NCBI GenBank assembly: GCA_021613535.1
Contig: CP075493.1
Span: 10,416,001-10,480,000 of the forward strand
DNA from: Adineta vaga
Taxonomy: Eukaryota > Animalia > Rotifera
Length of the DNA: 64,000 nucleotides
Direction of reading: 5' to 3'
Positions 1 through 64,000 of the stretch are shown piece after piece. Position 1 is the stretch's first letter, and every line of letters begins with the position of its first letter. Made by a program: the position numbers and the translations under genes. A model generated the notes under the pieces. That model saw nothing but the letters and a program-made list of their open reading frames with translations, had not been told where the DNA came from and made no database searches.

Positions 1-473
1 TAAAGAATTTCTTCTAAAGAAAAAAAGAACATGTCCAATGCCTTTCTATTCTTTCTTTATTCTATCAATTAAAATTATCTGTAAAGGAATTTTTATACAA
101 GTAAATTTATTCTATAAAATGGCCATTGCTATGCAACAAACAATTTAGTAAGTCTATTTTTTTATTGTTACTATCAAAAGTTCACGACAACAACAACAAC
201 AATAACATAAAATTCTTCAAGTCGTCTTGATATTTCTCTTCCTGCCGTTGTCGTGGTCGTTACATGAGCACAAACTCCATTAGTTTATTCGAAAAAACAA
301 TCACGCACATGAAAAAAAAAGGCGACTTATTTTTCTATTTCTTCATTCGTCTCTCTTTATAGATGTGTTTTTATTAGAATAAAGAAAATACGAGTGTGTC
401 GTTGCTTGTACTGTTATTACAGTTTCTTTTTCTGTTACCGTCATCATTATTATTCCGGTTAATAAACTACTAA

Positions 474-495
474 ATTACCATAAGTAACTAGAAAC
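474..495 (+). promoter_or_regulatory. Overlapping X-box (RFX)-like motifs just upstream of the SAXO start codon
   Basis: ATTACC-ATA-AGTAAC (474-488) fits the degenerate X-box RYYNYY-N1-3-RRNRAC. GTAACTAGAAAC (484-495) overlaps it, and ATTGCTATGCAAC (125-137) is a third candidate. The downstream gene is ciliary. Confidence 0.4.
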
Positions 496-496
496 A

Positions 497-2396
497 ATGA
501 CGAAACTATGTATCTGTCAAATTTGCACCTGCGGGTAAGTAAATAGATAATAACAAAATTAATTAATTTATCAAATCTTAAAATGATTTGATATTTTAAA
601 AACATATTTTTCTTCCCACTTGAAAATAACAATACCAGCTGTTGCTCGTAATATATGTAGGAAACATCGTTGTCCTCATCGCCCTTATGGTATTATTGGT
701 AAAGGTGAACAAGATTGTGCGATAACAGAATATCGATCGGAATTCATTCCTCGAGAAGGTGGTGTTCGACAATCGTTTAAACCTGATTATAATTTACAAT
801 TAAGTACAGCACGATTGGATGATGAAACAACACATAAGTATATTCGATAGATTTGCATATCAATTGAATACTCTATTGTTCCGTTTTTGTTTTGTTAAGA
901 CATGATTTTATCACACACTCGCTTTATAAAACTCAATCATATAAACCGGAAGAAGTTTATGTTCGTCAAGGAGATTTTGATTCTTTAACGAGCTATAATC
1001 AGGAATATACGCGTAAGACAAAGAGAAAGATTTCTATGTTATAAATTAATTTGAATTGATAATAAATTTTAGCAAAAGGTGGTGAACGTGCGAAAATGAT
1101 TAGACATGAAGATCATCGAACAGCACAAGCTCCCTTTGAAGGCGATCCAACATATCGAAGTGAAATTCAATCGCTTTGCGTGTTCATCTATAGTTTGAAA
1201 ATTTCTCTTCCATAGGTGATTATCGTAAATGGGAATCTAGTCGAACTGAAGCCATCCGTCATGATGGTGGCTATGTAAGACTAAATCATCGAGAAAGATC
1301 TTTTTCTATTTCGCATCACATAGGTTCCTCCATCTGCTCCATTTGGAGGTACAAGTACATATACAACAGATTACTTGAAACATGGAGGAGCTATGCGTCA
1401 AGCTATTCGACCTGATCAATCGATTTTACAATCGCAAGATCCATTTGATGATCGAACAGGTTATCGTTCAGATTATATTCAACATCCAATGCAAGAACGC
1501 TATCAACGTTCAAAAGAAGAATATATTCCAAGTGGAGTTTCACTAGATTCGTTAACAACACATCGACGAGATTTCACACCTAAAGATGGTAAAAAAGACA
1601 AAGACTAGTTACACACTTGAAATATTGTTATTAATTGTTTTAGCGGATCGAACACGTTCAATGAAACCGGATGAACAAGGTTTTCGTTCCAATGCTCGTT
1701 TTGATGATTCAACAACAAATAAAACGGATTATAAACCATGGGAAGTTCAAGCAGTTCAAACACATAGACCAGATGAATATCGACCATTAGCTGGTGATAT
1801 GGATTTGAATACCATGTATAATTCAGAATTTACACCAAAACCATTTGCAAAAGTTTCAGCGATTCGTCCCGTTGAAAGACATGGAACAAATGCAAGATTC
1901 GAAGGTAGTACAACATATTCAGGTGATTATAAACAATGGCCCGAAGGACGACAAGCAGCAATACGAGCAAGTAATGGTTATGTACCACCGAATGTACCAT
2001 TCGAAGGAATGTCAACATATCGAGGTAAGAAAATCAAATGTTTTTGTTCTATATATTTGAATGAAGATTCTTCTTAGGTCATTATATTCAACATGAAGGT
2101 GGTGCTCAACGATCGTATAAACCAGATGGTGTTGCTTTTCGATCCACAGCACCATTTGATGATTCAACTATGTATAAAACTGAATATACAAAGAAAGAGG
2201 TTGAACCATGTCCAGCATGTTTTCTTGAGTAAGAATTCTTTTCTTTTTCATTAATCTTCATCTTTAAAATATCTATGAATTTAGTACACCACGAAGTCAT
2301 TTTGCTTTCGATCATGTGGAACCAACAGGTCATAAATTTTATCATCCACAAAATGACTCATTTCGATCACAATATCAACAACCTGTTCCAGTTTAA
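497..2396 (+). CDS. SAXO: Stabilizer of axonemal microtubules (SAXO/FAM154 family), multi-exon
   Basis: Spliced N-terminus MTKLCICQICTCG/KHRCPH is typical of SAXO. Repeated Mn-type motifs occur (FDDSTTNKTDYKPW, FEGSTTYSGDYKQW, FDDSTMYKTEY). Last exon ends QQPVPV-TAA at 2394-2396. Confidence 0.9.
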
Positions 2397-2922
2397 TAAC
2401 AAACAAAGAAATGCATACTAAATAATGAAATCAGAAACAACGTTATTTTTTTTTCTCATTTTATTTTACACTGAAATCTATTCTATCAATATCTATTTCT
2501 TTCTCAAGAAATATACACGTATATATTATTTTTTTTGATCTATAGAAAACCGATTATATACTGAACTTTTGATGATCTTGAACATTGAAAATGAAATTCA
2601 TTTCTGCTTTTTCTTAATCACCATTATTTATCGAAGAAAAAAAAAGAAGAAAAGACCGAGAGACAAAACCAGATCTTTTCCCTCAGAAAAAAACCTTTCC
2701 TTCTTTTATATACAATCGTATGAAACAACATGACGCAGAGAAAAAAAAATGCATCTGTACACTAAATAAAACACAACGCACTACATCTAATTATACATAT
2801 AAAAAAAACACTACAACAACAACAACAACAGTAAAGATTTAGCGAAAAATATCTGACATAGTACAATTATGATTGTCGTGCATATTGAAGAACAGGAAAA
2901 GACTAGTGATTAAATTGAATTA

Positions 2923-4547
2923 TTATTTCATCGGAATTATTTTTGGTTTAAGACGTGTAGATGATGAAGTTGATTGTTTAACAGTTTTCTTTTTATCATC
3001 AATGATAACATTTGATTTTGATAGTGATGATTTTGTTGTTGTCGTTGAAAATGTTGGTCTATCAAGAGAATATTATTGCAAAAGAAAAACGAAAAAAAAG
3101 AAGCAATTACTTATTAAAATTGGTAGTTGTACTTGATAATGCGGTAATTAATCCTCGACCTGCAGGAACTTTTGTAGTTGGTCTAATTAAAAAGAGAATG
3201 AAAAGAAACAAATGTGAAAAGAACATACTTTGAACGAGTTAGTTCGTTTCTCGCCACTCGTGGTCGATCTGTTGCTATAAATCAGAAGAAATAGAATCGA
3301 TATGATGAAAAGAAGAATTTCACTTACCTGGTGTTTGTTTTGGTGCCATTACTGATTGTTTAACTCCTTGTGATATTTCTTCTCGAAGATTTCTAAAGCA
3401 AAAGAATTCATTATATATATATCATCCTTCTCCTGTCATTTGATATCTACTTTATCATTGTTTCATTTTCAAGTAATTTATGGCTCATTTCTTGTTTGAT
3501 CATTTCGTATTCAGCAACAATCTAGAATAGAAAATATGTCTTTTTCTTATTTTAATTTTTAATATGACTAACATTATCAAGTGTGTCTTTTTCTAATAAA
3601 AGCATAGTTTGATCGTTTCGAAGGTTATCAAGTTCGAGATTCTATTTAAGAAAAAAAAAGGAAAAATGATTAGCAAGAAAATGACAATATTCATTTACAG
3701 TTTGAGCAAGTAATTGTTCTTTTTCAGCAAGGGATGCAGTGAATTGTTCACGTTGTAAATTATATTCTAATATAAAATTCAAATTCAAGAAAATATTCAA
3801 TTATAATTGACTTAGTTTTACCTCGAGTAATTCCTTCTATTTCTTGTCGATGTTCTTGATTCAATAGTTCTAATTCATTTTCATGTGACTAGAAGAGAAA
3901 AAGAATCATTTTGGTTTTAATTATCTCAGATGACAATAGTTATCAATTTGTTACTTTTTTCAATAAGACACATTCCAATTGTAAATTTGCTTTTGTCTAG
4001 ATAGAGAATAGAAGTCTTCAATACTTGTACTTCAAAAATGAAACTTACTTCTTCTAAAATCTTGTTTTCTTCTTTTAATTGTATTAAATCATGTCGAGAA
4101 TCTAATTCTAAAATAAAGTACCACATGCAAATAAATCATTCTTATAAATTTTTTCTATTCAACTAACGTTTGATATATTTATTTGTCGGTGTATTACTAG
4201 TTAATTTTCTTTTATTATTCAGTGGTGTACTACTTGTATTTAACACCGATTGACTAATGTTAATACCAGTAAAATCTTTACGTTTTGTTGAATAAGCTAG
4301 AACTGGTTGTCGACGAGTTTTTGCACTAAAAACATATCGATAAGAATATATAGTTTGATGAAGAAAAATACAAATACCTTGAATGTGGTTCGGAAGGATT
4401 CGATAGTTCATCTTCATCAATAAGAATCGGTAATCTTGCTAATGCTTCATTCAATGCATCTTGATCCATTGGTCGTATCGGTCGATCATCATAATCGGAA
4501 TATGTATTCTCATCTTCTGAAGTATTTATCATCGGTTCGAGATCCAT
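2923..4547 (-). CDS. Uncharacterised multi-exon coiled-coil protein
   Basis: Starts MDLEPMINTSEDEN. A chain of short exons with GT-AG boundaries encodes heptad-rich segments (ELDSRHDLIQLKEENKILEE, HENELELLNQEHRQEIEG) and an S/T/K-rich tail ending RLKPKIIPMK-stop. Confidence 0.7.
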
Positions 4548-4670
4548 CGTTTTGTTTATTTTATTCAATTAACAAATCTGAAGAAAATAGATTTTTTTGT
4601 TGTTTTATTTTAAATGTTTAACTCATCTGACAAGATATATATGATAAAAAAGAAAAGAAAAGAAAAAAAT

Positions 4671-5715
4671 TTAATTGCTAGCTGCACGAAAATGATCATC
4701 ATCAGTTGTTGAATAGATATGTCCTTCTCCCGAAAGAAATTCCAAAGCTTGTCTAAAACAAAATACATTTCATTTCACTACATCAAAATTAATAATAACA
4801 ACTTACTTGACTTGATTTTCACTGAATTGTTTCAATTGTTTACAAATTTCTGTAACACTATAACCTGTCATAGTTGTGACTGTTTTCAAAAGATTAAGAA
4901 CAGCATTTTGAACAGGTGTAAAACCATTTGAGACACCAGATGTTTGTTGTGATTGACCAGCACCACTACTACCATGATTATTATTATTATTTGATGTCAT
5001 TCCATTTCCAGTCTTATAAAATAAGAAAAAGTGACTGGGTTAAATTTATTTCGATTTTAAACATACAAGTTCGCCTTGTTTTCGAATGCTCATACTAGCA
5101 TGAAGACATTCAATTGAATGGGCAATTAATTCATTTAATGATTGCATTTTTGTAATATGATGAGCAACAACATGAGCTTTATTTGAAAATGTTTTCACTT
5201 GACCAATAACTTTGACATAGGTCATTGGTTTCATTGGTTCACCGGAATCCTAAATCACGAAATATTCTGACATTTTCTTTCAAAAAGAATAAAGAAATAT
5301 TTACATCGTGCCACCATTTTATTTCAAGTGAACCTCCAGAATGATCATCAATTTGATATGTAGCTAAACTACCATTGATTTCATGATTTGCCTCACGAAT
5401 TAAACCCATAACCATAACTGTATTGAATTTTAAATGTTTATATACAAAACAATTGTCCGCTTCGGAATGTTTTGCATTAAGAATAGTAGCTAATGTACAT
5501 GTTAAGACGCCTTTTACTGTTGAACGCTAAACATTTCTAAACAATAAAATACAATCGAATGAGAATAAAAACGAACTTGACCAGCACCAGCTTCATTATC
5601 ACCAGTAGCTTTACGTTGTTGAAAACCATTACTACTACCTCCTTGTTCTATAATAAATTATAACTTATCATTATGTTTGAGATTTCTATTATATTTGATT
5701 ACCCCAGAGAGCCAT
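4671..5715 (-). CDS. RPA2: Replication protein A 32 kDa subunit
   Basis: OB-fold ([40 protein letters not shown]) and a winged-helix C-terminus [20 protein letters not shown]. Confidence 0.93.
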
Positions 5716-5973
5716 TGTTTAATAAGATGATGATAGCAAGCACAGATAAAATAGAGTGAATGAAATGAATGAGAATGAATGTATTTTTTCGTCTAACAAT
5801 AGCAGTTTTGTAATACGTTAACCAATCGATATCTGTGCATGATTATTGGATAACAATTCTCTTCTATAGGTGACGTTTATAGATGAAAAATGAAATCATT
5901 GGTGTTAAAAACTTATTTATTCTTCTCCGTTGTTTTGCAATATCATTTCATTTATTTATGGTAAAAAAACATT

Positions 5974-6978
5974 TTATTCGTTTATTGGATGTACACAACA
6001 AAGAGATATAATTGGAAATTGAAAGAATTTTTGTCTCAATCTTGATTGAGTACAAATGTAAACTAATGGATCAGTGATTGTCGCTACAAATATGAATTGA
6101 ATTGATAAGTTAGTAAATTCTTCCAGATAACAACGATTTGTTTCAGATAATTGTTCAGTAATAATTAATCCCAGTAGAACTAAAATGATTGACGGAACAC
6201 GGCATAAGAAAAATGAAAGAAATATAGTGAATGTTTGTTTAGCTAAATGAAGATCCTTTTTTTGTGTATCATTTATTTGATTAGTTTGTTGTCCAATATT
6301 TCCACCAACAATTATCGGTAGAACACGATTCATTCGATGTTTTCGTAGTGCAAAAAACATTTTCCCATATATAAGACCACTAATAAACGCAGCACTAATA
6401 ACAAAGAATAATCGAATGGTCATGGCAATTCGTGATGCTGTATCGTATTGTCCATAACATGTATTTGAAGATGAATATGCAATTGCATGATATATACCAG
6501 CAATAATACCAAAGAAAAGAGTTACACCAATCCAAATAAAGATATTCTTTAAACGAATAGTATTTACATTTAAATTACCATTTCGTTTTACTAATGTTCG
6601 TAAACGTTCATAAGCGATAGCAACGAAACCAAATGGTTGTGTTACATTAAAAATAGAACGTACTGCCATAGCTGTTCGACAAAAGTTTACTGCTATATCA
6701 TTATGGTCAATCACATATCCGCCACTTCGACAATTTTGAATTGAAATATTCCAAGTTTTAGCTAGTACAACTGTTTCAATTATGGCACAGATTAATGCAC
6801 GTAGACAATCAGAACAAAATACAGTAATTATGAGAATATTAGTTGATGTACGTAATTCAGAACGATGATATAATTCGTAGAGAATAAATATTGTACAAAA
6901 ACTACCAAATATTAAACCGGAATACATCAGTAAAATTGAACAAATACGACATAAGTATACAACAATTGTTGCCAACAT
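5974..6978 (-). CDS. Rhodopsin-like (class A) GPCR, intronless
   Basis: Seven hydrophobic segments, AIAYERL (DRY-like), FFLCRVP (TM6), TDPLVY (NPxxY-like). Likely start is MLATIVV at 6978 rather than the ORF-track start. Confidence 0.88.
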   Translation of the reverse strand: MLATIVVYLCRICSILLMYSGLIFGSFCTIFILYELYHRSELRTSTNILIITVFCSDCLRALICAIIETVVLAKTWNISIQNCRSGGYVIDHNDIAVNFCRTAMAVRSIFNVTQPFGFVAIAYERLRTLVKRNGNLNVNTIRLKNIFIWIGVTLFFGIIAGIYHAIAYSSSNTCYGQYDTASRIAMTIRLFFVISAAFISGLIYGKMFFALRKHRMNRVLPIIVGGNIGQQTNQINDTQKKDLHLAKQTFTIFLSFFLCRVPSIILVLLGLIITEQLSETNRCYLEEFTNLSIQFIFVATITDPLVYICTQSRLRQKFFQFPIISLCCVHPINE

Positions 6979-8237
6979 TGAGCTTGCCTTTTTCAATACG
7001 AATTGCTTGTAACCAACAATTTCTATTTCGGAAAGAGAAGAATAAGGTCTCTTAATCGATCTAAGCGTATTTGAAAAAAACAGATTATTTTTTCTTCGAG
7101 AAAACACACTTTGATTTGACGTCTTTATTAAATATATATATATACTTACCAACTTATTGACGTCATAAATTTAAATAATACAAAAGATGCTTAAAGAGTT
7201 CATGTCAGTATACACTGAAATGTATATATTTCATTGTCTTTATCAAAGGAAAAAAGTCACCAAATCTACTTATGAATATTATAGATATTCTTTTGTTATG
7301 AAAGAGATAAAACGTATTATTTATAGATGGATCGAAAGCGATGATCTGTCACTTCAAACTAGTCGTAAAAACGTTTGTGCTAATATAGCAGATTAAAGGT
7401 ATCATGTTCAGCTTGAGTAAAGAAATTTTAATGAAATCTCGCGATTTGAAACTAAATAATACACAAAAAAAATAATTAGTCTTTTCTTATATCCCGGGAT
7501 ATAGAATTATAATTTTCAATATCAAGAATGACGGCGACATTTAATTAGATAGAGATTTTTGTGTGTGTATTAACCTAAAAATAACACCGTCGTATGCCTC
7601 AGAGTCTCCATTGGCGAAATTACAAAAACTAATTTATGATAGATGATGGGCATCTATTGTATGTGTCTCGTAAATATCATTTTTTTTATCGGCCTTGAAT
7701 ATAGAATTATCCAGCGAATGACGTAGATTTCCATTATTCTTTTGAAATTATTCTTTACAATGATATTTGTTTGAAATAGTATAGTACAATAAATTAAAAT
7801 CGATATAGACCAAGTGCGAAAAACTTCGATAATCAACAGATTATGTTCATTCATTCTGACGAAAATACTTTAGAATAAAAACTTTCAATGATAAAGAACA
7901 TAACATGACATCTACTTGTGTTTTGCTCATGCCTTGTTGTTTTTAATCCAAAAGATATTAATCTTAATAGTGTTTTGCAAATGTGCATGGAACTACAGGC
8001 TTTATGTGAACTTTGTATAATGTCTCACGTTGTTAAGCCTATATGCTGTGATTTACTATATTCGGATTATAAAGCACTGTAATTTAGAGTCCTATTATTG
8101 GAGATTTCTTGTTTTTGAATGATTCATAAACGACATAAAAAATATTATTCGTCATTTTTATTTCATCAACGCTTGTTTTGTTATTGTGCAATACAGAGGA
8201 TTTTTTTTCTATCGTTCTTTTTACAGCAAAACAAGAC

Positions 8238-10156
8238 ATGAGTATCAAACGACAACTAAGTTCAAATGTAACTATCAACGATGATATAAAGAAGATACCA
8301 AGTAAGATAGAACTACTTGTCATTTCATTCTCTATATCATTTCATTATTTTAGAGACAAGTATTGAAGAAACGTAAGTGAAAAAAGTTAGTACTAAGATG
8401 AATTTCATTTCGATTTTTTAGTAACAGTTTACCAATCAATCGTTTTGAAAATCTTTCCAATGAAATCTATTATGAAATCTTCGATTATCTTGATGGATAT
8501 TCAATACACAAAGCATTTTCATATCTCAATAATCGTTTTCAACGACTAATTACTTCATCCTCATTTCTACTGAAAATATCAGTAGATCAAGAATCAGAAA
8601 TCGACATGAAAGATTGCTGTAAATATATCATTAATCGAAATACACATCGAATTCTATCACTTCATCTATGGAATATAACATATGTACAAGACTTCTTACA
8701 ACATTGTGTAATTGATTCGTCATTCTGTCGTCTTCAATCAATCATTCTCTATGGTACATTAGCTTCTGAACTTCAATTTATACTGTCAAGCTTAAAACGT
8801 TTAGCCAATCTCACATCGTTGGCTTGCAATGTAGAAGATAATGCTTCTAAGATTACTGAAATCTATCAAATGATCTTTCAATTACCTTCATTGAAATATA
8901 TTTCACTTTCAATTATGACAAACAATGAAATCAATATTTCCAAACTCGCTGATATTACGGTACAGTCGAGTTCTCTCGAAACAATGATAATAAGTCATAA
9001 ATGTACAATACCTGAACTCACATCAATACTTGGTCATACACCTTCTTTGAAGCACTTGACCTGTCAGATGTTAATTGAACCCGATGGGAATATTGAGAGT
9101 AATATCCAGTTGACATTGCCAAATTTAACTCATATGACTATTGATTATTGTTCAATGGAATTTTTTGAACTTCAGAAATTGATCAGAAAATTCACTTCGC
9201 CAATTCGAATGTTACATATTAGCAGCTTTGACAGCGAAAATTACACTGATCCGAATTGTTGGAAAGGATTAATTTTACAGAATATGCCTCATTTACGCAA
9301 GTTTATTGTACAATGTGGGATGATTGTTGATGATAATTTTCAATATGATCATCTCGATTCTTTCATTCGTCAATTTACGTCACAGTTTTGGCTTGAACGA
9401 AGATGGACGTTTGAATTTCATATCAGTAATAATGCAATGTCTTATTTAATATGTCCACAAAGGTAGATTTCGAAACTAATTATGTTGATTCATTATCTCT
9501 ATTCTCATTTTGTTCTTAGAAAAATGCAGTTGAATACATTCGATCAGAATGCATGTGAAGATTTGGTTCAACAATCCAATCATTTTATCAAACTATCTAT
9601 GACAAATCATAGTAGTATTGAATGGGCTTCTTCGTTTATGAACAAATTTAGTTCAATTATGAGTACTATTCAATTCCGAGAATTACATATATCTTGTGCT
9701 AAATTATCCTTCGATATATTTGTTAGAATTCTTGAATTAATACCTCATCTTGAATTATTAGACGTCTCATTTCTACCAGTACGACAATGGAGTAATCTAT
9801 CCGAAGAAGACTTAGAACAACTTCATTGTATCAGTAATAAGAACAAAATTGTGAAAGTTCGACTATGGATGGATTTGGAATTATTACAATTCCTTATGAA
9901 TATGTGTCCTCGTATGGAATATCTCGAAGTGCGTTGGATAGAAGAAAAAGATCTCGAAATGCTCATACGTACGATTCTAACGAAAAGTAGTAGTTGTATT
10001 CGTAGACTTCATTCATTACAATGTCATGTTTTAAATGGAACCGATAAACTCATCGAAACAATTCAACGAATGATCAACACCGAAAAAATACTTTCTGATC
10101 ATACGATCTTGCGTTGTGAAAACAAAATTTCTTTACATTGGAAAGTACATTCGTAA
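8238..10156 (+). CDS. F-box / LRR (RNI-like) protein
   Basis: Spliced start MSIKRQL leads into F-box RFENLSNEIYYEIFDYLD..KAFSYLNNRF, followed by LRR-like repeats (LPSLKYISLSI, TPSLKHLTC, MPHLRKF, CPRMEYLEV). Confidence 0.85.
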
Positions 10157-10464
10157 CTTTCTTTCGTATTAATTTTAAACGATCGCAATAGATAAATCAG
10201 ATTATCATTTGAAATTTTTATCTCTACTTATATTTAAATAACAAAACTCCGATCAAAGTAACTCTATAATACATTGAAAAAAGGAAAACAATAGTGGTAA
10301 TCACTAAAATATGTACACGTTAAAGGAAGATGAAAATCAGTTTAATCATAAAAAGACAACAAAAAAACTTGTTGATATCCAATGATATCCTGAAAAATGA
10401 AATAATATGTTGAAACTTTTGTTTTACTTCATTGGGGGAAAAAAAGAGATTTTGTACATCTTTA

Positions 10465-13400
10465 TCAATGACTAGATTGAAATATTGAAAAAGCAATCAA
10501 ATTCGTTCTGGTGGAATAGATTCCGGTTTTGTTATACTTTCATTTAATACCGATGAAGGACGTGTTCGATTTGGTTGTTGATCCAACTAGATGGACAAGA
10601 CAAAGGTATTTCTTGTATTAAAATTTTAATCAATGGAATCTTACTCGATAAACAAGAGAATCTTTCAATTCGATTGGGGCATTATCAAGATTTCGAGTAA
10701 TACCAATTTTTTGTAATGCCAACAGGAGTACATGACAAACATTGAGAAAACAAATATCTTTTTCATCATTACAAACACGAATCAATTTTTGAAAATTATA
10801 TGCTATAGCTTGAAAATCCCACTAAAACGAAACATTTACAATTGTAAAGATAAGATAATTTAAAAAAATTCGACTTACTTTATCAATCATATAATTAGTC
10901 CATTGTTCATAAGTTAGAAACAAATCTGCATTCAATCGTTTCTCTGTCAATTTAATTGCATGTTCATCGTCTGATGCAGATGTTGTAGTTTCATCATCCG
11001 TCGATCCATTAATACGTTTCACTGGTCGACCATTCTCTTCATCATTATCATCATCATCCTCATCGTCATCAAACGATGGTAAATAACATGCAGGAACATC
11101 TTTAAACAAAGCTTTTAAAGCTCTTTCAAAGAAGATTTCTGGTTTTAAAACTAAAATTTTATTTCCTTCTCGATCCATTCTCGTAAAACATTGATGTTTT
11201 GCTGCCCAATCGATGGCAATTTCTAATACTGTTGCAATTGCTGGCTGTTGCATTAGTAATTTCCAATAGAAACGATTTGCTTTATTGAACATTTGAATCT
11301 TATTGATATTTAATGGAACAATATCATATTGTTGTTTATTTAAATTAATAATTGTTTTTGATTTCTCTAAATTATTACGTGAATCAATAATAACTCGAAC
11401 ACGTGTGCCAGTTAATTCAGGTATATTTAAAAATGAATAGGCAGGCTCAAACAAATGTTCACATTGATCTTCTAATAGGTATTTATAAAGATTTGTTCTT
11501 GCTTTTTCATAATTTGAGATATGTCGTGCTTTCACATTTGTCATTGTAATATAATAAGATTTCAATGCTTCTGATATTGTTCGAGATGATAGATGATGAA
11601 TACGTTCTTTTCGTGAACGAATTTCACATAGAAAATCCCACATAATCCAAGCAAAAGATTTCGCTTTGATTAAATGTTCATGTTCATCGTGTTCTTCCGT
11701 GTAAGCAACATAATACCATGCAGCTGCTTTTTGAAATTGTAATCGTGCAATTTTCGGATCGGATGATATCAATGTCACTTCTCGATCACGTTTTCGTTGT
11801 TGTTTTTCATTATAACGGATAAATTCATTGAGAAATTCTCGTCGAGTATCGGTTCGTAATCGTTTAAAATCTTGTCCAGCAACATCAGCTGCATCATACG
11901 AACGTTTTTCATCGAGAAACAATGGTTGACAACCTGTAATTAATTCAGCTTCAGTTGAATAATCATATAGATCAAGAATTTGTTGTAATTTATTACAATA
12001 TAGATTATATTGACGTTTCGCATCTTCGAGATAAGCTTCAAAACCATCGATTAATAAATTCTCATCAATTTCAATGAAATGTTTTTCATCGGCATATTCT
12101 AATTGAACATGTAAATCATATGCACAACGTGCTTGACGATAGATTTTACCAAGAACTTTACGACTTGAATAGGTTCGAACTTCTTTTTCCATGAAATCAG
12201 GATAACGTGGCGCTTTCAATTCTCGACGTTTTTCATCATTGACAGGATTAACACCTGTTTTGGGATAATCAACGACAGCAGCTATATCACGTGCTAATTC
12301 AGTACAACGTGGACTTGTAGCAGATTCTAAATCTGCCCAAGCTAAATGTGCATTACATAATTCACCAAGAAAATCATTTGCCATATAATCAATTAAGAAT
12401 TCAGCAACATCATCCATCGTAATAGCATGATCAAGAAGTTTCTTTTCGGCCGTATCATAATCTAATGGTTCAATTTGATTTTCAGAAGGTGGAACGAGAT
12501 CTGGTAACCAACATACCCAATAAACATCACCATCAAGATCAGAACCAGAAATTTCATTTGTATGTGGACGATTACCTAAAAACATGAGATATTTCTTTTA
12601 AATGACAACAATATGTTCATCATTCTTTCTTACCATTACAAGGAAAAACAACACAATCATGTAAATGATGTAAATGTGGAATATCCACTGCTTTCAATAC
12701 ACGAATATCACCTAAAACAAAATGAATATCGTCTTAAAATAAATTAGTAAAGACTGAAATCAATTTTACCAGGATATAAACAAGGATTTTTCGTGACAGC
12801 GACATTACCAAGAACAATTTCTGATTCTAATTGACTATTTGATGTATATTGAATAAATACTTCTCCATATTGAAGTGTTCGACTTTCGTCAATAATACCA
12901 AACATTGCTCGACCATACGTTTTTGGTATCGAAACATTTGATCGTTGTTTTAAGCAACGAAGTCGATCACGATAAGCAGCAATTAATAATGAACGAAAAA
13001 ATGGTTCCTGAGAGATATCAACTAGAAATAAAATGATTTTATTCATCATTGAAAATCTTTATAGTTGAAATCAAAAGACAATCGACGTACTTCCTGAATT
13101 ACTGATATTTTCAAATTCAAAATATCGAACTTTATCCAATAAACTAATTGCTTCTCGACATTTCAATAATGCCATTGTTGCTCGAAGACGTGCTTCATTT
13201 TGTATATGTAAAAATGCAATATCTTGGACACCAAGTGAGGAAAGTAATGTAATAACTTGTCGATTTAATGTCAAATTACACGGTTTAGAATAATCAATTA
13301 CTTCTAAATCATAATGATCACATTCAAATTTGATTTGTGATCGACGTACTTGAATGATTTCACGTGTACCTAATGAAAATAGTAAACATCAGTTGAATAA

Positions 13401-15530
13401 ACTATAAATATACAAAAAGAAAATACCCAATTCTGGTGCTTTGACTAAAACACCTTTCATTCCTGCCATACGTATTTGTAATGCACATGGTAAATATCCT
13501 GATGTTTGATTGAGATCTAATGCTTCAAAAACACGTCGCATCATTGATTCACTAATTTTTCCAATGCCATCAGTAAAAACATATCGTTTATCAGGTGATT
13601 TAATATCAGGAATTTCTTCAATTTCATTCGATTTTTGTATTGTAAACGTTTTAATTGAGCCCGTAAAACACAATGCCATACGTGTAACATAAGATGAAAC
13701 AGAATATTCATAACGAAAATCACCCATCCAATTTCGAATTGTTTCGGCTGTATTTCCATTATTTCGTTTATAGAACCAAAATGATCGATCACGTAATTGA
13801 GAATTTGAACAATGAAGATATTCATAATCTGTTTGAGCAATTGTTAAATCTTGTTTAATTAAATCTAAAATACGTTCTCGACATTGTTCAACTGTTTCAG
13901 CAGACATTGTAATAAGATCTTCGTCACGTAGAAGAACACGACAAAATGCAAATGATGAACCAAATCTTCCACCACGTAATACACGATTTTCTTTCATTGG
14001 ACGCATTGGTTGTGGTAAGATTTGAGTTGGTGTAACAATGACACGTGGAACATAACAATAATTCGGTGTAGTACAATCAAATAACCAACGAGCACCAATA
14101 TCGGAATATTTTATAACATTGTTCGATAAAGCAACGTATATATCCATAAAACGATTATCTTTACAACTTTTCCATAGATCACGTATGGTATGATAGAATA
14201 AAGAAGAATCATTAGAAATATCAACTAATTTTGAAACGAATTCATCAGTTAATTTATCTTTAAGACGATAACCTAAATAGCAAAAACGATGAGATAAAAA
14301 TCTAACTTTTATGCGAGACAAAAAAAACGAACCAAGTGATGTGAGCATATGCCAAGCATAATTGCAAAGATAATTTCCAAATTGTAAATTTTCATAAGGA
14401 TTTATATAATCATTTGGTAGATAAACAATTTGAATATTTCCGTATAGAATTTTAATATTATTCTCTAATAATTTACTTGCTAGATCATTAATCATTTTAC
14501 TACTTGTATTCAATAATGGAATTCGAACATGCATAACTGATGCTTGTGCAATATGTTTCGAATCAAATCGATGAAATCTTGTAGCTCGTGTTCGTTGTCG
14601 TGTACCGAAATTATCTAATTCTATTTCTTGAATTGGTTTTATTGCATAGAGAAGTGGAATAAACAAATCAATAAAATCATCTTGATGATTAAGAATTAAA
14701 TAAGATTCAATATTTTCATGTGAAATTGTAACAGAATAAAGAATTTTATTATAGAGTAGATCATCATCGGTATTCAAATAATCTCCATTTCGAATCGATC
14801 GTAATTGAATTGATTGAGGAATACTACGAAATTCTATTTCAAATTTATCAACATCAGACAATGTTGTTGTATGTGCAATATAAGTTCCACAATCAAGAAA
14901 TGCACCAAGTGTTACTAAATGACATGTTGTTGATAATGGTGTATTTTTACGAATGGACGTTAAACTTAATGCAGGATCGATTATTTTTGAAGGTGGCATT
15001 TGTTTTTGTCTTTGTTGTTTGATTTTGATTTGTTCACGTTGAAGACGACCACGATAACCATAATGAAGACGTTCTTTTGGTGTATAATCAATGTTTTCAT
15101 TTTCATTGGAAAGTTTTGTTTCATCGGAAAGTTCACATGTTGTTTTAAAATAAAGCCAAACAGGCATACCTGATTTGAAACGTTTGCAAACATCATGAGT
15201 TTGCAATGGTTTACGAGTTTTATAATAAATATTATCAAGACCTTTGATATGTAATGATGTTCGTGGATCAGGATGATGAATTTCTTTACCTCTATATTCT
15301 TTTAACAATGACATTACTGGACGTAGACCATGACTAACTTGTAAATTTTCTTTATGATGAATACTAAGAATAAATTCAGGTTTTCGAATATTTGAAGTCG
15401 ATTCAATTTTTGTACGAGCATGATGTTTTTTATTTGACGAATTATTAATATCATCGAAGAGTTGAAAATTTCGATTAACATAATTTTTTCGACGATTTAG
15501 AGGATATTTGTCAAGTGGATTTGTTGCCAT
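10465..15530 (-). CDS. Cellular RNA-dependent RNA polymerase (RNAi-type, QDE-1/RDR family), multi-exon
   Basis: Catalytic SGSDLDGDVY plus SNSQLRD, FTDGIGKIS, LQIRMAGMKG, LNRQVITLL, TKNPCLYPG and AVVDYPKTG. The final exon ends FQSSH-TGA at 10465. Confidence 0.96.
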
Positions 15531-16680
15531 TATCGAAAAGATAAGTTCAAAAGTGTTTCAATTCGTTCGATGGATTTATTCTATAGTTTATTATCGTTCG
15601 TAAGTATGTATCTTTCGAACGAAAAAGTGAAGAACAAATAAAAAGAATTGGATAAGGATATTCATGAAAATTGAACATGTACATATCAGAAGGAGAGAGG
15701 GCGCTAGTAAACATAAGATTTTGTATTTGATCTACTGATAATGAGAGAGTTTATATACGTCCTATACAAATTGTGTGCAAGAAAAGAAAAGAGAAAATTG
15801 TTCTGCGAAGAAATAGTACTTGTTTTGAAAATAAGATATGTTGTGTATGTTGAGAGATTCTTTGTCTTGATATTGAACAAAAAAATCTTTATTATTCTCT
15901 GAATTTTGTTATTTTTTAATTGTTTTAAAAGAGTCTATTACACTATTTCCAAATGTATACTGATATTCAACATAATAAAAGTTATTTACAAGCGTTGACG
16001 AACATTTACACATACAATAGATGCTCCTGTTGAAAAAGAAGATGTTCGCATCAATTCATAGGTCAGAACGATCCAATTATTGTGACCATTATTGGTTTTC
16101 TTTTTGTAGATTCGTTTTAATGAAATGATTTCGAATTTCATGCAGGATGTAATATAATGACATTGCATAGAATAAGATGATTATAGATAATACTCTCAAA
16201 ATTGGCTTCCGATTGTTTTATTTCTGTCGACAAGAATGATTCTCATTGAAGAAAATACATGTAAGTAGCCAAATACGAGTATTCATAAATTCATGTTTTG
16301 AAAGAACGTCTATAAATTATAAATTCTTATTTGTAATATTGCTATTCTAACTCAAGCAAAGAACTTAGAGAAAGTATGATTAGTTTGAAAAATATTAAAG
16401 AAAGAAAAAAGAAGTCAATGAAGTGACAAATGATTGTCTAACATGCAATTAAAATGTATAGTATCATTGAGAATTGTTGATTACAATGCTCAAGAAAAGA
16501 AATGACTTATTGTTGTTGTTGTTGTTTTTTTTCAATGATAATTTATTTGGATTTCTAATGATGAAGTTTTGTTTGAAGGATATTATTAAAATGCGCAGAA
16601 GAAGACAACAAGAAAAAAATATATGTGTTAAATTTTTCATCTTTTATTTTCTCATGTTTTTGATCATGGGATTTTGTTTT

Positions 16681-16944
16681 TTATAATCGCCAATTACGTT
16701 TCTCCGGGTGATCATCATTAAATTCCAAATCATCGCTTTTCATTTCATGATGATAAGCATTTGGTGCGTCACGAAAAACGAAACGACCACGTTTTGCTAA
16801 AGCTTGAAAATGAGGATTGTTCAACCATTGTGCATTGGCTAATTTTCTTGCTTGATGTTGTTCTTCAGCAACAGTAACTGATGATGAAATCATCAATAAG
16901 AAAACAGCAATTGTGCAAAAAATGAATACTGATCGTGAATGCAT
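16681..16944 (-). CDS. Secreted neuropeptide-like precursor (87 aa)
   Basis: Hydrophobic signal peptide, RK/KR dibasic sites, an acidic spacer and a terminal KR-NWRL. Candidate 5' UTR intron from donor GTAAGT (17486) to acceptor TTCAG (16984). Confidence 0.75.
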   Translation of the reverse strand: MHSRSVFIFCTIAVFLLMISSSVTVAEEQHQARKLANAQWLNNPHFQALAKRGRFVFRDAPNAYHHEMKSDDLEFNDDHPEKRNWRL

Positions 16945-17682
16945 TTTGTATTCGAATGAACAAACGAGACGAGGCTATATGATCTGAAATTAAGTAGATG
17001 AGAAAGACAAAAAACAAAAATGACAGAGTGAAATATAATTATATATATATATATATATGCTACATAGATGATTCTCATGTGTATAGAAAAACCATTATCA
17101 TCTCAAAGAAAATAATAGATTTGAAGGTGTTTGAATTAATTCGATAGATGAGAGAATATATCGAGGGATGTTTTCTTTTTCATATAGAAAATCATCTTAA
17201 AAAGAATAATTTCTTCAGTTTACACTGTTCTGCACCATATAGAAGTCATTTTGAGATGAGTTTTGCATTTATAAATAACTAATATAGAAGATTGTCATTT
17301 TGATATATGAGAAACTGTTTATGAATGCTCGAGGCTCGTGTCCTCTCTTATTTTTGTAACCTAACATGATGTTTTGTGCTCTTTAAAGATTGTTCATGAA
17401 CAATAATCTAAGACCTCTTTAGAAAACATACTTTGCTATTCATTCGACTAGATATTTTCTCAAAGAAATTCCATTTTTAGACTTACCGGTAATCTAATCA
17501 CTCTCGTGACAGATTATATTCGATCTTTCTTTTCATAAGAAGATACTAATTATATAGACATGAGAACGTTTTTATTATAAATACTTTGAAAAATCTCATC
17601 CAAATAGATATAAAGTACAAACTCGAATATAATATAAGAAAAGAAATGAGTTGATATCTAGCTAGCACTTCTCTATTTATTT

Positions 17683-17727
17683 CTTCTCTCTTTTTTTCTC
17701 TTTCTCTCTCTCTCTCTCTCCATCTCT
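17683..17727. repeat. (CT)n / pyrimidine microsatellite
   Basis: Visible ctctctctct run upstream of the neuropeptide-like gene. Confidence 0.8.
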
Positions 17728-18364
17728 TTGTGAGTGTTTCTCTTGTTGTTTTTCATCTCGATGAAATATAGACAGAGAGAAAGAAACATTGTGACGGAGC
17801 TTTGTCATGAACAAACACTATAAATCATTTACAGGCGTTACTTTCAAAACAGAATTGATTAAAAATATACTTCTATTTTATTCAGTAGATCTGTTTTGGA
17901 ATATCTTTGATAATCTTTGAAATGAATTCTAAAGATTTTGATGCAAAATGTAGAATGATGTGTATCAAAATCTATGTATTGAATTAACGTGATGGCATAA
18001 ATTGTCAAGAAAATCGATTATTTATAATGGATCGAGCTTTTGATGATGTTCAAAGCAATGAGGAAATAACATGTCAATGTATTTGTTCTATATTCAGAAT
18101 GACAATAAAGCTGTAATAAATTATCTCTAAATTGTTAATCCTTGTTGTTTCTGTACTTTGCTTTTATTCTCAAAGCATATTCATTCATCAAGCAGATGTT
18201 TATCTATTATAAATTTAAAATTTTGTTGATTATTTATTCCATCTATTTATTATTCTTTTGTCTACGATAGATGAAGAATGAATGTCTTGTTTAAAAAAAA
18301 AGGACTTTAGTCTTTGTTTCGGAATTAAATTGGAATGAAAATATCACATGAAAAAGAATATTAA

Positions 18365-18835
18365 TTATTTGCTTTGTTGAGCAAATATGTTCATCGCAGC
18401 GCGAATTTCAGCAGCGTGTTGAGCATCCTGACCTTGGAGACGTAATTCTGCTCGAATTCTTTCTAAAATCAAACCATTCCATTTATTCCAAAATGGTGTT
18501 GAACCTGTAAAATGAATGGAACCATTACCAGAACTTAGAAGAGCATTTCGTAACTCTTCATTTTGTTGAAATTTAGCTAAATTTCCTTTGTACATCTCAT
18601 CAACTTTTACCGATTCCCAGTCATCACGAATGGTAATACGTTGTCCAGCTGTCCAAGCAGAAGTACCTGGTCCTGATTGTAAAACCATATCTCGATCAAC
18701 TTGATTCGTTGTTTTAGCACATTGAAAATAATTTTCTGCTGATGAATATGTTATTCCATCTATAACGAATTTACATGGAAGGAAATTATCTGTTTCCGGA
18801 TGTCTTTTCCCATCAATATCCGCTGGACCACCCAT
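18365..18835 (-). CDS. NADAR (YbiA-like) N-glycosidase / ADP-ribosylhydrolase family protein, intronless
   Basis: NF.PCKFVIDGITYSSAENYFQCAK, RDDWESVKVDEMYKGNLAKFQQNEELRNALLSSG, FW...NGLILERIRAEL match the NADAR pattern. ATG at 18835 directly follows TTTCAG. Confidence 0.9.
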   Translation of the reverse strand: MGGPADIDGKRHPETDNFLPCKFVIDGITYSSAENYFQCAKTTNQVDRDMVLQSGPGTSAWTAGQRITIRDDWESVKVDEMYKGNLAKFQQNEELRNALLSSGNGSIHFTGSTPFWNKWNGLILERIRAELRLQGQDAQHAAEIRAAMNIFAQQSK

Positions 18836-18878
18836 CTGAAACAAGAAACAACATAACAAAACAAAACAAAATTCTTTA

Positions 18879-19607
18879 TCAAAAAAGTCCTATTTGAGTT
18901 TTTTCTTTAAAAAAACGATTACATAAAACTTTCTTTTCACATAACAAATGACAAAGTTCTGATTTCAATTGATTTAAATCAATTAAACGTTGTTGTTTGA
19001 TATTTTGATAATTCCAATCGATTAAAACATATTTTAATCGTTTCATATTCAAACATTTACTATCGAGTATATCATCAACTCGTTTTGGTGTACCAATAAT
19101 AATATTGAATAACGTTGTTGGTTTATTTAGAAATTCAATTTGTTCAGAAAGCTTTTTATGCTTTGCAAATAAATAGTGAAATGTAAATTGTTTTGATGAT
19201 GAAGAATTCTTTAGAAGCTTTCCTAATTCAATACAACGTAATGCTGATTGACCTATAATCAACACAACAGGTGCAGATGATAATTCCGATTGTTTGGACC
19301 ATTTACTAGTTGGAATTAATTCATTAAGATATTCATCCAACGGTAATTTCGATGTTGATGGTGTTGGTGCAGCAATGGAAGAATTGAATATGGAAAGAAG
19401 TTCATCAAGTTCATATTGACTTTTCGATTTTTTGTAATGAATACGAATGATTGACACGAGATCTGAATATGTTCCAATAGCTCGTTTAGGAAGAGGTTTC
19501 TGTTGATTTTTTTTAGTTTTAACTTTTTTCTCAGATGGTTCTTCAGTTTCTATAGGTTCAACTCCTTCTTGAAGATAATAATCATCATCGTTCAAATCAT
19601 CAGCCAT
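18879..19607 (-). CDS. CMSS1: CMS1 ribosomal small subunit homolog (90S pre-ribosome factor)
   Basis: MADDLNDDDYY start, SALRCIEL, LFAKHKKLSEQ, IGTPKRV, VLIDWNYQNIK and a C-terminal GLF. Confidence 0.9.
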   Translation of the reverse strand: MADDLNDDDYYLQEGVEPIETEEPSEKKVKTKKNQQKPLPKRAIGTYSDLVSIIRIHYKKSKSQYELDELLSIFNSSIAAPTPSTSKLPLDEYLNELIPTSKWSKQSELSSAPVVLIIGQSALRCIELGKLLKNSSSSKQFTFHYLFAKHKKLSEQIEFLNKPTTLFNIIIGTPKRVDDILDSKCLNMKRLKYVLIDWNYQNIKQQRLIDLNQLKSELCHLLCEKKVLCNRFFKEKTQIGLF

Positions 19608-20363
19608 CTGGAAGATATGAAATAACAAAATCAAATTAATTCATCATTATTTTCTAATTAAACTTATATTAACATGAAAGAAGAAAAAAGAAGACGAATG
19701 TTTGTTTCAACGAAATTAACAGTATACATAATGAGTAATGACACGAGAGCATGATGATGATATATGCAGAAAAACATGAGGAAAGATCTTTCTAACCTGA
19801 AGAAACCGTAAGAGAAATACACTTTGTAGTTTTTTTCTTATATTCAAGATGATTACATATCTAACTTAATGAATAATCACGAAATATAGTATATATCTGT
19901 AGTAAGACAGATATCTTGTCATTTTTTATTAGACGTACGTCATTTAATAAAATATGGCACATATATTACTCTAATTTTACAGAGATAAAAGAAACTGCGC
20001 AGTTGATTCTCTCGAGTCTGTCAGACGATAAGCGGAACTTGTTTAATCAAGATAGTACTGACCTGAATATTGGTTAATTTTACAAATTTAATTGAAAATA
20101 GCTTCAAATCTGAAATAATAATAAAAATATGGATTAAAATACAAATATCGTGAAGTACCACCACAACTATTCACTAGAAAAGAACATCAACAAAATAATA
20201 CAAGACAATAACAACAATGAATATTTCGATTATAATCGATGTAGAATACATTGACGTAGAATACATGAATAGCACAACAACCACACCAATAAAATAAAAT
20301 AGAAAGTAGAAAAGACAATGAGCAGCGCTATGCGTAAGTAAAATTTTATTTAGAGATTTTTGT

Positions 20364-23300
20364 CTAATCTATGAGCAAATCATTCTCATCACCAGTTCCA
20401 ACAACCATTGGTTGAGAAAGTAGATCATCTGTTCCATTTGCAGTAGGATCACGTATTGAACATCGACGAACTTTTGTCATACTTGGTGGAATATCAAATT
20501 CTTCAATACATGCATTTAAAATTGTTGGAATATAATTCTTTAAAAGAATTGAGAAAAGAATATTTATCATTCATTTCAAATCGAATCCTTACCGATGTAG
20601 CACGTTTTGTATTGTCACGACCTTCCATTGCTTCTAATTCACCTAATTCATCTAGTTTTTGATGATTTCCATCAGACTATATTGAAAGAGAAAACAATTT
20701 CGATTGATCAATATAAAAACATAAAAGAAAAATAGTCCCGTAAGCAAAAACAAAAATAATGTAAAACAAGGTATTGAAAAAACTTCCACAAATAATAACT
20801 GCAAAATTCAATTGATATATTATGCTTCTTACTCTTCGAAATAGATTCCTTAATACTTTATATCGAATAGTAAATGGAAGAAGATAGGTGCTGACCTCTG
20901 GAATAACTGGTGATGATAATGAATATTTTCGTGAACTCCATCGACCGAAGCAATCAAAACATGAAAAACCGAAATAGACACCACCTAAAAAAAACACACA
21001 CACACACACACATGAATGAATACCATTGAACATCAAAAATGAGAACTTACACGTTAAAATGAAGCTGCCTATTAATGTCATGGATAGATATGTTAATGTT
21101 TCTAAAATAGATTCATAAATATTGTTTTCAATTCTTGTCATATTTACTAACCTGAACGAACAAGAACAAAGAAAAGTAATGTTAATTGTTGAATAATTAA
21201 TGCCGTAATAATGAAATTTCCTGCTAAACGATGCACACTTTTATCGGCAATTTCTGTATCATAAACAAATACTAAATTGTATTTATCAACTGCACGTTTG
21301 ATAACAAGATAAATCAAACCTATGAATAAGAAATAGACAATTAAAATTCTCCTGAGAAGAAGAGAACATCGATCTTACCAACGGGTGTTATCAATGGACA
21401 TGCAATAGAATAAGCAACAATCACACAGAAGACAGCAGATGTCCATGCATATTGCACACCGAATCGAAAAGGAAATTGTAATGCCTAAAATATTTCAAGA
21501 ATTCATTGATTATTGATAATGAAAGGAAAAAGAATTTCGGCTTCTTACGTGTCGAATCACACTTCTCTCTGCGGTGGATTTAGCTGTTATAATTATATAG
21601 ATGTAAAAGACAAGATCAGCCAAACGTAACAACTCAATCGTAGTTCCAATAAATGCAGATGTAATTATATAATTGACAAAGAATGCACCATTGTCTGGTA
21701 AAAATACACACCTAAGAATAAATGAGATAGGAAGTTAAATAATGATCTGAACATGATTGATGTGTACACATGTGTCTCATCAAGCGCTGAGCATAACAGT
21801 ACGTTTTATATCAGTCTAATCAGTATCACTTACATCCAGCGAATTCTGCTATTATGTGTAACACCTTCTTCACTTTCGAAAACCCATCGAAGAAAACTTT
21901 CAATACTTGTTAAACCTAATGATGGTAAAATCAATATCATCATTGCTAAGAAAACAAATAATTTAATCATCATAGATTTATCCAAAGCAGATTTTTTCCA
22001 TTGTTTTTCTAATAATGATGTAACGCTAACAAGTGATGGCATTGCAGCAGCAAAGATACGTAATAATAAGACTGGCATAACAGATGTTAAGAAAACAGGA
22101 ACTTGAATTTGTTTTGTCACTCGTTTTAATGGATCGATAGAACGATATTTATTTGCAATTTTATCAATTGTACTCATAACAATCGATGGAGTTGTTAGAA
22201 ATATCATGAAGAATACCAAAATCTAAATTTTCTCGTTCAATAGGCATGAGTCTGAAAGATAAACATACGATATTAACAACGATGATTCGAAACCAATGAC
22301 TGATTTCACTCATTGGAATGTTTTTCCTAGAGAAGAACAAAGAATTAGATTGCAAAACAAAGTTTATTGAAGAAAACTGCTTTACCAAATTATATTTTTA
22401 GGACTTGGAGCAAAACTAACAGTCCATTCGTGTATACCAATTGAATTACTTGTTGCTGATGTCGGTCGACGGTCAGGTATAAAACATGTTGGTCGAAAAT
22501 GTGAGCGTACTCTAAATAAAATGAATATCTGTTAGTGATTTCTAATAGAATATAAAATCCAATATACCGATGTGCTTCTTCTGGTGTTGAAAATGTGATA
22601 AAAGCTAATCCACATTTTTTCTGTCGAACATGTAAATATTCATCTTCTACTTGATCTTTATATGTATTATATAATTTTTCATAATATTCAATAGCATCCA
22701 CCTAGTATAAAGATAAAAATAATTAACGCTTTCATTTGAAATTATCGAAGCAAACCTCTTTTGCACAATACTAGAATAAACAAATGAATATTAAAATTAC
22801 AAAACCAATGTCATCATTTTAACTTACTCCACACATTTGTCCCCATTTATTATTATACACTACAGGTCGTTTTCCACTTTGTTCGAACATCTTTTTACTT
22901 TGTTGCCAAATGCGAAGATTGAGTTCACTGGAAAAAAATAAGACCTAGTATGACGAAATGATAATTTCAACTAAACAAACCGGCGTTTGTAAACATGTTG
23001 TAATTGAGCTATATTATACGCCAAAGTTAAATGAGTAATCTGAAATTTCGGATATGCTTCTCTACGAATAAAGATCAAATATAAGAGAAACTTCGATTGG
23101 TAAAATACAATTTCGACTAACCGAAAATAATCATTGAGTTTATCCTCATCACATGCATCATGAGGTATTCCACGCACCATTAATGTTCGACTTGCCTGAA
23201 AATATATACAAACGGTAATTTCTTACATTACAAAAACTATAGCCGAATACTGATAGGAATATATACATTGATTGTAAACTCGAAAGAAAACGACATGCAA

Positions 23301-24551
23301 GTCACTACATTTGATTTAGAAACTATTTGAAGAACAACAATAAGCACTACACAACAATGTGAAACTCTACTTTTTCTTTCGATTCTTCATTTTCATACTA
23401 ATAACCGATAGAAAATATAAAGAAAACAATCTTTTCGTTTAGATACATACCATATCTTCTGTCGCATAATATCGTGTCGCATTTGTATACAAATAAGCGA
23501 CAATAATACCAGCGATGACAAATATTATTGATGCACATGCATGAAACCAAAGTAACGGTGAACTAAAAGGTAACATCGTGTAAAATAATACTCGCAAAAA
23601 GTCGTCATTCACTTAGGTGGTAGATTAGCAATAGTTGATTGAGCAAATTTTTGTTCGGTTGTCCCTGAAATAGAATGAATTATTAGCATTTAAATTTCAA
23701 CGAATGAGTATTTAAAATATATACCTTGTGTTCCTTGAAAATTAACCGGTAAAATAATAGTTAATGAAAAGATTGTTATAAAAAGTAGATATCCAATTAA
23801 ATATGTATGAAATAACAGATAATAATATGCATCTGGTGAGCAATTTCGATAGACATCCCAATCACTACAAAGTATATCAATCGTAAAATAAAATGTAAAT
23901 ACATCAATCTCGATCAATACCTGATTGTAAACAAATCACGAATCCATAACCATCGTGTCTAAATAAACAAAACGTCTACAAATAATTTCTTTCAAAAGAT
24001 GTTTCTTACCACAAAATATCGATGAAGACATGATTCGTTGCCCTGTAGAAAATAAAGAAAATCAGTATGTATTAGCTACATGAACAAGTTAATTCTACAA
24101 AGCTATTGGCAGAGCTTTTGTAGAACAAACTTACATCAAGAACTTTACGACGAGATGAACTACTTTGACCATAGAGAAGTGTTGATATTCTATAATTAAG
24201 GTTTTTTTAAATTATAATCAATCGAAATAGTCTTACTCTGTTCCATCTGCCATATTTTTTGAATCAGAAAAACGACGTCGTAGATAAACAAAGACAAGCA
24301 AAAGTATCTAAAGTTTTTTTTTTGTGAAATATTTATTCAGATTTTATATTTAATTATCATATTCATACCGCTGATACAACTAGATTTACAAGAAGATTTT
24401 CTGGAATTCCTTCGTAGGATCTGATGAAACCAAAACCAGTTCTATTCATTCTTCCATAGTATGAACAATCATCTCGTGTAATCAATGGTAATTTATCTGC
24501 GATCAATGATGATACACGAATTGGTGTTGTTAGCTTATCTCCAACACTCAT
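20364..24551 (-). CDS. TMEM63: TMEM63/CSC1/OSCA mechanosensitive channel, many exons
   Basis: GIPENLLVN, DAYYYLLF, ILPVNFQG, SRTLMVRGIP, GLAFITF, APSPKNIIW, MIFLTTP, CVFLPDNGAFFVNYIIT, KRAVDKYNL. Confidence 0.93.
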
Positions 24552-25897
24552 TTTTCGACGTTGTTTAGATCAATTTGATGGGATATTTACGAATTAATAA
24601 TCAACATTCATGGTCACGATGACGATGAGATGCATTTGAAGATTAAAAAATATAATCAGATGAAACACATCTAGAAATACAGAAACTAAGTCAACAAGTT
24701 GAAGAATTTGTATGTAAGTCAATATTGATCCATTCGAAAGCATACATAGAGATTTTACCCACATATTCCGAATTGTTTATTTCAAAAAGATACTTTGAAA
24801 CTTCAAAATAAAAATGTCTGTTCCGTTATTGGTTTATGTTTCTTTCAATAGCTAAGTTAAAATGTCACTCTCATAATATATCATGGCACGACACTAGTGA
24901 CATCTCATACAATATCATGTCGCTATGAGTTTTATAGTCATTCATACAGTTTGTTTTCCTTCTTAGATCTTAGAACTGTTAAGTTTATCCTGAATAGACG
25001 CTCAAAAATCATTTGACACAAATAAATATGTCTGATTGTATACAACTTTTCATATATCCACTAGACATGGGCACATTATATGTGTATATGTAGATATCGT
25101 CATCAATCGTAAATGTATTGAATGATATTTATTCATAACCTTCACAAGTGAGAAAAAAATGTTCTTCACAGAGGATTATCATACACCGACCTATTATATA
25201 TCATATAAAGAGAACATAAGATTTACTTTTCACCATTCACACGACACATAAATGCTGGTATAGTCATGTTCTTTCTTGTTATTAATAAGCACCATCAGTT
25301 AAACTTGATTGTTCAAGGTAAAAGAAAATGGTGGTGTAATATAAATAAAATAAGTTACAATAGTGTATAAACATATAATCATTCAAAATATCAATATTTC
25401 CTTTGACATAATGATAACTTAACATATTGTTGACTATCAACAAAACCTTGAAATCAATGATTACTTCTTCTTTCATCGAGATCCTATTCAACAGCTAATG
25501 TGTGTCCTGTTTTGCGTGAAATTTTCTTTTATATAGAACTGATGTGGTAACATTTCCTCACTTGGCATCACTGTGTATAAAAAAAAGAAAGAAAGAAAAA
25601 AGAACGAAGAAAAGGAGAAAAAATTCTTACCTGCATTTAAGACATTAAACCGCGAACGGTAAAAGAAAGATGAAGGGAAGAATACTAAGTGCGTCAGGCG
25701 ATGAAGAAAAAAAAGGCGAAGAATAAAATCAAGATAGATTTATGTGTGTGTGTGCATATGAGTCAGCACTAGGCAGGCGACGAGCTGAAGGCAAATAAAA
25801 AGTTTATTCTTGATCATAGTACACTACATACACAAGTAATGTATGCAACGTTAGTTACAATTTTATCGTTCAAATAAATTCATCCATTGACTTCATC

Positions 25898-27362
25898 ATG
25901 GCAAGTAGCAATGAAACTTTTCCTCAAATAGCTTATCCTATTCGTATTATTATACCGATTATTTATACAATTATTATTGCTTTTGTATTAATTGGTAATA
26001 TTTTAAATTTCTATTCATTATGTGTTAGTACAGATCGATATGGACGAAAAAGTATTCATGTTTTAATTTGGAATTTAATTATCGAAGGAACATTATGGTC
26101 ATCAATATTCTATCTTGTAAAAATGGTTTCATTCGCAGATTTAGGTGAACATTTTGCTTTAAATAATGGTAAATGGTTGAATAATTCATGGTGCAAATCA
26201 GAAATGTATATATTACGTATAATGGATTTTCTTCTTGCTTATACAATTGTCTTTTTATGTCTTGATCGTTGTGTTAAACGTAAAAAATGTGGTTATGGTA
26301 TTCGTCGTTTTATTACAGGCATTTGTATATTAATATCTCTTTGGTTAGCTGTTTGTTATGCATTAATTCCCATCTTGTTTTTTAATCAACAATTAGAACC
26401 ACTTAATTATGGTTCATATGAATGTACATTCAATCAAACACAAATCAATGAATTACAATGGTTAGATTTACAAAATATACAATTACCAATAAAAACAATC
26501 TATTTATTAGATTTTATCTTTGGCAATGCTTTACCCATATTTCTAATGATTCTTTTATTATTTATTCGTTTTCTTGTACATCGAAAATCGAAATCACATA
26601 AATATGAAATAGATAGAAATACAGATTTAACTGAATTAGATATTAATACATATAAAAAATTTGATTTACGAACTTATGATGATGAACATCCAAATATGAT
26701 TAAAATGGTAAGTTGTTCGATTGAATGTTAAAAAGAAAAACTTTCATTGTTTTTTAAAATTTATTTAGGTTGTTCTATATGTTATTGTATTCATTGTATG
26801 TCAATTACCATATTACATCTATCGATTAGTTCGCATTTATCATCCATCAATTCAAGTGAATTTATCTTCACAAAATATTTTATATGCCATTGATATTCCT
26901 TTGATTACACTTCGTTTAATTAATCGTGCAATTAATCCATGGTTATCATTTTTTCTTATGCGTTCTATTCGTGATTCATCTCGAAAAGCATGTACATCAT
27001 TTTGGTGTTGTGGTTGCTTTCCTGGTTGTCCAAATCGTTGGTCTTGTTTACGTGATTGTTCGGTTTATGTTAGAAATGAATGGTATGATTTAACAGCAAA
27101 TCATCAATTAATTCGAGAAATTCGTCCAACAGGTAATACAATGAAAAAAGAATTTATTGATCCAACAGGCAAACGTATTCGACAAACTTATGAAGAATAT
27201 GTTCGACATTATCATCGACCACATACAACTTTTAGTGATGCCAATCCGGCATTATTATATGCTGGTAAAAATACTCCGATTGGTCATGACAATCTTGGTT
27301 ATCTACCAACTAGTACGAAATTACCACGTTCTCAAACGATGGAACCAAGTACAGAATTGTAA
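25898..27362 (+). CDS. Rhodopsin-like GPCR, 2 exons
   Basis: GN in TM1, LCLDRC, VFIVCQLPY (TM6), AINPWL (TM7), intron 26708-26768, and a C-terminal STEL resembling a PDZ ligand. Confidence 0.88.
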
Positions 27363-27604
27363 ATAGAAATGCTTGATTTATCCAAAAATACCTAGTACTG
27401 CTTATTGTATACGTAGAATAGAATGATTTTCTTATTTTACAAATAAAACTATTCATCTGTAGGGTTTTGTTTCTTAGACAAGAAATAATTTATCAAATAC
27501 ACATGTACAAATTAAAAAACGAAAGGTATACAAAAAGAAAAGCTGAGAAGAAAAAGATATCATTGCAATCAAAGAAAACGATACTCTCACTGTAAATTCG
27601 ATTG

Positions 27605-30600
27605 CTAAGAAATATTGATTTGACGTCGAAAATAGAGTGCTATATCCGATATATGTGGACGTTTATTTCCATCAATATGCCAACATTCACATAAAAGATC
27701 GTAGATTTCTTTTGGACATTCGGATGGTTGTGATAAACGAAATATTGATACATTCGGATTTTCAATTTTATATGAAGATTGACGCATGACTAAATATTGA
27801 TAAAGATCTTCATTAGTAAGAGATGCATGAGGTAAAGTTAAACATCGAGACCAAAATTCCCATAAAGTAATAGCAAATGAATAAATATCCGATTTTATTG
27901 TTGTATTATTCTGAAAAGAGAACAAGTGAGTACAAAATTGAAAGATTTATTTGAAGAATATTACTGTTAATGCTTCTGGTGCAATCCATCTCAAAGGAAT
28001 TTTATCACCATTCGTACATATCCAATATTCTTTTTCATATTGTGATAGAGCAATTGCACAATCAGTTAATTTTATTGAATAATCAGGAAAAAATAGACAA
28101 TTTCTTGCTGCAATATCATTATGAATGATATTTAAACTGGATAAATATTCTAATGCATTGGATAATTGATGAGAAAAATAAATATTTTTTCTAAAAAACA
28201 AATTTCATTCAAAGAAAACTATTCGATATTAATCTCTTACTTTTGAAAAGTTGTATCATTGACTTGTGTACGAAAATAATTTTGTAATGTACCAAAATCT
28301 GAATGTTCTTGAATTAGACAAAGTAAATCAAGTTGAACGGCACATATACAAGCAATATTATGATGATTTAAACGAGTAAGAATTGTCAATTCGGACAAGA
28401 ATTTTTGTCTAAAAGTTAAATTTTTATAAACATTTTTAAAAGAAGAATTTCATTCGTACCTTGTTGATTCAAGGCAATGCTTTTTTATTATTTTTATTAG
28501 AGCAGGTCTTGATTCATATTTACCAAGAATAATCTCTCCATATTTCGATTCAGATATTTTACATAATGTATATAATTTCGATTCATCAACAAAAGGTGGA
28601 AGTGAATCATAAGATTTCGATGGAATACTTTCTCGTAATGCAATACAATTAAATAATGTTACTAATTTCGATGGAACTTGACCAATATCCAATGATGCAT
28701 AATGAAATGTCTAAAATGTGAACAAAGATTTTGTAATCGAATGAATTTTTTTTCTTCTCAATTCATGTTTTACATTATTTGTTGGTAAATGTGTGTATGT
28801 ATTACCATCAATAATAGCATATTGTTCATTTTTAAATAGAGATGATGGTGAACCTGGATTTAGTAATGTTGATGTAGATGTTATAGGATAGAGATAAGAT
28901 TCCACAGGTGAAAGATCATCATAATTATTCTTTCTTGAATGTTGATTGGGATCTTTGACAACGGTTGAATCATTTGTTGAATTAAGCAATTGAGAACATT
29001 TATAATATAGATTTGATTTCTTTCGTAAACAACGATGACGAATACGAAGTATGAGTAAAATAAATAAAAGTAGAAAACAAACCGATAAAATTAAAATGAT
29101 TGTCATTGTTAATGATTCTAATGTATAGATTGATGAAGATGGCGATGAAGATGTTATTAAGGTAAGATTATTATGTGATACTAGACATGCTAAATAAAGA
29201 CAAAAGATTGATGATGTAACAATATTAATCAATTACGAAAGAACTTTGTATGACAGAAGTAGAAAAGGTTAAAAGCATTTCTTATCGTAAGATGATCAAT
29301 TGATAAAGAGAAATATTCGATTCAATCCTGTTTCTATCAAGGATGAATGCTTATCTTCTGACACTTACTTGTTTCACATGTTGTGGTCATAGTATTTGTT
29401 TGAATAATTGTTGTTGGTTCATTATCAATTTTAATTTCTGTTAGAAAGAGAAATTCATTATCGAATTCAAATAAAATTTCCAGATGTTTGCCAATAATTA
29501 TTGTTCCATCATCTTCAAAATCGATGGTATCAACAAAAACAGTTGAAACAGATGTTGTAATAAATGTTGGTCTATGTACAATTGGTTGATTGTCATCAAA
29601 TTTCATTTCAATAGAACGATATTTATTATTCATTGAATAGATTCGAATATTTTTAAATTGTCGATATGTATCAAAATTAAAATCAATCATTACAGGTGAT
29701 TTATTCCAAGCAAGCCACGTACTATCATCACTACCAATAATACCATCAATTAATTTACCTAATCCACCTAAATAAATGAAATAAAGAAAAAAAATTCATG
29801 CTAATAGGAAAACATAGTTATGAATCGTACCATCGTATATATCATCTTGATCTATACTTGGTGAAGTTGTATATGATATAACTCCACCTTGAAGAAAGAA
29901 ATAAACAATAAATGACAGAAGAGTTTAGATTAATTGTTTTACCATGAAATGGACATCCATATAGTTCAACACGCATACAAACAGTTCGCCAGCGTGGACT
30001 ATATGGTATGATGCGAATACGTGTTGCTATGATTGCAGGAGATAAAAGACGTTTTTCTGCAGAATAAGTATTCATATTTCCTTTGAGAACCTATTGTACA
30101 AAGAGAAATCCGTAATACTTCATTGTTGAGCAAAAAAAAGTAATAATAATCATGTTCATACAGTTTTATTAGTTTTTTTCTCGTAATAATTAATCCAATG
30201 AGATGAATTGTTCTCGCGTTGATATTGAACTTGATAATACTCGGCAAATTCATTTCCTTGTCCATTGTCAAAACGACCTTGAGTTTCAATAGTATTGATA
30301 AAAAAGAGTTTATGTAATTCGATTTGGATATATTCATAAGATTTCGGTCCAATAGGTTTATCTGGACACCAAGCTCCTCCTTCTAATTCAGTACGTATCC
30401 TATTTCAAATAAAATAAATGTTATATCAACTTGATCAAGTGTCATATTTGATCGATCGATCTTTTTCGTGTTCAATTTTTTTTTATTAAAAATGAAAAAT
30501 CGATGATTTTACCTTGCCATTTGAGGGCCAACACTGCTCATATCATGTGTTGAACTAGAGGTCAAATCACTATCAGTAATCAAGCCTGACTCCATACCTA

Positions 30601-30749
30601 ATGGTGCACTACATTGTTCTAGAAACCAGACAGAAAATTCGACATTTTTATATCGAAGATATGTATACAAACTTACCATATTCTGACAAGATCAAATTCG
30701 ATGAAACATTACTAATTATTAGAATAAATACGAGATAGATGAGAGACAT
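27605..30749 (-). CDS. DDR: Discoidin domain receptor-like receptor tyrosine kinase with divergent kinase motifs
   Basis: Signal peptide, discoidin domain (CSAPLGMESG, GGAWCP, ETQGRF, CMRVELYGC), TM helix, and kinase IIHNDIAARNC, IPLRWIAPE, SDIYSFAITLWE. Confidence 0.88.
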
Positions 30750-31549
30750 ATTTTATATCTAAAATAGGTTATTTTAATGAATTCTCAGAAGTCGAACTAT
30801 TCACACGTCTAACAATTGATACAAGACAAAATATCAACTGAATAAAATAAATCAGAAGTACACTTAAATACTCATCAATGCAAAACGTATGGATGTGCTT
30901 AATGATTATGTAAACAAATAGTGTGGGTTAAGTTGTCTGATACATTGAGTTGAATAGGAATGAATAAAACTTGCAGCTATTTACATACACACACACATAT
31001 ATAAAGAAACAGATCTGATCTTCATGATGTAATCTCATAAATCTTCCTCATATACTTATGTTCCATGCTGGTCAAAGAGAGTGAGACTGAACAGAAAAAA
31101 AAATCTTTTTTTTTTATACTGTATCAGAAGCGAAAGAAACAGAGAGACAGAGAGGGAGAAATTCTGTCGTTTCTCCTCCCTTCATCGATAACGAGGGAGA
31201 AAGAACAAGGCGTTTGCAATATTTTTTATCTTCTTTCTTTCTCTAGTTCGTTATTCTTTACACATATTTATTAATTTGTACCTTATTTCTCTTTCTCTCT
31301 GACAGACACATGAAGGGCTTCTTTGTTCAAGTGTATGATAGGATCGCTTACGTAAAAAATACACTTAAATTCGTTCGTATACCACTACTACTACTAGTGA
31401 TCAACTAAAGAAAGGGAGAGAATAAACGTGTGTTCATTCGTAACATAGAAGAGCATTTCTTCATCCGTCACATCCTACTATTGATATCCATCAAGATGTC
31501 AATGTTTCGATCTAATCAAATCATCAGGTGTGAACAACAAACAGTTGGT

Positions 31550-31582
31550 AAAGAAGAAAGAAAGAAAGAAAGAAAGAAAAAA
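31550..31582. repeat. (GAAA)n microsatellite
   Basis: aagaaagaaagaaagaaagaaagaaa is visible directly. Confidence 0.8.
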
Positions 31583-31955
31583 GAACATGATTACTATTCT
31601 GATTGAGAACGAGTATGCACTTGTCTAAATGAACTATTCGACAAGTTGTTCAATTTAAACACGCACATCACATCTAAGTCAACTGAACGGAAAAAAAAGC
31701 TAATCGACATTCTTCTATAAACACATCGATATGAAATCAAAATGATGCAATGCATAGCACACATCAAATAAGTGCGCGCTATTGAAAAATAATTATCGGT
31801 AGTAGCTAGGCATGTCATTTGTTAACATAGACATGACGGCCTCCAAAAGGTATCAAATGTGTTCGTAGCTGGAAGTTCAAATGTAATTGGCTTGTGCCTA
31901 CTTTTAGCTACTAATATATCTCATATTACAGAATAAACATCATAATTCCTCTTTT

Positions 31956-31977
31956 AACGAACGAACGAACGAACGAA
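31956..31977. repeat. (AACG)n microsatellite
   Basis: aacgaacgaacgaacgaacgaa. Confidence 0.8.
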
Positions 31978-33915
31978 AGAGATTGAGTATCTCTTTGTCT
32001 TTGATCCTCATCCTATGACAATGATTCAAGGTCAAAAAAGAAATCTAGTTCAGACATAAACATAGCTCTTGTTTAACGAAATGAAATTAAACTATCTATT
32101 ACTCTATGCTACTTGATCATTCGATTATTCTTGTAGACAAAAAAAGTATCAATCACTAATTTTATCATAATACTTACGTTCGAATTGAAGAAAAAAGTGA
32201 ATTATGTTATATTACCAATAAGTATGAGTGTTAAGAGGATTCTCTCTTTCTTTTCTATTCGGTTGAGTACATATATATATATATATAATATGAAAAAAAT
32301 CTTTTCAACCTTGAATGAACGGTCGGAACGGAAAGAAAGACGAGATCATTAGTAGACATAATCATCGAAGAAGAACGTTCACATTTAGTAATAGTAGTGG
32401 CAGTAGAAACTTTTTATTAGTTCTTTCGTTCATATATATATATATATATATATGTGTGTGTCTCTGTCGGGTGGTATCGTTTGTCCTACTCAATGACTAC
32501 AATTAGATATGAGTAGGCCGTCTTATTCATATGTTTAGTCTGCCATTATTTCTGCTGATCTTTATCGATTCATAATGTGATCATCAAGAGTGTATGTATA
32601 TACCTATTGTGGTAAAATTAGTTGATATTCAAGATGAAATTGATCGTATGTATACACGTTATGAGAGAGAGAGAGGGAGAAATCATATAGAGGAAAAGAA
32701 ACAACGAAAATTGAGTCATGTCTGGACAATTATAATAATACTAATCATATTGTGTGCATATATGAACGGAGATTAAATCAAATTTGCTGTCGTCCTATTA
32801 TCGTAATATAGAAGAAGAATAACATACATGCACAATATTCCCAATTCTATTAATGGATTTGTTTATAATGAAATAAAGGAATTTATTATTACAAATAAAG
32901 GCAGAGAATATATTGTAATCATTTACAAAAGATACGATTAAACAATTCGTATATCTGATGGATCATGTCAATCAATGATTCATTCTAATTTTTATGGTTC
33001 TACATATATATATATAGATGTACGATCTTCATTAGTTACAGTGTCGAAGTAGACACTGAGTGAGATGAAAATGTCTTGGACACAGTGGGAGACGAGTGAT
33101 TTTTTTAATCATATTTGAATTAGAGAACATACTATAGGAAGATAGACGAACGAGCATTCTTTTCTTTCTCGACAAGAGAGAATAAAAGAAGTTTGTTTGA
33201 TTGGAAAATACATATATTGACTCTAGACGTGATTGTAATGAACAAATCTCAAAGAATTGAATAATGAAAGTGTACTTATAACACTTTACTCAATCAATAA
33301 TTACAACATAAAAGGAAGAGAAAAAACTCTTTTAGATTAAACAATGATATACAAAAAAATTCAATCTTAATTGTGTGGACATATCGTGGCAATTGTATTG
33401 AAACAATCAGGTGTTTTACACTAGTAGGTAATATTTATTATTGAATGTAAAAAACAAAAGTAAAAGGAAATTCTACGATGGTAAACTAATACTAAGTGAC
33501 GTAAAGTGAGTATCCTCATTCAATTTCACTGCATCTACATAACATGATTGTGTTAAACTATCGTTTCTGTCACGCATATCTCGAAAATGTAGTAACATTA
33601 TAGAAGAACATGATCTATATCGATACAAATTTACATTACAACATAATGGTTGACTGAAGTCAACTAAAAACTCTATGCCCTTTGCATGTGAAACAACAGT
33701 AATGAATTTTTGATGAGATGAACCGAAATGATTGTAATAACGATCTTGAGGGTGTTACGAAAGCTTAAAGTTTCAACCGTTTTGCTACGCTGTTCATTTT
33801 ACTATTTATGATACATTTTATTTTGCAGTTATTATAGTAATGATAGTTCTGCAAGAAAAATTTAAGCATGGGCTTGTTTAAAACAAGTTTGAATATGTAC
33901 AAATGAAAAATCTAC

Positions 33916-35490
33916 TTAAGACAATATTTTCGCATTGCCATAAACAAATTTCACTCGACTTTTTAACTCTTCATCGAGTTCGATATGTTGATTTGGTTGA
34001 AAATAAATTAATATTTCTTGTAATTGATTTTCTCCTTTGATTGAATATGACAAATCATAGGTACTAGCTACCAATAGATCATAATCAATTACAAGTCGCG
34101 AGAGATTCGGTAAAAACTTAAGTAGACGTTTGACATTGGAGATAATCTTGATTATTTACAATAATCAAAGTATGAACCGTTAATAATTTGGGATCATCAT
34201 CTTTCCAATCAGAATTATCGTTGAGATGAAAACTAGAACCAATTTCTAAGATTTGAAGATTAATAAAAACCGATTTCAAGATTTGAAAATATCGTTTTGT
34301 AAATACAGATTTTTGTTTATCATTAAGAAATATTCGTTTAATTCGCGGCATTTTCAATGCATTATACGGATTATTTAATCGATAATTAATAAATTCATTT
34401 GTTAATGAACAATTAAAACTTCGACAATCAAAGGGCGGTGAAACGATTGTACATGTTTGATAGAATGAATTCGTAAAAAACATTACCAATTGATCCGGTG
34501 ACCAAAGAGATGTTTGAAATGATGATAGTAAAACATCTGTGTCGACAATTGAATCACCAAGTGAATGACAGAAGAAATAGAAATAAAATTGTTTTAAAAA
34601 TCTTTTCCATGGTTCTAACATTTGTCCATCAATAATATAATCAATTTTTAAATGTAATTTTAAGATTTCTAATGTTGTTTGACATTGTTGAATTAAAATA
34701 TCTAAATCAGTAAAATCAATATCATTTCCAGAAATAATCAATTGTTGTAGTTTTAATGATAGTTGTTTTGTTTTAGAATAATTATAATCATATCTACCTG
34801 CTTTACCTAGAGAATGTAGTTAGAAATAGATATTCTGTGATCATCAATATCTTCATTTACCTTCACGAATGCCAATATTCAGATATTCTAATTGTGGTAA
34901 ATATTCTAATAAGATAAATAAATGATGTTGATATTCAACAGATAATATTAGACGTTTCAATGTGTAACAAATTTGAAAAGATTCACCAGAAATTGATAAA
35001 CATACGCCATCAATCGCAGAGAATGAAGTACTGTTGACGAATCGTTCGTGATAAATTCATTTAAAATTTCATGATCTATTTTTGAAAATAATGTTGCATT
35101 TTGATAATCAATTGTTAATGAAGAGATATTTTTCTTAAATATTGGTAAAAAATGTTTGTAATGTTCATTTTGTAAGAGAATTTTTAAATATATTGTATGA
35201 AGTTGTGTAAAATAAGCTGAAATATCATTAGGAGCATCAAAGATCCACTCAAGTTGTACATCATTGAATTTTAATGTTTTAATTAATGATGGAATTAATT
35301 GAAAATTTTGTGTACCCCAAAGTTGAACATTATTATTTGTTGTCGACAAATTTAATCGTTCGATGTACGGAATACATAAAGAATAAAATCTTTGATTTAG
35401 ATCCAGAAAACTATAAATTATATCATCAGAATGAAGGAAAGATAATACATAATCTAATAATTCATTTGGTAAGGTTTCTAAAGTAAGCAT
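33916..35490 (-). pseudogene. F-box/LRR gene with two apparent frameshifts
   Basis: F-box MLTLETLPNELLDYVLSFL..FLDLNQRF. The LRR reading continues only after frame changes near 35014 (IDGVCLSI..LKRLILSV..LPQLEYLNI) and near 34138 (VKRLLKFLPNLSRLVID). Confidence 0.7.
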
Positions 35491-36095
35491 CAATGTATTT
35501 GATATTTTAGATCTAAAAATCAAATACAAGTCATGATCAACATATTTCAAAAGTGAACGAAAAACTCTATGAAAAGTGTCAATCTGTTGTATAGAACTAG
35601 AAGAAAATATGTACTATGAAACATACTAACAGTTCTAGAAATAAATCGAAGCATAGAATATTATTCATCATAAAAACAACGTCATATCTTCTTTTTCTTC
35701 CTTCATCGACTATCTCTCATTATCCATATAGTTGGAGTCATACTACGCAATCGTCATATTACGGACAAGAAAAAAACGAGACAAGAGAAGCGAGAAAATT
35801 GTTCTTTTCCGTATTTGTCGTTATAGTTTCAATAGTTACACCGAATTTTCGTAAAATTCCTTTTTCTGGTGTAAGATTTTCATTTAATTATTTATATATT
35901 CCAATTAAAAAGGTTTAGATGTAAAATCTGCATGATGAATATCTTTCGTTCTTCAAATCAAATAAATAGTACATAGTACATATGATCTCTTTCTTTTCTC
36001 TATGCACGTGTGCCGAAGAATATGATATTTTCTTAATGAAAAAAACAGACTTCTATTAACAAAACTTTGTGTTAGACAGTAGCAAACACTAAATC

Positions 36096-38135
36096 ATGGC
36101 AAATTGTGAAGAAGATTCATGCTCAAATTTTCAGTCTGTTATATGTCTTCATTGTATGCGACGCATATGTATCGATCATTTGGATATACATCGACAGTCT
36201 CTTTCGAACAAAATCGAAGAATTCAAAGATGAATTTAATCACATACATACTGTTTTAGTCAATGCATCGATTACTGTAGCAGAGGAACGCACGAATAATG
36301 AAAACAAATGGAACAATTGGCGTTTAGAAAAGATTGCTGATATTGAACGTGAATACAATCAAATGATTGATTCAATTCGAAATCGACAAAAATTGCTAGA
36401 AGAACTTGAATTAGGATTAAAACAACGATTAAAAGATGAAATACAACAACCATTGGAAGAAATGTTATTGAGAAAGAGTGTTAATCTTCCATTACTTGAT
36501 ACAATTCAATTAACCATTCAAACGATTAAAAAAGAAAGTGAATCTCTCAGTTGGAACAGTGAACAGTAAATTGTATTCTTTCTTCTGACAGATAGATTTT
36601 ATGAAATAAAGCTTATTTAGTATGAATACTGTTGGTGAAAATAAGATGAATCAGCAACGTACGTATTTTATATTAATTTATATTTTTAAGATGATTCGAA
36701 TTAAATAGATCATTCTATTGTTATTCTAGAAGCGCTAACAGAAGAAAAGTCCAATGAAACTATTACTACTCCGACGAAAGTCAAAGCATGGAAACCACGT
36801 AATAGTTTATTCTCTCTATTTCTTGATGTTAGTCCAAGCAGCGTTACTAACATCAATGAGTATATTCAGGTTAAAAAATGATATCTATTCTTCAATATAT
36901 TTCTTACATCTTGAGTACTTTTAGACTAGTATGAAAGATGAAAATGCAATGGAGCAATATGGTCTTATCACATTAGTATACTCATATCTTCTGACATGGC
37001 ATCAATCAAAATCATATGAAGATCAAGCTACAGAATTAATTTTGAATAAACATATATTAACTATAAAACAATATATCACAGGAAAAGAATGTGAACGAAA
37101 AGTTCTCATTGCTATGCAATTCTTTGATTATCAACTCAAATATAACGATTCTTCCAATCGTAAGTAAGAAATCTATTTGTTTTCTAAAATATCCTATCTA
37201 ACAATTTTAGTTGAACTGATGACTATGTTATTACATTTATTTTTGCAACATCAATGTATTTCTACAGCTGAAATGATCGATTGGTATGAGAAGGAAACAT
37301 TTGCTGATCAAATTCTTGAGAAAAAAATAGAGAAAAAATGGGCAGAACCATTTCTTAATCAATATGGATACCGAATTGAATCTACAGGTAGACTATATCT
37401 TTCAAAATCGATGAACAGTTAAGTGAATTAATTTGATATTATTTTATCTTATTGAAGCTTCTGAAGAACTAACATGTACAAGTTCAGTGCCATCGATAAA
37501 TCCTCAGGAAAAAATCAGTCAACCCACTTCCAAAACTTGTGAACATGTTTCTATTCATAAACCATTTAAAAGTTTAGTTAAATTCTTCAAAGATATATCG
37601 CATATAAATGATTTTGTTATCCATGCGTATATTGAAGTAAGCTATTTTAGTTTGAGTGATATCAATATATATATATATGCAGATTATTTTATTTTTTAGC
37701 ATCAATATACAAAGAATATCACTCATCGAGTAATTATGATTGTTCGAAGTTATCTAAAAGCTTGGATTGATGTTTCTTCAAAATTAGAAACAAATTTTCT
37801 ATTGCATAAAATTTCAGTTATTCGATACTACAACTCTGATCGGAATTTTCAGATGCAACTTTTATTTGCTATTGAAGTATTTCTTTCCGAAAGTAAAAAG
37901 AATGAAAAATGGTCAAGTAAGTTGTAAACGAATTTTATGTTGATTTATATTCATTTTATTCTATTTAGTAAATGTGACATCGATATTATTTCAATTCTTT
38001 TTCAGTCAAAATTGTCTTGATCGAAAAACAATTCTCAAATGGTATGATAATGGTCATATTTACAATGAAATTTATTATCAAGAAACAAAAGCTTTTGCTC
38101 GATCGTTTATTGAAGGACTAAACGGATCGATTTGA
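36096..38135 (+). CDS. Cys/His (B-box-like) zinc finger + coiled coil + two W2-like helical repeats
   Basis: C-x4-C..CLHC..ICIDH..H, then a coiled coil, then repeats ending EMIDWYEK..WAEPFLN and ILKWYDN..FARSFIEGL. Consistent GT-AG exons run to TGA at 38133-38135. Confidence 0.65.
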
Positions 38136-38794
38136 GTCATTCTTATATAACAGAACATAAGCAAGATTTTCTTTTTCAAAAAATAAAATCTGAAGTTGTT
38201 AAGCATTGTTATTTCAGAATATAACAAGAAAACATAACGATAATAATAGCAGACATTCAGATAAGTTTGAGAAGGATTTCTTCTAGCCTCATAATATCAT
38301 TATAGATCAGAGAGTTCGTCATTGTATAATGAAAAATAAAATACGAAACATCATGATATATCGTACGGTGAGAATAATATAATTCAACATCAGTTTTGTA
38401 AGACTATCTAAATAGAAAAGCGGATGTCAGTGGCAAGAATATTAGTAGAAACAAGTTTAATATTTCTTTTTTTCGTTTATTAAAGAAAAGTTCTTATAAA
38501 ATAAGAGATAAATGTCACACTAAACTAATTTCTCGTCGATGATGATTGTCTTTTGATAGAAGAATTTCATCACTGTACAATGATAGTAACAGGTTTAGTA
38601 GTGATAGTTTATGCTACTATAATTCAGATTGTAATTTATCATGCATGAGAAAATGATCTTCTTTTTAATTTTTGACATTATCGACGTGTAATTCTTAATC
38701 TAAATTAAAGAAATACATGAGGTGATTCTCTGTAATCAATTATACTCACTTTACTAATCTTACGGGGACATAAACTAGATTTTCATTCTCCGAT

Positions 38795-39613
38795 ATGGTT
38801 TATATCGTTGGTATATGTGGAGCTATTTTGAATATTCATACTTTTCTTGAAAAACAAATCCGAAAAAATTCATGTGCAATTTATTTCTTATCAACTTTCA
38901 TTGTAGATTTTTGTATTCTAAATGTCTTTGTTTTGATAAACATCATAGTAACATTCCGTACATCACTTGCTGATCTTATCTTTTCGACGAGAATTAGCTG
39001 TAAATTTTGAAATTATTTAATGTTTATACTACCTTCTTTATCATCGACTTATTTACTATTATCATCGTTTATGTATCAGTTCACGTAATCAATTAGTACG
39101 AAAATTGAGTCATGTTAAAAGAAATCGTCTTCTAGCTGGAATAGTTCTTATGATATGAGCATTATTTGGATAACACGTTATCGTTGGTTATGATCAAATT
39201 GAAAATCCTTGGCTAAAGACAAGTAGCTTTACAGTTCAGTCACACCTACTAATTCCATTTCTATTATCTCTATTTGGTTTTATGATTCATCTTAATGTAA
39301 AACAAAGTCGGCAACGTGTTAATCTTCAAAATAATAATAATATCAATCAACAAAATATTCACATGATAAAAATGTTACTTGTTCAAGTTATCACTACAAT
39401 TATTTTGCATATACCCGCATACAATCATTTCTCTTTATAGTATTTTTTATGAAGCAGCAACTAATTTATATTCTCTACTTTTTTACATTCTTTTTTAATA
39501 ATATTGGAAGCTGGATGTATTTTATGAACTACTGTAAAACATTTTATCTGAACACATTGACAAGTAAACTATTTCGAGCTAGTTTACATCGACAATGGCT
39601 GAAAATTGTTTAA
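38795..39613 (+). pseudogene. Degenerate class A GPCR pseudogene
   Basis: GICGAILNI..RKNSCAIYFL..SCKF is followed by in-frame TGA (39008-39010), further stops and frameshifts. Later fragments MIKMLLVQV and NTLTSKLFRASL remain recognisable. Confidence 0.8.
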
Positions 39614-39860
39614 TCAAACTAAGATTATAGAGATATCCTGCTTTTCCGGACTGTTTATCAGACAAGTGAATATACACAGAATGACCATTTATTTATGAAA
39701 ACAAAATAAAGGGTACTAAACACAAAATATATAACTAAATTCTTTTTCTTTTGGAAATACACAAAAAAAAAGAAGAAGAACGGAAAGTATATACAATTAA
39801 AAATGATCTCAATAAACAATGAAAATTACACAAAATAAAATGTAAATGAATGAAATCATT

Positions 39861-41953
<2,093 letters not shown>

Positions 41954-42329
41954 TATGTACACCGGTTATTCACACATCTGAAATGTATATGTATGACATA
42001 GTCAATAAATGAAAATTTTATTCCTAATTATGATTTGTTTAACGAATGTTAATGAAGTATGTGGAAATAAACAAAACAACAACTTGAATTTAATAATTAA
42101 ATAAATGAACAATTTAAAATTTTCCCCACAGTTTCGAGTCTTTTTTTCTCATTCTGTTGATTTAGAACTAACGATAACGATGTTAAACCAGATTTTTTCT
42201 ACATAACTATTTGCGTGTAAAAATCCTATTACTATCAAAATTAAAACAAATATCATGTAGAAAAATAGTTCCGTGTTCCGTGTCTCTAGAGAACACATAG
42301 CAGCTTCATCCCATTAATGACTATTAGCT

Positions 42330-42345
42330 CCAATAGATGGCGCTG
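42330..42345 (+). promoter_or_regulatory. CTCF-like / YY1(PHO)-like motif in the divergent Scm-RBBP6 promoter region
   Basis: CCAATAGATGGCGCTG has one mismatch to CCASYAGRKGGCRS and contains the ATGGC core. It is a GC-rich word in very AT-rich DNA. Confidence 0.4.
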
Positions 42346-42943
42346 GAAAATTTTAATTTATCATTTCTTTTTTTTTAAATAAATGTTTAATATTGAATAA
42401 AATAAAAATTACTGATTTCTTTTCTTAATTATCATTATTCGACAGTGGAGACTGTCTTGTCACGATTATGCATGACGGAAATTGTTTATTTGTTGTCATG
42501 CATGATTCATATACATATAGTTTATTCCTCCTTTCTTTCGTCATTTCATTACTCGTGATATATATTCACAATATAACCACCCACTTCATTGTTTTTCATA
42601 GATTGTAAAATATCGATCGTCGTGTGTGGTTCTATCCGTCATCACCGTTTTTCGTCGTCCTCAACGATTCCTTCTCCTTGTTCATCAATACCTTCGTTAT
42701 TATCATCATCATCATCAGTACCATCATCATCGACGATTATACAAGGAACATTCTTTCGCGTGTTTTGTTTACTTATTTGTTTTCCTAAATATTCGAAGCC
42801 GTTGATTTTTATTTTTGTCTATATCTTTCTGCTAGTTTTGCTTTCTCGTCTTACAACGGATAAAGAAAAAAAAGAAAATAAACGTCTTGTAGCAGTTTTA
42901 TTTGTGTTATCATTGTATCTTCTACTTGTCTATTGAACGAATC

Positions 42944-45900
42944 ATGTCGATTATTCGATATCGATTTAAAGCAGACAAAAATTTTGAATCAGTCAAAATT
43001 GATGGAATGAATTGTTCTCTCGGAGAACTTAAACGTTTAATTGCGGCAAAATCATCCCGTTCTGGGGCTTATCACCCCAAAGATGATTATGATTTAATTA
43101 TTAGCAATGCCAATACACATGAAGGTTAGTTCAATTTCTTTTCTTTCTTTTTTTCAAATTAATTATAATCAAAAAAAAACATACAACTACAATTTCAAAT
43201 GGCTTTTCTTTTTTAATATTTAGAATACAGAGATAATTCTGATTTAATTCCTCGAAATGCCAGTGTTATTGTTGCTCGGCGTATCCGCGGTATTGTGGAT
43301 ACCTTAACACCATTATCAAATCAAAAACCTGTCGTATCTTCCGATGATATTGTGAAAGAGTAAGACTATTTATAGATTTGCAATGAGATGTTCATTAGAA
43401 ATATTTTCATTTAGTATTTTGTTACCTGCAATGCTCAATCAAAATCAAGCGGCCACGGGAAATCCATCATCAGTTGTCGAAACAAATGCAATTCCGTTAG
43501 AGAAACTCACTGAAGTAATTTCGTAATAAAGAATTATTTTGATTCAAATATTTATTGAAATCTATTTTAGACAACAAGTAATAATGGTGCGGCAAAAGAA
43601 ATGACGGAAGATGATTTAATTAAAGAAATTCAAATGGGTTCACAGGCGCGTTATGTGTACGTGATTAAAATGAATGTTAGAAATATGTAAGAAATATTGT
43701 TTATTAATTTTAGTACACCACAACCACCCTATCGAACGAACCTATTTGTTTGTCATCATTGTAAACAACCTGGTCATATTAAAAGTCAATGTCCTTCGTT
43801 TTTGGTAAGTTTTTACCTTGAATAAATTTATCACATATGAAAATCAGTAGATATAGTTTTTTTGTCTTGCTTCAATTCTTTCCTATCGATCAACTAATTT
43901 TCTCATGAATAATAGAAATATAAAGAATTTTTTTGTTTTCAACAGTCATCCAATAGTAATTCGACTGGTAATACGTCGAATTCAAATTCAAATACAGGAG
44001 ATAATACACAAACAACAAATTCAGGTCCAATGCGATCATCTCTACCACATTCATCTCATATAGTAACACGTCATGCACCTTATCAAATGTCATATCATCC
44101 CCGTGGAAATCGTTCACATCGTGGTGCTGGTCATCCACGTGGTGAACCATTACCGAAGAAGACCACAGGCATCCCACGTGATCGTCTTATACCAGTTCCC
44201 AAACATATACCCGGTGCATTAAGAGATCAAACTGGTGCTTCAGTAGTACCAAGACAAATGGCGTAAGTGAAGCAAGATTTGACATCATCATTATGAGATT
44301 ATATGTGTTCTTTTCTTTTTCTTTTATAGTGAACTATATATTGAACGAAGTGAAAAGAAAGCTGATGCATTAGCACAAATCTCTCGTCAAAATGATGATA
44401 AATTTGTTGCATCATCTATTTCTACATCAACAAAATCAACTGATGAAGATCTTCCACCCAATGATCTTCTTTGTCCTTTATGTAAACGAGTTTATAATGA
44501 TGCTGTTATTGCACCTTGTTGTAGTCTCAGTTTTTGTGATAGTTGTAAGTTTAATAAATTATTTTCGATGGCATTCGTATTCGTATCCGTATTTTTCGTT
44601 TCTTTTCAAAACAAAAGGTATTCGTACAGCTTTAATCGAAAGTCCTGAACATGAATGTCCTAGATGTCATGCTCAACATGTTGCTATTGATCAGATAAAT
44701 CCAAATTTATTCCTACGAAATCATATTAAACGTTGGCGTGAACGGCAGAATCAATCGTTTTATCCACAATCGTCTATGCCACAATCAAATGTAGATCAAG
44801 ATTTAGAATCAACATCAATAAATCGTTCGAATTCGAATGAAATTGATGAATATGATACAGCTATTCTTTCGACAAGTTCTCAACCTTCAGTTTCATCTAC
44901 TAAAACAGCGCCAATTATCATCAAAATGCAACCCAAAAGTCAATCACCTCCGTTATCAATTGCAGCAACTCGAGCAGCTGATATAGTGTTGGAAGATGAA
45001 AAGACATCAGATTCAGATCATACAGCACCTAGGTTTGTTAAATTTCTTTTTATTTGTTCTATTAAAAATTACCATTCTTATTGCTTTTTTTATAGTTTAA
45101 AAGAGGTTCATGCCAATGAAGAAATAATAGATCCTTTACCTTCATCTAGTATTACTGAAAGTGAGATTATTCATTTGATGATTTCTTGTTTTGTTTCATA
45201 TTCTATTGAATTGATTTAGGTGAAAAACCAGAAAGTGAAACACCTCCAACTCAAATGACACATAATAACACAATTTATACTTCACCATCACCCTCCTCTA
45301 CCATGGCACCAGCCAATCCTGTTATACCACATTATTATCCAGCACCTCAACATCATAATATTGTCTATCAACATCATATACCTCCAGCAACATCGAATGG
45401 TCTCTATCCAATGCAATCGTAAGTGAAGTTAATTCATCAATTATTGAAATTAATTGTATTATTTTCTAGAAATTATTATCCACCACCTATGGGAGTTCGT
45501 TATCCCCCAGCAGGTATCCATCATTATCCACAATATGCACCTGCTCCACCGGTTCATCATCATCATCCAATTCCTCCACCTCGTCCAATCGTTCCACCTC
45601 CACATATCCAAGCAAATGGTTATACTATGCCCGGTTTTCATCCACATCCAACAGCACCATTTACATCCACATCAACATTTATTCAACATCATCAAACAGC
45701 AACACAACCGATTTCTACAGCTTTATCCGAAAATGAGTTTTACACGAAACAAAGATACTTTCAACGAATGTAAGATAGTGTTTTCTGTTTTTAAATATTA
45801 TTTTCTTCTAAACTTATTTATGAACTTTAGGCAAGGATCACCTACTCGTCGTCGTTCACGATCTTCATCTTATTCATCGTATTCAAGCAGGTAGGATACC

Positions 45901-46759
45901 TTTTTAGTTAGTGTAAAGGAGGAAAAAAATAACGTTTATTTTATTCTTTGCTTTAGTGATTCTCGTAGTTCCTCACGTTCGCGTTATGATCGTCATCGTC
46001 GTTCATCTCGTAGTCGAAGTCGTCGACGTACAAAAAAGTCTCCTAGTCGAGATAATAATCGTCGTCAACGACGATCATCTTCTTATCAGAGTCGACGAAG
46101 ACCACCGCCACCACCACCACCTATGGATTCTAAAGATAAATATTCATCATCATCATCTTCATCCAAATATCGAAGGTAAGATTTGTTTTTCTAATGAAAA
46201 ACAGAAAACTTCATACTTTATTTATCTTTCAATAGATCACCTCAACGTCCATCTCGAAACCATGAACGACGTCGTTCACCTCGTCCACCACCAACTATTC
46301 AACAATCTACTCAAAGAACAATTGTCTATATGCAAGAATCGTCACATTCCAGGTAAGAAATTTATCGTCTCTCGTTCTCCTCATTCATCTTAATCATTTT
46401 CTTCTAGTCGAGATCGTCGTCGATCAACAAGTCGTTCACGAGGAACTGATGATCGTACTACTTCATCATCAAAGAAAGATCAACAATCCCAACCAGAATC
46501 ACAATCTTCTCCAGCACCAACAACAACGTCAGCGACACCTTCGATGCCAACAACACTTTCTTCGAAAATTGAAACAGTAGTAGAAGAATCTTCGGAAAAA
46601 GCTCACGATGAGAGTACTAAAAATGGAAAGAAACATAAGAAACATCATAAAAAACATCGACATTCAAGTTCTAAAAGCAAGAAACGTCATCGTAGTAAAG
46701 ATAAAGACAAAAAGACAATGGTCGACTCATCATCATCTGTTCTTGAAGTACAATCGTAA
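42944..46759 (+). CDS. RBBP6: E3 ubiquitin ligase RBBP6/Mpe1 (DWNN, Zn knuckle, RING, Pro-rich, SR-rich)
   Basis: MSIIRYRFK DWNN domain, CHHCKQPGHIKSQCP, KKTTGIPR, RING CPLC..CC..FCDSCIR..CPRC, and an RS-rich tail. Confidence 0.93.
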
Positions 46760-47153
46760 AATTTACTCTTGTTGTTTTTTTGTGATGTTAAATAAATCTA
46801 TATATATATATACTATATCCGGAGGAATCTTTTTCATGTATTTGTGAGTTTCTTTTTTTTGTTTTCGACAGAAAAATAAAATTTATTGATGAAACATTAA
46901 TTCAATATTTTTTCCTTTAAACTAAATCCTCATATTAATGTTCTTAAAACACATGATCGACTTTCTAACCTACTGATGACATAACAACTATTTACTATAG
47001 GTTAGAAGAAAGAGAACGAACGAACACTTTTGTCATTCTTATATAACATGTGTTTTTCTGTCGTGTTCTCTTTACCATATATAATGATTAGTACATGAAG
47101 AATATTTCACTTAATCTCACCAACATCATAGATTCATTTTACAAAATTCTTCG

Positions 47154-48806
47154 ATGACACTTGGAGAAACATTTCGTATTGCTATCATAGGTGAAAAGTA
47201 TCTTTTTTTTTCTCATCGATTAGAAGTTTGCAAATCATTTATTTTATTTAGGAGGTGGTCTTGCAGGACTCGCATTAGCTATTAGTTTAAAACAAAAAGG
47301 ATTTCAGAATCTAATAATTTATGAACGAGAATCAGGTAAGAATCATGTTTCATTTTTCTCGCAATGTTTTCTGAATAATATCTTTCGATCATTATAGATA
47401 GTCATGCACGCCATCAAGGTTGGTCTGTTTCATTGTTAGCTCCTGATGGAGGCCTTGCATTTATTGAACATCTTGGTCTTTTACCAGAATTTACTGCTCT
47501 TTCTTTTCAACCTTGTTTTCGTGCATTAGATGGCGAAACAGGTTTGATAGTAACGAATGTTATTGTCATCAATCATCTTAAAATCTTCTAGGAAAAACGC
47601 TACTTTTTGTTCGTGGAAATGAAAATGGAAGAAGATTTAAACGAGGAGATCTACGTGATGCACTCTATCGAGCCTGTGTTCGAGAAGGTATGTCAATAGA
47701 ATGACTATCAATATATAAAACAACAGAATACATTTGCAGGTATCAAAGTCGTTTGGGATGCTCGAGTGAAATCTTTCGAAGAAATAAATGACAAGATTTA
47801 CATTCATTTTGTTGATGAAACAAAACATCAAACTGAAGTAGCTGATCTTCTTATTGGAGCTGATGGAGCACATTCACCTATTAGAAAACAATTGACTGGT
47901 GATGTAGCACGTGCAGCTGGTTTTAATGGTATTGTTGGTTTAATAAAGAAAGTTGCCGATGGTAGCAACGATGATCTATTCAAACACGAATACATTTACA
48001 ATTCTGGTGTTCTAGTTTCTGGTCGAAATGGTAGGCAAAAGAAATTATTTGAAACGAAGAGATGATTATCATCATCTATTTTTGCATTTATTTAGTTAGT
48101 TGTTGGTATGCACATCATGTTCTACATGATGAAATCTATTGGTCATTGAGTATTCGATCAGACGAAGATTATCTTCGTCAACGCACTGATTATGATAAGA
48201 AAAAACTTCATGAACTAGCTTTAGAATATTCTCAAAAATTTTTTCCATTAATTCAAACATTAGTTCAAAGAACACCTATTGAACAAATGCAAGATTGTTT
48301 AATTTTCAAAGATCTCGATCCAATGAAACAAGATGTTTCTGGACGATATTGGTGAGCAGCTATGATAACTTCTAAGAGATCAATTGTTCACTTTATGTTT
48401 AGTGTATCAAAAACTGGAAGAATCACGTTGTTAGGTGATGCTGCACATGCGATGATTCCTTTTCGAGGACAAGGTATCTTACAATTTGTTTTTTTTTAAA
48501 TTTATTCATAAACTAAATATGCTTACTACAGGTGGCAACACTGCATTGATGGCAGCATGGAATCTATCTGAGAAACTTGGCCCTCTCGTAAATCGAACTG
48601 AAATAACGAATGATGATATTAATAAAATTCTTCTGCAATATGAAAATGAACGTATTCCAGCTGGTACACAAGAAATACTTGAATCACGAGAAAATGCCGA
48701 ACGATTTCATTCTGCAAATGGTCTAGCAAACTTCTTTCGAAATTCAAGTATGCGAACAGTGAATCTTATGATCAAATTTAATGATTGGTATTATAGAAAA
48801 ACATAA
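47154..48806 (+). CDS. FAD-dependent monooxygenase (group A flavoprotein hydroxylase), multi-exon
   Basis: IAIIGGGLAGL, DLLIGADGAHSPIRKQL, RITLLGDAAHAMIPFRGQGGNTAL. Confidence 0.9.
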
Positions 48807-49201
48807 ATAATTTAAATAAGAATAAATATTTTTCCTAACCAAATTCTCTTTTCATCTATACGTCAATCTATAAAACTATTGTATTGATTTCATATCTAAT
48901 AATAATAATAATAATTGAACTTCACTGCACAAATGCATTTATGCACTCAATTACCTGAAAACAAAAGTAAATCATATAAAAATAAAATGTACGAACACGT
49001 TACGTGTAGACAGAACAAATTCAATGCATAGTAAGAAAAAGAACACAATTAAAGTTGCCTATACACAACTGTAATGTGTTGTGTCTCTTTTTGTCTTCTG
49101 TACATAATCAAAATGCGCATAACGAATTATCAAATATAAAAACATTCTCGTTTCTTTGAAATAGTTTAGTTTTAGTTTTATTTATTCATATATTCTAGAC
49201 G

Positions 49202-49531
49202 ATGTCACAATCACGTAAAGCTCTTTTGGAAAAATTTATCGATGCTCTAACGAGTTCAAAAATGAACCATCTCGATCAATATCTTGAAGAGAACATTAGA
49301 AAAACGGTTGATTCAAAAATTGTTTTGAATAATATTAATGAAGCTCGAGAATATTATACTAAAGAACACGATGGAAAATCGACATCTCAATGGACAATTG
49401 TGGAATGTGAACTAGAAGATCCAGAGAATAATACATTACGTGCACGTATTTCACATGGTAATAAAACATACGATACAATATATACATTTAGTTCAGCTGG
49501 AAAAATTCAGCGTATCGATGCTGTGAGTTAA
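49202..49531 (+). CDS. Small NTF2/SnoaL-like fold protein, intronless
   Basis: LLEKFIDAL...LDQYLEENI.., AREYY and a terminal YTFSSAGKIQRI fit the SnoaL-like pattern. A TATAAAA lies about 60 nt upstream. Confidence 0.6.
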   Translation: MSQSRKALLEKFIDALTSSKMNHLDQYLEENIRKTVDSKIVLNNINEAREYYTKEHDGKSTSQWTIVECELEDPENNTLRARISHGNKTYDTIYTFSSAGKIQRIDAVS

Positions 49532-50126
49532 ATTAGAATGAAATTAATGATTATAAACAAACATTGCGAATGATTTCTTTCAGCTAGTTGTGTTTTTATA
49601 TTTATAATAAAACGTTCGATGTAGAAGATTCAATCTATAAACGATTACATTAAATTCATTATTGAAGTTTAGATTGATCTTTTTCCTTCTTCTTCTTCTT
49701 CTTCATTGACATCTTTATAAACACTTTTATATTCAGATGAAATTCAATAATCTTATCGTTTTGATTGACATATGATTCTTATATATATGTATATATATAT
49801 AACATATTTCATGCCAATAAAAAGAAAGAAATGATGTGATGTGATGACAAGTAACGACCTCTATATAATACCTTAATATGATTGGCTCTTACTGTATTAA
49901 CATAGATTTAATTGCTGATTAAAAAAACTGCTGAATGGTCGATCGATCTGTGTACTTCAACGAACAGACAGATGATCTTTTGTTCTCTTTTCTCTTTTTT
50001 TTGAGTATTTTGCGTGGGTTGATTATTCAACCAGATGAGAATATGTTCAATTACTTGTTTAGTTTGTAGATAATGCGGTGACTGTAACAAAGATACAAAA
50101 CAGATATACATATTTATTTATATACA

Positions 50127-52444
<2,318 letters not shown>

Positions 52445-52855
52445 ATGCATACGAATCTCTTCTTCTCGAGTTTTCTGCTCTTTTTTCTCAGGATGCTTTT
52501 CTTCTTCTTCATCTTTCTTGCTTCCACTACTCCGAATGATGCTATAGAAATCAACAAGTGACTGTCTTCTACAGATATTTTCTATCGATACAATTTCGAA
52601 TGTATATTTGCGTAATGTACTTCTAAGTTCTTCTCATTTTTCTCTCTCTTCTACTTCTTATGCTAGCCAGATATATCTCTTACATAACAAAAGCTTATGC
52701 ATGACATAAACTCATCTATGAATATCTAATTTCGTGCTTTTTTTGTCATTGTCTGTTGTAAAATGAGTGATTTCTTATTGTTGTTTTTTGGAAGAACACA
52801 AAAAAAAACGAATAAATTTGCTAAATACTAATGTTTTGTGTTGTTTTGTTTTCAG

Positions 52856-55124
<2,269 letters not shown>

Positions 55125-55394
55125 TATCAAATTATGCTTCTCTCAATGAACAGTTTCATTGCATTGCGAATATCTTCATATTTCTATCTTAAACGTCTGA
55201 ACCCGTTGTTATTTTTTGTTTTGTGTATATAAATAGAGCATGAATAAAACCTATTTGTTAGATATGTTTTACTCGTTTGTTTTCCTTCTTCATTTAAGTA
55301 ATGATGAATAAAACAAAATTTCATCAGTTCTTCAATAATAATACGTCATAGATGAATGTAATTACGTAAGATTTTGTTCTGTTTTTATATAGAC

Positions 55395-57117
55395 ATGTCT
55401 GAAAACAAGCTTCTCGAAAAAGAAAAAGAACAATACATCGATATGGATAGTGACAGTGACAGTTATGACGATGAAATTAGATATGAAACTTTTAAAGAAG
55501 AAGGTGGAACTAATAATGGAACTGTTCAACAATCGATGAAACATTTTCAACCAACGAATAAAACTTTATCAAAGTATGTTAAATATGATAATAGAAGATA
55601 ATATTTTGTTTCTTCTTTGAAGATATGTTGATAAAATAGATATAAGTCCATATTCACCTCGTAGTGGTCATGTTGATGATGGGAAATATCGTTCAAAAGA
55701 TAAACATGATCGTGCTACAGTTGAACAAGTTCTTGATCCTCGAACACGTTTAATTCTATTTAAATTTCTTCAACAAGGTGTAGTCGAAGAAATCAATGGA
55801 TGTATATCGACGGGAAAAGAAGCAAATGTTTATTATGCTAAAGCAAATACCGATGAACATCGTGCAATTAAAGTTTATAAAACATCGATATTAGTTTTTA
55901 AAGATCGTGATAGATATGTTACAGGAGAATATCGTTTTCGTCATGGATATTCTCGACATAATCCAAGAAAAATGGTACGATTATGGGCAGAAAAAGAATA
56001 TAGAAATCTATCAAGATTACATTCAAATGGTGTACCATGTCCAAAACCAATAGCATTAAAAAATCATGTTTTAATCATGGAATTTATTGGTAAGATCTAC
56101 GAAGATAATTGACTTCTTACGATAGTTAAATGTAATACGTGGCTCGACGTAGATCGAGTAGATGAAATTAATGATATATAGAGAGAAATTGTTTTATTAC
56201 GTATGTTAGAAGAGCAACACCAACAATTCTATAGATCTAGTTGTTATAAATTTCATTTCGTTTATTTTATTTTAGGTGAAAATGGTTGGCCAGCTTTGAA
56301 ACTAAAAGATTCTCCTCTATTAGATGAAACTCAAGCATTTGCTCTCTATCTACAATTGATCCGTTATATGCGTATTATGTTTGTTAAATGCAAATTAATC
56401 CATGCAGATTTATCTGAATACAATCTTTTAATTGACTCAAAAAATCAATTATATGTCATCGATGTATCACAGTCTGTTGAACAAGCACATCCGAATGCTT
56501 TAGAATTTCTTCGAATGGATTGTCGAAATGTAACTGATTATTTTGCTAAACGATATGCATTAAAAACACTCTTAACTATGCAACAATTGTTTAATTATAT
56601 TACTGATCCAACTATTACTGATTCCAATGAAGAAGCTTATCTGGATAAAATGATTGAACAAGCAACTTATGAACGAACGAATGAAATAACAGATGAAGTT
56701 GATGAACGCGTTTTTCAAAAGATATTCATTCCTCAAACATTAGATGAGTATTGTGAAACAACATCAAAAGATATTCGTCAAGCATCGACAATCTTAGGCA
56801 TGAATGAAACGATGACTGGTGCACGTTTAGTACCAACTATACTCGATGAGCAAAATGATGAATCTACTAGTAGTAATAGTGATTCATCAGATTCTGACGA
56901 CAGTGATGCAAGTGATTATGCATCAGCTAATGAAGAAGTTGGAGAACAATCTGATCTGCAAGGAAATGTTCGTCCACGTGATGAATCACCCAATTCAAAA
57001 CGATTACGAAAACAAGCCGTTCGAGAACAGAAACGAGAAAAAAGAAAAACAAAAATACCAAAACATGTTAAAAAACGAGCTGAAAAACTTGGTGGTGATA
57101 AACGAAAACGGAAATGA
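55395..57117 (+). CDS. RIOK1: RIO kinase 1
   Basis: [66 protein letters not shown]. Confidence 0.96.
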
Positions 57118-60100
57118 TAAATATTTTATTTTGTTTTCTTTGTTTCAACAAAATAAACGTTGTTATCGAAGCATCCTACATATATTCTCTTTTCTTTCAT
57201 TAGAACAACTCAAAGTGCATTTCTCATCAATTTAGTTCTTCTTGAAAGAAAAGTGAAGCATATTTAAACTATTACGGATGTTGCAAATCCGTCGTATTTA
57301 ATTATAAATACTAGTAGAAGAGTCTCGTGATATCTAGAACAACTCATGTAAGTATAGAAACTACGATAGATAGTAACTGACTAAGAATTCTCTTTGAATT
57401 ATACAAACGTTACGAATACTGTACTTCCGAGATTAAATGTTCTTATTGATCATCGTTTTCCTGAACAACAAAAAAGAAAAGAAGAGATGAATTCATGTGG
57501 AAGATCAAACAAGAAGAATATCTACTTTGATGCGAATGATTGATAACACTACTCATTAATGTTGATGACATACCTTTCATAAAAATGTCATGCTACAGTT
57601 CTACGGCCTATCAATTTAACATGACGAAGCATTCTAATCCGAAATCTTCGGAATTTTGACAGGTATGAAATTCATTCGTTTCTAAAAATAGCAATCTATA
57701 GTTACAGTACATATATTTATAGAAATTCAGATCAAATTTAAGTATCAAATGAAAATAAATATTAATCATGAGATTTTTCTTCATGAAATATTCAATGAGC
57801 TATTTTATCGAAGAGTTTTATATATGTATATAAAAATAGATTTGAAATTAATCCACACCTACATATCATTTGAGCAGGTGTAAGAGAAAAAAAAAGAATT
57901 TCTTTCCTATACCCACATTCCTGATGATTAATTTATTCAACTTTGCATGTTTTACTATTCAGTCGTAGATAAATAATCAAATAAAAGATTATCTAACTGC
58001 AAAATAATAATTAGAAATATCTGTCAAAAGTGTATTAAATAAACTTTACATTCTACTTGATAGCATCGAGAAAAAGAATTACATTATATATATATATATA
58101 TATCCTAGATAATTCCCTTGATGATCCTTTAGTTGATTTTATGACTATGTTGTATTGATAAAAATAGATCAGAAAGATGGTTGCCCTTGAACTAATAAAC
58201 GATCCATTCTCTATGGAATCTAAATGTAGTCAACTGATTAATATGTCACATTTTAAATTTTCCTTTTCGTTTCACAATGATCGTATGTTGTTTTCTTTTG
58301 ACACGAAAGATACTTGTTTTTGTTCAAATTTCCACACACGTTTCTAACCATTACATTGCCTAGATTTCCATAGAGAATTAATAATATTATGACACATTTT
58401 AATATCTTTATTTGAATAGAAGGATCATTAAGGTCGATCTCAAATGAAAACAAAATATTGTCTTTCAAGATCTATCCGAGTAGATGTCAATTGATATTCT
58501 GTAATTAATTACACGTATTCGAAAATGTTAAAAGATAAGGTAATCAGACTAAATGTATAGAGTCGATTAGAATAATTATGTCTTGCTTCATTTCATTGAT
58601 ATTAGTAAATAGGAAACAAAACATATCAAATTCATGAGAGTTTTTCTAATCAATAAGAAAATAGTTGTTTACAACTAGGTCATCATGTTTCCTCGAGATA
58701 TAATAAGATGCGAAATATTTGATTGGTATACAGAACAAACACGTATAGTTCTTCATTAGAGAACAAAAGGAAAAAGAGATCATGTCAATCAACAGTAAGT
58801 GTGTGGGTTGTAATTAATTGGATAGAATTTTTACAAAACTTGAATGAATCTATCGTATCTCTTATTAATCATTAAACACATGCATTTTGAAAATTAACAT
58901 GAAGATCAGTTTTGATATGATTATTTGTAATTGAATTAACTATGAACTAATAAATTCCTATGATCGATTAGATAAGTAAATTTATTAGTATTAATAAGGT
59001 TATCTATACATATTTATACTCATTTGATTAGGTAGATTAATAAAATAACATGTTTCATTTTTCTTTTTGTAATTATAAACTATCTTATCATTGCCTATAT
59101 GATTAGACTAGAAAAAGATGTTAATTCACAAACATATTTGAAGTTGTTCTTTTTCAGAGAAATGAAATGAGAAGTTTTTTGTTTCGTCAAAGAATAGGAA
59201 TGTTGTTGTTGTTCCTTTTATCTTCAATCAATCATCATAGAATAAGTTTCATTCCATATTTATCTAATCAACAAACAAATAACTATGTAAAGAAGTTTTC
59301 TTTTACTTTAGATAAGTCTATATGATACTATTCTTTTTCTTTTGCCTTGTTGATGATTTATATATTGATGATATAAACATATCTTATTGTCTTTGTCAAA
59401 ACAAAAGAATTATTAGCATTGATGATGATAGACAGTGACATATGCGTAAGGTCAACTATTTTGACAGATATATATTTAACCAAACAGTAGAATGTGCCAT
59501 AATATGTCTAATAATCGTTAACAAAAATATGTTCGTAGAAATAAGGAAATTTGTTTGTTTGTTCTTTGAACAGGTGATTTTTATTTGTCATATAGAGTTA
59601 CCCTGTAAATTTTGAAAGAAAAAGTAAATCGTCCATTAGTGTAGGAAATGTGAACATTTATTCTAATCTATTTGTTTTGAACTATTATGAATTAGTTACG
59701 CTAGATGTAATAAAAATATGATATTTTACTTATTCTTCTTACCGGAAATGTGCCTTTTAGTAGATCAGATTGTCTTTTGTTGTTGTTTTTTTAATATAGT
59801 TGTATCATATTTATGTGTGAGATGTGGAAACATGGGTTTATTAGGCGGAAATGTGTTGCTTTTGAGCTTTATGATTCATTAAAGATATGTCAAAAAGATA
59901 GAAAAGAAAAAGGAGACATAATCAAAATCACTAGACTATCCTTTTCTTCTTCTTCTACTTCTCTCTTTCTCTCTATTCTTTCTTCTCGAAACAAAAATAG
60001 TGTAAGATAGTAAATCTACCAGCTAATAAAGAAAAGAAGAAGAAAAAAGCATCTATTTCTTTAAATAACATTGCCATACATAAGTGTACGAAAGACAAAT

Positions 60101-60199
60101 ATTATTTGCATATTCTAATAGAAAGTTCTGTTTTCTATTAAAGATAATTAATGATATAATAAAAGAAAAGTAAAGAAAAGACAACGAATTACAAATACA

Positions 60200-62021
60200 A
60201 TGTCAACATTAGTTGAAATTGAACGATATATATCAATTTATGGACCATTTATTTTAGCAACACTTGGAATTATTGGAAATATTCTTTCAATATTAATCTT
60301 TCTTTCACCACGATATCGTCGACAATCGTCACATTTTTATTTATTATCTCTTGCTATATCTGATCTTTGTTTTCTTATTATTAATCTTATTGAAGATACA
60401 TTTCGTAATCATAATGAATTATATGGTTCACGTTTAAATTTTCTTGATCGTAGTTCAATATCAATGTGTATACTTGTACAATATGCGAGAAATCTAACAC
60501 GATCATTATCATCATGGATTATTGTTTCATTTACAATCGAACGTCTTCTTGTGGTATTCTATCCTTTAAAACGAGGAATTATTTGTCGTCGAAAAATCGC
60601 ACGTTTTGTTGTTTCAATTCTTTTCCTATTAAGTTTTGTGAGTCATATCAATGTTCCATTTCATTATGGAATTATTCCTTCATCAAATCCAAAGAAGAAA
60701 AATGAAACGATTTGTGATATTATACCAACATATCGTTCAATCTATATGCGATTTGCTATTGCAACAATGATTAGTGTTTATTTAGTTCCAATGTGTGTCA
60801 TTGGATTTGTTAATATGTTAATATGTTGTAAACTTTGGAGAAAAAGTTTATTAATGGATAAAGATGATACGAATATATCTTCGAAAGACAAGTAAAATCT
60901 TATTGATATTTGCAAATATATTTTTTCTTTCATTTTATTCTCTTTTCATAGACATGAAATCTTTTCGAGTCAACGATTATCATATTTTGCAAGATTTTTA
61001 ACATGTTTACATCTATCAAGACGATCATCAACTTCATCCACCGTTACAAAACAATCTCTACATGGACGAACTTCATCACTCAGTCAATATCAATCAATTG
61101 GACCGTGGTTAAATACAGATACAAATATAGCACAAGTCTGTATTGTCTATTTTAACTCTGTTGTCAACATCCTTTTCTGAAGGTTGTCTCTGATATTTGT
61201 CCTTATGTTACATTGCGCTGACAAAGTTACATATCCTTTTATGTTTTTTTTGTTTTGTTCGCCCTTAATTTTCGAGAAAGTACTAAAAAACAAATATGTT
61301 TTGGGGCGAATATTTCATTTCCTGTTCGTGTCTGTTTGATCCAATGATTCTTTAGTACTCCAAGTACTTGCTATGTATTTATAAGGATATTCACATGAAA
61401 TCATTAACAGAAAAGAAAAACCGGAAATTAAATACCAATAATTTGTCTCTTCTTACATAGGTTAATGGACACTTGATTAATGACGAACATCAAAATCAAC
61501 CACCACCACCTCGTTCTCCATCTACACTTTCAGCAAATTCTCATCAACAAACAAAAAAACCATCGGTCACTTCAATAAAAGCTCATATACAATCGCGAAC
61601 ACATCGTGTTACTGCAACGTTATTACTTGTTTCATGTTCATTTCTTCTATTAAACACACCTTATTGTCTTGTATGGATTGCAAATTATCTTCAGGATTTT
61701 GGTAATGCAACATTAATATCTCTGAAAGAAATAACCGAATTATTTATGTTGACGAATTTTTGTATTAATTTTCTGTTATATTGTGTTAGTGGAAAAGTAT
61801 TTCGAAATGAACTTGGTTATATATTACGATGTAAATGGAGAGAATTATATGATCGTAATGAAATTGAACGAGCAGCACGAAGAAAATCACGACCAAAAAT
61901 TGAAATACAATTGAACGAAGTAAAAGTAAAACCACGAACATCTTCATTTTGTCAAAATAATGATCAACCAAATCAACGATCATCATTTTCTATCTATACA
62001 AAAAAATTTCAACATTCATAA
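60200..62021 (+). CDS. Rhodopsin-like peptide-type GPCR, 3 exons
   Basis: GIIGN, LAISD, FTIERL, FLLLNTPY, NFCINFLLY. Introns at about 60892-60951 and 61136-61460. Confidence 0.9.
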
Positions 62022-63706
62022 ATTAATGATTACAAATTATTTATATATAAATATATGTGCACGTGAAATCTTGTTGTTGTTGTTGTTTTTGTTTGTTCTT
62101 TCTTTTTTGAACTAATGAGAAGAAAAATGCATTGCATTAATTAAATTAACGAAAAGTCAAATAGAAAACGTACCTTTCTACTTGTACTTACTTTCAAAAA
62201 ATCACTCGAGTTTTTTTATTGTATGAAGTATAAGAAATGCAAGTGGATTAGTGGATGAAGCAATCTAACTTATTCTTTTTAAGACTGTTCTAATACTTAT
62301 TAGCAGATGAAGAATTCCTATATTTAATGAATAGAAGAGACAAAGTTTGAAGGATTATATATAATTATAAAAATCTTAATAAATCTTGTAAAATACATCA
62401 TTTATATAAATTCAATATTAGTACAAATAATAAACGAGATATAACATTGAAAAAGTTATATTAATGCACAATAGATTCACCTAATTTATCATATTATATC
62501 GACTTAACCAACAGATGGAGATAGTCATATATTCATAAAGTTCATTATGAGATCAATCAATGGATTTGTTCAATATCGATCCAATAAGTTTTCTTTCATA
62601 AACAAATATAAAGAAAATATTTCATTGTAAAGCATTCAAGACATGAACAATGAGTGAACAATTTGATAATATTGTATATTGAAAAGAATTGACTTCCATT
62701 TGAGAGAGAAACTATATATTATAAATATGAATTGACAGTCATTCCATTAGACGAGCACTATCATGTATTGCTCAAACTAGTACAACGAAAAATTAATATG
62801 AACATACTCAAATGTTTAACTTTTAATTATTATACTCCATGATATCTTCAAAGAACATAACATAATATTGTGAAGAAATATCAATTATTCAAATATTGAT
62901 ATTAAACTCGATTTCATTTATCTATGACATCAGTAACCACTTATAGTCATGGTTTCTTTTTTTCTTAAACAAAGTAGAGTAGATTTTTATAATTTCTTTA
63001 AATATTAGCAGTACCATTTCCGCAATGTAATCAGATGTGAGAAATAAATGTTAATTTTTTATTACGCCTACAACAACAACAAAAAATGTAATTTATAATG
63101 AATATTTTTCGTTATTCTTTCACGTAAAGCTTCATCAAACTATTTTTCTTCTCGCAAAATGATAGAAACATCAGATTGATAGCTCTGTAATTTCCGGTAA
63201 TTTCATTGTATTCAACGTTGATGATTTTATTTATGATCGTTCGAAATGCACACACTTCCGTACTTTGATTTGATCGTATTTATCATAGTCTATATTTACT
63301 AAGATACTAGAGAATGATGTGTCAATCTTGAATTCAAAATCTACTGTGAATGATGATGCTCAGCATATTGGAAAAACAAAGTTCGTTCAGTATATATATA
63401 GATATACAGTAAATTATTCTTTCTTTCTGATTACACATTTCAGATTTAATCTTGATATTTTAGTTATAAATTAATCAATAATAATAATGATGTCAATAAC
63501 AAAGAGAAAAATCTCTTTTGATATTTTGATATAAAGAGAAGAGATAATTATCTTTTATACATTGTCAATTGACAACAATTATTGTTTTCATATATGATAA
63601 ATAACAATAAAATATATTTAGTAAAAGCTAATGAATTACCTAAAGAAAAATTTCATTGAATAAATTATTAGAAAAATTCAATTATTCTTGATTTCATATT
63701 CTAGAA

Positions 63707-64000
63707 TTATTTATCACCTGTTGTCCCCATACCCATGACAGTTTTTAATGTATCATAAATCCACCATTGAAAACCAGTTAATGTTCCAATCATTAAAATT
63801 CGTGTCGGAAGATCTTTTCGACATAAATTAAAATAACCAAATTGTTTTGCAATATCTCTAATTGATCTATTTCTATATTCTGATTTAGCCATTAATGAAA
63901 CAAGTGAATCAGCTGGATGAGGAACAATAGCACAGATTATGCCAGCAATATAATCTGATGCAAATGTTAATCCTAATTGTGTACTTTTAGAATAATTTGA
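63707..64000 (-). CDS. SLC25A3: Mitochondrial phosphate carrier, 3' part (truncated by the window edge, possibly degenerate)
   Basis: QLGLTFASDYIAGIICAIVPHPADSLVS...TRILMIGTLTGFQWWIYD. Confidence 0.8.
   Translation of the reverse strand, partial: SNYSKSTQLGLTFASDYIAGIICAIVPHPADSLVSLMAKSEYRNRSIRDIAKQFGYFNLCRKDLPTRILMIGTLTGFQWWIYDTLKTVMGMGTTGDK

Follow-up and report, generated by a model that had tools for sequence, protein, structure and literature searches.

A foreign-type NADAR gene directly behind CMS1 in bdelloid rotifers: a candidate spliced-leader operon junction kept across genera

Among animals, bdelloid rotifers have the most foreign genes, and it has yet to be settled how these come to be expressed. 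Operons resolved by spliced-leader (SL) trans-splicing are known in nematodes, tunicates, flatworms and chaetognaths. A locus of Adineta vaga brings the two subjects together, as a gene of the NADAR family begins only 43 nt behind the stop codon of CMS1 (CMSS1) on the same strand, and an earlier note made from the letters alone had proposed that a foreign-type gene was captured here into a trans-spliced operon. How, then, is this gene expressed, and how did it come to lie there? The window analysed is the whole 64,000-nt stretch of contig CP075493.1 (assembly GCA_021613535.1, positions 10,416,001 to 10,480,000, forward strand), situated on an 18-Mb contig, and the genome searched comprises 100.8 Mb in 6 contigs; the nearest named proteins come from A. 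steineri, A. ricciae and Rotaria. RNA evidence was taken from Logan contigs of four runs (X1, X2, X5 and X6) from three studies; such contigs prove neither 5' ends nor single molecules, and overlapping transcripts can merge into a two-gene contig.

The two genes and the junction between them comprise the following features, in the direction of transcription:

18879 to 19607, minus strand: CMS1/CMSS1 coding exon, 242 aa, ATG at 19607, ending in GLF-TGA; PF14617, E 9e-26
18836 to 18878, minus strand: U/G-rich intercistronic spacer, 43 nt
18836 to 18841, minus strand: TTTCAG acceptor abutting the NADAR ATG, a candidate SL trans-splice site, invariant in seven loci
18365 to 18835, minus strand: NADAR coding sequence, 156 aa, no intron; Pfam PF08719
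18221 to 18364, minus strand: NADAR 3' UTR, with AATAAA at 18238-18233 and a poly(A) site at about 18221

Read on the minus strand, the junction is ...GGACTTTTT-TGA-TAAAGAATTTTGTTTTGTTTTGTTATGTTGTTTCTTGTTTCAG-ATG-GGTGGT, and the layout described earlier (a TGA, a 43-nt U/G-rich gap, TTTCAG and an ATG) proved exact; the spacer consists of 60% T and 19% G. The last codons of CMS1 are GGA CTT TTT, followed by the TGA at 18881-18879 on the minus strand. The match of CMS1 to PF14617 (91.2 bits, cut-off 35) covers profile positions 65-247 of 250 and its C-terminus is therefore complete. CMS1 is single-copy in the genome, has animal orthologues in molluscs, a jellyfish, an annelid and Brachionus, and is presumably a housekeeping gene of ribosome assembly. 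NADAR scores 52.1 bits against PF08719 (Pfam gathering cut-off 35.1) and matches PDB entry 2B3W (E. coli YbiA) with an E-value of 9e-10; in common with the YbiA family (PF08719), it has a single domain and a length of about 155 aa.

Two open reading frames placed so closely may be taken for exons of one gene encoding a fusion protein, and this is how they are annotated in A. ricciae, where the 383-aa model P0286 fuses CMS1 and NADAR and carries both Pfam domains. In A. vaga, the NADAR ATG lies 46 nt past the first base of the CMS1 stop and NADAR is therefore out of frame with CMS1. None of the GT dinucleotides in the spacer and the final 150 nt of CMS1 resembles the donors GTAAG, GTCAG and GTTAG, the reference being seven introns confirmed within the window, which agrees with the earlier statement that the gap holds no consensus donor, and no joint removing the stop is found in the four RNA runs. 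The GLF ending had been called similar to that of homologues; GLF-stop is present in six of the seven loci read, the seventh (L019) having an altered C-terminus, and the annotations of A. steineri and Rotaria give CMS1 and NADAR as two separate genes. The different frames and the absence of a fusion joint from the four runs uphold the earlier judgement that a readthrough fusion is unlikely; a single fusion gene is hardly credible, and the A. ricciae model probably results from the tight junction having misled the annotation, as is typical for operons. A cis-splice from the GTAATC at 18922 was rejected, since the donor is weak and no such joint occurs in the RNA contigs.

The pair and its spacing are kept in other bdelloids. 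In A. steineri the order is RSN1-like, CMS1 and NADAR with a CMS1-to-NADAR spacer of 47 nt, in Rotaria sp. Silwood2 NADAR follows CMS1 after 44 nt, and four further bdelloid-like contigs (one of them GC-richer, with a CMS1 identity of just 53%) have spacers of 59, 49, 35 and 39 nt, giving a range of 35-59 nt in the six other bdelloid loci. TTTCAG followed by ATGGG is present in all seven loci while the rest of the spacers do not align, and six more metagenomic NADAR ORFs read ...FQ-MGGP, which corresponds to TT(T/C)-CAG-ATG. Since TTTCAG-ATG is kept in seven loci in which the spacer diverges, the arrangement is not due to chance. The hexamer GATAAA, to which the earlier note had drawn attention, does overlap the CMS1 stop in A. 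vaga but is absent from the six other bdelloid spacers and is thus not conserved; nor is any AAUAAA-like hexamer conserved across the seven. The relatives also include a CMS1 without NADAR, as the earlier note had suggested looking for: in the monogonont Brachionus calyciflorus no NADAR stands behind CMS1, and the gene found 1.45 kb past it encodes an immunoglobulin domain on the opposite strand. In the locus L019 (positions 1-164), some 14 codons are missing from the CMS1 before NADAR and the loss of 1 nt shifts its stop, the TTTCAG-ATG being intact; this CMS1 may be a decaying copy.

An acceptor of this kind calls for a leader. The published rotifer SL is GGCTTATTACAACTTACCAAGAG (PMC3795323, Table 1). 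A search of the genome identified 42 copies of the SL exon, each with one mismatch at the first base (T for G), as against none for the reversed control; the exon is followed by a GT donor (GTAAAT in the copy read), and only one SL sequence was found in the genome. The SL machinery assumed by the earlier note is therefore present. All 42 copies start with TGCTTATT, whereas the published leader starts with GGCTTATT, so that its initial G may be untemplated. Many of the copies form inverted pairs about 155 nt apart, for example at C1:2551160-2551336.

The four runs represent clean RNA, in which introns are skipped and the depth is zero in the CMS1 intron and past the NADAR poly(A) site. The mRNA of NADAR is present and carries a poly(A) tail: a contig of X2 stops at 18221, 12-17 nt past the AATAAA, and continues with A9 and Illumina adapter letters. 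In two of the four runs, colinear contigs (1322 nt in X2 and 925 nt in X5) connect CMS1, across the spacer, with the 3' end of NADAR. A single NADAR contig of X1 (544 nt, aligned over its full length) stops at 18837, in the AG that is common to the SL (...GAG) and the genomic acceptor (...CAG), which is the point where a de Bruijn graph forks if SL-joined (...GAG/AUG) and unspliced (...CAG/AUG) forms coexist. No splice joint, be it a cis-splice or a spliced fusion, was found in 18836-19000 across the contigs of the four runs. The contigs of these runs yielded no SL letters on NADAR and no CMS1 poly(A) site. A search for the SL 3' end joined to ATGGGNGGNCC gave no match in metagenome contigs, which are mostly DNA and hence uninformative here, and none of 330 proteins had an ORF translated through the SL (..LITTYQE-M). 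A 23-nt loose end of the X6 NADAR contig, at 18810, was rejected as SL, since similar letters cap the CMS1 contig of X6 internally, and is read as adapter.

The colinear contigs bear on a second explanation, according to which the mature mRNA is bicistronic, CMS1 running to the NADAR poly(A) site and NADAR being translated by reinitiation or leaky scanning, with no trans-splicing. That contigs span the spacer in two of the four runs, while introns have zero depth, indicates that spacer RNA is fairly abundant, and the want of a conserved CMS1 poly(A) signal points the same way. However, the TTTCAG that stands invariant at the ATG in all loci has no explanation if there is no splicing, the X1 assembly breaks exactly at the acceptor, NADAR depth exceeds that of CMS1, and the many internal AUGs in CMS1 would defeat leaky scanning. 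A bicistronic message as the source of NADAR is accordingly considered improbable.

The gene upstream of CMS1 offers a further junction for comparison, with the following features:

20364 to 22000, minus strand: RSN1/CSC1 (TMEM63-like) gene, 3' part, with the stop TAG at 20366-20364 and a 3' UTR to about 20109
20109 to 20111, minus strand: poly(A) site of the RSN1-like gene; a contig of X2 stops at 20109 and continues with A10, a contig of X1 stops at 20111
20110 to 20115, minus strand: TTTCAG before the CMS1 5' exon, a candidate trans-splice site adjoining the RSN1 poly(A) site
20063 to 20109, minus strand: CMS1 5' UTR mini-exon, 47 nt; X1 and X5 both show the joint of 19607 to 20063, beyond which 42 letters follow
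19608 to 20062, minus strand: CMS1 intron, 455 nt, GT..AG, skipped in two runs and with zero depth in four

Six GT..AG introns of the RSN1-like gene are skipped in spliced RNA contigs, and its C-terminal exon matches an A. steineri gene bearing the domains RSN1_TM, PHM7_cyt and RSN1_7TM. The acceptor of the CMS1 intron directly precedes the CMS1 ATG. The TTTCAGATTT block and the donor of the CMS1 5' exon, CAG/GTCAGT, are kept in A. steineri, in which the intron is only about 60 nt long as against 455 nt here. X1 and X5 are runs of one study, and in both the CMS1 contigs begin at 20104, 5-7 nt short of the SL fork expected at 20110. The junction between the RSN1-like gene and CMS1 may be a zero-gap operon junction, and the fact that the RSN1-like message ends on the acceptor of the next gene suggests a three-gene unit of the tunicate type.

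The main rival to an operon places a promoter of NADAR within the 3' part of the CMS1 exon, the outron being removed by SL trans-splicing at the same acceptor, so that the genes would be independent or form a 'hybrid operon'. It draws on the depth of the NADAR contigs, which is 2.5-3.7 times that of CMS1 in X1, X5 and X6 and could reflect a separate, more stable mRNA or, equally, an extra promoter; on the fact that transcripts overlapping within CMS1 would also merge into colinear contigs; and on SL trans-splicing not being confined to operons (PMC7986045). Against it, the pair is linked with a spacer of 35-59 nt across bdelloid genera, the last approximately 100 nt of CMS1 evolve as coding sequence in the linked bdelloid loci, the neighbouring RSN1-like message ends at the next acceptor in the pattern of operons, and no contig of the four runs starts within CMS1 except for ends at SNP forks. 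An internal promoter feeding the same trans-splice site is thus considered possible but rather unlikely.

We consider it probable, on balance, that CMS1 and NADAR, probably together with the RSN1/CSC1-like gene, constitute one transcription unit of the SL-operon type. This part of the earlier proposal is consistent with the SL genes, the conservation of acceptor and spacer length, the contigs that cross the spacer, the X1 end at the expected fork, the absence of a cis-splice or fusion joint and the expression of NADAR; it falls short in that the contigs gave neither SL letters on NADAR nor a poly(A) site of CMS1, that GATAAA is not conserved and that a promoter may lie inside CMS1. Three findings that the same note had set against its own reading, namely a transcription start in CMS1 combined with cis-splicing, a spliced fusion mRNA and a silent NADAR, did not appear in the RNA contigs. 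In such an operon, transcription begun upstream would cross CMS1 and the U-rich 43 nt behind it and continue into NADAR, and the 23-nt SL would be joined at the TTTCAG acceptor, between 18836 and 18835, to give a capped monocistronic NADAR mRNA with the AUG right after the leader; SL-joined NADAR reads would carry ...CAACTTACCAAGAG up to 18835. The CMS1 message would end within the spacer or at its end and, by analogy with the junction upstream, its 3' end probably coincides with the acceptor, as it does in operons of tunicates and in those of the SL1 type in C. elegans.

The motif at the junction was also examined across the genome. In the genome, TTTCAGATG outnumbers its reversed control 4.4-fold. 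Of 2422 such sites, 156 (6.4%) have AATAAA at a distance of 20-50 nt upstream, as compared with 41 of 546 (7.5%) in the reversed control, and a genome-wide signal made up of a hexamer, about 39 nt and TTTCAG-ATG is unsupported, as AATAAA is not enriched. The first 60 sites on contig 1 are mostly internal intron acceptors, with about ten resembling gene starts and three having a long ORF close by on the upstream side; introns produce the same pattern as operon junctions, and operons therefore cannot be counted in this way. A second junction in the window, between a Src-type kinase gene and an NDR-type kinase gene (52811-52858, plus strand), consists of AATAAA, 33 nt of U/G-rich sequence, TTTCAG and ATG.

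The origin of NADAR was approached through its relatives, of which an exhaustive search returned 4200, with 294 at E <= 1e-10; most of them are metagenome proteins. Of the 120 best among 184 profile matches, those with a named organism come from bdelloids, from the heterolobosean amoeba Acrasis kona or from a Planctomycetota MAG, and none comes from a non-bdelloid animal. The identity is 50% with Acrasis kona and 34% with the Planctomycetota MAG, the nearest named bacterium among the matches listed. The label 'foreign-type' given to the gene by the earlier note thus holds as far as tested, and it is reasonable to call NADAR foreign-type in the sense of a non-animal type, loss in other animals being also possible. 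The Acrasis kona gene (L025:4001-4594) is nuclear, with an intron and eukaryotic neighbours. A NADAR gene of 50% identity is present on a 76-kb metagenome contig (L022:8001-8471) along with genes for an RNA ligase, a D5-type primase-helicase (DUF5906) and a MACPF protein, and this contig looks like a large DNA virus. Nine of the ten closest non-bdelloid-like representatives looked up belong to clusters of 1-2 sequences.

Within the genome, NADAR has three distant paralogues (29-33% identity) and lies between animal genes on the 18-Mb contig. Judged by its GC3 of 19%, near the 15% of CMS1, and its dN/dS of 0.20-0.36, NADAR is fully adapted to its host. At position 18652, where the reference reads T (ACA, Thr62 of NADAR), the RNA contigs of each of the four runs read C (GCA, Ala), and Ala is also the residue in A. 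steineri and Rotaria; the mismatch probably goes back to variation between strains or alleles, or to an error in the assembly, and not to editing.

NADAR also occurs as stand-alone copies in Rotaria and Didymodactylos. In the phylogenetic tree, all the CMS1-linked NADAR sequences and the stand-alone Rotaria clade form one group (SH-aLRT 95), two stand-alone Didymodactylos sequences fall outside it together with Acrasis, and a constraint of the linked copies to one clade is not rejected (p-AU 0.68). The tree fits a single placement behind CMS1 before the divergence of Adineta and Rotaria, and the grouping of Acrasis with the Didymodactylos copies hints at transfers among micro-eukaryotes. NADAR would then be a non-animal-type gene acquired by bdelloids, with one copy standing behind CMS1 since before the Adineta-Rotaria divergence. 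The operon slot need not have been its first home, as an earlier stand-alone copy could have moved there. The domestication by operon capture put forward in the earlier note is plausible; it is unproven because Rotaria and Didymodactylos have stand-alone copies and no order of events follows from the tree. In its full form, a promoterless non-animal gene gained expression by landing behind CMS1, the U-rich 3' flank of which served as the acceptor tract for trans-splicing, was kept there since before the Adineta-Rotaria split and gave rise to the stand-alone Rotaria copies as later escapes; this sequence of events is offered tentatively, as possible though doubtful.

Compared with known systems, the locus comes near to the operons of the tunicates Ciona intestinalis and Oikopleura dioica and the rare SL1-type operons of C. 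elegans, which have a single SL type and minimal gaps. In these operons the cistrons are separated by very little sequence or none, and the upstream message is polyadenylated at, or immediately beside, the acceptor used for trans-splicing of the following gene (PMC7986045); the RSN1-like message, which ends at 20109-20111 on the TTTCAG in front of the CMS1 exon, and the 43 nt between CMS1 and NADAR are alike, and the phylum differs. The SL2-type operons of C. elegans share with it co-oriented unrelated genes, a U-rich intercistronic element and an acceptor of the TTTCAG type. However, in nematodes the acceptor lies about 100 nt past the poly(A) site, AAUAAA stands upstream and there is a dedicated SL2, in contrast to the one SL, the lack of a conserved hexamer and the 35-59 nt from stop to acceptor in bdelloids. 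In the chaetognath Paraspadella gotoi, a gnathiferan, nearly half of the genes are trans-spliced and 18% are in SL-resolved operons enriched in housekeeping genes (PMC12460157); unlike the present case, several SLs are used, the operons were defined by gaps below 250 bp together with SL reads, and foreign genes were not connected with them (PMC12460157). A paper on Paulinella micropora proposed that SL addition gives transferred genes a cap and a 5' UTR and mentioned rotifers as organisms that have both an SL and many foreign genes (PMC6053224). It contains no rotifer example, whereas here a specific foreign-type gene is kept in a downstream slot across bdelloid genera.

Operons have been stated to be unreported in rotifers (PMC7986045) and are listed for them as 'ND' (PMC2481426), a 2025 paper names rotifers in passing among trans-splicing and operonic lineages and cites no rotifer operon data, and a full-text literature search found no paper describing bdelloid operons. 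The SL operon is itself a known kind of unit, and the phylum is one in which operons appear to be unreported. If the operon reading is true, it warns annotators that fused models such as the CMS1-NADAR model of A. ricciae are artefacts. A foreign-type gene long held in a downstream operon slot would, moreover, represent a testable route to expression in bdelloids, in which the gene would need no promoter and the SL would supply the cap and the 5' UTR.
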